Of a stretch of DNA of 64,000 bases, positions 1-64,000 are shown piece by piece. The notes below the pieces were generated by a model. That model worked only from the letters and a program-made list of their open reading frames with translations, was not told the DNA's origin and ran no database searches. The stretch covers positions 1,064,501 to 1,128,500 of the forward strand of contig CAVQMW010000005.1 of NCBI GenBank assembly GCA_963713755.1, in the 5' to 3' direction. Position 1 is the first letter of the stretch; each line of letters opens with the position of its first letter. A program made the position numbers and the translations under genes. This DNA comes from an uncultured delta proteobacterium (lineage in GTDB: Bacteria > Desulfobacterota > Desulfobacteria > Desulfobacterales > CAVQMW01).

Positions 1-396
1 AAAATGGAGGCCAAACTGGCCCAGGCCATGCTCTCCATCCCGGCTACCAAGGGCTTTGAAATCGGGTCCGGGTTTGCGGGTACCCGCCTGCGGGGATCGG
101 TCCACAACGACCCCTTTATCCCCAAGGGCGAGGGGTTGGGCACCGCCAGCAACCGCAGCGGCGGGATCCAGGGCGGGATCACCAATGGCGAGCCGATTTT
201 GTTCCGGGTGGCCTTCAAACCGCCGGCCACCATCGGGTTACCCCAGGAAACCGTGGATTTTGATGGCCGCCCGGTCACCTTGCAGGCCGCCGGGCGCCAC
301 GATCCCTGCGTAGTGCCCCGAGCCGTGCCCATCGTGGAGGCCATGGCCGCCCTGGTGTTGATGGATGCTGCCCTGAGGCAGAAGATGCGAGGTTAA
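1..396 (+). CDS. aroC: chorismate synthase, C-terminal part (5' end lies outside the window)
   Basis: The frame is open from nt 1. The translation contains conserved chorismate synthase C-terminal blocks: [25 protein letters not shown], and [20 protein letters not shown]. Stop at 394-396. Confidence 0.9.
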
Positions 397-428
397 CTCA
401 ACTGGATCGTTCAAAAAATCCCCCCCGG

Positions 429-965
429 CCCCCCTTTAAAAAAGGGGGGGGAACTATCGTGGTCCGCCGGGGATGAGTGCTCTAAGGGGACGCGGGGGGA
501 TGGGTGCTCCCCCCTTTGCAAAAGGGGGGGAACTATCGTGGTCCGCCGGGGATGAGTGCTCTAAGGGGACGCGGGGGGATGGGTGCTCCCCCCTTTGCAA
601 AAGGGGGGGAACTATTGTGGTCCGCGGGGGATGAGTGCTCTAAAGAGACGCCGGGGGATGGGTGCTCCCCCCTTTGCAAAAGGGGGGGAACTATTGTGGT
701 CCGCGGGGGATGAGTGCTCTAAGGGGACGCCGGGGGATGGGTGCTCCCCCCTTTGCAAAAGGGGGGGAACTATTGTGGTCCGCGGGGGATGAGTGCTCTA
801 AGGGGACGCCGGGGGATGGGTGCTCCCCCCTTTGCAAAAGGGGGGGGAACTATTGTGGTCCGCGGGGGATGAGTGCTCTAAAGGGACGCCGGGGGATGGG
901 TGCTCCCCCCTTTGCAAAAGGGAGGCCGGGGCATGGTTTCTCCCCCCTTTTTTAAAGGGGGGCCG
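429..965. repeat. 79-bp tandem repeat array: 6 full units, one partial unit, and a degenerate terminal palindrome
   Basis: The C-run that opens each unit starts at 429, 509, 588, 667, 746, 825 and 905. Each unit carries the palindrome CCCCCCTTTGCAAAAGGGGGG(G) and two copies of a CGSGGGGGATGRGTGCTC sub-motif. The period is not a multiple of 3. Confidence 0.95.
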
Positions 966-1081
966 GGGGGGATTTACCAAGCGGCTGAAACGCAACCGGC
1001 GTTGCAACATATTTGAATCCCTTCACGGATTGGCCTGAATAGCTCACCTAAAAAGCTAAAAAAGACCACCAAGGAGCTCAC

Positions 1082-1867
1082 TTGGCAACGGATTCTCCAT
1101 CCATCGGGGTGATCGGTTTCGGCCGTTTCGGCCAGTTGACGGTCCGCTATCTGGCATCCGATTTTGAGGTTCGGGTGGCCAGCCGCAGCGCCGGTCCCGA
1201 GGCGGTGGCCCGCTTGGGGGCCCGGAACGCAACCCTGGCCGAGGTGTGCCGTTGCGACATGGTGGTGCCCTGTGTGCCCATTTCCCGGCTGCAGGCGGTT
1301 CTGACCCAGATGAGCCCCCTGCTGGGGCCCGATACCCTGGTGGCCGATGTCTGTTCCGTCAAACACTACCCGGTGCAGTGGATGCAGGCCCTGCTCCCGG
1401 CCGAAACCGCCCTATTGGCCACCCATCCCATGTTCGGCCCGGACAGCGCGGCGCATACTCTCCAGGGTCACAAGATTGTGCTCTGTCCGGTGCGGCTGCC
1501 TGCAGCGCGCTATCAATGCATCACCGCTTACCTGGCGTCTCGGGGTCTTACGGTCTATGAAACCACCCCGGAAGAGCACGACCGCCAAATTGCGGTCAGC
1601 CTGGCCCTGACCCACTTCATCGGGCGCAGTTTGAAGGCCTTTGGGGCCCAGCCCCTGGATATCGACACCGAGGGCTATCAACGCCTGCTGCACATTCTGG
1701 GAGTAGTGGAAAACGATACCTGGCAGCTCTTCGAGGATATGAACCGCTACAATCCCTATGCCGCCCAACAGCGCGAAGGGTTTCGCCAGGCCCTGGCCGA
1801 GATCGAGGCGCGGTTGAAATCCCAATCCGCGGCACCCGACCCCCAATCCGCCACCCAGCCCAAATAA
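1082..1867 (+). CDS. tyrA: prephenate dehydrogenase
   Basis: 261-aa ORF with a TTG start. It has the N-terminal Rossmann motif IGVIGFGRFGQL and the blocks VADVCSVK and HPMFGP typical of prephenate/arogenate dehydrogenases. It lies next to aroC. Confidence 0.85.
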   Translation: MATDSPSIGVIGFGRFGQLTVRYLASDFEVRVASRSAGPEAVARLGARNATLAEVCRCDMVVPCVPISRLQAVLTQMSPLLGPDTLVADVCSVKHYPVQWMQALLPAETALLATHPMFGPDSAAHTLQGHKIVLCPVRLPAARYQCITAYLASRGLTVYETTPEEHDRQIAVSLALTHFIGRSLKAFGAQPLDIDTEGYQRLLHILGVVENDTWQLFEDMNRYNPYAAQQREGFRQALAEIEARLKSQSAAPDPQSATQPK

Positions 1868-2120
1868 CGGCGTTCAACTTGCAACCTGCCACACAGTGGC
1901 ATCCTGGCAATTGACACTTTCTGGCTGAATCTGGTAAGTAGGCTCTTCGCTTAAAGCTTATTCTTCGGATTTCGTACCCATTGGCAGGAACCTAAACCCC
2001 GCAGCCCATTGACACTGACCCCAGGCCCAAGCACGCGATTCCCTGTCGCGTTGAAATATTCCGCGAATTTTGAATTCCCAGTTTAAAATTCATTAACCCA
2101 TCTAACTTCCAGGAGAGAGC

Positions 2121-5100
2121 ATGAGTAACAACACAAGCGGTTCCGTAATGGTGGTCGGCGCCGGCATCGCCGGGATGCAGAGCGCATTGGATCTCGCCGA
2201 ATCGGGTTACTACGTCTATTTGGTGGAAAAGGAGCCGGCCATCGGCGGGCTCATGTCCCAGCTGGACAAAACGTTTCCTACCAACGACTGTGCCATGTGA
2301 GTGATCTCACCCAAACTGGTCGAGGTCGGCCGGCACCTGAACATCGAGCTTCTTACCAATACGGACCTTTTAGCCCTGGAGGGAGATCCGGGAAATTTCA
2401 GCGCCAAGATTCGCAAGAACCCGCGTTATGTCGATCTAGACAAGTGCACCAGCTGTGGGGATTGCGCCAAAGTATGCCCCATTGAACTGCCCGACGAATA
2501 CAACGAGCGCCTCAATACGCGCACGGCCATCTTCAAGCGTTATCAGCAGGCTATACCCGGCGGCTACGGCATCTCCAAACGCAGCGTAGCCCCCTGCCGG
2601 GCCACCTGCCCGGCCCATGTCAGCATCCAGGGCTACATCGCCCTGATCAATACCGGCAAATACGCCGAAGCCCTGAAGCTGTTCCGCGAAGACCACCCCT
2701 TTCCGGCGGTCTGCGGACGGGTCTGCCACCATCCCTGTGAAGAAAATTGCACTCGGGGTGATCTGGACGAGCCCATGGCCATTCGGGAACTGCACCGCTT
2801 CCTGGCCGATTATGAGCGGCAGCAGGGCGAGCCGGTGATTCCTCAAGTGGCCGAGGCCCGGGATGAGAAAGTCGCCATCATCGGCTCCGGTCCCGCCGGC
2901 TTGTCCACGGCCTATTTTCTGGCCCGGGACGGCTACCAAGTAACGGTATTTGAAAAACTGCCCGTGACCGGCGGCATGATGGCCGTGGGGATTCCCGAAT
3001 ACCGGCTGCCCAGGGACATCCTGAACCTGGAGATCAGTCTGATCGAAAAGATGGGCGTGACCATTAAGACCGGGGTCACTTTTGGTGAGGATATTACCCT
3101 GGAGAGCCTCAAGGCCGATGGATTTCAGGCTGTTTTTCTGGGTATCGGCCTGCACGGCGGCCGTCCCTTGGGCGTGGATAACGAAGATGCCGAGGGCGTG
3201 CTGCAGGGGGTGGATTTTCTGCGGGATACGGCCCTGGGTAAGGATGTGCCCATCGGCGAGGAGGTGATCGTCATCGGCGGCGGCAATGTGGCCATCGATG
3301 TGGCCCTCACCGCCAAGCGCAAGGGCGCCAAGGAGGTGACTCTGGTCTGCCTGGAGCGCCGCGAGGAGATGCCCGCTTGGGAACACGAGATCGAAGAGGC
3401 CCTGGAAGGCGACATCCGAATCGTCAACAGTTTCGGTCCCAAATCTTTTTTTATCGACAAGAGCAAGAAAGTTAGCGGTCTGGAGTTCAAGACCTGCACG
3501 GCGGTCTTTGACGACGACGGCCGTTTCAATCCCGCCTACGACGAGGCCCAGTGCGAGGCCATGTTCGGCGATACCGTGATCGTGGCCATCGGACAAAGTA
3601 CTCTTGCCGATTTTGCCGCTAAGGAGGGTATCGAGTTGTCCCCGCCGGGCGGCCTTAAGGCCGATCCGGTCACCCTGCAAACCAACCTGGAGGGGGTCTT
3701 TGCGGGTGGCGATGCCTATTACGGCCCCAAATCGGTGGTGGAAGCCACGGCCTGCGGCAAGGAAGCCGCCGAGAGCATCCGCCGCTATCTCAACGGCCAG
3801 GATCTGGCCGAGGACCGCAAAAAGGTTTACGAGCCCGAGAAACCGGACATCTCCAATGAGGTCAAAAAAGAGCGGGTCACGGTGCGTTGCCTCGATCCTG
3901 AGGCCCGGGAGTGCAACTTCCTGGAAGTCTCCTACGGCTACAACGAGCAAGAGGCCAAGACCGAGGCCGAGCGCTGCCTCAAGTGCGGAATCTGTTCCGA
4001 GTGCTACCAGTGCGTGGACGCCTGTCTGGCCAAAGCTGTGGACCACACCCAGGTGGCCGAAGAGCTGGAACTGCGGGTGGGCTCGGTGATTCTCTCCACC
4101 GGCAGCCAGCCCTACGACCCCACGGCCCTGGCGGAATTTTACCAGTACCGGGCAAATCCCAATGTACTCACCAGCCTGGAGTTCGAGCGTATTCTGAGCG
4201 CCTCGGGGCCCACCATGGGCCACCTGGTGCGACCCACGGATGAAAAGGAGCCCGAAAAAATCGCCTGGCTGCAGTGCGTGGGCTCCCGGGACACCAACAA
4301 ATGCGGCAACGGCTATTGCTCCTCGGTGTGCTGCATGTACGCCATCAAGGACGCCATGATCGCCAAGGAGCATGCCAAGAGTGATCTGGATGCGGCCATC
4401 TTTTACATGGACATCCGCACCTTCGGCAAGGATTACGAGAAATATTACCTGCGCGCCAAGGACAAAGAGGGGGTGCGCTTTGTCAAAGCCCGGGTGCACA
4501 CCATCACCCAGGCGCCGGAGAATGATGACCTGATCGTCAAGTACGCCGATGACGACGGAGTGATCCAGGAAGAGATCTTCAACATGGTGGTGATGTCCGT
4601 GGGACTTCAGGTGCCCCAAAGCGCCGGAGAACTGGCCGAACGGCTGGGCATCGAACTGGATCAGTACCGCTTCACCCAATCGGATATCTTCCATCCCGTG
4701 CAGACCTCCCGGCCGGGGGTTTACGCCTGCGGCGTCTTCCAGGGCCCCAAGGATATTCCCGAGTCGGTGACCCAAGCCAGTGCCGCCGCCGGAGTGGCCG
4801 GCGCGGTGTTGGCCGAGGCCCGCAACACGGACACCCGCAGCGTGGAACTGCCCGCCGAGCGGGATGTGATGAATGAAGATCTGCGGGTGGGGGTTTTTGT
4901 CTGCAACTGCGGGATCAACATCGGCGGCGTCGTGGATGTGCCCGCGGTGCGGGAGTATGCCGCCGGTCTGCCCCACGTGGTGATGGCCGATGAAAACCTC
5001 TTCACCTGCAGCCAGGATGCCCAGGACAAGATGAAAGAGGTGATCCAGGAGAACAACCTCAACCGGGTGGTAGTGGCCTCTTGCAGCCCCAAAACCCACG

Positions 5101-6545
5101 AGGCGATCTTCATGGACACCCTGGTGGGGGTGGGGCTCAACAAGTATCTCTTTGAGATGGCCAACATCCGCAACCAGGACTCCTGGGTCCACGCCAACGA
5201 TCCCGATGCGGCCACCGCAAAAGCCAAAGAGCTGGTGCGCATGGCCGTGGCCCGGGCCACCTCCCTGCGTCCCCTGAGCGAACGCACCATTCCGGTCAAC
5301 CACCGGGCCCTGGTGTTGGGCGGGGGCATTGCCGGGATGAATGCCGCCCTGACCATTGCCGCCCAGGGTTTTCCGGTCACCCTGGTGGAAAAAGAGGCCC
5401 TGCTGGGCGGCATGGCCCGGCGACTGCACCACACCATCGAAGGCGGCGATATCCGCGCTTACATGGATGAGCTCATCGCCAAGGTGAACGCCGAACCCAA
5501 GATCGATGTGCTGACCCACGCCCTGGTGGACGGGTTTTCCGGGTATCAGGGCAATTTCAGCACCGAGTTGCGGGTGGGGCCCGACGGCAAAGCGGAGACC
5601 GTCAAGCACGGCGCCATCGTGGTGACCACCGGGGCCAACGAATACAAGCCCAAGGAGTACCTCTACGGCGAGGACCCGCGGGTTCTGACCCAGGTGGAAC
5701 TTTCCGACCGCCTGGTCTCCCAGGGGGCGAAAGACCTCTCCACGGTGGTGATGATCCAGTGCGTGGGCTCGCGCAACGACGAAAATCCCAACTGTTCCCG
5801 GATCTGCTGCCAGAATGCGGTGAAAAACGCCCTGGCGCTCAAGAAAGAGAACCCCGAGACCCAGGTCTTTGTCCTCTACCGCGACATGCGCACCTACGGC
5901 CTCATGGAGAAGTATTACACCCAGGCCCGGGAGCAGGGGGTCATTTTCGTCCGCTTCGACAAGCAGCAGCCGCCCCGGGTCAGCGCCGCCGCGAGTGGCC
6001 TGCAGATCGAGGTGCAGGACCATGTCCTGAAACGGGACATCCAGATCGAAGCCGACCTGCTGGTGCTCAGCGCCGGGGTGGCGGCCGCGGATACGGCCAG
6101 TGTGGCCAAAATCATGAAACTCAACCGCAATCCCGAAGGCTTTTTCATCGAGGCCCACGTCAAGCTGCGGCCCGTGGACATGCCTTCGGACGGCATCTTC
6201 CTGGGCGGTACGGCCCACGGGCCCAAGCTGATCAGCGAGACCATCTCCCAGGCCCAGGCCGCGGCCTCCCGGGCGGTGACCTTCCTGTGCAAACCGGAGA
6301 TCAAGCTGTCGGCCATCACCGCCAAGCTGGACCCGGACCACTGTGTCAAATGCCTCACCTGTGTGCGCTCATGTCCTTTTGAGGTGCCGGTATTTGATCC
6401 GGAGACCCTGGAGGTGGTCATCGACGACGCCCTGTGCCAGGGCTGCGGGGTCTGCACTGCGGTCTGCCCGCGCCAGACCATCGGTCTGAGCAATTACGAG
6501 GATGATCAGATTTTGTGTAAAATCGATTGTCTGTTGGAGGGATAA
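2121..6545 (+). CDS. hdrA: HdrA-like FAD/FeS flavoprotein fusion (tandem HdrA modules with a GltD-like NAD(P)H module and a C-terminal 2x[4Fe-4S] ferredoxin), with selenocysteine at in-frame TGA 2298-2300
   Basis: ATG 2121 is preceded by AGGAGAGAG at 2111-2119. The 59-codon N-terminus ([21 protein letters not shown]) is in frame with TGA 2298-2300 and with the 1414-codon ORF 2301-6545. The junction reads [21 protein letters not shown], matching the HdrA FPTxDCxxC motif. Further GxGxxG sites are [12 protein letters not shown] and [14 protein letters not shown]. Several CxxCxxCxxxCP clusters are present. Confidence 0.85.
2301..2350 (+). promoter_or_regulatory. candidate SECIS region downstream of UGA
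   Basis: The GC-rich stretch GGUCGAGGUCGGCCGGCACCUGAAC starts about 18 nt after the UGA. It can pair AGGU/ACCU around a CGGCCGGC loop. The fold was not computed and is only inspected by eye. Confidence 0.35.
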
Positions 6546-6596
6546 AACTTAGTAAAAAGAGGCGTATTTAGCGCAGCCTTCAACGCAAACCCAAGT

Positions 6597-6629
6597 AAAA
6601 GGCCCCGACCCATCCATCGGGGCCTTTTT
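6597..6629. terminator. bidirectional rho-independent terminator between convergent genes
   Basis: AAAA, then GGCCCCGA (6601-6608), loop cccatcca, TCGGGGCC (6617-6624), then TTTTT (6625-6629). It sits between the hdrA-like stop (6545) and the SDR stop (6640). Confidence 0.7.
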
Positions 6630-6639
6630 GCGTTCAGGT

Positions 6640-7248
6640 TCAGCAGTTGTCATACATGCGGATGATGGTGCCGGTGGCCTTGCCCTCGACACTTTTGACG
6701 TAGCCGTTGACCACCTTGTGCATGGGGATGGGGTTGTGGCCTGGAAAATAGGCCTCATACTTATCCACGGCATCCGCCACCAACCCCGAGGATACCACAT
6801 TGATCCGAAGGCCGTTTTTCAGTTCGAAAGCGGCCGCCTTGACAAAGCTGTGAATACCGCCGTTGACCATGGCCGGGCTGGTGGTCAGCATCACCGGATC
6901 ATCGGCCAGGATTCCCGTGCTCAAGGTAAACGATCCGCCGGGGTTCACATAATCTTGTCCGATCCGGACCAGATTGACCTGCCCCATCAACTTGCTCTTC
7001 AACCCGATATAAAAATCCTCCTCACTCATGGCATCAAAGGCGGCCCACTTGGCTTCTCCAGCGATGCAGACCACTCCATCGACCTTGCCCACAGTTTCGA
7101 ACATGGCTTGGATGGAAGCGCTGTCGGCGATGTCCACGCGCACATCGCCGGAATTTCTGCCGCCGATGACGAGCTCATGCTTCTGGGCTAAATGGGCGCT
7201 GACCTTCTTTCCGATGGTACCGCTGCCGCCGATGATTATAATTTTCAT
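6640..7248 (-). CDS. short-chain dehydrogenase/reductase (about 200-aa SDR)
   Basis: N-terminal MKIIIIGGSGTIGKKV Rossmann motif, and an SDR-like core including INVVSSGLV. Confidence 0.75.
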   Translation of the reverse strand: MKIIIIGGSGTIGKKVSAHLAQKHELVIGGRNSGDVRVDIADSASIQAMFETVGKVDGVVCIAGEAKWAAFDAMSEEDFYIGLKSKLMGQVNLVRIGQDYVNPGGSFTLSTGILADDPVMLTTSPAMVNGGIHSFVKAAAFELKNGLRINVVSSGLVADAVDKYEAYFPGHNPIPMHKVVNGYVKSVEGKATGTIIRMYDNC

Positions 7249-8657
7249 TTCGGTTCCTCGTTGTCCTGTTTCTGTTTGAGATAACGGTCCAAAAGATCAC
7301 TCACCGGCACCGGCAGTTGTTTACGCCGCTGCTGCAGGCCGGGAACGACCTGCTGGTCGATCATTTCTGGAAGGGGCATCTGTCCCCAACCGATCACCCC
7401 CGCGTATTCACTGAGGTAGAGGGTCGGGGGGGCCGCCCCATCGGCGTGCAGCATGCGGCGGTAGCAATGGCGGGCCAAGGCTACCAGGGCCACCTGGTCC
7501 AGCACTGCATCGGGGACTTTGGCCGGGGGGGCGAACTGGGGGTAGTCCAGGTAATCGATGCTGCGCCAGACCATTTCGGGCAGATTCCAGGTTTTCAGCA
7601 ACAGCGCGCCCATTTGCGCCGGATCCATCTGGTCCACCAGCACCGCCAGCTTGGGGTTCTGCTGCCGGAGGAGTCCCAGCACCACCCGGCCGATATTACT
7701 GAGCAGGCCAATGGTGGCGGTTTCCGACGGTTTGGCCGCCTTAGCCCGCTGGGCAATGGTAAAGGCCAGCTGGGAGACGATCAGGGACTCCACGTACAGC
7801 CGCCGGAACTCGGGGGTATCGGGCATGGTCTTGCGCAGGCTTTCGCCCATGATCATCTGGTAAACCTCGGTAAAGCCCAGCAGCACCAAGGCGTGATTCA
7901 CATCGGAGATTTTTTGCTGAAAACTGTAGAACGAAGAGTTGATGGTTTTGAGAATCATGCCGGTGAGGGAGGGGTCGCTTTTAACCAGTTCGGCGGCCTC
8001 CGAGGCGGGCAGGTTCTCATCCATCAGTTTGGTGGCCAGGGTGGAGGCCGCGGCCGGCAGCCGGGGTATTTTGGTGATGATGTTCTGGACGATTTCGGAC
8101 TCGATAACTTCCGGATCGCGCTGCCCGCGGGCCAGGAACAACGCTTGGCGCAGTTGGCGGTTCTGTTTTTCGATTTGCTGGGAAATAACGCCCCGCTGGG
8201 TGGCCCGGGCCATGGCCTTGGCAACCATGATTTTATAGATGCCGGCGGTCAGCAGTGGATCGAGGGTCGCCAGGGCGCCTTCGCTCAAGGTCATCACCGT
8301 TGCCGACGCCTGAGCCACACAATGGGCCGTGCGGCGGCCCTCCCAGGCGTAGTCCTGGGGAAGCAGCCACTCTCCGGCCTGGGCCGAACCGGCACTGACG
8401 GTTTTATCCTGAAGGGAGCGATAGAGTCGCAAGCCGCCTTTTAAGACAATGTGCAGGGCGCTGTCGGCGCTGTTTTGGGCAAACAGAGGCTGGTCGGCGC
8501 TGAGGGTCTGGATGGGCGCTTCGCGATAAAGTATTTCGATCAGTTTGGGATCCAGTCCCGGAAACAAATTGGAAGGCTCCACGGCAGATGCGGATCTGCT
8601 CGGACTGCCATCACCTTGGGTTTTCGCCTCGCTTGGGTTCTGCTCCGCTTTGGCCAT
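7245..8657 (-). CDS. HDOD domain signalling protein with an N-terminal cNMP-binding-like region
   Basis: HDOD-type block LPRLPAAASTLATKLMDENLPASEAAELVKSDPSLTGMILKTINSSFYSF...ALVLLGF. The N-terminal assignment is tentative. ATGA overlap with the downstream SDR. Confidence 0.7.
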   Translation of the reverse strand: MAKAEQNPSEAKTQGDGSPSRSASAVEPSNLFPGLDPKLIEILYREAPIQTLSADQPLFAQNSADSALHIVLKGGLRLYRSLQDKTVSAGSAQAGEWLLPQDYAWEGRRTAHCVAQASATVMTLSEGALATLDPLLTAGIYKIMVAKAMARATQRGVISQQIEKQNRQLRQALFLARGQRDPEVIESEIVQNIITKIPRLPAAASTLATKLMDENLPASEAAELVKSDPSLTGMILKTINSSFYSFQQKISDVNHALVLLGFTEVYQMIMGESLRKTMPDTPEFRRLYVESLIVSQLAFTIAQRAKAAKPSETATIGLLSNIGRVVLGLLRQQNPKLAVLVDQMDPAQMGALLLKTWNLPEMVWRSIDYLDYPQFAPPAKVPDAVLDQVALVALARHCYRRMLHADGAAPPTLYLSEYAGVIGWGQMPLPEMIDQQVVPGLQQRRKQLPVPVSDLLDRYLKQKQDNEEPK

Positions 8658-8759
8658 GATTCGCTCCCCTCGTCTTTGCTGGATTGTCCGCTGGTCGCCT
8701 TGTTAACGCCTAAGATTATTGGGCTTTTTGATGGGCGTCAAGTCATGATTCCAATTGGC

Positions 8760-10307
8760 CTATTGAAACAGATTTCCCAAGGCGCTCTCCGGGGGGATAG
8801 AATTCAGCAGGCAGCCATAGAGCAGCAGCCCGGCGCAGAGCAGCTGCAGCCCCCGGAGACGGCGGCGGCTAAAGCGCCAGGGCGGCAGGAAAAAAGCGCT
8901 GCAGCAGCCCCCCAGGGTGAAAAAAGGGGTGAACAGATAGGCATTGCCGGGCTGCCAGGCGGGGATCAAGGTAATCAGATAGAGGTAGGCCAGCAGGGCC
9001 ACACACACGGCTTTCAGCCGTCGAGGACCCTTCACCAGGGCGTAGCCGATCGCGGGCAGGATGAACAGGACGCTCAAGGGACCGAACCAGGCGGCCGGCA
9101 GGGAGGCCGACCAATTGATTTCAAATTTGCTTTTCGCGCCTTTCATGCCGAGGGGGCCGGCTAAAATGCGCCCATGGAGCTGTTCCAGCACTGCTCGCGG
9201 GGACTCGCCGCCCAAGGCCAACCCAAGCTGTTCCACCGGCCGGGTGAAGTCCAGAGACTCCAAGCCATAGCGTCCCAGGTTGGCCAGGCTGCCCACCAGG
9301 CCGTCGGCATTGCGTTGCGCGCTCACCCAAGGCACGGCGTATCGGGCGGCGGGAAGCTGGGAAAACAGAATCATCACGGCCACGGCCACCGCCAGAAGAT
9401 AGGGCTGGGCTTTGAGGGCCGGCCAGAGGGTCCGGTAGTCGTGGCGGCGCAGGATTAGAACCAGGCAGAGGCCGCCCAGAACCACCGGCAGGGCCGGGGC
9501 CACTCCAGGGCCTCCCAGGCTGAAGGTTGTGGCGGAGGTCAGCACCACCACGTCCAGGGGGCTGGGGCGCTCCACTACGCGGTACAGCGCCAGCAGACTG
9601 ACAGCGGCGGCGGCGGCCTGGATCACTTCGGGGCGGCCCGAAGGCGCCAGGGCCACCAGGCGGGGCATGCTCATCACCACCAGGGTGACGGTAATGGCCG
9701 TGGGGGGCCAGGCATAGCGCCGCGCCAGGGCATAGGTAGCCAGGCCGGTTGCCAGATAGGCCCAGAAGCTGTGCAACCCGGCCCCCGCCGGCGTATCTAG
9801 GCGCAGATTCAGGAAAGTGAGCCACTGGGCATTGTCGGGACGCAACCCGGCCGCCGCCAGGGAATCCAGAGAGCGGCCCTGAATCAGATTATCCAGGAGT
9901 TGCGTCGAAAGCGCGGGCTCAGGGAGGACTTGGGCACCGAGGATGGCCTGGCCCCCCAGCCAGAGGCCGGCTGCCCCCAGACTCAAGGTTGCCAGGGGGT
10001 GGGTTCGGCCGAAGCCGAGCAGTTCCTGTCCCAATCGGCGTAAACGGAAGTCCTGGTGCCGGAGCATGGCCCCGGCGCCCAGTACCATGACAATCTCCAG
10101 CCCCCAAATCCAGCCCGGCACTCGGGCCATCAGCGCCAATTGGGACAGCCCCGAAAGCAGCATCAAGGGGATGAACAACCCATAGGCCGCGGCCTCGGCC
10201 AGGGTTTGGCCCCGTTGTCGAAAATGGGCATAGAGGGCCAGGGCCGGCACCCCGATCTCCACCAATCTCCATAACCCGGCGCCTATGTCAGATACCATCC
10301 ACTCCAT
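8760..10307 (-). CDS. polytopic integral membrane protein, function unknown
   Basis: 515-aa ORF dominated by hydrophobic helices with many predicted TM segments. No diagnostic motif was recognised. Confidence 0.65.
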   Translation of the reverse strand: MEWMVSDIGAGLWRLVEIGVPALALYAHFRQRGQTLAEAAAYGLFIPLMLLSGLSQLALMARVPGWIWGLEIVMVLGAGAMLRHQDFRLRRLGQELLGFGRTHPLATLSLGAAGLWLGGQAILGAQVLPEPALSTQLLDNLIQGRSLDSLAAAGLRPDNAQWLTFLNLRLDTPAGAGLHSFWAYLATGLATYALARRYAWPPTAITVTLVVMSMPRLVALAPSGRPEVIQAAAAAVSLLALYRVVERPSPLDVVVLTSATTFSLGGPGVAPALPVVLGGLCLVLILRRHDYRTLWPALKAQPYLLAVAVAVMILFSQLPAARYAVPWVSAQRNADGLVGSLANLGRYGLESLDFTRPVEQLGLALGGESPRAVLEQLHGRILAGPLGMKGAKSKFEINWSASLPAAWFGPLSVLFILPAIGYALVKGPRRLKAVCVALLAYLYLITLIPAWQPGNAYLFTPFFTLGGCCSAFFLPPWRFSRRRLRGLQLLCAGLLLYGCLLNSIPPESALGNLFQ

Positions 10308-10315
10308 TCATCGCT

Positions 10316-10699
10316 TCAACTGTCGACGGTTTCCGGATGGGATTCGCCCTGGCTCAGGTTCGAGCGGTTCTTGCCGCCGGCCGCTTTTTCGGCCTTGAGG
10401 TGGGCCACGATCTCGCTCATGAAATCGCGCATATCGATGGCCAGGCGGCGACACTCCGGGCAGTAGATCTTCTTGCGAATATAGCCGTGCTCCTGCATCT
10501 GATGCCGGTACCAAGGGATATAGGGGGTTTCCTTGCAAAACTTCTTGCCGCTGTAGGCGGCAATGGGGCAACCGATGCAGACCAGTATGTAGAAGATCCG
10601 GCAGGGCGGGCAATCGAGCACGCCACCGTCGCTCCCCTTCCCATCAATGATGCGTTGCCATTTTTTCACCGAAGCCTCCATGATCCGAATCTTGTTCAT
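10316..10699 (-). CDS. cysteine-rich hypothetical protein
   Basis: 127-aa ORF with CPPC, CIGC and CPEC pairs. Its start is preceded by GGAGG (the reverse complement of the ccTCC in ggtacCTCCttg). Confidence 0.55.
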   Translation of the reverse strand: MNKIRIMEASVKKWQRIIDGKGSDGGVLDCPPCRIFYILVCIGCPIAAYSGKKFCKETPYIPWYRHQMQEHGYIRKKIYCPECRRLAIDMRDFMSEIVAHLKAEKAAGGKNRSNLSQGESHPETVDS

Positions 10700-10718
10700 G
10701 GGTACCTCCTTGAACCCT

Positions 10719-10750
10719 TAAAAACGCCGCTGATGAAAGAGGCGTTTAGG
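10719..10750 (-). terminator. candidate rho-independent terminator downstream of the deacetylase gene
   Basis: On the minus strand: AAACGCC, a 12-nt loop, then GGCGTTT running into TTTTT (arms at 10741-10747 and 10722-10728). Confidence 0.45.
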
Positions 10751-10770
10751 AAAACGAAAATTCTTCCCCT

Positions 10771-11826
10771 TCAGCCGGCGGCCAGGCCCGGCCAATAGGG
10801 GGCCTGAACATGGGCACAGCGCTGGATCACCGGATCTGTGAGGCGCGGGTCGGCAGCGGATCCCATCCGCGTGGAATCGTTGGAGCGCGTTTCGCCCAGC
10901 TCATTGAGGACCTCCCACACGGACCGGGCCAGGGCCTGGGGGTGGTAGCCCCCCTCCAGGGTCAGGACCAGCCGCTGGGCACAGCATTCCGCCGCGCTGT
11001 TCATGAGAATGCGGGTGAGTCCCGCAAAACCGGCGGCGCTCATCTTCATGCCCCCCAGGGGATCCTGGCGATGGCTGTCGAACCCGGCCGACACCAGAAT
11101 CAGATCCGGCATAAAGGCCCGCGCCAGGGGGGATAGCAGTCGTTCCATGAGAAGGATATATTCGCCGTCCCCATACCCCCGGGAGAGGGGGATGTTGACA
11201 GTGTAGCCGTTCCCGGGCCCCAGCCCGGTTTCCGTGAAGGCGCCGGTGCCTGGAAATAGCGGGTATTGGTGCAACGAGAAGAACAGAACCTGGGGGTCAT
11301 CTTCGAAAATATGCTGGGTGCCGTTGCCGTGATGGACATCCCAATCCACAATCAGCACCCTTTTTAAGCCCAGCACCCGCCGGGCATAATAGGCCCCAAT
11401 GGCGATACTGTTGAACAGGCAGTAGCCCATGGCCCGGCTGCGCTCGGCGTGGTGCCCCGGGGGCCGGGCCGCTACCAGGGCATTTTGCACCTCGCCGGAA
11501 ATCACGCCGTCGATGGCCGCCAGCAGACCTCCCACTGCGCAGCGGGCGGCTTCAAAGGATGCCTCCGAGGCATGGGTGTCGGCGGTGAGGCGGGTCCAGC
11601 CCCGCTGGGCGCTGGCGGCGATGGTTTCCACTTGGGCCGGGGCGTGGGCCCAGAGCAGTTCTTCGCGACGGGCCGGACGCGGGGCGATGGCAGTGTAGGG
11701 GGGGTCCTGGATGATCTCGTGGATCATGGCATAGAGGGGGGCCAGCCGGCGGGGGCTTTCCGGATGTCCTTCTTCTGTCTGGTGCGTCAGATAGATGGGG
11801 TCGTGGACAATGCCGGTGGTGGGCAT
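10771..11826 (-). CDS. histone deacetylase / acetoin-utilisation (HDAC superfamily) deacetylase
   Basis: Motifs PPGHHAERSRAMGYCLFN, DWDVHHGNGTQ and EGGY. The start was moved to ATG 11826 (MPTTGIVHDP), just downstream of the Usp stop at 11844. The longer ORF to 12024 overlaps that gene. Confidence 0.85.
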   Translation of the reverse strand: MPTTGIVHDPIYLTHQTEEGHPESPRRLAPLYAMIHEIIQDPPYTAIAPRPARREELLWAHAPAQVETIAASAQRGWTRLTADTHASEASFEAARCAVGGLLAAIDGVISGEVQNALVAARPPGHHAERSRAMGYCLFNSIAIGAYYARRVLGLKRVLIVDWDVHHGNGTQHIFEDDPQVLFFSLHQYPLFPGTGAFTETGLGPGNGYTVNIPLSRGYGDGEYILLMERLLSPLARAFMPDLILVSAGFDSHRQDPLGGMKMSAAGFAGLTRILMNSAAECCAQRLVLTLEGGYHPQALARSVWEVLNELGETRSNDSTRMGSAADPRLTDPVIQRCAHVQAPYWPGLAAG

Positions 11827-11843
11827 GGCGGTAATCCTAATTG

Positions 11844-12788
11844 TTACGGGCGGCGCCGCCCTTTCCTGGCGGAGGCCTCGCTCTGAGCCTTCAAGGGCAC
11901 GGTGAGCAGATGGGCGATTCGCTGATGCAGGACCGCCTGGGTGGTGGAACCGACCATCAGTTTTTTTACCACTCCCCGGCGGCGCACCCCCACCACAGTC
12001 AAGTCGGGGCGGACTTCCCGGCAATAGGCGCCCAGGGTTTCCGCCGGCGGACCCGGGCGCACGCTGGGCTGAATGGCGCAGGTCTCCCGGATCTCGGGCG
12101 GCATGAGCGCCTCCAGGGCCTTAAGGCGCTGGCGGAATAGGGCCTCCTGAACCTCGCCGTAGGGTGCCGTGGTGGGATTGACGGCGTCCTCGTCCAAGGG
12201 TGCCGCCAAGGCATGGAATAAATGGGTTTCCGCGCCATAAGCCCGGGCCAGATAGGCCCCCATGGCGACCACGGGATCATCCGGGGATTTAAGTTCGCAG
12301 GCGATGACGATTTTTTTGAATCCTGCCGGCCGGGTCAGGTCCAGGGGAGGATGCGCCCCATCCCGGATGATCAGCAGCGGGCAGGCGAGGGTACGCGCCA
12401 TGGGGTCCACCACCCGGCCCAGAAACAGCTTTTGCAGCACCGAGAGCCCCTGACCCGCGGCCACAACCAGGTCGGCCTTGAGGCGGGCGGTTTCCTGGGC
12501 AATGGTCTCCACCGGGGGGCCGGTACAGATCAGCGGCTGCCAGGCCACCGGGGCCGAGTCCATCGCACGCTGCATCCGCGCCCGGGTCAGCGCTTCTTGC
12601 CGGGCGATGCTCTGGGGGCGGTGTTGGATATCGATATCGTGCAGGCTGTCCTGGGGGCCGAAGAGGCTGTGAAACAGGTAGAATTCAGCCTCGAAGCGCA
12701 GGGCTAGCGCGATCCCGTAGCCCAGGGCGTGAAGGGAGGGGGGCGAAAAATCCACGGCGGTGATGATGCGCGTCAGGGGCAGGCTCAT
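11844..12788 (-). CDS. tandem universal stress protein (2x UspA domain)
   Basis: Two Usp-like halves: one with IITAVDFSPPS...LVVAAGQG, the other with IVIACELKS...DLTVVGVRRRG...MVGSTTQAVL. Confidence 0.75.
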   Translation of the reverse strand: MSLPLTRIITAVDFSPPSLHALGYGIALALRFEAEFYLFHSLFGPQDSLHDIDIQHRPQSIARQEALTRARMQRAMDSAPVAWQPLICTGPPVETIAQETARLKADLVVAAGQGLSVLQKLFLGRVVDPMARTLACPLLIIRDGAHPPLDLTRPAGFKKIVIACELKSPDDPVVAMGAYLARAYGAETHLFHALAAPLDEDAVNPTTAPYGEVQEALFRQRLKALEALMPPEIRETCAIQPSVRPGPPAETLGAYCREVRPDLTVVGVRRRGVVKKLMVGSTTQAVLHQRIAHLLTVPLKAQSEASARKGRRRP

Positions 12789-13016
12789 CAGAGCAACTCC
12801 GCTGAAAAGCAGACAGGCGGCCGGAGGTTCACGCGGTCCGGGGGAGAAGTGCAGCTGGCGAAAATGGCGCTTAACGCGTTGCGGAAGTCAGCTGGCGATG
12901 CACAGAGATGGTGGCGCGTCCGGTGCGCGTATTACGCGATACTACACCATACAGGGCCTGAAATAGCAAGGGATGCCCGAAAATGCCGGGGGAGGGGAGT
13001 TGCGAATTTTATGATA

Positions 13017-13733
13017 TCAAGGATCTCGGGGGCCGGTTGACGCTTTATGGTCCATATCCATCCGCCAGAGCTGTTTCTGGGTCTTGAAGGCCAAGATCGC
13101 TAGCACCAGGAGATTGGCGGCGAGCACCAGGGGCAGCCAGAATCGAAAAATCTCCGCGCCCCAAATGAAGATGATGGTATTGATCAGGATATAACCTAGG
13201 CGAATTTCCGTGGGACCCAGCCCGTAGTGGTAAATTTCAAAGCGGTTGGTGCAGGCGAAACTGAGAAAGGAGTTGACCATGAACCCGCCGGAACAGAGCA
13301 GCAGCCCGAAAAAGTAGACCGTCAACCCCGCGGGGGCCATGAGGGCATAGGCGATCACCAGGCAGCCCGAGAAGATAAAATCGAGCAGGTGGTCCATGTA
13401 AAAGCCCCATTTCACCAGTCCGGTGCCCCGCTGGCGGCCCACGGCGCCGTCGAACAGGTCGCTCAGATACTGGAGCGCCAGCATGAGGCTGATTCCCCAG
13501 ATCCAGCCGATCCAGCGGGCGGAAAGATAGCCGAAGAGCAGAACCCCCAAGGACCAGCCCAGAGTCATCAGGGTCAGGTGGTAGGTTTCCAGCCTTGACG
13601 GGATGCGGCTGACATAGGCCTGCACCAGGCGCTTTTCGGCCCTGCCCAGGATGGAACGGCCGGTTTTTTGGTCGCCGGCAAAGGGGGGTGGGGCGGGGGC
13701 TGATCTGGTGGCTCGGGGGTCCATGGGCATCAC
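13017..13733 (-). CDS. CDP-alcohol phosphatidyltransferase family protein
   Basis: DLFDGAVGRQRG...GFYMDHLLD matches the D(x)2DG(x)2AR...G(x)3D(x)3D signature. Multiple TM helices. Confidence 0.75.
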   Translation of the reverse strand: MMPMDPRATRSAPAPPPFAGDQKTGRSILGRAEKRLVQAYVSRIPSRLETYHLTLMTLGWSLGVLLFGYLSARWIGWIWGISLMLALQYLSDLFDGAVGRQRGTGLVKWGFYMDHLLDFIFSGCLVIAYALMAPAGLTVYFFGLLLCSGGFMVNSFLSFACTNRFEIYHYGLGPTEIRLGYILINTIIFIWGAEIFRFWLPLVLAANLLVLAILAFKTQKQLWRMDMDHKASTGPRDP

Positions 13734-15475
13734 TCAGGGGCTGGGGGCGCTTGAAGGTAGAGATCAGTGGTCAGAAGCTGCTCCGCCATGACGGTTTTCA
13801 TGCCCAGGGCCGGATATTGGGCCAGGCCATCCAGCAGGGGTGTGATAATATGATTCATGGCGTAGGTGATCTTGGGTGCTTCGGCCTTGTGGGTCATGGC
13901 CGCCATGGAGGCGCCCCACTGAATCAGATCCTTGGCGTTTTCCACCGCGGATTCCATATCCAAAAACAGCACCTGATTGGCATTACCGCTAAGGCCTTGA
14001 TCCACGGCCGTGAATTTGGGGTTGCCCCGCAGCCCGGCGGATTCGTTGGGGGGCACCATAGCCTTGAGCAGGCGGCGGTTGGTGGCCACAATACAAAATT
14101 GGGAGTCACACAGGTAGGCCGGTTCGAGATCTGCGCCTAAAGGGGTTTGGGCATAAAACAGGGTTAAATCGCCATGAGCCTCGCTGGCCATGGGCAGGTT
14201 GAAATTGGCGGTCAGGCGTTCCAGCATCCGGGCTACCACCTCAGGATCGCGGGCCTCAAGGATCAGGGCCGCTTCGGGGATGGGGAAAAATCCGCCGCTG
14301 ATCAGATCGTTGAGCAGCCAGGCGATTTGGGAGCCCAACGCCGCCAGGGCTTGTTCCACCTCCAGGCCCATGAAATTATTGAAGGCCTGTTCCGCCCGGG
14401 CTCGATCCTGGGGGCTGAAATCCTCGGAGCTTTTCAGGGCCTCCCAGATGCGGGTCAGGTCGTGGGTGTTCTGCCAGCCGTAGTAGATGGGGTCCGCCGG
14501 TACCATGGTCAGGGTCGGGTTGGCGGCCGGAGAGGCCTTTAGGGCATCGGCCACCAATGGGTGGGTCGCCTGGGGATCGTGGCGCAGGCGCAGGTGCGTG
14601 CGCAGCAGGTTTCCCTCACCGGCCGATCCGCTGATATCCAGGGCCTTGAGCCCGCCCACATAGTCAAGCCCCCGGCGCAGCTCCGCCAGATCCTGGACAT
14701 CGGCCCCCAGGCGCGGGGCGCTTTCGCTGAGCCAGGTTGCGCTTTGTTGGAGATCCATGAAGAATCTGAACCGCAAATTTGGATCATCCGCCCCGGCGGG
14801 CTCCAGGGCCTGGTAGGCCGTCGCTTGGGCCAGGCCGGATTGCTCCTCTGGGTTCTGGGCTAGGCAGCGCAGGATGGGGTCCGGGTCGAGCCCAATGATG
14901 GCCAGTCCATGGGCCACGGCATAGAAAAAAGGCGGACTGCCCCCGGAAACGGCGCGGTTGATGGTGTGGCCGTCAATGGTTTCCGTGGTGATCTTGAGAT
15001 CCTTGACCAGCATTTTGCCCAGGGTGTCCAGCAGATCCGCCGGCTGTTGGGGCCGGGTAATGAGCACCAGGGCGCGCTGAAACAGTTCCGGGGTCGGTTT
15101 TTCGCCCCTATCCACGGTGAGGGGGAGAACGCCCAGCATCACTTCCTGGCCGAAGAACTCCCCAAACCAGGGGCTTTCCAGGCCCTGGACGATCTGATCC
15201 CGCATTTGAATCAGTTCCCCGACTTGCACTGCATCGGCTCCCAGTTGGCGGCCCGCCTCCTGGATGTCGATCCCCTTGAGGGCCTGGCCCAGGGGGCCGT
15301 TGCGAAACCCGTCGATGCTCTTTTTCAGCTCCCGGGCTTCCAAGACGGCCAGGGTATCCTTAGGCAGGATCTGGGCGGGGGTTGCCTGGGGGCCGGCTTG
15401 TTTGTAATACAAAAAGTAGAAAGCGGCTCCGCCGGCAATCACGAGCACAAGCAGCAATCCAAGAATTTTTTTCAT
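13730..15475 (-). CDS. membrane-anchored or secreted hypothetical protein (DUF3352-like by impression)
   Basis: 581-aa ORF with the N-terminal signal/anchor MKKILGLLLVLVIAGGAAF. ATGA overlap with the downstream gene. Confidence 0.65.
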   Translation of the reverse strand: MKKILGLLLVLVIAGGAAFYFLYYKQAGPQATPAQILPKDTLAVLEARELKKSIDGFRNGPLGQALKGIDIQEAGRQLGADAVQVGELIQMRDQIVQGLESPWFGEFFGQEVMLGVLPLTVDRGEKPTPELFQRALVLITRPQQPADLLDTLGKMLVKDLKITTETIDGHTINRAVSGGSPPFFYAVAHGLAIIGLDPDPILRCLAQNPEEQSGLAQATAYQALEPAGADDPNLRFRFFMDLQQSATWLSESAPRLGADVQDLAELRRGLDYVGGLKALDISGSAGEGNLLRTHLRLRHDPQATHPLVADALKASPAANPTLTMVPADPIYYGWQNTHDLTRIWEALKSSEDFSPQDRARAEQAFNNFMGLEVEQALAALGSQIAWLLNDLISGGFFPIPEAALILEARDPEVVARMLERLTANFNLPMASEAHGDLTLFYAQTPLGADLEPAYLCDSQFCIVATNRRLLKAMVPPNESAGLRGNPKFTAVDQGLSGNANQVLFLDMESAVENAKDLIQWGASMAAMTHKAEAPKITYAMNHIITPLLDGLAQYPALGMKTVMAEQLLTTDLYLQAPPAPE

Positions 15476-15626
15476 GGGGATCCTTTGATAGTCATCGGCA
15501 GGTTTTCCGCCGGGAAATTGAAGGTAAAGGGTATGGAAACGGGCGGACTATGGCAGGCGGATAAATCACTGTCAAGGGAACCGCGGATATCGTTTCTGAA
15601 TCTCAACGGTTGTTTTAAGTGAAAGC

Positions 15627-16070
15627 AACTACGAAATACGCGAAAGGCGCGAAAATGAGAGACAGAGAAATCGTTTTCAAGTCGGAAAGCTACCGAGTCG
15701 TAGGCGCATGTTTTGAGGTGTACAAGGTGAAAGGCAATGGGTTTTTGGAAGCCGTGTACCAAGAGTCCCTTGCCATCGAGTTTGGAGCGCAAGGCATTCC
15801 TTTCGAGCAGAAACCGCGGGTCAAACTTGAATACAAGGGGCAACCGCTTAACCAGCACTATGAGCCGGACTTCCTATGCTTTGCAGAGATCCTCCTTGAG
15901 ATCAAGGCAGTCAAGAAGCTGACGGATGAACATCGTGCCCAGGTGATCAACTACTTGAAAGCCACAGGCAAGCAACTCGGACTGCTGGTTAATTTCGGCC
16001 ATTATCCTAAAGTAGAGCACGAACGCTTCGTCAACCAACCGTTTTTGCGCCTTTCGCGTGTTTCGTAGTT
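15627..16070. repeat. 28/29-nt imperfect inverted repeat bracketing the GxxExxY ORF
   Basis: The left arm AACTACGAAATACGCGAAAGGCGCGAAAA (15627-15655) matches the reverse complement of the right arm (16043-70), AACTACGAAACACGCGAAAGGCGCAAAA, with 1 mismatch and 1 indel. The arms overlap the start and stop codons. Confidence 0.9.
15655..16068 (+). CDS. GxxExxY protein (PD-(D/E)XK nuclease-like superfamily)
   Basis: GFLEAVY gives the GxxExxY signature. Also EPDFLCF...LLEIKAV (D...ExK-like) and GLLVNFG. The region is visibly lower in GC than its flanks. Confidence 0.85.
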   Translation: MRDREIVFKSESYRVVGACFEVYKVKGNGFLEAVYQESLAIEFGAQGIPFEQKPRVKLEYKGQPLNQHYEPDFLCFAEILLEIKAVKKLTDEHRAQVINYLKATGKQLGLLVNFGHYPKVEHERFVNQPFLRLSRVS

Positions 16071-16105
16071 TCACGACCCTTAGCCCTTTGGAGAGGAGTG
16101 CTCAA

Positions 16106-17134
16106 TTGACGGAAGATTTAGATCAGTTGCTGGGACCGTGCTTGGTCACCGGCGGGGGCGGGTTTTTAGGCGGCGCCATTGTAGGTCAACTGGTGGCCCG
16201 GGGCTGCCGGGTGCGCAGCTTTTCGCGCCGCTTCTATCCGGAGTTGGACGCCCTGGGGGTGGCGCAGATCCAGGGGGATTTGCGCCAGGGCAGTGCCGTG
16301 GCCCTGGCCTGTGCGGGCATGGCCACGGTGTTTCATGTGGCGGCCAAGGCAGGCGTCTGGGGGGCCGCCGAGGCGTATCACCAGATCAATGTGACCGGGA
16401 CCCTCAATGTGCTGAATGCCTGCCGCGCATCCGGGGTGCCGCGGCTGATCTACACCAGCTCGCCCAGTGTGGTTTTTGACGGCCGCGATATGGAAGGCGT
16501 GGATGAATCGGTGCCCTATCCGGCCATCTACCCCTGTGCCTATCCCCAAACCAAGGCCCTAGCCGAGCAGGCGGTGCTGGCCGCGGCCGATGAGCGCCTG
16601 GCCGTAACGGCCTTGCGCCCCCATCTGATCTGGGGCCCCCGGGACAACCACCTGGTTCCCCGCATTCTGGCGCGGGGCAAGCGGTTGGCGCGGGTCGGTT
16701 CGGGGCGCAACCGGGTGGATACCCTCTATATCGACAACGCCGCTGCGGCCCACCTGTTGGCCGCGGAAACATTGGCCCGCAACCCCGGGTTCTCCGGGCG
16801 GGTCTATTTCATCAGCCAGGACGACCCGGTGCCCCTGTGGTGGATGGTAGACCAGATTTTGGCCGCCGGCGGCCAAAAGCCGGTGGCGCGCTCCATTTCG
16901 CATTCCGCGGCCTACGCCATCGGCGGCTTGCTGGAGCTGGTCTACCGGGTGCTGCCTCTCTCCGGCGAGCCGCCCATGACCCGCTTTGTGGCCCAAGAGC
17001 TATCCACCTCCCACTGGTTCGACATCTCCGCCGCCAAACGGGATCTGGGCTACCAGCCCCAAATGAGCATCCCAGAAGGATTGTCGGAACTGGGGCGCTG
17101 GTTGAAGGCCCAATCTGCTGAAAAACGCGGATAA
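16106..17134 (+). CDS. NAD-dependent epimerase/dehydratase, 3-beta-hydroxysteroid dehydrogenase-like
   Basis: CLVTGGGGFLGGAIV Rossmann motif and a YPQTK (YxxxK) catalytic motif. The TTG start at 16106 has GGAGAGGAG about 7 nt upstream. The ORF-track start at 16058 lies inside the inverted repeat. Confidence 0.8.
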   Translation: MTEDLDQLLGPCLVTGGGGFLGGAIVGQLVARGCRVRSFSRRFYPELDALGVAQIQGDLRQGSAVALACAGMATVFHVAAKAGVWGAAEAYHQINVTGTLNVLNACRASGVPRLIYTSSPSVVFDGRDMEGVDESVPYPAIYPCAYPQTKALAEQAVLAAADERLAVTALRPHLIWGPRDNHLVPRILARGKRLARVGSGRNRVDTLYIDNAAAAHLLAAETLARNPGFSGRVYFISQDDPVPLWWMVDQILAAGGQKPVARSISHSAAYAIGGLLELVYRVLPLSGEPPMTRFVAQELSTSHWFDISAAKRDLGYQPQMSIPEGLSELGRWLKAQSAEKRG

Positions 17135-17146
17135 TGGGAGGAAAAT

Positions 17147-18130
17147 TCAGGGGGCTTGGGCGGCCTCGATTTCCGCCAGAGTCCGCTGGTATTCCGCAAC
17201 CAAGGGGCCGCCCAGGGCCACCGCCTGCCGGGCGGCCCGGCGGGCGGCCTCTATCTCGCCCTTAGCCAGCAGAGTCATGGCCAGGTTGTTGTAGGCGTTG
17301 GCCGATTTCGGATGGCGTTTCAGGGCTCCCCGAAAGGCCGCCTCAGCCCTAGCGAACTGGCGCAGCTGGTAGCGGCTGTTGCCCAATCCCATCCAGGCAA
17401 TCAGGCTGTCCGACCAGTACCGCAAGGCCTGCTGGTAGCCCACGGCGGCCGCTGAGTAGTGCCCGGCCCGCTCCAGCCCTAAGACACTTTCCAGATAGCG
17501 CTGTTGCTGAACCACCACCGGCATCTCTCCGGGTTTGAGCACAGTGATTCCCCAGTAATCGCCGCGGGCCCAGGTGCGCCGGAAAAGCGTCAGGTCCATG
17601 GGCATGCGGGGCGTAGTTCCGGAATGCAGGATGATTTCCTCGGCGGCCGGATCATAGCCGATCACCACCGCGTAGTGCCAGCGGGGCGCCCAGGAGAGTC
17701 CAAGATTGAGGAGCACCACCACGGGGGTTCCTCCGCTGATTTCACGAAATAGATCCGTCGGGCGGGCCAAGGGATAGGCGATTCGGCCGTGACGGCGGGC
17801 AGTTCCTAAAAGTTCGCTCTGAAAGCTGCCCTGGCGGCCGGGGGTGAACACCGCGGGCGCCAGGGCCTGGGGGGTGGTCTCCACGCCGCTCCACACCAGG
17901 GCCGATGCCAGGGCGGCCGGTCCGCAGTGGTGGATTTCCTGGGGAAAGAAGGGGACTGCCAGTTCATGGCGGGGGGGGCCGGCGGGGATCTCAAAGGCAC
18001 GGAAGGCGCAGCCCCCGGTCAAGCCGACCCACAGCAGGCCCAGCACATAAAGGATGGTTTTGCCTGAGCCTGGAGCCACGCAGCGGCAACCCCGGATTAG
18101 TGACGCACAAAGGGATAGACGTTGGTCCAT
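17147..18130 (-). CDS. PA2778-family cysteine peptidase (C39-like) with C-terminal TPR repeats
   Basis: HHCGPAALASAL active-site-like block, HYAVVIGYD, and C-terminal TPR-like helices. The start is uncertain: GTG 18046 would remove the overlap with the upstream gene. Confidence 0.65.
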   Translation of the reverse strand: MDQRLSLCASLIRGCRCVAPGSGKTILYVLGLLWVGLTGGCAFRAFEIPAGPPRHELAVPFFPQEIHHCGPAALASALVWSGVETTPQALAPAVFTPGRQGSFQSELLGTARRHGRIAYPLARPTDLFREISGGTPVVVLLNLGLSWAPRWHYAVVIGYDPAAEEIILHSGTTPRMPMDLTLFRRTWARGDYWGITVLKPGEMPVVVQQQRYLESVLGLERAGHYSAAAVGYQQALRYWSDSLIAWMGLGNSRYQLRQFARAEAAFRGALKRHPKSANAYNNLAMTLLAKGEIEAARRAARQAVALGGPLVAEYQRTLAEIEAAQAP

Positions 18131-18504
18131 CCGATGATGTCAGTGAACAGCAGCACCAGAAAAAGAATCAGCAGGGCGCCCACCACCGTACCCAGGGCAT
18201 CCCCGCCCGCCGGCAAATGATCGAACTGGTGCACCAGCCGGGCCACTTCGGCATCCGACAGGCTCTGAATCCGTGCGCTTGCCTCCTGGGGATCGATCCC
18301 ATAGGCGCGAAGGGCCGTCTGAACATCCTGGCGATCCATGAGGCCGGCCAGTCGCGTCCGGGGAGTCCCGTCCGGGGTGAGGGCCATGGCATCTTCCGTG
18401 GAGATCATTCCGGCCCAAGCGCCGTGAAGGGGGACATTGAGCAGCACCATGATCACGGTCATCAGCAAGGCAATCGCGTGCTTGCGGCGGTGATTGAAAA
18501 ACAT
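18097..18504 (-). CDS. PA2779-family small protein (signal peptide plus C-terminal TM anchor)
   Basis: 135-aa ORF. It contains RQDVQTALRAYGIDPQEASARIQSLSDAEVARL and the C-terminal helix VVGALLILFLVLLFTDIIGW. It lies immediately upstream of the PA2778-like gene. Confidence 0.6.
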   Translation of the reverse strand: MFFNHRRKHAIALLMTVIMVLLNVPLHGAWAGMISTEDAMALTPDGTPRTRLAGLMDRQDVQTALRAYGIDPQEASARIQSLSDAEVARLVHQFDHLPAGGDALGTVVGALLILFLVLLFTDIIGWTNVYPFVRH

Positions 18505-18659
18505 AACAAGCTCCTTGGGGGTTAAGGTAACCCCATTGGGTGTGGTCGGGAGGCGATGTTCTCCATTTTAAAATCCTTGGGGCTCTATAGTTTGGAATTC
18601 CCAGGAGTGTCAACCGCCGTCATCTGGTCGAGTTTCTCGGGTTTGCACATGAATATCAA

Positions 18660-19508
18660 TCAATTACCAGACGTCGTTTCGCTGTCGGGGCCCACCTGCG
18701 AAGGGGTGGCATTGTCCGGCGGGCAGGCCCTATGGGCCAGTTGCAAGGGGGGGCTGGCCTCCGGAGACAATTCCAGCTGCAGCCGAAAGCGATCCAACTC
18801 CGCCCGGGCGGCGATGCTTTGGCTGGCCAGTTTATAGCGCAGGTAGATCACCCAGGCCACCAGGGCGGTGAATACCCCGCCCAATGCCGCGAAGAGCCAT
18901 TTATAGCGCACCAGGGTGTCCAACCCCACCCGGCCTATATAGGTGAGCATATTGGGGATCACCCAGTAGAGAAAGGCGCCCAGCACCACCAAAAATCCGA
19001 GAATAAAGATGTTGAAGCGGCTGATGCGGGCTAAAATTCGGCTCCAGCGGCCGCCCAATTCGGATTGGGAAGTCGGTGAGGCCTCCGACGGGTGCCTTCC
19101 GTGGTCCTCAGCGGGATCGGATTTATGGTCCCCATAAAAAATCGACATATAGGCCCGCACGATGAAGGCAAAGAGTAGAATTGCGCCCACGGGCAGGCCC
19201 ACGGCCGCCGCCAGCCAGGCCCGGAAGGGAAACGGCCGGGTGCGGGTGATCAGTTTGACCTCATAGTTTTCCAGGGGGCCGAATGCCTGCTCGAAGTAGT
19301 ATTTGTCAAAGGTGCTGAGATTGTTGCCGTCGGTTTCATGGAGCACATTCCCGCTGGAATCCTGGATCTGCAGGACGGCGCTGCGGCCCGATTTCATGGC
19401 CGCCACGGCGAAGATTTCGGCCTCGATGAGCAGGGTGATCACCGCCAAAATCAAAAACAGGGTTTTATGCTCACGAATCAGTGCGGCAATGGTGGGAGGC
19501 TGGGGCAT
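18660..19508 (-). CDS. hypothetical membrane protein
   Basis: 282-aa ORF with about 4 hydrophobic helices. No family was recognised. Confidence 0.55.
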   Translation of the reverse strand: MPQPPTIAALIREHKTLFLILAVITLLIEAEIFAVAAMKSGRSAVLQIQDSSGNVLHETDGNNLSTFDKYYFEQAFGPLENYEVKLITRTRPFPFRAWLAAAVGLPVGAILLFAFIVRAYMSIFYGDHKSDPAEDHGRHPSEASPTSQSELGGRWSRILARISRFNIFILGFLVVLGAFLYWVIPNMLTYIGRVGLDTLVRYKWLFAALGGVFTALVAWVIYLRYKLASQSIAARAELDRFRLQLELSPEASPPLQLAHRACPPDNATPSQVGPDSETTSGN

Positions 19509-19655
19509 TCAGGGAGCGATCCTCTATGGGGCGGGATGACCGAAAGTTGAGCGGTTTTCCCGGCCGAAGCGTCAAATGCTTGATTCCGTCGGCCTAGTTA
19601 GCATAGGCTATTTGTTTCGTTCAAGGCTCAACTCTCAGGTGGGGGGCGCACGGAG

Positions 19656-20210
19656 ATGGAAAAAGTTATCGTGATCGTGGTGGGTCCGGACCGGCCTGGC
19701 ATCATTGCCGCGGTATCGGGGCTGCTGTACCGTCTGGAAGGCAATCTGGAGAATGTCAGCCAAACCATTCTGCAGTCGGTCTTTACAGGGACCTTTATCG
19801 TCAGCCTGCCCGGGAAAATCACCTTGGCCGAGCTCTCCCAAGAGCTGCATAAGATTGCGGCGCCCCTCCATTTGAAGGCCTACGTGGATGAGTTTACGGT
19901 CCCTGAAGGGGGGGCCGGCGAACCGGCCAGTGATCCCTATGTCATCACTACCCGGGGACCGGACCAGAAGGGCCTGGTGGCCCGCATTACGGCGATCCTG
20001 GCGGCCTATGAGGTGAACGTGACCGATCTTCAGGCGGCATTCAAGGGCGGGGACGATCCCGACGACAATATCATGATATATGAGGTGGATCTGCCTCGCG
20101 GCGTCGATCGTCGGATTTTCACCGAGGCGCTGCGGGAAAAGGCCCTCCAGCTCGACCTGCAAATCAACATCCAGCATCGCCGGATTTTCGAGGCGATCAA
20201 CCGCATCTAG
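19656..20210 (+). CDS. tandem ACT-domain protein
   Basis: Two ACT-like repeats: VIVIVVGPDRPGIIAAVSGLL and YVITTRGPDQKGLVARITAIL. GGAG lies upstream of the ATG. It is paired with the UPF0210 gene. Confidence 0.75.
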   Translation: MEKVIVIVVGPDRPGIIAAVSGLLYRLEGNLENVSQTILQSVFTGTFIVSLPGKITLAELSQELHKIAAPLHLKAYVDEFTVPEGGAGEPASDPYVITTRGPDQKGLVARITAILAAYEVNVTDLQAAFKGGDDPDDNIMIYEVDLPRGVDRRIFTEALREKALQLDLQINIQHRRIFEAINRI

Positions 20211-20266
20211 TGCTGCAAACGGCAGCTATCAGTCTGAAATCATAATTATTTTGAAGGACAACCTTT

Positions 20267-21640
20267 ATGCTGACCCAGAGCGAGATCCTGACCACCTTGG
20301 AGATGGTGCGCAATGAGAATCTGGATGTGCGCACCATCACCCTGGGGCTCAACCTGCTGGCCTGCGCCAGTGATGACCTTGGGCGCTTCACGGACAAGAT
20401 CAGGACGCGCATCACCCAGGTGGCGGGAGAATTGGTAGCGGTGTGCGATCGCATTGGCGGCGACTACGGCATCCCGGTGGTCAACAAGCGGATTGCGGTG
20501 AGCCCCATGGCCGTGGCCGGGGCGGCCTTCAACCGCGACCAGATGGTGCGCGTGGCCCAGGCCCTGGACCGGGCCGCGGCGGATGTGGGTGTCGATTTCA
20601 TCGGCGGTTTTTCGGCCCTGACCGAAAAGGGGATGGCCCAGGGCGATCAGGCCCTGATCCGCGCCATCCCCCAGGCTCTGGCGGAAACCGGGCGGGTGTG
20701 CGCCTCGGTCAATGTGGCCTCCAGCAAGGCCGGTATCAACATTGACGCGGTGCTGCAGATGGGCCGCATCATCAAGGAAGCCGCCCGGCTCACCGCCGAC
20801 CGGGACGGCTTGGCCTGCGCCAAATTGTGTGTCTTTGCCAATATTCCCCAGGACATTCCCTTTATGGCCGGGGCCTATCTGGGGATTGGCGAGCCCGATG
20901 CGGTGATCAACGTGGGGGTCAGCGGACCGGGGGTGGTCAAAAAGGCCATTGACCGCGCCCTGTCGGCCCAGGGCGATCTAAACCTGGGGCACCTGTCGGA
21001 GATCATCAAGCGCACTGCCTACAAGGTGACCCGGGTGGGGGAATTGATCGGCCAGGAGGTGGCCGCCGCCCTGGGCATCGGCTTTGGGGTGGTGGATCTC
21101 TCCCTGGCACCTACGCCCCATGTGGGTGACAGCGTAGGGGAGATTTTCCAGAGTCTGGGCCTGCTCAGCATCGGGGTGCCCGGCACCACCGCGGCCCTGG
21201 CCATGCTCAACGATGCCATTAAAAAAGGGGGCGCTTTTGCTAGTTCCCGGGTGGGCGGCCTTTCCGGGGCCTTCATTCCGGTGAGCGAGGATCTGAACAT
21301 CGCCGATGCCGCGGCCCGGGGATATTTGAATCTGGAAAAACTGGAGGCCATGACCAGCGTCTGCTCCGTGGGTCTGGACATGGTGGCCTTGCCCGGGGAT
21401 ACCAGCGCCGAGACCCTCGCGGCCATCATGGCCGACGAAATGGCCATCGGGGTGATCAACAAGAAAACCACCGCCACCCGCCTGATTCCCGTACCCGGCA
21501 AACAGGCCGGCGACCACGCCCGCTTCGGGGGCTTGCTGGGGGAGGCCACCATTATGTCGGTGAACAACGGCCCAGGGGACAATCCCTTTGTCCGCCGGGG
21601 CGGTCTGATCCCGGCGCCCATCCACAGCCTGATCAACTAA
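20267..21640 (+). CDS. UPF0210 / PFL-like (DUF711) family protein
   Basis: N-terminus ILTTLEMVRNENLDVRTITLGLNL. Length of about 450 aa and the upstream ACT partner are typical for UPF0210. Confidence 0.75.
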   Translation: MLTQSEILTTLEMVRNENLDVRTITLGLNLLACASDDLGRFTDKIRTRITQVAGELVAVCDRIGGDYGIPVVNKRIAVSPMAVAGAAFNRDQMVRVAQALDRAAADVGVDFIGGFSALTEKGMAQGDQALIRAIPQALAETGRVCASVNVASSKAGINIDAVLQMGRIIKEAARLTADRDGLACAKLCVFANIPQDIPFMAGAYLGIGEPDAVINVGVSGPGVVKKAIDRALSAQGDLNLGHLSEIIKRTAYKVTRVGELIGQEVAAALGIGFGVVDLSLAPTPHVGDSVGEIFQSLGLLSIGVPGTTAALAMLNDAIKKGGAFASSRVGGLSGAFIPVSEDLNIADAAARGYLNLEKLEAMTSVCSVGLDMVALPGDTSAETLAAIMADEMAIGVINKKTTATRLIPVPGKQAGDHARFGGLLGEATIMSVNNGPGDNPFVRRGGLIPAPIHSLIN

Positions 21641-21718
21641 TTTCCCCATGCCCAGCTAAACCGGGGTGGTTCCTTGAGTTGGCTAAACCGCCTGGGCAAA
21701 ATGCCGATCTATATAACC

Positions 21719-22729
21719 ATGGGAAAATTAATCTTGTGGAGGCTAAAATTTTTTTTGATGGGCGGCCTGATCAGCTTCACCCTGCTTGCAAATTTGGCGG
21801 TTGGCCGGGCAGAATCGGTCTACATCCATAAATACCAGGATCCCCAGGGCGTGTGGCATTTCAGCGACACGCTGCCCCAGACCGATCACGCGCTGGAGAG
21901 TGAAGAGGCGCTGGCCTCGGCGCCCCGGCAAAAGGTGCGTCTCCAGCGGGAGCCCATGGGCCAGGGACAAGGGGATCGGGTGCTGGGGGCCAACGACTAT
22001 GCCGGACCGGTTGAGGTCGGCGTGGAGGTTATGGCGGCTAAAAATGTGGCTCTTGAGGATGCCCGGGGCGTTGCGGTCCGCAAGGTCGGAAAGCTTCGGC
22101 GCTACATCCTCCCGCCGGGATATTCGGGGCCGCTCTTCACCATTCGGCCCCAGAACCTGCGAAAAAGCTGGCGCTATAAATACCAATACCGCTACGTGCC
22201 CGGCGATCCCCGGGCCGTGCCCGATTCCGACGTTCTTTACCGGCTTCCCTTTGAGGGCGGTCCCTTTCCCGTGACTCAGGCCTTTCATGGCAAGGCGAGT
22301 CATCAGGACCCCCATAACCGCTATGCCGTGGATATTGCCATGCCCGTGGGAACCCCGGTGGCTTGCGCCCGTTCAGGGGTGGTGATGGAGGCCATGAACG
22401 ACTATTTCTGGTCCGGAAAGGATTCGGCCTATTACGGTCCCCGCAGCAACCTGGTGCGTATCCTCCACGACGACGGCAGCATGGCCCTCTATGCCCATCT
22501 GCGGCGGGGGTCGGTGGCTTTCGAACCGGGCCGGAGGGTGGCCGCCGGGGAGATTATCGCCCTGAGCGGCAATACCGGCTACTCCAGCGGCCCCCATCTC
22601 CACTTCAGCGTGCTGGTCAACCGCGGCATGGAGGTGGTCTCTTTGCCCTTTAGATTCGCGGGAGTAAACGGAGAGGGCCTTAATCCCCGGACCGGGATCC
22701 TGTTGGGCCTGCCGGCCGCCGGGCCTTGA
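21719..22729 (+). CDS. M23 family metallopeptidase with an N-terminal DUF4124-like segment
   Basis: HxxxD-type HNRYAVDIAMPVGTPV and GNTGYSSGPHLHFSV. Signal-like N-terminus MGKLILWRLKFFLMGGLISF. Alternative starts at 21674 and 21701. Confidence 0.8.
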   Translation: MGKLILWRLKFFLMGGLISFTLLANLAVGRAESVYIHKYQDPQGVWHFSDTLPQTDHALESEEALASAPRQKVRLQREPMGQGQGDRVLGANDYAGPVEVGVEVMAAKNVALEDARGVAVRKVGKLRRYILPPGYSGPLFTIRPQNLRKSWRYKYQYRYVPGDPRAVPDSDVLYRLPFEGGPFPVTQAFHGKASHQDPHNRYAVDIAMPVGTPVACARSGVVMEAMNDYFWSGKDSAYYGPRSNLVRILHDDGSMALYAHLRRGSVAFEPGRRVAAGEIIALSGNTGYSSGPHLHFSVLVNRGMEVVSLPFRFAGVNGEGLNPRTGILLGLPAAGP

Positions 22730-22735
22730 TAGTGA

Positions 22736-23746
22736 TTATTTTTTAGTGGCCGCCATGGTGAAGCAGTTGATCCGGTTGCCGATGATAAACCAGATCAGCT
22801 GGGTCATCAACGTTGAGGTCCGGGTGGGTCGCGGGAAATGCTTGAGATCTTCGGGTTGAAAGTTCTTGCGGTAAACCCCCGAGAGCCGATTCATGGCCCA
22901 GCTGATGGCCTGCACCAGGGGAAAGCCGGAGAAGGTGCGTTTGAACTGGTGGTACTCCGGCAGGGAGTAGGCATAGAAGTAATCGCGGATGCGTAAGGGG
23001 CCGAAGGCGCCGATGTAGCTCAGCTGGTTGCGGTCGAACCACTGCAGCACCTCCTCGGCGGTGTGGATGCTCTCGTGGGGAAATCCGAAGACATCGTAGG
23101 CGATGGCCTCGCGGTTGGTCTTGCCGTAACGCTTGTTCATGGAGGCCATGAAAAAGGGAAAGAGGGTCTGGCCGATGCGCGCCCGCTTGTCGATGTCAGC
23201 CCCCCCCAGCAGCTTGCAGATGTTCTGCTTGATGCGCAGCAGGCAGCGGCTGTAGGCGTTGTAGAGGCTGACGATGACCACCCCGCCCGGGCGGGTCATG
23301 CGGCACAGCTCGGCAAAGCCGCTTTCCGGATCTCCGGTGTGGTGCAGGACCCCCACGGAGTAGGCGTAGTCAAAGGCTTCGTCGGGAAACAGATCGCGAT
23401 CCAGGTTGAGAATGTCGGCCTTGCGGAAGGAGATGTTGGTCAGGCCGGCCTGCTCCTTTTTTTGATTGGCCAGCTGTAGGGAGCCCTCGGAAAGGTCCAC
23501 GCCCAGCACCTCTTTGGCCCCGTTGGCCGCGTACCACAGGGCGTACTCCCCGGTGCCGCAACCCAGTTCGAGCACCCGCTTTCCGGCAAAGTCCTCCTTG
23601 CGGACCCCCAGCATGCGCAGCCGCCAGCCCATCTCCTGATCCGCCTCCCGGGTGGAGGGCCAGGGGATCTTGGAGTACATGCCCACCACGGTTTCCCGGA
23701 TCCGGTCAATTTCAGCTTGGTCGTATTTACTCTTGGTTCGCGTCAT
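22736..23746 (-). CDS. class I SAM-dependent methyltransferase
   Basis: VLELGCGTGEYALWYA (motif I) followed by VLGVDLS. Confidence 0.8.
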   Translation of the reverse strand: MTRTKSKYDQAEIDRIRETVVGMYSKIPWPSTREADQEMGWRLRMLGVRKEDFAGKRVLELGCGTGEYALWYAANGAKEVLGVDLSEGSLQLANQKKEQAGLTNISFRKADILNLDRDLFPDEAFDYAYSVGVLHHTGDPESGFAELCRMTRPGGVVIVSLYNAYSRCLLRIKQNICKLLGGADIDKRARIGQTLFPFFMASMNKRYGKTNREAIAYDVFGFPHESIHTAEEVLQWFDRNQLSYIGAFGPLRIRDYFYAYSLPEYHQFKRTFSGFPLVQAISWAMNRLSGVYRKNFQPEDLKHFPRPTRTSTLMTQLIWFIIGNRINCFTMAATKK

Positions 23747-24529
23747 TTAAGGCGTCTCTCCTTCACGGAATTTTTTAACGGTTGCCGGCGACCCCATGGC
23801 AATGGCGTAGGGCGGGATCGCGCCTTTGACCAGGGAATTGGCGCCGATAATGGCGCCGGTTTCAATTTCCGCACCATCGGCCACCAGCACCGCGGCCCCC
23901 AGCCAGACGTCGCCGGCAATGCGGATGCCCCGTCCCGGCTGGAAGCCCTGGGCCATCATGGGCAGATCCCTTTGTTCATGCCGGTAATCGGGTCCGCCGA
24001 TCAGGTAGCAGTTGGCGGCGATGACACTGTGGGGGCCGACCGTGACCTGGCTTTCCTCCACGGCGTGAATGATGGTGTTGGGACCGATGGAGATGTCGTG
24101 GCCCAATCGGATGGCGCCGTTTTTACAGCCCATCAGCACATTGCGGGAGACAAAGACCCGATCGCCGATCTCGATGCCTCCCGGCGGGTCCCCCTTGGCG
24201 TCCAGCACACAGTTGTCATCGATCACCACCTGATTCCCGATGGAAATATTGCCGGGATTGCGAATGGAGATCCCGCTGCCAAAGAGCACCCCCTTGCCCA
24301 GGCTCCGGAACAGCGGCCGGTAGGCCAAGGCGCGCAAGGCCAGGCCCAGGGCGCCGGGAATATTGCGAAACAGGGTGGTGACAATTTCAAAGTAGATGAA
24401 CCGGGCCCAGTTCTGGTCGCCCACGCTCAGGGATTTGTATTTGGAGACGAACCCGCCGCCCCCGGGTTGAAAGATCTGGGAATGGATCTTCCTGGGGCTC
24501 AATTGAGGTAGCCTTCTGCCCGGTACCAC
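23747..24529 (-). CDS. left-handed beta-helix (hexapeptide-repeat) acyl/acetyltransferase
   Basis: Repeated [LIV]G-x4 hexapeptides, for example IGNQVVIDDNCVL and IGDRVFVSRNVLM. C-terminal IGANSLV. Confidence 0.75.
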   Translation of the reverse strand: MVPGRRLPQLSPRKIHSQIFQPGGGGFVSKYKSLSVGDQNWARFIYFEIVTTLFRNIPGALGLALRALAYRPLFRSLGKGVLFGSGISIRNPGNISIGNQVVIDDNCVLDAKGDPPGGIEIGDRVFVSRNVLMGCKNGAIRLGHDISIGPNTIIHAVEESQVTVGPHSVIAANCYLIGGPDYRHEQRDLPMMAQGFQPGRGIRIAGDVWLGAAVLVADGAEIETGAIIGANSLVKGAIPPYAIAMGSPATVKKFREGETP

Positions 24530-25485
24530 TGGGCGGTGCGGCGCAGGCCCTCTTCAATCCCTACCTTGGGGGCGTAGCCCAGGTCGCGTTGTGCCTTGCC
24601 GATGTTGAAGGCGCGGTTCTGGCGGTACCAGTCCACCCGCCGGGGGAAGATGGGCGGGTTGATTTTCAGGGGCCGGCAGATCTTCTCGCATAGATACCCG
24701 GCGGCCCGCAGGGGCATCAGCGGCAGGTGGGGGATGTTGACCTTGACCTCCAGGGCCTCGGCGGTGAGCTGCACCAAGCGTTTGATGGATAGATATTCTT
24801 TGTCGGCGATGAGGTAGGCCTGGCCCTCGCCCTTGCCGGGTTCCATGGCCAGCATGAAGGCATCCACCAGATTGTCGATATACAGGGGGTGGTAGAGAGT
24901 CTCCCCGCTGCCGAACATGGGAAAGACCCCCTGATTGACCCGCTTGAAGATCATCTGGAAACGCTCCGGGTCCCCGGGGCCGTAAATGGCTGCCGGCCGG
25001 ATAATGACGGTTTTGAGTCCCTTTTGGAAGAACTCCGCCACCACCGGTTCAGCTTCGTATTTGGTTTGCTGGTAGTAGTCGGCGGCATGGATGGGGGCGG
25101 TCTCGTCCCCGGGAGGATGGTCGATGTTGCCGTGGACCCCGCAGGTGCTGCAGTAGATGAACTTCTTCACGTCGGCCGCCTGGGCGGCTTCCAGCATGGT
25201 GCGAGTGCCGCCCACATTGACCTCGTGGTAGTAGTCATCGGAGACATTCAGCTCCCGAAAGGCGGCGGCCAGGTGCTGCACCACCTCCGCGCCTTGCACG
25301 CAGCGCCGCGCGGTTTCCGGGTCGGTGACACTGCCGATCACCACTTCGGCGCCCCATTGGCGGATTTCATCGGTTTTATGGCCCTCCTGGTAATCCAGGG
25401 CCACCACCTGATGCCCCTCCTCCAGAAGCCGCTTGACCAGTGCCTTGCCGCTAAACCCTGTCCCACCGGTGACCAGTACCTTCAT
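24499..25485 (-). CDS. NAD-dependent sugar epimerase/dehydratase
   Basis: MKVLVTGGTGFSGKAL Rossmann motif and a YQQTK (YxxxK) motif. Confidence 0.85.
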   Translation of the reverse strand: MKVLVTGGTGFSGKALVKRLLEEGHQVVALDYQEGHKTDEIRQWGAEVVIGSVTDPETARRCVQGAEVVQHLAAAFRELNVSDDYYHEVNVGGTRTMLEAAQAADVKKFIYCSTCGVHGNIDHPPGDETAPIHAADYYQQTKYEAEPVVAEFFQKGLKTVIIRPAAIYGPGDPERFQMIFKRVNQGVFPMFGSGETLYHPLYIDNLVDAFMLAMEPGKGEGQAYLIADKEYLSIKRLVQLTAEALEVKVNIPHLPLMPLRAAGYLCEKICRPLKINPPIFPRRVDWYRQNRAFNIGKAQRDLGYAPKVGIEEGLRRTAQWYRAEGYLN

Positions 25486-25504
25486 CTACCCGTTCCTTGT
25501 CCAG

Positions 25505-27365
25505 TTAGTTGAAAAAACGGTTGTTCCAGATCGCAATGTTGATCAGCCCCCACAGTACGTGGTTGTGGTTCTGGACTCTGCGGCTATGCTCGTCCATGAG
25601 CTGATTGACATAGGCGCGCTCCATGTTCTCGGCGATGATGGGCGAATCGTTGAGCAGCTCCACCATGTAGGGTTTCAGGCGTCCCCGCAGCAGGTGCTTC
25701 ACCGGCAGGCTGTAGCCCTGTTTGCCGCGCTGGACGATGTTTTGCGGCAGGATGCCTTCCAGGGCCGAGCGGAAGACATGTTTGGTTTCGAGCCCTTTGA
25801 GCTTCCAGTCGCCGGGCAGGGCCGCCATGTACTCCACCAGGGGGTGGTCCAGCAGCGGTACCCGGATTTCCAGGGAGCTGGCCATGCTCATCTTGTCGAC
25901 CTTCATCAGCACGCTGTCGGTCATCATGAAGCGCATGTCGAGGTAGATTTCGCGGTTGATGAGATCCTCGGCATCGCAGCGGGCGTTGTATTGACGCACC
26001 TGGCGAAAGGGGTCCAGCCGGGTGGCGGCCTTGAACTCAGGGTTGAACAAGCGCTGGGCCATGGCTGGCGTGGAGAAATACTGCCAGCGCAGATGACCCC
26101 CTTCCGCCGGCAGATCGGCGCCCTCGACGAAGCGCTTGAGCATGTTGACCGGCCCCTTTTTCTGGGGCTGATCCGGCAGCCGGCGTACCAGTCTGGAGAC
26201 CACCTCGCTGCGTAGCACCCGGGGCAGGGCGCGATAGTAGCGCCACAGTTTGCTGGCCTTGAAGCGGTCATAGCCGGCAAAGCTCTCGTCGCCCCTTCGC
26301 CGCTGAGGCAGACGGTGACATGCTCGCGGCCTTTTGGCAGACCAGGAAGAGCGGCACCGTGGAGAGGTCGGTCATGGGTTCGTCCAGGTGCCAGAGGGCC
26401 TTCTCCACATACTGCGGCCTGATATCGTCGATCATCAGTACATGGTGCTCGGTCTCGAAATGGTCGGCCACGATCTGGGCGTATTCCAGCTCGCTGAAGG
26501 TCTTGTCTTCGTAGCCGATGGTGAAGGTTCGCAGAGGGCCGCTGATGTGGCGGCGCATCATGGCCACGATGGTGCTGGAGTCGAGACCGCCGGAGAGAAA
26601 CACGCCCAGCGGTACATCACTCACCAGATGGCTTTTCACCGCCTCGTCCAAAAGGACGCGTTGCCGCTCCACGGCAGCTTCATAGCTGGGCAGCTGGCGG
26701 CCGTTGAATTTAAGATCCCAGTAGGGTTTCAGCTCGGCCCGACCCCCCTGCCAGCGAACCCAGTGCCCGGCCGGTATTTTGTAGATATCCTGAAACATGG
26801 TGTCGGGCGCCGGCACGAACTCAAAGCCGAGGTAGTCATACAGCGCTTGTCGGTTAAGACGCCGGGCGACGCCGTCGTATTCCAGAATGGCCTTGATTTC
26901 AGAGGCAAACACCAGTCGCTCGCCCCGCTGGTAGTAGTAGAGAGGTTTGATGCCGATGCGGTCGCGCACCAGAAAGAGCTCCTGGCTGCGGGTGTCCCAG
27001 ATGGCGAAGGCGAACATCCCCCGCAGGCGCTGAACCACCTCGATGCCGAACTCTTCATATCCGTGGAGGATCACTTCCGAATCGCTGTTGCTGGTAAAGC
27101 GGTGTCCTTTGGCCTCCAGCAGGGGCCGCAGCTCCATGAAATTGTAGATTTCGCCGTTGAACACCAGGGCCAGGCTGCGATCCTCGTTGAACATGGGTTG
27201 GCGGCCGTTTTCGCTCAGATCGATGATGCTCAGCCGGCGATGGCCGAGAGAGACCCCGCTGTCGCTGTAACTCCCCTGCTGGTCGGGTCCGCGGTGGGCC
27301 AACACCCCGGTCATCCGCTGCACCAGCGGTTCATCCTGCCAGGTAAAGCCGCAAATTCCGCACAT
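25505..27365 (-). pseudogene. asnB: asparagine synthase (glutamine-hydrolysing), interrupted by two 1-nt frame shifts around 26285-26325
   Basis: The N-terminal ORF 26268-27365 starts MCGICGF and carries SGGLDSS. The C-terminal ORF 25505-26218 is in another frame. Between them a third frame reads EHVTVCLSGEG, then DESFAGYDRFKASKLWRYY follows in the C-terminal frame. Together these restore the canonical SGEGxDExFxGY block. Confidence 0.85.
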
Positions 27366-27475
27366 GGGGCGCTGAGGTCCTTTTGAAACTGGTTGCCGAA
27401 TAGCTAAAAATTGATGCCTGAGCAGTCACGATCTCCATGGACCGCCCGGCGAATTCAAACCCAACACACTATCCC

Positions 27476-27495
27476 TTGACAAACTTTATTGTCAA
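27476..27495. promoter_or_regulatory. perfect 7-6-7 palindrome TTGACAA-ACTTTA-TTGTCAA (candidate operator / divergent -35 boxes)
   Basis: Seen directly at 27476-27495 in the asnB upstream / divergent intergenic region. It is flanked by CGAATTCAAAC (about 27449) and CGAATTTGAAAC (about 27496). Confidence 0.4.
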
Positions 27496-27697
27496 CGAAT
27501 TTGAAACCTGAAGCGAGTCCCCGGTTGGGCAGGATCCTCAACTAGGGCGGGAGGCATTGGAACGACGGGTTGTATTCTTCAGGGGAGGCCTTGCGCTGTG
27601 GTGGATTGGTGCTACTTTGATTATTAAGCCTAATTGTTAAGCCTAATGCCGGGCGGTGTTCCCCGGCCCGGATCCGACACGCATAGGACCCTATCCC

Positions 27698-27922
27698 ATG
27701 CCCTTTATCCGCCAGTCTGGTATTTGCGGAAAAATTTATGTGCCCGAACCCAGCGCAAAGATCGGTACCAAGCACCCCTGCCGGGACTGCTTTGCCTGCC
27801 AGATGTGCAGCGAGGACCGCTGCCGGATTTGCCGGGATGTCGCCCGGGGCTCGCGTTGCGGCAAGGGGGGAACGGTTGGTTTTAAAAGCCCGGTGGGCTG
27901 CCGGACCCGGAACAGCTCTTGA
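27698..27922 (+). CDS. small cysteine-rich hypothetical protein (74 aa)
   Basis: From ATG 27698 the third codon positions are G/C-rich like the bona fide genes. It has 9 Cys, including CRDCFACQMCSEDRCRIC. There is only a weak AGGA upstream. Confidence 0.4.
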   Translation: MPFIRQSGICGKIYVPEPSAKIGTKHPCRDCFACQMCSEDRCRICRDVARGSRCGKGGTVGFKSPVGCRTRNSS

Positions 27923-27978
27923 GCTGCGTGACATGCCAAGAGACAATCGTCAGCCCTGGATTTTTGCCCTCCCGCGTA

Positions 27979-29529
27979 TCAATTCAAATTGCTGAGCGCC
28001 GGAATGCGATAGCGCTGCTGGATTTGGCGATGGATGGCCTCAATGTCGGCAGGGTCGAGATAGAGGGCGTGAGGGCGCTGCTCCAACTCGATTTTATGGA
28101 AGCCGCTGATGGGGCTTTCCAAGGCCAGGGGGAGATCTTCCAGACGGGAAACGGTTCGCCCGTTGATCTGGCGCACGACCATGTTGCTTAGCTCCTCGTA
28201 GCCCAGGGTATAGGTGGTGGGAATCACGCCGGCCAGAATCACGATTTTACGGCGCGTTTCATCGGCCATATAATCCTGGCGGTGCAAATATCGGAACAGA
28301 TGCCAGGGGCGCCGGCTGCCGTTTTTCAGGTAGGGCTCCAGATAGGGGGCGCTGAGTTCCTGGAACACCAGCCCGCCGAGGATGAAATAGCGGGGCGCGC
28401 GGTCCACCACATAGGGCGGCACCAGGTAGTCGTCGGCCGGGGTGTGCTCCAGGAGCAGCGCCAGGGTGACGTGCTGACCTTGGCGAACCACCTCCAGGTT
28501 GACGGTTTCGCCGGCACGAAAGCGGCAGCGCAGCAGGTGAACCATGTCCAGGTTGCCGTATTGGGGATCGCGGTATTGCCCCTGGGTGTCGATCTCATAT
28601 TGTTCCACCTTCACCAGAACATCGCCTTTGCGTACCCCGGCCGCTTGCCCCGGGCTGCGGGGCCGCACCGCCTCGATGAATACCCCGCCATCCCCCTCCC
28701 CAAGTCCCAAGTGGTGTCGCAGTTCGCTATCCTTCAGTGCGGCGTAGCGAATTCCCGCGGTGGGAAACCCCTGGTACTCCCCGGTTTGGGCGTCGGCCAG
28801 GAAGTGTTCGATGACCGGTACCGCGATCACCTCCATGATTTGGGTATCGCTGTCGTATTTGTGGAGCAGTCCCGCCAGCCGAGGGCCGTTTAATACCGGT
28901 AAGCTGAAATGGCCTTCGCGATGGGTCAATGTACCATGGAGGCGATAGATGAGAAACTGGCTACGATACGGGAATTCGGCCACTTCTACACTGATCACGG
29001 GATGGGCGCTGGGGATGGCTTCGCCCTTGGTCCGGGGCTGCAGCACGGTCAGCTGATCCCCAGGGGCGGCGCCCGGCGCCAGCCGCAAGGGCTGGGTGTC
29101 CGCCAAAAAATCGGGATCCAACGGTTTGAGCAACGCCAAGTTGGCTTCATAATCGACCACCACCAGCTGCGCTTGACTTTGGACATCGCTGTCCATGCGA
29201 GTCAGTTCGATGGTGCGGTGATTGGCCACGGGTTGCGCGGTAATCAGAATAAGCCCGCCGGGTAGGATCGCGCCGATGGTTTGGCGGGCCGGCCCCGGCT
29301 GCAGGTGCCAGGGGCGCTGGGGCGAGTAGCGCCAATTGGTGGCTTCAACCTGAACGAAGGATCGGGGCATTTCCCGGACCAGGTCCAAGGGCTGGGCGCC
29401 CAGGTGGCGATAGGGTTGTCCGCAGCTGGCTAGGGTGGCAAGCAGCAGAGCGCCGGCCAGTAAGGCGAAAAGCCGTCGGGTTGCCGCCGGCCCCGGAAGG
29501 AATATATTCTTTTTCGTGAATTGGGTCAT
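27979..29529 (-). CDS. Deg/HtrA-like protease paralog with a degenerate catalytic triad (probable pseudo-protease) plus a PDZ-like region
   Basis: Collinear with the downstream-encoded protease: PRYFILGGLVFQELS against PRYVIFAGLVFQPLS. At the catalytic positions, HDCDLALL corresponds to DYEANLALL and GNSGGPV corresponds to GHFSLPV. The N-terminus is lipoprotein-like (LLLATLASCGQ). Confidence 0.7.
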   Translation of the reverse strand: MTQFTKKNIFLPGPAATRRLFALLAGALLLATLASCGQPYRHLGAQPLDLVREMPRSFVQVEATNWRYSPQRPWHLQPGPARQTIGAILPGGLILITAQPVANHRTIELTRMDSDVQSQAQLVVVDYEANLALLKPLDPDFLADTQPLRLAPGAAPGDQLTVLQPRTKGEAIPSAHPVISVEVAEFPYRSQFLIYRLHGTLTHREGHFSLPVLNGPRLAGLLHKYDSDTQIMEVIAVPVIEHFLADAQTGEYQGFPTAGIRYAALKDSELRHHLGLGEGDGGVFIEAVRPRSPGQAAGVRKGDVLVKVEQYEIDTQGQYRDPQYGNLDMVHLLRCRFRAGETVNLEVVRQGQHVTLALLLEHTPADDYLVPPYVVDRAPRYFILGGLVFQELSAPYLEPYLKNGSRRPWHLFRYLHRQDYMADETRRKIVILAGVIPTTYTLGYEELSNMVVRQINGRTVSRLEDLPLALESPISGFHKIELEQRPHALYLDPADIEAIHRQIQQRYRIPALSNLN

Positions 29530-29558
29530 GGTCTTGGACTAGCGTCTTGGGTCAGCAT

Positions 29559-31223
29559 TTAAGGTTTCCGTTTGGCACGCTCAGGGAAGCGCCCCTCAAG
29601 CCACGCCTCAGGGACAATGGAATCTTCCAGGTAAGCCGCCTGGGTTATTTTATTGGATTCCAAAATTCGGAGGTGGGCCGTTTCCACATCTGCGCGCTGA
29701 AGGATGATGGGCCGCCCGGTGTCGATGAATTGGATCTCCCAGTGGAGCGCAGGGTCGCTCAAGGCCCCATACAGATCCTCCAGGGTTCGAATCTCAACGC
29801 CGTTGACCGCTTTGACAATGGAGAACCGAAAATCCTGCAAATCGGTGTTGATGGGGTCCTGAAGAATCTGGCTCAGCACCACAACTTCCGGGCGTTCCAG
29901 GTAGATGCCGGCATCCAGAAAATGGCGGTAATGGAACCAGATATCCGGATTTTGGGTATTGGCCACCTTCATGAAATCGCTGGAGAGGGGCTGAAACACC
30001 AGCCCCGCGAAGATCACGTAGCGCGGCAGGCTGTCGTGGCGGCGGGCATGCATCAGATAGGGCCAGGGCCGATTGAGTTCAAGGGTCAGATCCTGGATCG
30101 CGTTGCCGCGCTGGATTTTCAGCTCCACCGAATCTCCGGCGAATTTGCGCTCCACCACTTCGTTTAGCAGCACCCGCTCGCCGTCCATCTGCACCCGGCC
30201 GTCGCTGAAGATGGGCAGGTCATCAATGGCCAGCAGGATATCGCCAACTTCAAGCACGCCCCCGGCCGCGCCGGCCGCTAAAACCCCGCTGACCACCACG
30301 CCGGTATCTTCTCCGCTGAGCCCCAGGGCCCGCCGGTGGGTGGCGTTGATCAAGGGAAACTGAAAAATACCCAAATCCACATAGTGGTCATAGCGGCCGT
30401 CCTCGATGTCGCTGAGGAAGCGCCGGATTACCGGGGTGGGAATCATATAGCCCACGTTCTGGGCTACACTGCCGCCATATCCCTGAAAGGCGACCCCCAC
30501 CACGGCGCCGTTCTGCACCACGGGACCGCCGCTGTTGCCGGGGTTGATGGCCGCGTCGATTTGAATGGCTAGATGGCTGTCGGCCGCCGAGTGAGAGTAG
30601 GTTTGATAATCGATGCGGGAGACCACGCCGCGGGTGATGGAGAGCCGGTTGCCGCCGATGGGGTAGCCCATCACCCGCACCGTGGAGTCCAGGGCCGGAA
30701 CCGCCCCCAGGGCGAGGGGCCGCATGCCCTCGGAAAAGCCGGCCTGAGAAACCGATAGCAGGGCCAGGTCGCAATCATGGGCGATAAATTTGACCTTGGC
30801 CTCGTAACGCCGGGCGTCGCCTTCCTTTTCCACGGTGAGCAGGCGGGCATTGCTGGCCACATGGGCGTTGGTCAGGATTAGATTGTCGGCAATCAGAAAG
30901 CCCGAACCGCTGCCTTGGACGATGCGCCCAGGGTTCCAGGGGGTGCGGTAATCGGGAATTTGGGCCACGGCATGAATGCGCACCACCCCCTGGCGCAGTT
31001 GGGGGATATTCTCCGCGGAGTATCCCCAGCCGGGTATCGCCAGCACTAGCAGCAGGCCCATGAGAATGAATCTCGTGGCGGATCCCCTACACCTGGGTCG
31101 GATGCCGCGAACCCCCCCGCGCGGGATCTCCAATGGATGATTCCCTGGGATGGGCGTGATGGTTGGCTTCTTCAATAGGGATCTCTCTGGCCGGCGGGTG
31201 AGGCTTAATCTATTAGATGGCAT
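29559..31223 (-). CDS. S1C (Deg/HtrA-type) trypsin-like serine protease with PDZ and a C-terminal extension
   Basis: Has the LILTNAHV (His), HDCDLALL (Asp) and NPGNSGGPVV (Ser) motifs. The start is uncertain, because the signal-like segment FILMGLLLVLAIPGWGYSAE lies about 50 codons into the ORF. Confidence 0.8.
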   Translation of the reverse strand: MPSNRLSLTRRPERSLLKKPTITPIPGNHPLEIPRGGVRGIRPRCRGSATRFILMGLLLVLAIPGWGYSAENIPQLRQGVVRIHAVAQIPDYRTPWNPGRIVQGSGSGFLIADNLILTNAHVASNARLLTVEKEGDARRYEAKVKFIAHDCDLALLSVSQAGFSEGMRPLALGAVPALDSTVRVMGYPIGGNRLSITRGVVSRIDYQTYSHSAADSHLAIQIDAAINPGNSGGPVVQNGAVVGVAFQGYGGSVAQNVGYMIPTPVIRRFLSDIEDGRYDHYVDLGIFQFPLINATHRRALGLSGEDTGVVVSGVLAAGAAGGVLEVGDILLAIDDLPIFSDGRVQMDGERVLLNEVVERKFAGDSVELKIQRGNAIQDLTLELNRPWPYLMHARRHDSLPRYVIFAGLVFQPLSSDFMKVANTQNPDIWFHYRHFLDAGIYLERPEVVVLSQILQDPINTDLQDFRFSIVKAVNGVEIRTLEDLYGALSDPALHWEIQFIDTGRPIILQRADVETAHLRILESNKITQAAYLEDSIVPEAWLEGRFPERAKRKP

Positions 31224-31565
31224 GGGTAGATGGCATGGGTAGATGGTTTGGGCATGGGCGCTAGAGGGAAAATTATGAATAAAAACAGGGCGTCAGGCTA
31301 ACATTCCGTCCGGGTTGACGTCAAGTCCAACGCTGTGAGCTAATCCAAACTAGTTAAGGTCGTTTGCGGGCATGTCAAACTAATGGTGGCGGCTGCGGCT
31401 GGGAAAAGAGACGGGCGATGTGGTATTATCTTTAAGGATGACATCGGTCGAGGAGCGGGGTTTGGCAGCAGGAGGTCAAGCTAAAGTTGGATGGTTGAGA
31501 TCGGCCCCGGGGTCAGGGCAATATTCGTGAAAGCAGCCGTTGACATTGGGGCGCTTGTTATTACC

Positions 31566-31595
31566 TTGAATTTAAATTACCTTTAGCTTTATTAT
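31566..31595 (+). promoter_or_regulatory. candidate clpB promoter (TTGAAT-N18-TATTAT)
   Basis: CCTTGAAT at 31564-31571 resembles both sigma70 and sigma32 -35 boxes. TATTAT lies at 31590-31595, about 32 nt upstream of the ATG at 31627. Confidence 0.3.
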
Positions 31596-31626
31596 ATAAA
31601 AAGTAATGTCATTCAGGGAGGAATGT

Positions 31627-34236
31627 ATGCGTTTGGACAAATTGACCATCAAATCCCAGGAGTTGCTGCAAAACGCCCAGAATGTGGCCGCGGAGCACAG
31701 GAACCCGCAGATCGAGCTCTTGCATATCCTGGCGGCCATGCTGGCCGACAGTGAGGGGCTGCCCCGGGCGCTACTGCGCAAAATGGGGGCCTCCCCGGGG
31801 AGTGTGGCCCAGGAGACCACCCTGGCTCTGGGCAAACTGCCCCAGGTGAGCGCCGCCGCCGAAGCCTACGCCAGCCCGGATTTGAGAGCGGTGCTGGACA
31901 AGGCCTTTAGCCAAGCCACCCAGATGAAGGACCAATACGTCAGCGTGGAGCATCTGCTCTTGGCGTTGGCTGATACCAAGGGCGACGCGGCAGCCGAGAT
32001 TTTAAAACGCAATGGAGTCACCCGGGACGCTATTCTCAAGGCCTTGCTGGAGGTGCGGGGTTCCCAGCAGATCACCGACCCCAACCCCGAGGAGAAATAC
32101 CAGGCTTTGGAGAAATTCGGCCGGGATCTCACCGATCTGGCCCAACTGGGCAAGCTCGACCCGGTTATTGGCCGGGACGAGGAGATTCGGCGCATCGTGC
32201 AGGTGCTTTCCCGCCGCACCAAGAACAACCCGGTGCTGATCGGCGAACCGGGGGTGGGCAAAACCGCCATTGTGGAGGGTCTGGCCCAGCGGATTGCCGC
32301 CGGCGATGTCTCGGAAACCCTTAAAAACCGGCGCTTGGTGGTGCTGGACATGGGCGCTTTGATCGCCGGAGCCAAGTACCGGGGGGAGTTCGAGGATCGC
32401 CTCAAGGCGGTGCTCAAAGAGGTGGAGAACGCCGAGGGGGAGATCATCCTCTTCATCGATGAGCTGCACACCCTGGTGGGAGCCGGCGCCAGCGAGGGCG
32501 CCCTGGACGCCTCCAACATGCTCAAGCCGGCCCTGGCCCGGGGCACCCTGCGCTGTGTGGGCGCCACGACCCTCAAAGAGTACCGCAAGTACATCGAAAA
32601 GGATGCCGCCCTGGAGCGCCGCTTTCAGCCGGTGCTGGTCAGCGAACCTTCGGTGGAGGACACCATTTCCATCCTGCGGGGGCTCAAGGAGAAATACGAG
32701 GTGCACCACGGGGTGCGCATCAAAGACGGCGCCCTGGTGGCCGCGGCGACCCTTTCCGAACGCTACATTGCCGACCGGTTCCTTCCGGACAAGGCCATCG
32801 ACCTGATGGACGAGTGCGCCTCCAAGCTGCGCATCGAGATCGACAGCATGCCCGCCGAAATCGACGAGGTGCAGCGCAAAATCCTGCAGGCCGAAATCGA
32901 ACGCGAAGCGCTTAAAAAAGAGAAGGATGAGGCTTCCCTGGCGCGGCTGGAAAAGCTGGAGCGCCGTTTGGCCGGCTGGCGGGAACAGATTGATGAGATG
33001 AAGGCCCACTGGCAGAATGAAAAGAACCTGATTCAGACCATCCGCGGCACCAAGGAACAAATCGAGCAGCTCGGGGTGGACGCCCAGCGCGCTGAGCGCG
33101 AAGGCAATCTGGCCCGGGTGGCTGAATTGCGCTACGGCAAGCTGCGGGAGCTGGAGGGCCGCTTAAAAGAGGCCAATACCCGGCTCGCCGAATTGCAAAA
33201 CGATCAGCAGATGCTCAAAGAAGAGGTGGATGAAGAGGACATCGCCGAGGTGGTTTCCCGCTGGACCGGAATTCCGGTAAGTAAGATGATGGAGAGCGAG
33301 CGCGAAAAGCTGATCACCATGGAAGATCGTCTGGCCCGGCGGGTGATCGGCCAGAAAGAGGCCATCGAGGCGGTCTCCAATGCCGTGCGGCGCTCCCGCT
33401 CCGGCCTACAGGATCCCCAACGGCCCATCGGTTCCTTTATTTTCATGGGTCCTACGGGGGTGGGCAAGACCGAATTGGCCAAGGCCCTGGCGGCCTTTAT
33501 CTTCGATGACGAGCAAGCCATGGTGCGGGTGGATATGTCCGAGTACATGGAGAAGCACGCCGTGGCGCGGCTCATCGGCGCCCCTCCGGGGTACGTGGGC
33601 TACGAGGAGGGGGGTTACCTCACGGAGGCCGTGCGCCGGCGGCCCTACTGCGTGGTGCTTTTCGACGAAATCGAAAAGGCCCATCCCGAGGTGTTCAACG
33701 TGCTGCTGCAGATTCTGGACGACGGCCGCATGACCGACGGCCAGGGCCGGACTGTGGATTTTACCAACTCGCTGATCATCATGACCTCCAACGTGGGTAG
33801 CCAATTTATCCAGGAGTTGGGCAGCGAGAACCGGGCGGAGCTGGAACGACGGGTCACCGAGGCGCTGCGGGCCGGTTTCAAGCCGGAGTTTCTGAACCGC
33901 ATCGACGAAACCATCATCTTCCACAGCCTTTCCGCCCATCAGATGGGAGATATTGTGGATATTCAGATGCAGCGCCTCTCCGCCCGATTGGCCTCCCGCA
34001 ATATTCAGCTGGCGCTCTCCGAGGAGGCGCGGCGCTTTTTGGCGCAGCAGGGCTACGATCCGGTCTTCGGCGCGCGACCCTTGAAGCGCGCCATTCAGCG
34101 CCTCATCGAAAACCCGCTTTCGGTGGAGATTCTGGCCGGCCGCGTGGCCGACGGCGCCCGCCTGCGGGTCGAGGTAAGCGCGGGCGCCCTCACCTTCACC
34201 CATCGCGACCCTTCGAGCGCTGGAGGTGACGGATAG
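31627..34236 (+). CDS. clpB: ATP-dependent chaperone ClpB
   Basis: Starts [15 protein letters not shown] with AGGGAGGA upstream. Two Walker A sites: [15 protein letters not shown] and [17 protein letters not shown]. It has a coiled-coil middle domain and is about 869 aa. Confidence 0.95.
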
Positions 34237-34325
34237 GTTAGGTCCCGCAGTCCGCCCGGGTTTCGCTTCTATCCAAGATGAGGGTTTGCGAATAAATAAA
34301 TTCGCAGATTTGCAGCGTTCAGACG

Positions 34326-34396
34326 CCCGCTCAGCAAGGCGTGAAAACTAAAGAATATCAAGCATATTGTGTGTTTTCACAACGCCGCTGAGTGGG
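34326..34396. other. long imperfect hairpin in the clpB-nrnA-like intergenic region
   Basis: CCCGCTCAGCAAGGCGTGAAAAC (34326-48) pairs with GTTTTCACAACGCCGCTGAGTGGG (34373-96). The paired blocks are 8+3+6+4 bp around a 24-nt AT-rich loop. Confidence 0.35.
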
Positions 34397-34747
34397 ATGC
34401 ATGGGCGCTGAAAGCCTGCCCCGGTATGCTGTTTAGCCGGGGTGTGAAGTTATTTTTGAGCGAGCCCTAAGCCCCGGGCGGGCGCCTTTCCGGGCGGCCG
34501 GCAGCCGGGGCTTGGGTATAGGCCCGGCCCCCCCTGGATTGAAATAAGGTTGTAATCCTTGCGGACTCCGCGTAAAATCAGTAGCTCATGAAACATGACT
34601 CTAAAGGTCATTCGCCCAAAGGCGGGGTTCCCTAACTACCTGATAATGTTGGATCCTCATCTAAGAGGGGATGGGTTACCAAAGAACATTCCGGCGTTCT
34701 CGAAACCATTAAATTTGCATTTTGGGTGCATTTCATCGAGGCAAGCA

Positions 34748-35743
34748 ATGGCCCTTTCGGCAGTGGAAAAATTACGGCGCTTTTATGAACAGTTCGCCGG
34801 CGACGACCAGGTATTGATTGTGATCAATGCCGACCCCGACGCCCTGGCCAGCGCCCTAGCCGTCAAACGGCTGCTATGGCGCAAAACCGCCGGGGTAGCG
34901 ATCTCCAATATCAACACCATCAAACGGCCCGACAATCTGACCATGATTCAGCGTCTGGGGATTGCCCTGGAACCGGTGGGCGCCATTGAGCAGGCCGCCT
35001 ACAGCAAATTTGTGATGGTGGATTCCCAGCCCAGCCACAGCGAAGCATTTAAACCCTTTGACTTCCAGGTGGTGATCGATCACCACCCCCTGACTTGCCA
35101 GGATGCGGCCTTTCGGGATATCCGGCCCAAATACGGCGCCACGGCCACCATCCTGACCGAGTACCTGCGCGCCGCCAAAATCAAACCCTCGGCCAAGTTG
35201 GCCACCGGGCTCTTTTACGCCATTAAGACCGATACCAATAATTTTGAGCGTGAAACCCTCCTGGAGGATGTGCGCGCCTTCCAGTTTTTATACCGCCACG
35301 CCAACATCCACTTAGTCCGCAAGATTGAGCAGGCGGAGATTCGCCCCGATTTTCTCAAGTATTACAAAACCGCCATCGATGTGATGCGCCGCCCCAAAGG
35401 GCGCGCGTTTGCCCACTTGGGCTGGGTGGTCAGCCCGGATGTTCTGGTCCAGATCGCCGATTTTTGCCTTAAAATCAGCTCTGTGGACTGGAGTATCGTT
35501 TCCGGGATTCACGGCGGCAAGCTGGTGATTATCCTGCGCAATGACGGCTTGCGTAAAAACGCCGGCCTGACCGCATCCAACAGCTTCGGGGCTTTGGGGT
35601 CCGCCGGCGGCCATAAAAGCGCGGCCCGGGCCGAAATCGACGTGGCCAATTTACCCGAAGCCCTCGATCCCAAGGATGACCAGAGAGTTCAGCGCTGGAT
35701 CATTCGCCAAATGTCGCCGGCCGGGAAGCCTAAATCCAGTTAA
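34748..35743 (+). CDS. DHH-family phosphoesterase (NrnA-like)
   Basis: Has the INADPDALASA (DxD), MVDSQ and VIDHHP (DHH) motifs and a GGHKSAA (DHHA1 GGGH-like) motif. The start was moved to ATG 34748, with GAGG upstream. Confidence 0.8.
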   Translation: MALSAVEKLRRFYEQFAGDDQVLIVINADPDALASALAVKRLLWRKTAGVAISNINTIKRPDNLTMIQRLGIALEPVGAIEQAAYSKFVMVDSQPSHSEAFKPFDFQVVIDHHPLTCQDAAFRDIRPKYGATATILTEYLRAAKIKPSAKLATGLFYAIKTDTNNFERETLLEDVRAFQFLYRHANIHLVRKIEQAEIRPDFLKYYKTAIDVMRRPKGRAFAHLGWVVSPDVLVQIADFCLKISSVDWSIVSGIHGGKLVIILRNDGLRKNAGLTASNSFGALGSAGGHKSAARAEIDVANLPEALDPKDDQRVQRWIIRQMSPAGKPKSS

Positions 35744-35764
35744 TCCGAACCATTCGTATCTGTT

Positions 35765-36457
35765 ATGCGCTATTACCCTGTAAATTTGGATATATCGGGG
35801 CGCGCCTGCCTGGTGGTGGGGGGCGGTGCCGTGGCCACCCGCAAAGTGCTGCGGCTGCTGCAGTGCGGCGCCCGGGTCAGCGTGGTGAGTCCTGAATTCA
35901 CGCCGACCCTCGAGGAGCGCGCCAAAGGGGGCGAACTGGTGCTCCTGCGCCGGGGCTATCGATCCGAGGATCTGGCGGAGATGTTTCTGGTCATCGGGGC
36001 CACCAACGATGAAGCCCTCAACCGGCGCATCCACCGGGATGCCGAGGCCCGGGGGCAGTTGTGCAACATCGCCGACCGTCCCAAGGTGTGCAACTTTATC
36101 CTGCCCGCCATTGTCTCCCGGGGGGATTTGGTGCTGGCCATCTCCACGGCCGGCAAAAGCCCGGCTCTGGCCAAAAAGCTGCGCCGAGAGCTGGCGGACC
36201 AGATCGGACCCGAATATGGCCCCCTGCTGGACCTCATGGGCGCGGTGCGGCGCAAATTGCTGGCCCGCGAGCACGCCCCCGAAGAGCACAAACCGCTCTT
36301 TGAAGCCCTATTGAAAAGGGGACTGGCGGCGTTGGTGGCTCAGGGGGATATCGCCGCCATCGACGCCCTTCTGGCCGATGTGCTGGGACCCGGGTTTACC
36401 TGGGATGCCTTTATGCCGCCCTCTGGAGAGCCAGGCTCAGAGCCAACCCCGGAATAA
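35765..36457 (+). CDS. precorrin-2 dehydrogenase / sirohydrochlorin ferrochelatase (siroheme synthase N-terminal-domain type)
   Basis: MRYYPVNLDISGRACLVVGGGAVATRKV matches the CysG-N/SirC/Met8 family N-terminus. It sits in a heme-gene context. Confidence 0.8.
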   Translation: MRYYPVNLDISGRACLVVGGGAVATRKVLRLLQCGARVSVVSPEFTPTLEERAKGGELVLLRRGYRSEDLAEMFLVIGATNDEALNRRIHRDAEARGQLCNIADRPKVCNFILPAIVSRGDLVLAISTAGKSPALAKKLRRELADQIGPEYGPLLDLMGAVRRKLLAREHAPEEHKPLFEALLKRGLAALVAQGDIAAIDALLADVLGPGFTWDAFMPPSGEPGSEPTPE

Positions 36458-36484
36458 TCGTCCGAAATCCAAGTAAGATCTGGG

Positions 36485-37315
36485 ATGCCCGTTATGGAGA
36501 TTCTGGTCATCGTTGCCTGCGTGCTCTACCTGGTGAGCGCCGTCAGTTTCATGATCTATTTGTTCAGGGCCCGCGGCCTGTACCAACTCTGGGGCACCCG
36601 GCTGCTGGTGGCCGGATTCGCGGTGCACACCCTGGCCCTGGGGTTGGGCTTTGCCCAGGCGCGGCACATGCCGGTGCGCAACCTTTACGAAACCCTCTCC
36701 TTTGCCGCCTGGGCCTTGGCGGGTACCTTTCTGGTGATCCAAGTCAAGTTCAAGATCAAATTCCTGGGGGCCTGGGCCGCCCCCCTGGTGGCCCTGATTG
36801 TGGCCGTGGCCACCCAGATTCCCCGCCAGCCCGTGGTGGCCCAGCCGATATTCAACAGCTTCTGGGTGGTATTCCACATTGTCGCGGTCTTTGCCGGGGA
36901 GGCCGCCTTTGCCCTGGCCTGCGGCATCGGCATTCTCTACCTGCTCCAGGAAAACGCCATCAAATCCAAGAACCACGGTTATTTTTTCAAACGTTTGCCC
37001 TCCTTGGAACTGCTGGACTCGGCCGGTTACACCTGCCTGGTGACCGGCTTTTCCCTGCTGACCGTGGGCTTGATCACCGGGTTCATTTATGCCAAGGCGG
37101 TCTGGGGCCATTTTCTGAGCTGGGATCCCAAAGAGATCTGGTCAGGGATCACCTGGATCCTCTATGCGGCCTTGCTCCACCAGCGGCTGACCACCGGCTG
37201 GCGGGGGCGCAAGTCCGCGCTGATGGCCATTGTGGGCTTTGTGCTGGTGCTGTTTACCCTGTTTGGCGTCAACTTTTTACTCAAAGGGCATCACGGCCAG
37301 TTTACCCAATTTTAG
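36485..37315 (+). CDS. CcsA/HemX-like cytochrome c assembly (heme-handling) membrane protein
   Basis: Trp-rich WWD-type motif AVWGHFLSWDPKEIWSGITW. About 8 TM helices. It lies upstream of hemA, as in many hemA operons. Confidence 0.8.
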   Translation: MPVMEILVIVACVLYLVSAVSFMIYLFRARGLYQLWGTRLLVAGFAVHTLALGLGFAQARHMPVRNLYETLSFAAWALAGTFLVIQVKFKIKFLGAWAAPLVALIVAVATQIPRQPVVAQPIFNSFWVVFHIVAVFAGEAAFALACGIGILYLLQENAIKSKNHGYFFKRLPSLELLDSAGYTCLVTGFSLLTVGLITGFIYAKAVWGHFLSWDPKEIWSGITWILYAALLHQRLTTGWRGRKSALMAIVGFVLVLFTLFGVNFLLKGHHGQFTQF

Positions 37316-37344
37316 CGATTTAGTGCTCTATTTCGTAGGTTCGG

Positions 37345-37601
37345 TGACGTATTATTTCACCGCCCGCTTCGCTTGAGTCGCAAAGAACGCAGAGCAAATA
37401 ATAACTCTTTTGCTCTATGTGCGAGGGAAAAAGAAATAAACTCTCTGCGTTCTCAGCGTCTTTGCGGTGATTATGAGAGAATAATACGATTCCGTATTTA
37501 ACTTGAGAGTCCAAAGTTCTCCGTCATGCCGGACTTGATCCGGCATCCAGAGATTCCAATGTATTGGAATCTAAATGGATTCCCGCCTGCGCGGGAATGA
37601 C
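37345..37601. repeat. cluster of four distinct hairpin (REP-like) elements
   Basis: (i) A long imperfect inverted repeat, TCACCGC...AACGCAGAG against CTCTGCGTT...GCGGTGA (about 37357-37470). (ii) ATGCCGGA-cttga-TCCGGCAT (37526-46). (iii) GATTCCAAT-gt-ATTGGAATC (37552-71). (iv) ATTCCCGC-ctgc-GCGGGAAT (37578-97). Confidence 0.85.
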
Positions 37602-37729
37602 GAGTCGAACTAATCGATCCTAATAATTTCAATGCTTTAGAAGAACTATGGACTGACCAGTATTTAAGAAAACATGTATTTAGCGCCGGACGCGCCCGCC
37701 GGTTTGTGTGGCCCAGCGCCGGCGGACCT

Positions 37730-39013
37730 ATGTTACACCCTATGCTGGATATTGTACTCATCGGATTGAACCATAAAACCGCCCCTGTGGAGCTGCGGGA
37801 ATGCATCGCCCTGAATAGCGATGAAAGCCATCTGGCCCTGGACAGCTTCAAAGGCCATCCGGCCATCCGTGAGGTGGTGCTCTTTTCCACCTGCAACCGG
37901 GTTGAGATCCTCATGACCTCGCCGGACCCGCCGGCGGCCATATCCATGGCCAAGGCCTACCTGGCCGATTCCAAACAGATTCAATTGAGCCGGTTTGAAA
38001 AAAACCTCTACCAATACACCGGCGATGACGCCATCCGCCATCTCTTCCGGGTGGCGGCCAGCCTCGATTCCATGATGGTGGGGGAACCCCAGGTTCTGGG
38101 GCAGATCAAGGAGGCCTATTTGCAGGCCACCCGGGAGAAGACCACCGGGGTGATCCTCAACCGGCTGCTGCACCGCTCCTTTTTCGTGGCCAAGCGGGTG
38201 CGCTCGGAAACCGGCATCGGGGACCGGGCGGTCTCCATCAGCTATGCCGCCATCGAACTGGGGCGCCGGATTTTCGATACCCTGGAGGATAAAAAGGTGC
38301 TCCTGGTGGGCGCCGGAGAGATGGCCGAACTGGCCGTGGAGCACCTGATCCGGCGCCGCTGCGGCGAGATCTGGGTGGCCAACCGCACCTTCGAACGCGC
38401 CGTCAAACTGGCTGAAAAATTCAAAGGCAGCGCCGTGCGCTTTGAAAAAATTCCCCACAGCCTGCAGTTCGCCGACATCATCATCTCCTCCACCGGCGCA
38501 CCGGGCTACGTGATCGCGCCCGTCCATGTCAAGGGCATCATGCGCCAGCGCCGCAACCGGCCCCTGTTCTTCATCGACATCGCCGTGCCCCGGGACATCG
38601 ATCCCGAGCTCAATCGGCTGGCCAACGTCTATCTCTACGATATCGACGACCTGCAAGGCGTCATCGAAGACAATCTCGCCGGCCGCCGGCAGGAGGCCAG
38701 CAAGGGCGAGCAGATCGTCCAGGAAGCCGTGGAGAACTTCCGGGAGTGGTTCGCCAGTCTGGATGTGGTGCCCACCATCGTGGACCTGCGCAGCAAAATC
38801 GAGACCATTGCCGAGGCCGAAATCCAGCGCACCCTGGCTACTTCCCTGCAGCATCTCAGCGATCCCGAGCGCGACGCCATCCAGCGCATGAAACACGCCC
38901 TGGTCAACAAAATCCTCCACGATCCCACCCTCTTTCTCAAAAGCAACGGTTGCCGGGGAGATAAATCGGTCTACCTCGATACCGCCCGCAAGCTGTTCAA
39001 GCTGGACGCCTGA
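37730..39013 (+). CDS. hemA: glutamyl-tRNA reductase
   Basis: Has IVLIGLNHKTAPVELRE, the active-site region STCNRVEI, and the NADPH site LLVGAGEMAEL. The start could be 37730 or 37742. Confidence 0.93.
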   Translation: MLHPMLDIVLIGLNHKTAPVELRECIALNSDESHLALDSFKGHPAIREVVLFSTCNRVEILMTSPDPPAAISMAKAYLADSKQIQLSRFEKNLYQYTGDDAIRHLFRVAASLDSMMVGEPQVLGQIKEAYLQATREKTTGVILNRLLHRSFFVAKRVRSETGIGDRAVSISYAAIELGRRIFDTLEDKKVLLVGAGEMAELAVEHLIRRRCGEIWVANRTFERAVKLAEKFKGSAVRFEKIPHSLQFADIIISSTGAPGYVIAPVHVKGIMRQRRNRPLFFIDIAVPRDIDPELNRLANVYLYDIDDLQGVIEDNLAGRRQEASKGEQIVQEAVENFREWFASLDVVPTIVDLRSKIETIAEAEIQRTLATSLQHLSDPERDAIQRMKHALVNKILHDPTLFLKSNGCRGDKSVYLDTARKLFKLDA

Positions 39014-39271
39014 TCAACTTTCCTATCCTTTTGCTTTGGTCCTGAATTGACTTGCGACCGGGGGAGTGCCATGAAGGGTCATCGGCGATGATTGCGCAAG
39101 GGGATACAGGGACACGCCATCTATCTCTTTTTCGATATGGCGTGAACGCGCCAATACGATTTTCTGGTGTGACAACACCTCCTACCACCAGACACGTCGC
39201 ACCATTCAAGACTTGATTCCCAATCTGTGACCCCCAATCTGCATAATTCACGAAGGAGATAAGGAACTGCC

Positions 39272-40438
39272 ATGGGGAATGTGATGGTGGATTTTCAATT
39301 CGAAGGCCGCATGATGCGCTACAGTAAATTTGTGCCCAGATTCTATAACTTGTGCAAATCATACGGATTTGAAGCGGGGCGAATCATGCCTTCGCGGGCC
39401 TTCTGCTCGGACGAAAACCAGGGGTTTCCAATTATTCTCATTGCAAAGCATTTCGGTGCTTTCCCCTTCAACCACGGATTGGTGGGGGGAATTGTGGCTA
39501 CTGACCGCCATGGGCCCCACGCTCACCATGGCAAGGATTTGGTGATCATCCAAGCCAGCCATGTGGGGTACGATCCTGAAACAGGCGATTTTGGCGTCTA
39601 TCGGCGCCTGCAGGTGGACACCCTGGCCCACACCGCATCATGCGGAAAAATCGGTGCTGTTCTCCATAGGTACCAGCAGGAATACGACTTTGCTAGACAA
39701 AATATCTCATTTACCCTCATGGACGGTCAGGCGGCTGTAATAATCGACAATGAGTTCCTGGACACTGAGCGTGACGCGGGACTGTTTCTTGTGTTTGAGC
39801 GGATGATTGACATGGAAAAAGGCACTTTGCCGCAACCCCTCCATGTTTTAAGTACTTCCAAGGTTTTTCGGATCGATCCCGCTTTTAGATCCAGTCTGCC
39901 CCAACAGGTCTGGGAATCCAATGATCGTCAGGCGATCAATGAACTACTGACGGCCGACCTATTTTATTTTCGGCGCAATGTCTCGACCGCCATTGAGGGT
40001 CGTGATCAACTGGAACAGAACCTTGTCCTATACATGCCCCAGATTGTCACGGCTAGATTTCCAGCGCTTACCGCGGCCATGGCCAATACCCGCGTAGAGT
40101 TTGACAGGACTTATCGCACCCTGCTCAAAGAACCCGAATACCAGGGCAAAAACCTGGCGTTCATCGCCGGAATCAATATTGATATCTCTCCTCAAAAGGG
40201 GCAGTTGTTCCCATTGACCAAGTTTGTCCCTTGGGCGGCCTACATTCAGACCCGGGATAACCGGCAATTCACACTGGAACAAAAAGAGATCGTGGAGGCT
40301 TTGAATGCTCAGAGCGACGAAAACCCCGACCGAATAGAGCTTTCAAAGGCAATCCAGGTTATGGAGCGTACGCCCAAGATTAAAATTGCCTTGCCCGCCA
40401 GTCAGCCGATCTGCCCGAGCTTACGATGTGACCGTTGA
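39272..40438 (+). CDS. hypothetical protein; possible LCIB/LCIC-like (beta-carbonic-anhydrase-fold) family member
   Basis: 388-aa ORF with AAGGA 6 nt upstream of the ATG. The candidate Cys/His/Cys triad is RAFCSDENQG, ASHVGYD and ASCGKIG. The family assignment is from memory only. Confidence 0.6.
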   Translation: MGNVMVDFQFEGRMMRYSKFVPRFYNLCKSYGFEAGRIMPSRAFCSDENQGFPIILIAKHFGAFPFNHGLVGGIVATDRHGPHAHHGKDLVIIQASHVGYDPETGDFGVYRRLQVDTLAHTASCGKIGAVLHRYQQEYDFARQNISFTLMDGQAAVIIDNEFLDTERDAGLFLVFERMIDMEKGTLPQPLHVLSTSKVFRIDPAFRSSLPQQVWESNDRQAINELLTADLFYFRRNVSTAIEGRDQLEQNLVLYMPQIVTARFPALTAAMANTRVEFDRTYRTLLKEPEYQGKNLAFIAGINIDISPQKGQLFPLTKFVPWAAYIQTRDNRQFTLEQKEIVEALNAQSDENPDRIELSKAIQVMERTPKIKIALPASQPICPSLRCDR

Positions 40439-40586
40439 GTTGGTATGTTCAGAAGGGCACCGTTCTGCAACTTTGTTCTTAAGATCTTCGAAGCCAAAAT
40501 CGGGAGCTGGTGAAGCTGGGGTTACAGAAGCGGGGGTAAGGTCAAAAAACGAGATCCGATTTGGCGATTTGTAAAATTGCAAAAAT

Positions 40587-40636
40587 CAAGACCTGACCCC
40601 AAACCGTGTGACCCCAAACCGTGTGACCCCAAACCC
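40587..40636 (-). repeat. REP-like cluster, minus orientation: GGTTTGGGGTCA x3, with the last copy extended to GGGGTCAGGTCTTG
   Basis: The plus strand reads CAAGACCTGACCCCAAACCGTGTGACCCCAAACCGTGTGACCCCAAACC, a 15-bp tandem. Confidence 0.85.
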
Positions 40637-40889
40637 GCAATTGAATATATTTGATTCTAACAGGAAACTACTGTTTCTGTTTAATATCTCAACTTATCAA
40701 GTTTTTTAATGCCAAATATAAAGTGATCGCAGTGGGAAACAGAATTAGCACTAAACACCCTTTGCTTTTAGGTGTGGTCTGATCGATTTTGTTTTGTGCG
40801 GATGACACCGCCGACATAATGTCGTGCATTTCAAGTCTGCCAGTAGCAGAATATACTATCGGGGATCCGTCTTCTGTTTCAATAAGGTT

Positions 40890-41096
40890 CTATACAATTT
40901 GCTGTTCACAGTGGGGGCACATATCAAATACCCCTAACCCTCTTTCGTTAGTAACAAAATTTCCGTTGCATTCTGGGCAAACCATCAGAAAGCCAGCATC
41001 GTTACCACACTTTGGACATGGGTTTTGGGGCTTAACTAAATCTTGATAGAATTTTTATCCGCAACTGCATTCCATCTTTAATCGAGATGAACCCAT
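40890..41096 (-). pseudogene. zinc-ribbon protein reading frame interrupted by an in-frame TAA
   Basis: The minus-strand translation is MGSSRLKMECSCG*KFYQDLVKPQNPCPKCGNDAGFLMVCPECNGNFVTNERGLGVFDMCPHCEQQIV*. It has four CxxC pairs, and there is no start codon directly after the TAA. Confidence 0.35.
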
Positions 41097-41139
41097 CGTC
41101 GATAGTTCCTTATTAAAGAAAATTTATTTTTAAATACTA

Positions 41140-41379
41140 TTATTCTTCCTCAAAGGTATCATCAGCCATAGTCGGATTATATCTTCTATATAGTTCTTCG
41201 ATTGTTCCATCCTCTTGAGCTTCGAATATAGGTCCAATCAATTCAGTGTATTCCTCTCCAAATTTTGGATATTTTTCTATAATTTCAGGGTGCTCTTTAT
41301 AGAGAAAATATAATCCAAGACTCCTTGCACATAAAGGTGGCTTTACGCATGCATGGAGAAAAGTTTCGCCAAACGCCAT
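41140..41379 (-). CDS. small acidic hypothetical protein (AT-rich island)
   Basis: 79-aa ORF. It is in the same frame as ORF 41419-41613, separated by TAA (41416-41418) and 12 further codons. Confidence 0.4.
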   Translation of the reverse strand: MAFGETFLHACVKPPLCARSLGLYFLYKEHPEIIEKYPKFGEEYTELIGPIFEAQEDGTIEELYRRYNPTMADDTFEEE

Positions 41380-41693
41380 CCGTTGGATATCAGGGTCCTC
41401 GATATTGTGACCATTTGCTTATATTCTATTCAACCAAGCGCTGGCGAGCCAAGCGTGAGGCTCTTCATGTGGTCTTAATCTTTGGAAAAGAGGTGCTTTT
41501 AAAAAGACGGATTCAGTTGTCTCGACTGTTTGATCACCGAGCGCCTCGTCACTTACAAATTGTTTAAATAAATTTCCAATCCCCATTTCAATCCCCCCTA
41601 TTGCTACGGCCATTATGAAAGTTGCTTATTATGTTAGATTTGGACAAAAACCATTAAACATCCACGGTTGACCCCTAGTCAAGTTTTTATCCA

Positions 41694-41780
41694 GGTTCGG
41701 GGTCAGGTCTTGCACAAAGGTTCGGGGTCAAGGTTCGGGGTCACGCAAGGTTCGGGGTCAGGTCTTCAAATTTGTATCGT
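41694..41780 (+). repeat. REP-like cluster, plus orientation: GGTTCGGGGTCA x4, two copies extended to GGGGTCAGGTCTT
   Basis: GGTTCGGGGTCAGGTCTTGCACAAAGGTTCGGGGTCAAGGTTCGGGGTCACGCAAGGTTCGGGGTCAGGTCTTCAAATTTGTATC. It is inverted relative to the cluster at 40587-40636. Confidence 0.85.
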
Positions 41781-41891
41781 ATTAAAGAACCAGGTTTGAC
41801 GCGATCCTGGACACCAACCTTCATTCAACAACCCAGACCAGATACCCAACCCAGCATCAGTTGCTGGAATAAACCTGGCCGAACATCCAAT

Positions 41892-43232
41892 TTACAGCTT
41901 TTTTAGAAGTTGGTTGGCCGCTGTGAGCAATGGATCCCACACCGGGCCGAAGGGCGGGGCGTAGGAGAGATCGGTCTGGCTGAAGCGTTCCACTGTCATC
42001 TGGTTGTGCAGGGCGACGGCCGCGGCATTGATGCGATGGGCGGCTCCCTCCTTGCCCAGCATCTGCGCGCCGAGCAGCCGTCCGGTTTTTCTGTCGCCGA
42101 TCATGTGAACATGGATGGGGACCGATCCGGGATGCCCATGGGCCCGGGAGCGGGTTTTGATGACCACACCCACAGGGTCGAACCCGGCGGTTTCGGCTTC
42201 TTGCATCGTCAGCCCGGTGCGGGCCGACTCCAGATCGAACACCTTGAAAACGGCGGTCCCCGCCACCCCCTCAAGCCGGGTCCGGCCGCCGCAAACGTTG
42301 TTCGCCACGGCCCAGCCGGCCCGATTGGCCAGAAGGGCCAGGGGAATCCACACTTTTTCACCAGTCACCACATGATAGGCGTCCGCGCAGTCGCCGGCTG
42401 CATAAATATTCGCATCCGATGTGCACAAAAAGCGGTCGACGCGGATGGCGTTTTGAGCGCCGGTTTCAAGACCGGCGGCGGCGGCGAGTTCACTGTTGGG
42501 GGTAATGCCCATGGCCGGCAGCACCATGTCCGCTGCAAGGGTCATGTCGTCGCTCACCACGGAAAGGGCGTTTCCAGCGGATTCAATTTTTTGTACCCTT
42601 TGTCCAAGATGGAGTCTGGCGCCGTTGGAGGTCACTTCGGCCTGCATCACCTCCGCAAGTTCCGATGCGGCCCAGGGCAGAAACTGCGGGCCCGGCTTGA
42701 CCATGTCCACTTCCAGCCCCCGCGCCCGCAGGGATTCGCACATTTCAAGGCCGATGTAGCCCATGCCGATGATCACCACCCGCCTTACCGGCCGAGTGTT
42801 GAGCCATTCCTTTATTTTCCGGCCGTTGTCCAGAACCTTCAATGGCATGACCCCGGGCAGCTCGTATCCCGGGTCGTCCGGCACAATCGGGCTTCCGCCG
42901 GTGGCGATGAGCAGTTTATCGTAGGGCAACGTAAATTCCCTGGCCTGGTCTGTAACCCCAAATACCTGCTTTGCCTGGGGATCGATGCGCCGGACCTCGT
43001 GGCCGGTGCGCAGGTCGATGCCCTGTTTTTGGCGGAAGACTTCGGCCTGCCGCACCACCAGCTCTTCAATGGGTTTTTCGGGAACCGCAATGTTATAGGG
43101 CATGCCGCAGGCGCTGAAGGAGACGTCATGGGTTTTTTCCAACACCGTGACATGCATGTCGGGCAGGGTTCGTTTGGCCCGGCTGGCCGCGCTCATGCCG
43201 GCGGCGTCGCCGCCGATGACGACAAAATCCAT
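41892..43232 (-). CDS. pyridine nucleotide-disulfide oxidoreductase (CoA-disulfide reductase / NADH oxidase family)
   Basis: Has MDFVVIGGDAAGMSAA (FAD site), the redox Cys context SFSACGMPY, and a second dinucleotide site VVIIGMGYIGLE. Confidence 0.8.
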   Translation of the reverse strand: MDFVVIGGDAAGMSAASRAKRTLPDMHVTVLEKTHDVSFSACGMPYNIAVPEKPIEELVVRQAEVFRQKQGIDLRTGHEVRRIDPQAKQVFGVTDQAREFTLPYDKLLIATGGSPIVPDDPGYELPGVMPLKVLDNGRKIKEWLNTRPVRRVVIIGMGYIGLEMCESLRARGLEVDMVKPGPQFLPWAASELAEVMQAEVTSNGARLHLGQRVQKIESAGNALSVVSDDMTLAADMVLPAMGITPNSELAAAAGLETGAQNAIRVDRFLCTSDANIYAAGDCADAYHVVTGEKVWIPLALLANRAGWAVANNVCGGRTRLEGVAGTAVFKVFDLESARTGLTMQEAETAGFDPVGVVIKTRSRAHGHPGSVPIHVHMIGDRKTGRLLGAQMLGKEGAAHRINAAAVALHNQMTVERFSQTDLSYAPPFGPVWDPLLTAANQLLKKL

Positions 43233-43337
43233 AGCTCCTCCTTTTTGCGGTTTGAAGTTCGGACCCGCACGCGATCACTTTTCCGGATTCTTCCCTTGGG
43301 TCCCCATTATATGGCGCGAAACTGCCGGCACCGCAAT

Positions 43338-43413
43338 TGAAAAAACGGGGTCAGGTCTTGAAATTTGAATCGAGTTGAAAAAACGGGGTCAGGTCTTGAA
43401 ATTTGAATCGAGT
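43338..43413 (+). repeat. perfect 38-bp tandem duplication carrying the GGGGTCAGGTCTTGAAATTTGAATC element
   Basis: TGAAAAAACGGGGTCAGGTCTTGAAATTTGAATCGAGT occurs at 43338-43375 and again at 43376-43413, ending 18 nt upstream of the transposase-like start. Confidence 0.95.
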
Positions 43414-43431
43414 TGGGCTAAAGGGAAGACC

Positions 43432-44292
43432 ATGGCACGGCCGTTACGCATCGAATTTCCAGGCGCGGTGTACCACGTCACCTCCCGGGGCAATGCAAGG
43501 GAGCCGATAGTCTTGTCGGACACCGACCGACATGCTTTCATGGGGGTTCTGGAACGCGTGGTGGCCCGCTACCATTGGAGATGCCATGCATACTGCCTCA
43601 TGGACAACCACTACCATCTACTGGTGGAAACCCCGGATGCCAACCTTTCTTTGGGGATGCGGCAGCTCAATGGGGTCTATACCCAGAGATTTAACCGCCG
43701 GCATGAGCGGGTCGGCCATCTCTTTCAGGGGCGCTTCAAAGCAATTCTGGTGGAAAAGGATGCCCACTTGCTGGAACTTTGCCGCTATGTGGTGCTCAAC
43801 CCGCTGCGCGCCGGCATGGTGAGTCATCCCAAGCAATGGAACTGGAGCAGCTACAGCGCCACCGCCTATGCGGGCAGGGCACCGGAGCTGTTAAGCGTAG
43901 CGTGGATACTCTCCCAATTCGCCCCTCAAAAAACCGAGGCTCGCAAGGGATACCGCAAGTTTGTGGCCGGCGGAATGGCGGCCTTCGTTGAAAGTCCCTG
44001 GAAAAAGGTGGTGGGGCAGATTATCTTCGGCGGGTCTGAATTCGTGGCGGATCTCAAGGGCCGAATCGAAGGCGCCAAAGAGGACGGCGAAATCCCGCGC
44101 CAACAGCGCTTTGCCGGGCGACCGTCGCTCAAGGCGCTGTTTGCGGACCAGGCGATCCAAAGCATTGCCGAGCGCAACCAGCAGATTGCCTCGGCCCATG
44201 TGAAATACGGCTACACCTTGACCGAGATCGCCAATCAATTGGGGCTGCACTATTCAACCGTCAGCCGCGCTTTTAAAGGCTGGAGATCCTGA
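43432..44292 (+). CDS. IS200/IS605-type Y1 HUH transposase-like protein (RAYT-like) with a C-terminal DnaA-C-type HTH
   Basis: Has YHVTSRGN, the HUH motif MDNHYHLLVETP, GRFK, and the Tyr motif RYVVLNPLRAG. The C-terminal HTH is YTLTEIANQLGLHYSTVSRA. The start ATG at 43432 has AAGGGA upstream. Confidence 0.8.
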   Translation: MARPLRIEFPGAVYHVTSRGNAREPIVLSDTDRHAFMGVLERVVARYHWRCHAYCLMDNHYHLLVETPDANLSLGMRQLNGVYTQRFNRRHERVGHLFQGRFKAILVEKDAHLLELCRYVVLNPLRAGMVSHPKQWNWSSYSATAYAGRAPELLSVAWILSQFAPQKTEARKGYRKFVAGGMAAFVESPWKKVVGQIIFGGSEFVADLKGRIEGAKEDGEIPRQQRFAGRPSLKALFADQAIQSIAERNQQIASAHVKYGYTLTEIANQLGLHYSTVSRAFKGWRS

Positions 44293-44298
44293 GCGCCC

Positions 44299-45300
44299 AT
44301 GAAACAGGCCGTCATCATCACCACCATTTCCGAGCCCACCCCGGCGGTAAGGGCCTTTGCCCGGCTGGCGGGTTGGCACTTGATTGTGGTGGCCGATCAA
44401 AAGACTCCCGCTTCCTGGTGCTGTCCCGGCGCCGAATTGATCTCCGTTGCCGACCAGCAACACTCAGCGTACGGGATTGCCGCCCGGTTGCCCTGGAACC
44501 ATTATGCCCGCAAGATGATGGGCTATTTGCGGGCCATGGAGGATGGGGCGGTTTGCATTGCCGATACCGATGATGACAATCGGCCCTATGAGGATTGGGG
44601 CTTTCCGCCCTGGCAGGGGATTTATCGCTGTATTCCCGACGGGGCGCCTTGGGCCAATGTTTACGCTTATTTCACGGATCAACGGATCTGGCCCCGGGGA
44701 TTTCCCCTGGATCGAATCCATGACCCTGGAGCCGTTACGGCCGAGGATCAGCTTAAATTAGAGACCGTACGGGTGGGGGTGTGGCAGGGGTTGGCCGACG
44801 GCGATCCCGATGTGGATGCGATCTACCGGCTGACGGTGGGCACGGCCTGCCGCTTTAAGCCGGCCGAGCCCGTGGTGTTGCCTCCCGGGACCCACTCACC
44901 GTTCAACTCCCAGAATACCCTTTTCCGCAAGGCGCTGTTCCCCTTGCTCTATCTGCCGGCCTTGGTTACGTTTCGCTTTACCGATATCCTACGGGGCTGG
45001 GTGGCCCAACCCATCATGTGGCGGGCCGGGTTTCAGTTGGGGTTCACCCGGGCCACGGTTTTTCAGGAGCGCAATCCCCACGATGACCTACAGGATTTTG
45101 AATCGGAGATTCCCGGTTACCTCAACGCCCAGCGGGTCATGGAGATCGCCCAAGAGGCCGTGGGCAGCGATGTATCGGTGAGCGACAATCTGGCCCGGGT
45201 TTATGGGGCGCTGGCCCGGGTTGAAATTGTGAGCGATGACGAACTGCGCCTGCTGGACGCCTGGCTCGTCGATTGCCAGAAGCTGGGCTGCGGATCCTGA
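44299..45300 (+). CDS. STELLO-like (DUF288) putative glycosyltransferase
   Basis: The N-terminal MKQAVIITTISEPTPAVRAF...LIVVADQKTP pattern is characteristic of DUF288/STELLO-like proteins, recognised from memory. Confidence 0.6.
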   Translation: MKQAVIITTISEPTPAVRAFARLAGWHLIVVADQKTPASWCCPGAELISVADQQHSAYGIAARLPWNHYARKMMGYLRAMEDGAVCIADTDDDNRPYEDWGFPPWQGIYRCIPDGAPWANVYAYFTDQRIWPRGFPLDRIHDPGAVTAEDQLKLETVRVGVWQGLADGDPDVDAIYRLTVGTACRFKPAEPVVLPPGTHSPFNSQNTLFRKALFPLLYLPALVTFRFTDILRGWVAQPIMWRAGFQLGFTRATVFQERNPHDDLQDFESEIPGYLNAQRVMEIAQEAVGSDVSVSDNLARVYGALARVEIVSDDELRLLDAWLVDCQKLGCGS

Positions 45301-45384
45301 TTTAGGGAAGGGGACCCCAACATCCGGTTTGCCGTGACCGGCCCCTGGGCGCTCTCCCTCACGCTTACCCCGCTCCCAATAGCC

Positions 45385-46932
45385 ATGAAAAAATTCTGCT
45401 ATCTGATCCAAGCCGCCGAGGGCATGCCCTATCCCCAGATCCCCCATGGGGACAACGACATCTTCCTGCTCACCTGGAAAACGCCGGCTGAGGGGAAACG
45501 GTGCCTCTTTTACCCGGGAAGTTCCTGGAACGAGGGCCGCAACCGCTTGCTAAAGGCTGCCCTGGATCACGGCCGGGAGAGGGGGGAAGACTATCTCTAT
45601 TACATCTTCATGGACGATGACTGCGAGGTGTCCGAGGACCGGGAGTTGGCCCGGCGCCTGGGCATTGAGCTGACCGGCAACCCTTTTCGCACCTTTGAGC
45701 GCTGTCTACTGGAGTGGGAACCAGCGGTGGGCTATACGCGCTACGACTGGCAGCATTGTGAGGAAGGCCGAGAAGTCAATCTGGGATATAATTTCGACGC
45801 CATTTTCAACGCCTTTCACCGGGAGACCCTTGACTTCCTCCTGCCGTACTACACCGGTTTCGACAACGAATCGTGGCTCTACTCCCAGATGCTCATCAAT
45901 CATCTGGCGGCCATGGTCTACCATCCTCACCGGATTCAGTTTAACGTGATCCGCACGGTCAACCGCCGCCTGAAAGGCTATACCGCGCGCAAGAAATTTT
46001 GGTCCATTCCCACCACCTTTATGGCCAATGCCGTGCGGTCCGACCTGACGCGCAAGATGAACACCCGCCGACCCAATGATCCCCGCCCCCCTAAGGATGC
46101 CGAGCCCCGGAAAAAAGCGCGTGGGTACAAAATCGAGCCCCGGGAGTTCCAGCGCCATTTCGACCCGGATCATCCCTTTTTCAGGGATCGCCGGCTCACT
46201 TCCAGGGCGCCTTATCGCTATTCGTCCCCCAGGCGGAAGAGCGGTCTGCGCACGGCGGTTTGTATATCCGGAAGCTGCCGGATGCTCGATGTCACCCTCC
46301 CCAACCTGGAAAAATTTGTGTTTGATGTCCTGGAGCACTATGATCTATTTGTTTATGCGCCCCGGGACGCGTTCAGCCCTTTGGCCGAGCGTCTGCCGGC
46401 CACCCTTCTCAAGGTGGCGGCGGACCGGAAGCTGCCGGAAACCGGGCTGCGTAACGGCGCCACCTGCCGGCTGAAGAGCGGGGTACAAGGCTATCTGCAA
46501 CAGTTGTACGGCCTGAAAATGTGTCATAATTTAATGCGTAAATTTCAGCGCGAAAATAACATCTATTATGATTGCGTCATCCGCTGCCGGCCCGATCTTA
46601 ATTTTCTGAGCCCCATCCCCGACCCCCGGCGGCTGGATGGGGACTATCTCTATGTGCCTGATTTTCATCAGTTTGACGGGGTCAACGACCGCTTTGCCAT
46701 GGGCGGGTCGGCGCAGATGGCGGTTTATCTCGACAAGTATGACGCGCTCCATGGCTACGTGGCGCGCTGGATGGCCAGGAACCCCCATGCCCTGCCGGTG
46801 AGCGCCGAGATGTTCACGGCCGGTCATCTGCGGGAAGCGGGCATTCCGGTGCGACAGCTGCCCATCCGCTTTAACCGGGTGCGCCGTCATGGGGAGATCG
46901 AAGATACCGAGCCCGGTGAATCATGCCTATGA
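45385..46932 (+). CDS. two-domain hypothetical protein, glycosyltransferase-like (DxD: IFMDDDCEV)
   Basis: 515-aa ORF from ATG 45385 (MKKFCYLIQ). It overlaps the downstream permease start by 10 nt, which suggests translational coupling. Confidence 0.6.
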   Translation: MKKFCYLIQAAEGMPYPQIPHGDNDIFLLTWKTPAEGKRCLFYPGSSWNEGRNRLLKAALDHGRERGEDYLYYIFMDDDCEVSEDRELARRLGIELTGNPFRTFERCLLEWEPAVGYTRYDWQHCEEGREVNLGYNFDAIFNAFHRETLDFLLPYYTGFDNESWLYSQMLINHLAAMVYHPHRIQFNVIRTVNRRLKGYTARKKFWSIPTTFMANAVRSDLTRKMNTRRPNDPRPPKDAEPRKKARGYKIEPREFQRHFDPDHPFFRDRRLTSRAPYRYSSPRRKSGLRTAVCISGSCRMLDVTLPNLEKFVFDVLEHYDLFVYAPRDAFSPLAERLPATLLKVAADRKLPETGLRNGATCRLKSGVQGYLQQLYGLKMCHNLMRKFQRENNIYYDCVIRCRPDLNFLSPIPDPRRLDGDYLYVPDFHQFDGVNDRFAMGGSAQMAVYLDKYDALHGYVARWMARNPHALPVSAEMFTAGHLREAGIPVRQLPIRFNRVRRHGEIEDTEPGESCL

Positions 46933-47624
46933 AACCTGTCGTCGCTTCTGATGTCCCGGACCTGGACGCATCTGTCCAGCGCCAGGTGGTGCTGCCCTTG
47001 AGAAAATCCGTGGAGATCGCCCTGAAAAGCCTCAAAGTGCGATTTTTTCGCTCCCTGATCACCACCTTGAGTTTGGTGCTGGCGGTCTCCTTTCTCAGTT
47101 TTGTCAGTGTCGGCACGGACCTGGCCAACGGTCTGCTGGCCACGGGGGATGCCGATTTGCGCCAGGCCCTGGTCCAGGGGGGCTTGGATTTGGCCCCCGA
47201 GGAGACCCGAGCCGACGCCAGCCCCAAACAGCGCTGGATCATCATCCTCTCCCTGCTGGTCTGCGTGGTGGGGATCGTCAACGCCCAGCTCATGGCGGTG
47301 ACCGAGCGCTTTCGCGAAATCGGCACCATGAAGTGCCTGGGAGCCCTGGACCGTTTCATCCTGCGTCTGTTTCTGCTGGAGGCCGGGTTCCAGGGGTTGG
47401 CCGGCGCCACCCTGGGCGCGCTGCTGGGCGCGCTGGCCGCCCTGCTCAACGGGCTGCTGCGCTTCGGGCTTCAGGCGCTGGCCCATCTGCCCTTGGGGGA
47501 AACCCTGACCTCCATTGGGCTGGCCAGCGGGGTAGGGTGTCTATTGAGCCTGCTGGGGGTGCTCTATCCGGCCTTTGTGGCAGCGCGCATGCAGCCGGTG
47601 GAGGCCATGCGGGTGGAGCAGTAG
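46923..47624 (+). CDS. small FtsX-family ABC transporter permease
   Basis: Has an N-terminal TM helix, then ERFREIGTMKCLGA...LEAGFQGLAGATLGAL...LYPAFVAARMQPVEAMR, the FtsX signature. Confidence 0.8.
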   Translation: MPMKPVVASDVPDLDASVQRQVVLPLRKSVEIALKSLKVRFFRSLITTLSLVLAVSFLSFVSVGTDLANGLLATGDADLRQALVQGGLDLAPEETRADASPKQRWIIILSLLVCVVGIVNAQLMAVTERFREIGTMKCLGALDRFILRLFLLEAGFQGLAGATLGALLGALAALLNGLLRFGLQALAHLPLGETLTSIGLASGVGCLLSLLGVLYPAFVAARMQPVEAMRVEQ

Positions 47625-47706
47625 ATCCGGATTCCAATTTTCATCGCGGACCAGAGATCTTGAGCGCCCAAAGGTTTTCGTCAGGCCGTTTTTCTATATG
47701 GAGTAG

Positions 47707-47725
47707 GGGGTCAAGATTTTGAATC
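47707..47725 (+). repeat. variant REP-like element GGGGTCAAGATTTTGAATC inside the permease-ATPase spacer
   Basis: It resembles GGGGTCAGGTCTTGAAATTTGAATC at 43347 and 43385. It lies in a 230-nt intergenic gap within an apparent operon. Confidence 0.5.
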
Positions 47726-47854
47726 CCGACATGCCGGCCGCGAGGTGTAGCACGGGCCGCTATCCAAAAGAAAAACCGCTTCTCCGAAAAAACATGGTAT
47801 TCACCAACTCTCCGGGATTCTATGGTTCGCCAGAATGACACAGGAACCAGCACT

Positions 47855-48586
47855 ATGACCGAAAGCGCCAGAAACATCGTCCGGGTCTCCGGCGTCAAAA
47901 AAACCTTTAAGATGGGCAAGATGACGGTTGAGGCCCTGAAAGGGGTGGATCTGGCCATTGCCGAGGGCAATTACATCTCCATCATGGGGCCCTCGGGATC
48001 GGGCAAGAGCACTCTGTTCAACATGATCGGCGGCCTGGACAAGCCCTCCAGCGGCAAGGTTTTCATTGATGATGTGGACATATCCCAGCTCGACGCCTAC
48101 GAGCTGGCCTGGCTGCGCTGCCGCAAAATCGGCTATATTTTTCAAACCTTCAACATCATCCAGGTGATGACAGCCTTGGAAAATGTTACCCTGCCCATGA
48201 TTTTCGGGGGTGTGGGCAGCGATGCGGCCACCGAAAAAGGCATGCATCTTTTGCAGCTGGTTGGGCTGGGGGACCGCTACAACCACAAACCCTTTGAGCT
48301 CTCCGGCGGGCAGCAGCAACGGGTGGCCGTGGCCCGCGCCCTGGCCAACGATCCGGCCATTATTCTGGCGGACGAGCCCACGGGAAATCTCGACCTGACC
48401 ACCGGTGAGGAGATCATCGCGTTGTTAAAACAGCTCAGCGCGGATCGCAACGTGACCATTATTTCCGCCACCCATGACATCAAAATGCTCAATGTTTCCG
48501 ACCAGGTGGTGTGGATTCGCGACGGGCGCGTGGAGAAGGTCGAGGACCGTAATGAATTGTCCATTTCCGTGGGGTCGGTGGGTTAG
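47855..48586 (+). CDS. ABC transporter ATP-binding protein (MacB/LolD-type)
   Basis: Has Walker A GPSGSGKST, the Q-loop, the signature LSGGQQQRVAVARAL, and Walker B ILADEPT. Confidence 0.92.
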   Translation: MTESARNIVRVSGVKKTFKMGKMTVEALKGVDLAIAEGNYISIMGPSGSGKSTLFNMIGGLDKPSSGKVFIDDVDISQLDAYELAWLRCRKIGYIFQTFNIIQVMTALENVTLPMIFGGVGSDAATEKGMHLLQLVGLGDRYNHKPFELSGGQQQRVAVARALANDPAIILADEPTGNLDLTTGEEIIALLKQLSADRNVTIISATHDIKMLNVSDQVVWIRDGRVEKVEDRNELSISVGSVG

Positions 48587-48618
48587 GCCGATTGGAAGGA
48601 TGGGTTTCAGTTTAGGAT

Positions 48619-48644
48619 GGATTCCCGCTTTCGCGGGGATGACG
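48619..48644 (+). repeat. second copy of the GGATTCCCGC-loop-GCGGGRATGACG hairpin element
   Basis: GGATTCCCGCTTTCGCGGGGATGACG compares closely with GGATTCCCGCCTGCGCGGGAATGACG at 37576-37601. Confidence 0.8.
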
Positions 48645-48747
48645 GGCGGTATTGATGGTGATGCGCTCCATCAAGCGCTTTCGGCAGATTAACCAAACGC
48701 CTGGGACCAATCTCCCAACCGTTAAAGGTAAAGGATGAAGCGGGGAC

Positions 48748-51700
48748 ATGGTGAACCTAACGCCGGGTTCAGGGATTATGAGAAAAGCAGCGGCCAAGCT
48801 GTGGCTGACGGGCCTGCTGCTGAATATCCTGGCGCTTCCTGGATTGCTTTGCGCCCAAACCAACCTTCCCCCGTCAGCGGATGACATGCTGGGCACGGCC
48901 CTGGCCGCCCTGACGGCGGTGGAGGATCGCCGCTGCGGCTCCCCGGGCGCTGAAAAGGCAGCGCAGTTTATCACCGCCACCTTTGAATCCCTGGGGCTTT
49001 CGGAGGTGGACCGCCAATCCTTCAGCCTGCCGGTGCGCCGCCATCAGGGCAGCACCCTGACCCTGCCCGGATCGGGGGCCAGCCTTGCCATCCAACCCTT
49101 TATGGGAAATATGATTTCCCCGGGCACCGTCCCCCCCTCGGGAGTGGCGGGCCCACTGATTTATGTGGGCGACGGCCAGCTGAACCGCTTCAACGGCCAG
49201 CCCATCGATGGCGCTATCATCCTGATGGAGATGGATTCAGGCAAAGCCTGGCAGTATGCGGCTTCCCTGGGGGCCAAGGCCCTGATCTATTTGGACCGGG
49301 GGCAAACCTCCCGGGCCCTGTTTGAAGAGAAGCTTGAGTTGACCCCCCTCGACTTTCCACGTTTCTGGATGCCCCTTGAAGAGGCCCGCAAGATGTGGGG
49401 CGACCTTGACAGCGCTTCGGCCAATCCCCTGTCGCCCCAGGGGGTCATAAGCTCCGCGATCCGCTGGGAACCGGCCCGGGTTCACAATGTTTATGGGCTG
49501 ATCCCCGGCCGGGACCCCAAGCTGGACGGAGAGGTGGTGATCGTGGAGGCCTTTTACGACGCCGCGGCCTATGTAGCCGGGCGCAATCCCGGAGCCGATC
49601 AGGCCCTGGGCGCGGCCACCCTCTTGATGCTGGCGGAACATCTCATGGCACACCCTCCGGCGCGGGCCGTGATCCTAGTGGCCACGGCCGGCCATGACCA
49701 GGCCCTGGCCGGCATGCGTGAGATGATGCACAGCATCCGTGCCCGCTCCCGGGATCTGCGCGACGACCGCAAAGCGTTGCGGCGGATCGTCCAGGAGGCC
49801 CGGGAAACCGACGCCTGGTTGGCGCGCTGGGATAATTCCGGCCAGGGCCTACCCGCCACGGATGATCCAGAGCTGGACCGGCGGGGCGTTGCGGCTCTCG
49901 CTGACCAGATCAAAACCCGGGTGGACCACATCGCCAGGGAGCTCATGCGCCTGCGGCTGGATCAAAAGGGTGACGAATACCAGGCCCGGATCAAAGCTTT
50001 GGCGGCCCAGCGGCTTGAACTGCGGCGGCTGGGCTGGCGCACCAACTTCAGCGACCCGACTCCCAGTGAAGGAGTCATTCTCGACGATCTGCTTCCCGCG
50101 GCCCGAGCCCAGCAGCAGGCCGTTGCGGGGGATGCTAAACTGCGCCTGGAATTTCTCGACAGCACCCGGGACTTTCGGGCTCTGGTCAAAGAGCGCGACC
50201 TGAGTGCCGTGATCTCCTTGCATCTCTCCAGCCACGGCAACGGGGTGGGGGCCTTTAACCGGGGCTGGCTGCATAACTTAAAAGATCAGATCGACCGGGT
50301 GGCGGCTTACACTCCCATAGACGGCGCCCTCAAACGCAGCGCCGTCCGGGTCTCCGATCAAATGGGCCTCGACGGTTTTTTCAAAGACTCCCTGCGGCCC
50401 AGCCGGCTGCGCGCCTGGGACACTTATTTTGTGGACCGCCCGGCCCTGGGGGGCGAAGTGAGCTCCCTGGCCGGCTACCTGGGGATCACCCTGGCCACGA
50501 CCCAGGATGCCCGCAATCACTGGGGCACCCCCGGGGATACCTTGGCCAACCTCAATCTCGATTACGCCCGGCGCCAGGGCCGCTTTGTCTGCCGGATGCT
50601 CCATGAATTGCTGGCCGCACCGACCCTGGTTAACGAAGAGAGCCCCCGGGACGGATTCGCCCAGATCAACGGGCGAGCCAATTTCCTGCGCCACGGCGAG
50701 CTGTTCGCCGATCAGCCGGCCCCGGGAGCCATGATTTTGGCCTTTCAGGGGCTGCGCCGCTACTACGCCATGGTGGATCACCTGGGGGAATTTCAATTCC
50801 ACGGGGTGGCGGACAAAAAACATGTCCTGGACAAGATGATCTTCGAGGGCTACCGATTCGACCCGGAGAACGGCCAGGTGCGCTGGGCCATTGACAAAAA
50901 ACAAACCGGCAAGGAAGCTTACCGGCTCAAAATGATCCGTAAAAATATGGAGACGGATCTGATCATGTTCGCCTGCCGGCAGACCACCCTCTTCAACCTG
51001 CTGGAACCCCGCAATTTCCGCTACTTAACCAAAATCCAGCTTCTGGACGGCCGCCGGGAAGCGCCGCCCCTGCGCTACTGGTGGAGCCGCATCGACACCC
51101 GCGCCTCAACCCTGGCCTCCATCTACCTCGATCCCGGGGCGCGGATGAAGCTGATTCTCTCGGACAGCGTGGTGCAGAAGAAGTTGATTCTCACCAACGG
51201 CACGACCCAAGATCCCCAGGGCAAGGGCTACCGGGTGGATGACTGGCCGCGGTTGGTGCGCACCGAATACCAGGTGGCCCGGGATATGTGGACCCTGCTC
51301 AGCCCCCGGGTGCAAAACCTGGAGGATCACGGGATTTTCAACGCCCGCATCCGTGCCTTGAAAGATGACGGCGAAGCGGCTCTGGCCGTGGCCGATCAAG
51401 CGTTGGCCGACCAGGCCTATGACCGCTTTTTTGAGTCCGCCTTGACTGCCTGGGCGCTGGCCGGCCGGGTCTATGACCACGTGGAGAAAACTCAGAAGGA
51501 TGTGCTCTTCGGGGTGCTCTTCTACATCGCGCTGTTCGTGCCCTTTGCCTTTTGCGCCGAACGGCTGCTCTTCGGATTCGCCGACATCTACAAGCGGCTG
51601 ATCGCCTTTATCGCTATCCTGCTGCTCCTGATTGTCGTGATCTACAGCGTGCACCCGGCCTTCAAGCTGGCCTACAGCCCCACGGTGGTGATTCTGGCCT

Positions 51701-53631
51701 TTTTCATCATCGGGCTTTCGGTGATGGTCAGCCTGATCATCTTCTTCCGTTTCGAGGACGAAATGATCCGCCTGCAGAGCCGGGCGCGGCCTCTTCTGGC
51801 CGGCGAGATCAGCCGTTTAAAGACCTTCAGCGCGGCCTTTTTCCTGGGGGTCAGCAACTTGCGGCGGCGGCGGCTGCGCACGGCCCTGACCTGCACCACC
51901 CTGGTGATTTTGACCTTCACCATCATGAGCTTTACCTCGGTGAAATCGACCCGTCTGCACACCCGGCTGCCCTTTCAGCCCGACCCGCCCTACAGCGGCT
52001 ATCTGCTGAACAAGTTCAACTGGATCGATCTGCCCCCCGAATCCCTGGCGGTTATGGCCAACGCCTTTCACGGCCGCGCCGTGGCCCTGCCCCGGGTCTG
52101 GCTGGAGGACCAGGACCGCACCCGGCCCTCCCGGGTGGTGGTCAGGGCCGGGGAGAGCGTGTACGAGGCCCAGGGCATGCTGGGCCTCTCCGCAGCCGAA
52201 GGGAGCGCCACGGGCCTGGACAAAATTTTGATCGGGGGCCAATGGTTCAGCCAGGATGAATCCCCGTCGGTGCTGCTGCCCCGAGCGCATGGCCCTCCAG
52301 CTGGGGATCGATCCTGAAAACCCGGCTGGCGCCCGGGTGACCATCTGGGGCATGCCCTTTACGGTGACGGGGGTGTTTTCCGGCCCGCGCCTGCAGCAAT
52401 TCCATCGATCTGGACGGCGAGCCCTTGACCCCGGTGACCTTTCCCCACGAAGTTTCCCTGGAGATGACCGAGGTGGAAGTGGAAGCCCTGGAATCGGGGG
52501 ATGATGTGCGGGTATTTCAGAGCCGCTACCAGCATCTCCCCGCCGAGCTGACTGTCATCATTCCCTACCGCACCCTCATGGCGGCCGGCGGGCGGCTCAA
52601 GGCCGTAGCCCTAAAGCCGCAAGAGGGCAGTGCCAATCAGGCCGAGGCCCAGCGTCTGGTGGACCGCTTCGGGCTGACCCTTTTCAGCCGGGGAGCCTGA
52701 AGGCACCTTTCTCTACACGGCCAGCGATGCCATCAAGTACAGCGGTATGCCCAACATCATCATCCCCCTGCTGATTTCCATTTTTATCGTCTTGAACACC
52801 ATGATCGGCAGCGTCTATGAGCGCAAACGGGAGATCGCCATCTACACCTCCGTGGGCCTGGCCCCCTCCCACGTCTCCTTTCTCTTTGTTGCCGAGGCCT
52901 TGGCCTTTGCGGTGCTGAGCGTGGTGCTGGGCTATCTTGCGGCCCAAATTGCCGCCGGAATCCTTGCCGGCACAGCCCTCTGGTCGGGGATCACCGTCAA
53001 CTACTCCTCTTTGGCCGGGGTGGCGGCCATGCTGCTGGTGATTCTGGTGGTACTGATCTCGGTGCTCTATCCCTCCCGGGTGGCGGCCAATATCGCCATT
53101 CCCGACGTGAATCGCTCTTGGAAGCTGCCCGAGGTGGTGGACAGCACGATGGCCCTGACCCTGCCTTTTCTCATGAAATACAGCGAGATCCAGAGTGTGG
53201 CTGGTTTTTTACTGGATTATCTCAAGGGCCACCAGGACATCACCCACGGCAAGTTTTCCGCCGGGCAGATCCGCATGCAGGGCGTCTGCGCCAGTGCGGG
53301 TTGCGGACCCGGCAATAGCGGGCAGGGCTGCCCGGATGGCTTGTGCACGCTGGAGGGATGCCTGCGCATCGATGCTAAAATCTGGCTGGCACCCTTTGAT
53401 TTCGGCATCATGCAGCACGCTACCCTGGAGTTTTGCCCGGCGGTCAAAGAGCCGGGATTCTTGGAGATCAAAATCATCCTGACCCGCGAGGCGGGTGAGG
53501 CCAACACCTGGCGCCGGGTGAACCGCACCTTCCTGCACGCCCTGCGCAAACAGCTCTTGATCTGGCGCTCTATGAATGCGGAAACACAGAACGGCTACGC
53601 GCTGCAGTTGGGCTTGGAGCAAACAACCTGA
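48748..53631 (+). pseudogene. giant fused protein (signal peptide, M28-like domain with substituted metal ligands, long linker, TM bundle, MacB-type periplasmic domain, FtsX domain, Cys-rich C-terminal domain), interrupted by three +1 frame changes
   Basis: The ORFs 48748-52317, 52256-52504, 52425-52700 and 52747-53631 are in frames 1, 2, 0 and 1. Continuity is restored by removing one nt at the CCCC run 52279-82, one near 52397-52402, and one near 52684-52694. The spliced reading gives ...SVLLPERMALQLGIDP...TVTGVF...IDLDGEPL...GEPEGTFLYTASDAIKYSGMPNIIIPLL...VYERKREIAIYTSVGL. Confidence 0.75.
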
Positions 53632-53660
53632 TTGATTTGCATTTGAATTTGCATTTGAAC

Positions 53661-53786
53661 ATGGTTGAAACGGAACTCAATCCTGGTAGCAAACCGTATG
53701 CTTGGCATTACGTTGTCGCCGGCTGGATTGGCATATGGTTGATATTCCTCATCGTCATGTTATTCTTGCTATATTATAAAAGTTAA
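53661..53786 (+). CDS. candidate 41-aa single-TM micro-protein
   Basis: MVETELNPGSKPYAWHYVVAGWIGIWLIFLIVMLFLLYYKS. It falls below the ORF-track length cutoff, has no clear SD, and is AT-rich. Confidence 0.25.
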   Translation: MVETELNPGSKPYAWHYVVAGWIGIWLIFLIVMLFLLYYKS

Positions 53787-53822
53787 ACGCCATAAGTAAA
53801 ACGCAATTGAGGCGGTATCTTC

Positions 53823-55838
53823 GTGCCCAGCGGATCTGAGAACACCCACACGCCATCTGATCGTACCGATATCGTCCGCCCCCGGGCGCTGCTGCTCGGG
53901 TTTCTCCTGGCCATGGCGATCTGCGCCCTGACGCCTTTTAACAACGCCTACCGGGCGGCGACCCCCTTGGGCGGGGGGCACTTTCCCCTGGCGCCTTTTT
54001 TCATCCTGGTCTGGCTGGCGGTACTGGCCGGGATTTCCGGGTGGCTTTTCAAGGGGCGGCCCCTGCTCAACGGTAGGGAATTGCTGGTGACCTGGATCAT
54101 GATGGTGCTGGTTTCGGGGATCGCCTACACCGGCCTGGTGCGGACCTTTTTCATCAACCTCAGCGCGCCTTTGCAATTCGCCTCGGTGGAGAACCGCTGG
54201 GAGGAGATTCTGCACCCCCTGCTGCCCCGCGCCTGGTATCCCACGGACCCCGAGGCGCTGAGCGGCCTTTATAATGGCCTGGTGGGGGGGCGGGCCATGG
54301 GCTGGAGTGAGATTCTGGGGCAGATTCCCTGGGGCGCCTGGTCCGGGGCCCTGGCGGCCTGGGGGCTCTTCATCCTGCTCTGTTACTGGGTCATGATCTG
54401 CACCATCGATTTGTTGGGGCGTCAGGCGCTCTACAACGAACGCATGAACTTTCCGCTGCTGCGGGTGCCGGAGCTGATGGCCGAAGCTCTGGACAGCCGG
54501 GCCCTGGGGCGTTTTTTCAGCGACCGCTATCTGCTGATGGGACTGAGCCTGCCCCTTTTTCTGCATCTGCTCAACGGCTTGAACTTTTACTTTCCCTCGG
54601 TGCCGGCCATTCCCACCCTGGTGCTGGCCGGTAAGTACTTCCAGAAGACCGGCCTGTTTGCCGGCTTCTACAAGCTTAAGATTTACATCTACCCCGCCTT
54701 CATCGGTTTTGCCTTTCTCACCTCCAAGCAGATCTCGCTCTCCTTTTGGCTGATCTACATTCTGGGCGCCCTGCTCTTTGGCGTGCTGAGCGTGCTGGGC
54801 TACAATATTCCCGTGGCCGCCCTGGGGGTCACCTTCGGGCCCACCCTCTCCCATCCCGAAGAGACCCAGATGATCGGGGCCTATATCGTCTTTTTCCTCT
54901 TTCTGCTCTGGCTGGCCCGCTACCATCTCTTCGATCTGATCAAACAGGGGCTGGGCCTGGCGCCGGAGGATGCCCAGGCCCAGGGCTGGCTGCCGACGCG
55001 GGTCGCCTTTTGGGGGGTGGTTCTGGGCGGACTGCTCCTGACCTTGTGGTTTCGCTGGTTCGGAATGCCCCTGGGGGTGGCCCTGGTGGTACTCTTCGCC
55101 TTTTTCATGGTGACCCTGGTGGCGGCCCGGGTGATCTGCCAGGGGGGCATTGCCTACTTTACCCTTACCGCGGCCCCCATGGACGGCATACTGACCTTTC
55201 TGGGGCCGGGCTTTTTCACCAAGGCCGGACTGCTCATGGCCGCGGTGACCCAGAAGGTGCTCTTTTTGGATCTGCGGGAATCGCTGATGCCTTCTATACT
55301 TCACGCCCGCAAGATCACCCACCGCAGCGTGGCTCGCAAGCTGATGCTGCCGGCCTTGGGGGCCACCCTGCTGGGGGCCGTGGCGGTTTCGTTTGTGGCC
55401 ATGCTGGTGCTTTGCTACAAGTACGGTGTGCGGGAGCTGGAGCTGGACTGGGCCACCCGCACCACCGTGGCGGTGTACGAAAACGTGAAAACCCTGGTGG
55501 AGGCACCGGTGCGGCCGGGACGCTGGGTCATGATCTTCACCACCGTGGGGGCCGTAGTGATGTTGGCCCTGGTGATTTGCTACCACCGCGTCTACTGGTG
55601 GCCCATTCACCCTATCGGTTACCTGACCGCCTACAGCTCGGCCATGCGCATATTGTGGTTCAGCTTCTTCATCGGCTGGCTCTGCAACACGCTCTGCCTG
55701 CGCTACGGCGGGGTGGTGCTCTTCAAGCGGATCCGCATGTTCTTCATCGGCCTGATCATCGGGGATTTTCTCATGGGCGGCGCCTGGGCTCTGGTGGGCT
55801 TGTTCAGCGATGCCAGTTATCAGGTATTGCCCAGTTAA
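53823..55838 (+). CDS. large polytopic membrane protein, uncharacterised family (about 14+ TM)
   Basis: 671-aa ORF with a GTG start and GAGG upstream. It is hydrophobic throughout. No known motif was recognised. Confidence 0.75.
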   Translation: MPSGSENTHTPSDRTDIVRPRALLLGFLLAMAICALTPFNNAYRAATPLGGGHFPLAPFFILVWLAVLAGISGWLFKGRPLLNGRELLVTWIMMVLVSGIAYTGLVRTFFINLSAPLQFASVENRWEEILHPLLPRAWYPTDPEALSGLYNGLVGGRAMGWSEILGQIPWGAWSGALAAWGLFILLCYWVMICTIDLLGRQALYNERMNFPLLRVPELMAEALDSRALGRFFSDRYLLMGLSLPLFLHLLNGLNFYFPSVPAIPTLVLAGKYFQKTGLFAGFYKLKIYIYPAFIGFAFLTSKQISLSFWLIYILGALLFGVLSVLGYNIPVAALGVTFGPTLSHPEETQMIGAYIVFFLFLLWLARYHLFDLIKQGLGLAPEDAQAQGWLPTRVAFWGVVLGGLLLTLWFRWFGMPLGVALVVLFAFFMVTLVAARVICQGGIAYFTLTAAPMDGILTFLGPGFFTKAGLLMAAVTQKVLFLDLRESLMPSILHARKITHRSVARKLMLPALGATLLGAVAVSFVAMLVLCYKYGVRELELDWATRTTVAVYENVKTLVEAPVRPGRWVMIFTTVGAVVMLALVICYHRVYWWPIHPIGYLTAYSSAMRILWFSFFIGWLCNTLCLRYGGVVLFKRIRMFFIGLIIGDFLMGGAWALVGLFSDASYQVLPS

Positions 55839-55887
55839 CAGATTTTGGTAAAAGCACCTATTAACCTGGAATTTGTTGGTGTGTAAA

Positions 55888-56439
55888 ATGGAATTTACTT
55901 TACATTACCGTGGAGAGTTAAAGTCAGCTAGTAGGAATAATGCACAACTTGAGAATAAACACAAGATCAGAGCACACTTTCATAAGCAACTTAACGAGTT
56001 GTGGAAATATCCTCCGCTGAAAGACCATGGGCATCTTTTATCGGGAGATGGCTCAATCATCAAAAAGGTTGGTAGTTTTAATTTTGCGCCACTTGTAAGC
56101 AAGAGTATCTATCTCTTAGCTGAGATGAATATTTTGATGTTAAGGCCATCGCGTAAAGGTAATATCATCTCTGCGGGAGGAGATATAGATAACAGATTAA
56201 AAACTCTCTTTGATGCACTCAGTATGCCTCCAGGGGATAATAATCTTCCCAAAGATAGCCAACCTGATAGGGGACAAGATCCTTTCTATTGTGTTGTAGA
56301 AGATGACGGTCTTATTTCACAGGTTACAGTAGATACTGATCGAATATTGGAACCTATTATAGATCCTCAAGAAGTAATTCTTTTAATCAAGGTGACAACA
56401 AGAAAAATCAGAGGTCTGATTGCTACTGGCGGTCTATAA
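55888..56439 (+). CDS. RusA-like (Holliday-junction-resolvase fold) protein in an AT-rich micro-insertion
   Basis: GGDIDNRLKTLFDAL followed by VVEDDGLISQVTV parallels E. coli RusA RRDLDNLQKAAFDAL...WLDDAQVVDYRV (the DxDNxxKxxFDAL...DD motif). Confidence 0.55.
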   Translation: MEFTLHYRGELKSASRNNAQLENKHKIRAHFHKQLNELWKYPPLKDHGHLLSGDGSIIKKVGSFNFAPLVSKSIYLLAEMNILMLRPSRKGNIISAGGDIDNRLKTLFDALSMPPGDNNLPKDSQPDRGQDPFYCVVEDDGLISQVTVDTDRILEPIIDPQEVILLIKVTTRKIRGLIATGGL

Positions 56440-56500
56440 TATCAGGTTGATGATCAGTTAAGCCAATAACAGTCAAAATAAAATTTACGAAGTAAATTTT

Positions 56501-58462
56501 ATGTACGAAGACAAAGAACTCAAAGAGTACCGGGATCTGCTCAAGACCCCAGACCACTTCGAAGAGGGCTTCGACTGGAAGACCGTGGTGGGGGCGATCT
56601 TCATCGGGTTTCTGATGATGCCCGGGAGCATGTACCTGCAGCTGGTGATCGGCACGGGGATCGGCCCGGCGGCGCGCTGGGTGACCATCATCCTCTTTGC
56701 CGAGATTGCCAAGCGCTCCTATACCGAGCTCAAGCAGCAAGAGATCTTCCTTCTATACTACATGGCCGGAGCGGCCCTGGCCTCGCCCTTTCAGGGGTTG
56801 TTGTGGAACCAGTACCTGGTGCAGTCCGATGCCGCCAAGATGCTGGGGCTGGTGGAATTCATCCCCAACTGGGTGGCCCCGGGGCCGGAATCGGCCTCCC
56901 TGGTGGAACGAACCTTTTTGCACCGCGACTGGCTAATCCCCATTCTGCTGCTGGTGGGCGCCCAGATTATTCAGCGGGTGGATCAGTTCGGCCTGGGTTA
57001 CGCCCTGTACCGCATCACCTCCGATGTGGAAAAACTGCCCTTTCCCATGGCCCCGGTGGGCGCCCTGGGTACCATGGCCTTGGCCGAGTCCACCGAAGAG
57101 AAGCAGAAGAGCTGGAAGTGGCGGGTCTTTTCCATCGGCGGGGTGATCGGTCTGGTTTTCGGGGGGCTCTACGTCATGCTGCCCACGGTCTCGGGGTTGC
57201 TGCTGGCCGAACCCATTCGCCTGATTCCCATCCCCTGGATCGAGCTGACCCGCGAAACCGAAGAGATTCTGCCGGCGGTGGCCACCGGCCTGCAGCTCGA
57301 TCTGGGGCTGATCTTCATCGGCATGGTGCTGCCCTTCTGGGCGGTGATCGGCGGGTTTTTGGGGTTGCTGATCACAGTCATCGCCAACCCGATACTGCAC
57401 GCCCAGGGCATCCTGCGGCGCTGGCATCCGGGCATGGAGACCGTGGACACGGTGTTCGCCAACAACTTCGATTTTTACATGAGCTTCGGCATCGGCCTGG
57501 GGCTGGCCATTGCGGCGGTGGGGATCTGGTCCGTGGTGCGCTCTTTCGGCCAGAGCGGCCCCGGCCAGCGGGGCACGCTGAAGGATCTGTTCCATCCGCC
57601 CCCGGGGAGGGGGGATTTCAATTTTTGGATCTCCATCGGCATCTACGTTTTTTCCACCCTGGCCTATGTGGCGCTCTGCGTCTGGCTGGTGCCCAACTTT
57701 CCCTGGGTCTTTTTTCTGGGCTACGGCTTTGTCTACACCCCCCTGGTCTCCTACATCAGCGCCCGCATGGAGGGCATTGCCGGCCAGTTCGTCAGCCTGC
57801 CCCTGGTGCGGGAGGCCAGTTTTATCGCCGGGGCGCGCTTTTTCGGCTACCAGGGGATCGAGATCTGGTATGCGCCCATTCCCATCCACAACTACGGCAG
57901 CGCCACGGTCAATTTCCGGGAGATCGAGCTGACCGGCACCAGCATCCGCGGCATCATCAAGTCGGAGATCGTGGTCTTTCCGGTGGTGATGATCGCCAGT
58001 CTGCTCTTTTCCCAGTTCATCTGGCGCCTGGCACCCATCCCTTCCTCGGCCTACCCCTATGCCCAGGAGCTGTGGCATCTGCAGGCCTTGAACTCCCTGT
58101 TGATGCAAACCTCCACCCTGGAAGGCAACGCCCTGTTCTTCCAGGCCCTCAACGGCATCTACGTGGGGGCCGGCCTGGTCTTCGGAGTGGTCACCTATGG
58201 GGTGCTCTCCCTGCTGGGGCTGCCGGTGCTGCTGGTTTACGGGGTGGTCCGGGGGCTGGGCCAATCCACCCCCCACGGCCTGATCCTGGAGGTTCTGGGC
58301 GCATTTCTGGGGCGCTACTTCTTCCTCAAACGCTACGGTAAGATGTGGCGCCAGTACGCCCCGGTGCTGCTGGCCGGATTCTCCTGCGGCATGGGCCTCA
58401 CCGGGATGCTGGCCATGGGCTTCGCCCTGATTCTGAAGTCCTTGGGGCGGCTGGCCTATTAA
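56501..58462 (+). CDS. large polytopic membrane protein, uncharacterised family (possibly a distant relative of the 53823-55838 product)
   Basis: 653-aa ORF with many TM helices. The N-terminal segment MYLQLVIGTGIGPAARWVTIILFAEIAK...QQEIFLLYYMAGA is faintly reminiscent of OPT-type transporters. This is an impression only. Confidence 0.75.
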   Translation: MYEDKELKEYRDLLKTPDHFEEGFDWKTVVGAIFIGFLMMPGSMYLQLVIGTGIGPAARWVTIILFAEIAKRSYTELKQQEIFLLYYMAGAALASPFQGLLWNQYLVQSDAAKMLGLVEFIPNWVAPGPESASLVERTFLHRDWLIPILLLVGAQIIQRVDQFGLGYALYRITSDVEKLPFPMAPVGALGTMALAESTEEKQKSWKWRVFSIGGVIGLVFGGLYVMLPTVSGLLLAEPIRLIPIPWIELTRETEEILPAVATGLQLDLGLIFIGMVLPFWAVIGGFLGLLITVIANPILHAQGILRRWHPGMETVDTVFANNFDFYMSFGIGLGLAIAAVGIWSVVRSFGQSGPGQRGTLKDLFHPPPGRGDFNFWISIGIYVFSTLAYVALCVWLVPNFPWVFFLGYGFVYTPLVSYISARMEGIAGQFVSLPLVREASFIAGARFFGYQGIEIWYAPIPIHNYGSATVNFREIELTGTSIRGIIKSEIVVFPVVMIASLLFSQFIWRLAPIPSSAYPYAQELWHLQALNSLLMQTSTLEGNALFFQALNGIYVGAGLVFGVVTYGVLSLLGLPVLLVYGVVRGLGQSTPHGLILEVLGAFLGRYFFLKRYGKMWRQYAPVLLAGFSCGMGLTGMLAMGFALILKSLGRLAY

Positions 58463-58553
58463 GAGATACAATCCATAGTTCAGGAGTCAGGAGCCAGGCG
58501 AGAGGTGATTCAACCCATTCTGGATTCTGATACTGGCTTCTGGATTCCAATAA

Positions 58554-60935
58554 ATGGGCATTCCCATGAGCACTGAAATCCTTCTGGTCTTCATCATTCT
58601 GGCGGTGGCGGTACTGCTCCTGGTGACCGAATGGGTCGCCATGGAGGTGACCGCGCTGCTGGTGCTGGTCAGCGTCACCCTGACCGGATTGATCAACCCC
58701 CGGGAGGCCCTGGCGGGTTTCAGCAATCCGGCGGTGATCACCGTTTGGGCGGTATTTATTCTCAGCGGCGGGCTGACCCGAACCGGGGTGGCCAACATCA
58801 TCGGCCAATGGGTGCTGAAGGTGGCCGGGCGCGGCGAGGGGGCCATCATTGCCGTGGTGATGCTCAGCGCCGGGGTGATGTCGGCCGTCATGAACAATGT
58901 GGCCGTGGCGGCCCTGATGCTGCCGGTGGTCATGGATATCGCCCGCCAGACCGGGCACCCGGCCTCGCGTCTGATGATGCCCCTGGCCTACGGGTCCCTG
59001 CTGGGGGGGCTGACCACCCAGATCGGCACTCCGCCCAACCTGCTGGTGAGCGACATTTTGCGGGAAAATGGGCTGACCGCCTTCCGGCTGTTTGATTTTG
59101 CACCGGTGGGGGTGGTGGTGATGGGAGTGGGCATCGCTTTTATGGTCCTGGTGGGCCGGCACCTGCTGCCCCGCACCAATATCAGCGAGGGGGCGGCCCT
59201 GGGCGGCGGCATGGATCTTTCGGCCCAATACCACCTGCCGGAGCGGATGTTTACCATCAAAATTCCCGCTTCGGTCCATCTGGTGGGACAAACCCTCAAA
59301 GAGAGCCGGATAGGGGCGATTTTGGGGGTCAATGTGCTGGGCATCACCCGCCAGGACCGCACGATTTTAGCCCCGGGGCCTCACGAGGTGCTTCAGGCCG
59401 AAGACCTGCTCGCGGTGGAAGGCGATCTGAACCGGATTCAAGCATTGAAACAGGAACTGGGGTATTGGCGCACCCTGACGGTGGGTGGGGACGACGATTT
59501 GTGTCACCGGCTGTTTGCCGATGAGATGCCCGCCCTGGAACTGGTGCTTTCCGAGGATGCCTCTTTTGTGGGCCGCAGCTTGCGGGAAATCGGCTTGCCG
59601 GCCCTGGTGGGGGCCACTATTCTGGCGGTGCGTCGCGGGGAGCGGATTCACCGCACGGCGCTTCAGGATCTGCCCCTCAAGGCCGGTGACATCCTTCTGG
59701 CCCAGGCGCCGCCGGCAGCCTTGGAGTCGTTGAAGGCCACCGCCGGAGTGGCCGATGTCGCTCCGGTCTCCCTGGCGCGCCTGCGGGAGGTTTACCGGCT
59801 GCGGGAGCGCCTGCTGGTGGTTGCTGTGCCTGAGCAATCGATGCTCAACGGGCGCACCCTGAAAGGCAGCCGCCTGGGGGCCGCCCTTGGGGTTCGGGTT
59901 TTGGCCATTCAACGCCAGGGGAACACCCAGCGCCTGCCCGCCCCTGAGGAGCGGATCGCCGGGGGCGACACCCTGGTGGTGGAGGGCAGTGCCGCGACCC
60001 TGGCCCTGCTGCGCAGCCTGGCGGATCTGGACTTTTCCAGCCAGGCTCCGTCCACCCTGGATCATCTGCAAGGCGCCGGGGTGGGCCTGATGGAGGCGAT
60101 TCTTTCACCCCACGCCAAAATTGCCGGCAAAACATTGGCGGAGCTCCATTTTCGGGAAAAATATGGCCTTAATGTGCTCGGCGTTTGGCGGGAGGGTCAC
60201 ATCCACCGCAGCGGCTTTCTGCGGGACATGGCCTTGCGTTTCGGGGACGCCATGCTGCTCTACGGCCCCCGGGCCAAGTTCAGCATCCTGGGCCAAGAGC
60301 CGGATTTCATCGTGCTGACCCAATCCCACCAGGAGGTTCCCAACTATGCCAAAGCCAAAATCGCCCTGGCCGTGTTGGTGGGGATCATTGTGCCCGTGCT
60401 GCTGGGCCTCATGCCCATTTACATCGCCACCCTTTTGGGCGCGGCGCTGATGGTCATTACCGGATGCCTCACCATGGAAGAGGCCCACCGGGCCGTGGAG
60501 TGGAAGGGGATTATCCTGATCGCCGGGATGCTGCCCCTGGGCACCGCCCTGGATAGCAGCGGCGCCGCCCGGCTACTGGCCGACGGCGTGGTCAATTGGG
60601 TGGGTCCTTGGGGGCCCTACGCGGTTCTAACGGGACTGATGCTGCTCACCTTTGCGGCCACCTGCATCATCCCCACCGCGGCCCTGGTGGTGCTGCTGGG
60701 CCCCATCGTGCTCAACACCGCCGGGGATCTGAGTATCGCCCCCCATGCCCTGTTGATGGCGGTGGCGGTGGCCGCCTCGGCCAGCTTCATGACCCCCATC
60801 TCCCACCCGGCCAATATTCTGGTGATGGGTCCTGGCGGCTATCGCTTCGGAGATTACCTCAAGGTGGGAGTGCCTTTGACGTTGGTTGTTCTGGTGGTTG
60901 TGCTGCTGGTTCTGCCCTGGGTCTGGCCCTTGTAG
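58554..60935 (+). CDS. SLC13/DASS-family permease with four central TrkA-C (RCK_C) domains
   Basis: Transporter halves lie at both ends (for example ALAGFSNPAVITVWAVFILSGGL). Four internal repeats follow the pattern xxGxTLxExxxxxxxGxxVLxIxRxG...GDxLxVxG. Confidence 0.8.
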   Translation: MGIPMSTEILLVFIILAVAVLLLVTEWVAMEVTALLVLVSVTLTGLINPREALAGFSNPAVITVWAVFILSGGLTRTGVANIIGQWVLKVAGRGEGAIIAVVMLSAGVMSAVMNNVAVAALMLPVVMDIARQTGHPASRLMMPLAYGSLLGGLTTQIGTPPNLLVSDILRENGLTAFRLFDFAPVGVVVMGVGIAFMVLVGRHLLPRTNISEGAALGGGMDLSAQYHLPERMFTIKIPASVHLVGQTLKESRIGAILGVNVLGITRQDRTILAPGPHEVLQAEDLLAVEGDLNRIQALKQELGYWRTLTVGGDDDLCHRLFADEMPALELVLSEDASFVGRSLREIGLPALVGATILAVRRGERIHRTALQDLPLKAGDILLAQAPPAALESLKATAGVADVAPVSLARLREVYRLRERLLVVAVPEQSMLNGRTLKGSRLGAALGVRVLAIQRQGNTQRLPAPEERIAGGDTLVVEGSAATLALLRSLADLDFSSQAPSTLDHLQGAGVGLMEAILSPHAKIAGKTLAELHFREKYGLNVLGVWREGHIHRSGFLRDMALRFGDAMLLYGPRAKFSILGQEPDFIVLTQSHQEVPNYAKAKIALAVLVGIIVPVLLGLMPIYIATLLGAALMVITGCLTMEEAHRAVEWKGIILIAGMLPLGTALDSSGAARLLADGVVNWVGPWGPYAVLTGLMLLTFAATCIIPTAALVVLLGPIVLNTAGDLSIAPHALLMAVAVAASASFMTPISHPANILVMGPGGYRFGDYLKVGVPLTLVVLVVVLLVLPWVWPL

Positions 60936-60964
60936 CCTCAGTTTGTGTCTGAACGGAAACCTTG

Positions 60965-61066
60965 TTCTCCTTCCCCCTTGATGGGGGAGGGTTGGGGTGG
61001 GGGTGAATGAAATCAGGCATGTATATCCCCCTCCCCCAACCCCTCCCGCCAGGGGAGGGGAGTTTT
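60965..61066. repeat. inverted pair of G/C-rich hairpin elements; the second also looks like a terminator
   Basis: Copy 1 (60965-61005) contains CTTCCCCC-ttgat-GGGGGAGG followed by GTTGGGGTGGGGG. Copy 2 (61026-61062) is its approximate reverse complement, with CCCCTCCC-gccag-GGGAGGGG followed by TTTT at 61063-66. Confidence 0.8.
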
Positions 61067-61176
61067 CGGTCGGATATTAGATCTGACAAGCAACCAGGTC
61101 CGAAAACGTCTTGCGGTCCAGTTCCCTTCGGTGCATGCTGCAGTCCCTCACCCCAGACAAAGATCAGGAGATCGGG

Positions 61177-62634
61177 ATGCTGGACCCCAAAATTTGTCAA
61201 CGTGCCCGCTTGGCCCGGGACGCCAGGTTCGACGGCCTCTTTTTTACCGGCGTGCTGAGCACCGGTATCTTTTGCCGGCCCATCTGCCCTGCACCGCCGC
61301 CCAAACCGGAAAATATCACCTATTTTCCCTCGGCCGCCGCCGCGGTCAAAGCCGGACTGCGCCCCTGTTTGCGCTGCCGCCCGGAAGCCGCGCCGGGAAC
61401 CCCGGCCTGGAATGGCACCTCCGCCACCGTGGCCCGGGCCATGCACCTGATCCGCAGAGGAGCGCTGAATGAAGGGGGCGTGGAGGCGCTGGCCCACCGG
61501 CTGGGAATCGGGTCTCGTCATTTGCGGCGCCTTTTCAAGCGACAGTTGGGCACCACCCCCATGGCCATGGCCAGCCTGCAACGGGTCTTCTTCGCCAAGC
61601 AACTGCTCAGGGAGACCCTACTGCCGGTGACCGAAATCGCCTATGCCTGCGGTTTCGGCAGCATTCGGCGCTTCAATGCCGCGTTCCGGACCGTGTGCGG
61701 CCGATCACCCACGGAATCTCGCCTAGCTTCGGCGGGACTCCCAAAGGGTGTAGAGGGTGATGCCCGGTTCACCTGCCGGCTCACCTTACCCTATCGCCCT
61801 CCCTTTCTGTGGCCGCCCATGCTGGCATTTTTCCGCGAACGCGCCCTAAGTGGCATTGAAGCAGTAGATGAACATTCTTACCAGCGCACCTTTCGCTGCA
61901 ACGGCCACAGCGGCTTTTTTCGAGTCAGCCCGGCTCCCAAAGTCCATGGGCTGGTTCTTGAGGTCCGCTTGAGTGACATGCGCAACCTGATGGGAGTGGT
62001 TGAGCGGGCGCGGCGGATGTTCGATTTGGATGCCAATCTGGAAGCCATCACCCGTGCCCTGTCCAGGGATCCCCTGCTCAGGCCGTTGATTAAAAAGCTA
62101 CCCGGATTGCGCCTGCCGGTTGTTTGGGATCCCTTTGAAGCCGCGGTTCGGGCTGTTGTGGGACAGCAGATCTCCATACAGGGAGCCCGAACCATTCTAG
62201 GCCGTATCGTCCGGTGCGCCGGTCCTCTGGCGGATTACGGTCATTCTCCCGACGGCGCGCTGCACCTCTTTCCCAATGCCTCGGAGCTGGCCGGGACTGA
62301 TCTGAGCGGGGTGGGATTGACCGCATCGCGTATCCGCACCTTAAAGGAGTTGGCCCGCGGCGTGGCCGCCGGCCGGATTGAATTGGCCATCACTCGGGAT
62401 CTGCCTGATTTCATCCGACGTATGACCGACATTGCGGGCATCGGCCCCTGGACCGCACACTACACGGCCCTGCGGGCCCTGGGCGAGCCCGATGCCTTCC
62501 CGGCTTCGGATTTGGGCCTTGCGCGGGCCATGACCCAAAACGGCCGGCGCCCGACCCGGGCTCAGGTGCGGGCGCGGGCAGAAAACTGGCGTCCCTGGCG
62601 GGCCTATGGGGCGACCTATCTCTGGAATGCCTAA
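61177..62634 (+). CDS. Ada N-terminal Zn domain / AraC HTH / AlkA-type DNA-3-methyladenine glycosylase fusion
   Basis: Has the Cys4 region FCRPICPAP...CLRCRP, the AraC-type HTH TEIAYACGFGSIRRFNAAF, and the HhH-GPD region DIAGIGPWTAHYTALRALGEPDAFPASD. The start ATG at 61177 has AGGAG upstream. Confidence 0.8.
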   Translation: MLDPKICQRARLARDARFDGLFFTGVLSTGIFCRPICPAPPPKPENITYFPSAAAAVKAGLRPCLRCRPEAAPGTPAWNGTSATVARAMHLIRRGALNEGGVEALAHRLGIGSRHLRRLFKRQLGTTPMAMASLQRVFFAKQLLRETLLPVTEIAYACGFGSIRRFNAAFRTVCGRSPTESRLASAGLPKGVEGDARFTCRLTLPYRPPFLWPPMLAFFRERALSGIEAVDEHSYQRTFRCNGHSGFFRVSPAPKVHGLVLEVRLSDMRNLMGVVERARRMFDLDANLEAITRALSRDPLLRPLIKKLPGLRLPVVWDPFEAAVRAVVGQQISIQGARTILGRIVRCAGPLADYGHSPDGALHLFPNASELAGTDLSGVGLTASRIRTLKELARGVAAGRIELAITRDLPDFIRRMTDIAGIGPWTAHYTALRALGEPDAFPASDLGLARAMTQNGRRPTRAQVRARAENWRPWRAYGATYLWNA

Positions 62635-62660
62635 AAACTAAGGATTCACAAGGAGACGAT

Positions 62661-63137
62661 ATGTTCTATGACTTTTTCGATACCGGTCTCATCGGCACAC
62701 TGACCCTGGTGGGCGATGATCAAGGCTTGCGCCATATCAATTTCGAGACCGAGAAACGGCCCCTGGCCATCCAACCGGACTGGCGGCGGGAGCCTGCCTG
62801 CTTTGCCACTGCCAAAGCCCAGTTGGCGGCCTATTTCGCGGGTGAACGCAAAACCTTCGATCTGCCCCTGGCGCCCCGGGGCACCCCCTTTCAGCTGCGG
62901 GTTTGGGATGTCCTCAAAACGATCCCCTTTGGAAAGGTCACCAGCTACGGCTGGGTTGCCCGGCAAGCCGGCAATCCCAAAGCGGTGCGCGCCGTGGGCG
63001 GGGCCAATGCCCGCAATCCGCTGCCTTTGGTGATCCCCTGCCACCGGGTGATCGGCAGCAACGGCTCGTTGACCGGTTTCGGCGGTGGCCTTACCGTCAA
63101 ACAGCAATTGATCGACCTGGAGCAGGCCAGCCGCTGA
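62661..63137 (+). CDS. ogt: methylated-DNA--protein-cysteine methyltransferase
   Basis: Has the active-site IPCHRVIG motif and the upstream GKVTSYGWVARQAGNPKAVRAVGGANARNP. Confidence 0.92.
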   Translation: MFYDFFDTGLIGTLTLVGDDQGLRHINFETEKRPLAIQPDWRREPACFATAKAQLAAYFAGERKTFDLPLAPRGTPFQLRVWDVLKTIPFGKVTSYGWVARQAGNPKAVRAVGGANARNPLPLVIPCHRVIGSNGSLTGFGGGLTVKQQLIDLEQASR

Positions 63138-63270
63138 CGTTTAGCAGGCCATCATCCACTACAATAAAATCATCGTTGCCATGAGATATCTGCCCCTCGT
63201 CCCCAAAGCGTGCCAACCTCCGGGATCGATCACCCAAGGCCGGCCTGAGATCCATCTCCCCACCTTTTAC

Positions 63271-63486
63271 ATGGAAGACCACTCGCGAATGGGGCTTGTG
63301 GTGGACCCTTTTGCCCCGGCCCTGGAGCTTCTGGGCGCCCATGCCGTCCTGCGTCCCCGGGCGGGCGGCTGGGCGCAACTGAAAATCGAAGGCGCCGCCC
63401 ATTTAAAATCTCTTCTGAGACTCTTGGAGCGCCACGGCCTGACATACGAGATGACCGATTTGGTGGATCAGGTCTACCAGGGCTGA
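63271..63486 (+). CDS. small hypothetical protein
   Basis: The ORF is open from 63181. The codon bias looks genuine mainly from MEDHSRMGLVV (ATG 63271). No family was recognised. Confidence 0.35.
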   Translation: MEDHSRMGLVVDPFAPALELLGAHAVLRPRAGGWAQLKIEGAAHLKSLLRLLERHGLTYEMTDLVDQVYQG

Positions 63487-63638
63487 TAGCACTATCGCTG
63501 GCCCGGTGGGTTGGGAAATCGGATAGAGATAACAGCGTGAACCTGGGCAATTGAGGCCGGCGGATTCCTTGACGCTCATGCCGCACCCGCCTATATTCAG
63601 GAGTAGATTCAAATCACTACACATAGGAGCAACGGGCC

Positions 63639-64000
63639 ATGGGACGGATCACCTTGGGCATGATCTTACTACTGACCCTCATCGGGGTCGGAGGGGGCTG
63701 GGCCGCGGAGCGCGGCATCCCCCACGGCATCGCCGGGGTTGAACTGGACCATCTGGTAACGGAGTTTCAGGATCTGCTGGATATGGATAGCGCCCTGGTG
63801 GTGAGGTTCCAGGAGTATTTGGCCGAGGTTGAGTTCAAGCCCCTGGCCGGCATCAAGACCGCCCTGGCGGCCTACGGCACCTGCGCCAATCCCGGACGGA
63901 TCGTGCGCATCAAAATCAAGTATGCCGATTCCAGCAGACGTTTTTTTGACCGCCTACTGAGTCAATGCAAAGAACGGTTCGGTAACCCCATGGAGTGGCG
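63639..64000 (+). CDS. secreted hypothetical protein, N-terminal part (3' end outside the window)
   Basis: ATG 63639 has AGGAG 9 nt upstream. It has the signal peptide MGRITLGMILLLTLIGVGGGWAAE. The frame stays open to the window end, and the ORF is absent from the ORF track. Confidence 0.6.
   Translation, partial: MGRITLGMILLLTLIGVGGGWAAERGIPHGIAGVELDHLVTEFQDLLDMDSALVVRFQEYLAEVEFKPLAGIKTALAAYGTCANPGRIVRIKIKYADSSRRFFDRLLSQCKERFGNPMEW

Follow-up and report, generated by a model that had tools for sequence, protein, structure and literature searches.

The interval 2121-6545 of the window (the whole 64-kb stretch of DNA analysed here) is, with a probability that we put at about 0.93, a single gene encoding an HdrL-type iron-sulfur flavoprotein of the cytoplasm, 1474 residues long; its codon 60, a UGA, would be read as selenocysteine (Sec; Table 1). 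Translation of the plus strand gives 59 sense codons (2121-2297) from ATG 2121 and then TGA 2298-2300, past which the same frame stays open from GTG 2301 to a TAA ending at 6545 (1414 codons). An earlier sequence-only reading had described a 59-codon leader, beginning at ATG 2121 with a strong ribosome-binding site, in frame with the 1414-codon ORF, and its coordinates and quoted peptides proved accurate. Apart from this site, TGA serves as a normal stop more often than any other codon in the window (it ends 19 of the 39 ORFs that reach 200 aa), so the genetic code is not globally reassigned. No sigma-70-like site turned up when 1800-6800 was scanned for promoter consensus sequences. The G+C-rich hairpin that lies downstream of the gene is likely a bidirectional terminator.

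Table 1. Features of the hdrL-type gene and its immediate surroundings (positions in the window)
Feature	Position	Strand	Description and basis
Shine-Dalgarno region AGGAGAGAG	2111..2119	+	Core AGGAG 2111-2115, 5 nt before ATG; read from sequence
Complete hdrL-type CDS (predicted)	2121..6545	+	1474 codons including Sec60, stop TAA 6543-6545; translation, Pfam and NCBIfam domains
Cys57 codon TGT	2289..2291	+	Opens the C-x-x-U redox motif
UGA, probably read as selenocysteine (residue 60)	2298..2300	+	TGA/Cys alternation in orthologous loci, HdrA column
Sec-specific invariant block AAACUGGUCGAGGUCGGCCGG	2313..2333	+	Codons K65-R71 (KLVEVGR); codon entropy comparison
Putative SECIS hairpin	2316..2333	+	7-bp stem 2316-2322 (CUGGUCG) / 2327-2333 (CGGCCGG), apical loop AGGU 2323-2326
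NfnB/GltD-like NAD(P)H-FAD-[4Fe-4S] insert	2571..4079 (about aa 151-653)	+	Interrupts the first HdrA module
Second HdrA-like module	4866..6542 (about aa 916-1474)	+	HdrA N-terminal domain, FAD domain, C-terminal 2x[4Fe-4S] ferredoxin domain
13-bp G+C-rich hairpin	6597..6628	.	Separates the hdrL stop from the convergent SDR gene; terminator scan and sequence
SDR gene	6640-7248	-	Convergent with hdrL

Domain Architecture of the Predicted Protein

The predicted protein is a fusion in which an HdrA FAD domain carrying an NfnB/GltD-like insert is followed by a second HdrA-like module. Its first 59 residues hold the GxGxxG FAD/Rossmann start, the beta-alpha-beta unit of the HdrA fold. PDB HdrA chains align to residues 8-147 and 624-896 (E-values of 1e-154 to 1e-125); the NCBIfam HdrA2/HdrA matches are strong too, but the fused architecture keeps them under their full-length cutoffs. 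The insert contains Pfam Fer4_20 (157-236) and Pyr_redox_2 (250-544) domains and scores above the cutoff of NCBIfam PRK12771 (151-653). PDB NfnA/NfnB-like and GltD chains match the same region (about residues 151-653), and for the NfnB/GltD-type subunits (4ylf_B, 5jca_L, 9n5u_A; PRK12771) the match runs end to end. Elsewhere NfnB and GltD are separate subunits, whereas here the equivalent is inserted in an HdrA domain and has no NfnA-like partner nearby. In the second module, HdrA residues 7-137 align to residues 916-1046, FAD_oxidored starts at 1064, Fer4 domains lie over 1401-1454, and NCBIfam HdrA matches 1161-1473; the FAD domain of this module lacks a CxxC/U motif.

HdrA domains and an NAD(P)H-binding GltD/NfnB-like module are thereby found in one large polypeptide, which is the criterion for HdrL. 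Similarly, HdrL1 and HdrL3 of Desulfobacterium autotrophicum HRM2, which like the window organism belongs to the Desulfobacterales, are large, soluble selenoproteins in which HdrA is joined to an NAD(P)H-binding GltD/NfnB-like domain, and they were described as heterodisulfide reductase/glutamate synthase fusions (PMC2702500). This likeness is one of family and assigns the window protein to no particular HdrL paralogue.

Alternation of UGA and Cysteine Codons at Position 60

In alignments to solved HdrA chains (8rvu, 5odc, and others), residues 8-147 run across the UGA with no gap, which places the UGA column at the second Cys of DKTFPTLDCSMC in the methanogen structures and Cys57 at the first Cys of LDCSMC. 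Among 80 orthologous loci in other genomes, 39 carry TGA and 41 carry TGC or TGT at this position. The N-terminal frame is conserved in all 80, and in the 39 TGA loci the 59 codons upstream are kept in frame; the tblastn matches in these loci cross the TGA, starting at query residues 1-22. One full-length Cys-type orthologue (P0084, 1477 aa) is contiguous over the junction. The sequence-only reading had placed the TGA at the second Cys of FPTxDCxxC, as the solved HdrA and the 41 Cys-type genes now confirm; it had also held that the 59-aa segment makes no stand-alone peptide and that the product has about 1474 aa, a view borne out by P0084 and by the gapless HdrA alignment.

That reading had called Sec/Cys alternation at this site of HdrA established for methanogens and deltaproteobacterial selenoproteomes, and Sec in HdrA and in HdrL is indeed already published (PMC13188914; PMC13518236; PMC2702500). 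HdrA is a published CxxU selenoprotein with Sec at the second Cys position (PMC13188914), and Sec197 of M. maripaludis HdrA, to which the window UGA corresponds, adjoins FAD (PMC13518236). The methanogen and window proteins have in common the FAD-domain fold, the FPTxDCxxC/U motif, and the Sec column (PMC13518236; PMC13188914), and in both the Cys-Sec pair would lie by the bifurcating flavin. They differ in that the window protein adds the NfnB-like insert and the second HdrA-like module, and its gene has no hdrBC or mvh/vhu neighbours.

The same loci bear on the possibility that the region holds two genes, one for a 59-aa peptide ending at TGA 2300 and one for a 1414-aa protein made from GTG 2301 by termination-reinitiation. 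The large ORF is indeed listed from GTG 2301, database homologues almost all have a length of 1360-1421 aa, and the three that we inspected begin with MISPKLVE. Yet the 59 residues are the FAD-binding start of HdrA and run on without a break in both the Cys orthologues and the solved structures, and only 12 of 40 Sec genes follow the TGA with a codon that could serve as a start (GTG), the others having GTC (22), GTA (3), GTT (2), or ATC (1). A Shine-Dalgarno motif within 20 nt before the TGA occurs in none of the 40. Database homologues beginning at the residue equivalent to 2301, a pattern that, with a separate upstream 59-aa gene, the sequence-only reading had offered as grounds for rejecting its own proposal, are gene-caller truncations, and separate genes are extremely improbable.

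A single gene might also contain a TGA through decay or error, that is, a Cys codon (TGY) mutated or misread in sequencing or assembly. TGA is one base from TGC and TGT, and at least one other window gene (asnB-like) is broken by a frame change. Against such an origin, the TGA recurs in 39 independent genomes and in TGA-bearing HdrA-like genes from about 120 metagenome stretches, always with intact flanking frames and a conserved hairpin that is missing from the Cys genes; the chance that the codon is an artefact or a lesion is accordingly minute. A selenocysteine codon is the reading that we follow below.

A Candidate SECIS Hairpin Revealed by Comparison

Synonymous sites just after the UGA are under a constraint specific to Sec genes. 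Among 39 unique Sec genes, third-position entropy is zero at six consecutive codons, compared with 0.5-1.8 bits in Cys genes. The 7-codon block KLVEVGR averages 0.043 bits in Sec genes (gene mean 1.22; rank 1 of 198) vs. 1.31 bits in Cys genes (rank 270 of 304). Were the leader and the large ORF separate genes, this constraint at 2313-2333 would be left without a role. The block contains a hairpin (2316-2333) of -10.2 kcal/mol, and the corresponding energies average -9.98 in 40 Sec genes and -0.05 in 41 Cys genes. Its loop (2323) lies 22 nt from the UGA (2300). Published criteria for bacterial SECIS elements comprise a loop of 3-9 nt with a G within its first two positions, a stem of 4-16 bp, an MFE of at most -7.5, and a spacing of 16-37 nt (PMC13188914), and the hairpin agrees with all four.

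Covariation points in the same direction. In relatives, 97.6% of stem cells are paired, and compensatory changes were seen at C19-G36 (to U-A, in two sequences) and U23-G32 (to G-C), together with U20-G35 to U-A. Both-sided changes affect 2 of 7 pairs (3 cells), a result matched by 0-2 of 500 shuffles for pairs and by 0 of 500 for the cell count, although it depends on three variant sequences among 42 in an almost invariant element, and the support is thus thin. The 18-21-nt element is unusually invariant over many HdrA/HdrL paralogues. Other Sec-HdrA-like genes from metagenomes have different hairpins, with G-U-containing apical loops that start 22-30 nt past the UGA; in one class the loop is a GGUC tetraloop, and compensatory changes there are clear.

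Folding of single sequences gave another picture. The sequence-only reading had proposed a fold of 2298-2360 as a check; the expectation of a SECIS-like hairpin was upheld by comparison (2316-2333), but the fold itself returned the wrong hairpin, with an MFE of -13.1 kcal/mol that is no better than that of shuffles (z = 0.29). The MFE hairpin at 2303-2327 (loop CAAACU) was rejected as the SECIS: its positions vary freely in relatives, only 82% of its cells are paired, it has no compensatory changes, and it does no better than shuffles. Within 123 nt of context, the pairing probability of the SECIS stem is only about 0.6, as a competing hairpin takes about 0.3. The putative SECIS element is visible only by comparison. 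An Rfam scan over the whole window gave no match.

The SECIS stem of E. coli fdhF has a bulged U, of which the window stem has no counterpart, and the window sequence is unrelated to that of fdhF. The two nevertheless share the general form of the bacterial consensus (bSECISearch model; E. coli fdhF type), namely a stem-loop within the ORF that comes just after the UGA and has a small apical loop carrying G-G-U. Archaeal HdrA, by contrast, has its SECIS in the 3'-UTR, whereas that of the window gene would lie in the coding region right after the UGA, which is the bacterial mode. Given the alternation and the conserved hairpin, TGA 2298-2300 is very probably a real selenocysteine codon with its own recoding hairpin.

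Selenium Machinery and Genomic Context

Annotation of about 50 ORFs with NCBIfam and Pfam found no selA, selB, or selD in the 64-kb window, a tRNA scan of it found no tRNA-Sec, and a scan for ORF pairs joined by a single stop found no second selenoprotein gene there. One candidate from the last scan, TGA 10308-10310 before the ATG of a 515-aa minus-strand ORF, was discarded, as the stretch upstream is Arg-rich, the protein downstream is hydrophobic, and neither has a family match. The gene mvhD was found by tblastn neither downstream of hdrL nor elsewhere in the window. An adjacent mvhD is present in most of the orthologous loci fetched and absent from the closest ones (L001-L003). Where mvhD adjoins hdrL in related genomes, the two change to UGA jointly, pointing to an active Sec trait in the clade. 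For the window neighbours aroC, tyrA, SDR, and HDOD, tblastn showed no synteny conserved with the 80 loci.

Low-level insertion of Cys or Trp at Sec-UGA codons occurs in other bacteria under selenium limitation. Together with the failure to find Sec machinery within the window, this lends some colour to a read-through without Sec, in which a near-cognate or suppressor tRNA inserts Cys or Trp, the Sec machinery has been lost, and the hairpin is a mere stimulator. Such decoding is, however, very unlikely. The hairpin fits the SelB-type SECIS consensus, with its G-G-U loop 22 nt from the UGA; mvhD turns to UGA along with hdrL in related genomes; and loss of the machinery should bring reversion of TGA to TGY, as is seen in the Cys clades. 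The source organism is a probable Sec user.

In the decoding that we propose, a ribosome reaching UGA 2298-2300 would have ahead of it the mRNA hairpin 2316-2333, bound by SelB carrying Sec-tRNA(Sec), and the Sec-tRNA(Sec) so delivered would outcompete release factor 2 at codon 60. The product would contain a Cys57-x-x-Sec60 pair beside the flavin of the first HdrA module, at a site equivalent to the Cys-x-x-Cys/Sec position of methanogen HdrA, where a selenylsulfide has been seen.

Variation Within the Family

Sec and Cys forms coexist in some genomes. D. autotrophicum has Sec HdrL with Cys paralogues in the same genome (PMC2702500), and likewise some MAGs here contain both forms (L016 with L033, L059 with L049, and L022 with L079). 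A small second Sec clade (L011, L016, L022, and L030) sits within the Cys genes. Over the N-terminus it shares 89-90% identity with the main Sec clade vs. 74-78% with the Cys genes, while the protein beyond the N-terminus is closer to the Cys genes. Because a Sec-like N-terminus is here joined to a Cys-like remainder, the Sec codon, the SECIS, and some 70 N-terminal residues could conceivably form a transferable cassette that converts Cys-type hdrL/hdrA by recombination. A second peculiarity concerns the partner subunit. In D. autotrophicum, mvhD follows every hdrL (PMC2702500), whereas downstream of the window gene come a likely terminator and a gene that converges on it. Since no MvhD partner adjoins it, the Sec-HdrL of the window lineage is suggested to be self-contained and NAD(P)H-linked, either without an electron-input subunit or with one encoded elsewhere. 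Taken jointly, a mobile cassette and an MvhD-free HdrL make a speculative pairing that we think unlikely to hold.

Implications

Sec in HdrA (CxxU) and in HdrL has been published and known since the 2000s; such proteins are textbook selenoproteome members, the correction made here is an ordinary repair to the annotation, and the Sec-HdrL gene opens no new biological question. Its use is practical. The gene should be annotated as one 1474-aa selenoprotein, of a kind that gene callers routinely split, and public protein collections hold the family almost only as N-terminally truncated products of 1360-1421 aa without the FAD-binding start. Such truncated records lead to distorted domain assignments and homology models. 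The 40 Sec and 41 Cys orthologues also provide a natural Sec/Cys comparison set, which delimits a compact SECIS for the family, with a 7-bp stem and an AGGU loop.

Reading frame and domain architecture of HdrL

The hdrL-type ORF starts at ATG 2121, preceded by an AGGAG core at 2111-2115, and runs through 59 sense codons to TGA 2298-2300, after which GTG 2301 opens a further 1414 codons in the same frame, ending with a stop at 6545. A sequence-only reading had proposed that a selenocysteine UGA joins the 59-codon leader, with its strong ribosome-binding site, to the HdrA-like ORF. The leader peptide and the junction peptide UGA-VISPKLVEV were both found as described, and the call is correct; its outcome is an annotation repair. 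TGA is the commonest ordinary stop in the window, ending 19 of the 39 ORFs with 200 aa or more, so the genetic code there is standard.

The 1474-aa product was searched against Pfam and NCBIfam with residue 60 set to Cys (see table). Among solved structures, HdrA chains of methanogens (8rvu, 5odc, 7bkb, and others) match it at E = 1e-154 to 1e-125, and the gapless alignment of query residues 8-147 with HdrA 153-292 identifies the UGA with the second Cys of ...DKTFPTLDCSMCILAPKMV..., the column proposed beforehand and one on which the Cys orthologs agree. The second HdrA-like module retains the HdrA N-terminal domain and GxGxxG FAD start; other residues take the place of the FPTxDCxxC/U motif, and the Cys-Sec pair is confined to the first module. 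This combination of HdrA and glutamate-synthase-like architecture is that named HdrL in Desulfobacterium autotrophicum HRM2, where HdrL1 and HdrL3 are listed among the selenoproteins (PMC2702500).

Features of the window, the joined HdrL protein, and SECIS classes of other lineages
Feature	Window position (strand)	Residues	Details
aroC and prephenate dehydrogenase gene			Upstream of hdrL
FAD/Rossmann start		9	Pfam/NCBIfam analysis of 1474-aa product
[4Fe-4S] motif		~103-121	Pfam/NCBIfam analysis of 1474-aa product
Complete NfnB/GltD-like module			Fer4_20 157-236, Pyr_redox_2 250-544 (Pfam); PRK12771 151-653 (NCBIfam)
Rest of HdrA FAD domain		~620-900
Second HdrA-like module	4866-6542	~916-1474	C-terminal 2x[4Fe-4S] domain
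13-bp G+C-rich hairpin, terminator-like	6597-6628		Between hdrL and convergent SDR gene (region 6546-7248)
Asparagine-synthase-like, part	26268-27365 (-)		GATase + Asn_synthase positions 3-115
Asparagine-synthase-like, part	25505-26218 (-)		Asn_synthase positions 144-352
SECIS class GGAUGYC-GGUC-GRCAUCC			Clear U-A/C-G and U-A/G-C swaps
SECIS class with GUG triloop			Stem with GUG triloop
SECIS class CCAAGCUC-GUN-GAGCUUGG

Homologs and truncated database entries

The joined protein was compared with 5.8 billion proteins, and the best 120 clusters were considered. All but one of these (119/120) are 1360-1421 aa long with query coverage of at most 96%, being N-terminally truncated and without the FAD-binding start; in three short clusters that were read, the N-terminus begins exactly one codon past the TGA. 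The sole full-length entry among the 120, P0084, is a Cys form of 1477 aa that covers 100% of the query at 67% identity. GTDB species genomes (Desulfobacterales MAGs, Desulfosarcina, Desulfatitalea, and others) yielded 80 orthologous DNA loci; in these, tblastn alignments cross the junction and approximately 59 upstream codons are kept in frame at every locus. The critical codon is TGA in 39 loci and the window, and TGC or TGT in the other 41, as expected of a Sec/Cys column. Among the 40 Sec genes the next codon is a possible start, GTG, in 12, and otherwise GTC (22), GTA (3), GTT (2), or ATC (1), while none has a Shine-Dalgarno motif within 20 nt before the TGA. Given these alignments, the in-frame upstream codons, the few start codons, and the missing Shine-Dalgarno motifs, the short forms are gene-caller artifacts rather than homologs starting at the position of 2301 beside a separate 59-aa gene, the scenario that the sequence-only reading had named as contrary to it. 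Public collections systematically misannotate the Sec forms. Two genes with reinitiation at 2301 are likewise contradicted by the HdrA fold, which spans the junction, by the non-start codon after TGA in 28 of the 40 Sec genes, and by the presence of a SECIS.

A conserved SECIS hairpin downstream of the UGA

Folding 2298-2360 alone, as had been suggested, was uninformative (MFE -13.1 kcal/mol, z = 0.29), and the MFE-preferred hairpin, 2303-2327, was rejected: it pairs 82% of cells in an alignment of 42 distinct sequences, lacks compensatory changes, and scores no better than shuffles. Comparison across relatives is decisive for the recoding signal. Through that comparison the anticipated SECIS-like hairpin was found at 2316-2333: a 7-bp stem pairing 2316-2322 with 2327-2333 (C19-G36 to G25-C30, the U of UGA being 1) closes the tetraloop A26-G-G-U29 (2323-2326). 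The window's copy has an energy of -10.2 kcal/mol, and the means are -9.98 in the 40 Sec genes vs. -0.05 in the 41 Cys genes. The published bacterial model specifies a loop of 3-9 nt with G in its first two positions, a stem of 4-16 bp, a distance of 16-37 nt from the UGA, and MFE <= -7.5 (PMC13188914); the hairpin, spaced 22 nt from the UGA, lies within all four constraints.

Scanning metagenomes for FPTxDCxxU with xIxPK after it gave 120 stretches; these contain 124 matches, in which the segment at +16 to +36 takes 42 distinct forms. In the alignment of 42 distinct sequences, 97.6% of the hairpin's cells are paired and two of its pairs show compensatory changes; 0 of 500 shuffles reached such compensatory cells, and slid registers were all far worse. 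The window's element is present in 109 of 164 sequences when genome and metagenome loci are pooled, the informative changes, U19-A36 (two sequences), U20-A35, and G23-C32, occurring in few of them. A pseudogene or sequencing error is contradicted by the 39 genomes in which the TGA recurs together with a dedicated hairpin.

Synonymous sites are constrained in the same place. In the block AAACUGGUCGAGGUCGGCCGG (2313-2333), six consecutive third codon positions are invariant and a seventh nearly so among 39 unique TGA genes, vs. 1.4-1.9 bits at flanking third positions and 0.5-1.8 bits across the block in Cys genes. In a codon-entropy scan of ~630 aligned codons, the 7-codon KLVEVGR window ranked first of 198 in Sec genes (0.043 bits vs. 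a gene mean of 1.22), and the eight lowest-entropy windows all overlap it; the equivalent window in 40 Cys genes ranked 270 of 304 (1.31 bits). The Val of VEVGR (GUC) is Sec-specific, being Ala or Cys in Cys genes.

Bacterial SECIS elements are diverse in structure and share a loop signature. At least four hairpin classes were seen in Sec-containing HdrA-like genes (metagenome loci L081-L200, +16 to +45 after the UGA). The class found in the window, CUGGUCG-AGGU-CGGCCGG, varies hardly at all across 95 unique sequences from several paralog families (contexts VISPK, IISPK, ILSPK, and ILAPK). Other Sec-HdrA-like lineages have hairpins of their own in roughly this position, all with G-U in an apical loop starting 22-30 nt after the UGA, in keeping with that known diversity.

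Coupled Sec/Cys status of hdrL and mvhD

In most orthologous loci mvhD follows ~40-50 nt past the hdrL stop (L004-L034 and others; examples are L004, L005, L009, L012, L017, and L023; compare L041, L049, and L072). Where hdrL has the UGA, mvhD also has one in frame (AFCCNY-U-GYSAADLAGSMRL), and where hdrL has Cys, so does mvhD (CCKYCAYAAADLAGSMRL); the status of the two neighbors is thus coupled. Non-Sec read-through of the UGA is unlikely given this shared status in related genomes and a loop of the SelB type. Neither the window nor its three nearest relatives (L001-L003) have mvhD after hdrL, and tblastn of the whole 64-kb window found no mvhD match.

A second small Sec clade (L011, L016, L022, and L030) falls within the Cys-type genes of an NJ tree, which implies at least two Sec/Cys switches. 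Over the N-terminal 70 aa it shares 89-90% identity with the main Sec clade vs. 74-78% with Cys genes; over the other 535 aa it shares 75-80% with Cys genes vs. 69-75% with the main Sec clade. Either a recombined Sec+SECIS cassette or convergent co-adaptation could explain this pattern, and the Sec-bearing N-terminus shows signs of movement between hdrL lineages. Sec- and Cys-type paralogs coexist within single MAGs (L016 and L033 in CAYZJH01, L059 and L049 in JAIPES01, L022 and L079 in CAWGGS01). D. autotrophicum is likewise reported to have both in one genome, and replacement under selenium limitation has been suggested as a possibility for that pair.

Other features of the window

No tRNA genes, Rfam matches, or selA, selB, or selD were found in the 64-kb window, and no second selenoprotein candidate there survived inspection. 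A 515-aa hydrophobic ORF without a family match (8760-10310, -) superficially resembles hdrL, its ATG directly following an in-frame TGA; the 111 upstream codons are Arg-rich and match no family, so this TGA is a coincidence and not a Sec codon. An asparagine-synthase-like gene (25505-27365, -) is divided between two ORFs that differ in frame, either because it is a pseudogene with a frameshift or because of an assembly error. The ORF at 43375-44292 (+) scores above the cutoff for the REP-associated tyrosine transposase family (NF047646) and neighbors glycosyltransferase-like genes and genes of unknown function.

Proposed mechanism and implications

By analogy with the bacterial pathway, the apical loop, 22 nt past the UGA in the A site, would tether SelB·GTP·Sec-tRNA(Sec). 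The CxxU pair would adjoin the flavin, with chemistry like that of HdrA. In Methanococcus maripaludis, Sec197 forms a selenylsulfide with the neighboring Cys and is a proposed electron relay linking FAD and an Fe-S cluster (PMC13518236). HdrL has been proposed to carry out NAD(P)H-linked electron confurcation or bifurcation toward DsrC or ferredoxin (PMC2702500, PMC5947623). A UGA-encoded selenoprotein here is of a type already described: HdrA counts as one of the standard CxxU selenoprotein families (PMC13188914) and is abundant in the selenoproteomes of deltaproteobacteria (PMC1976440), and a 2009 paper already reported Sec-HdrL (PMC2702500). Only mildly new are the Sec-Cys co-switching of hdrL and mvhD, the absence of mvhD from the window's subclade, and the signs of Sec N-terminus transfer.
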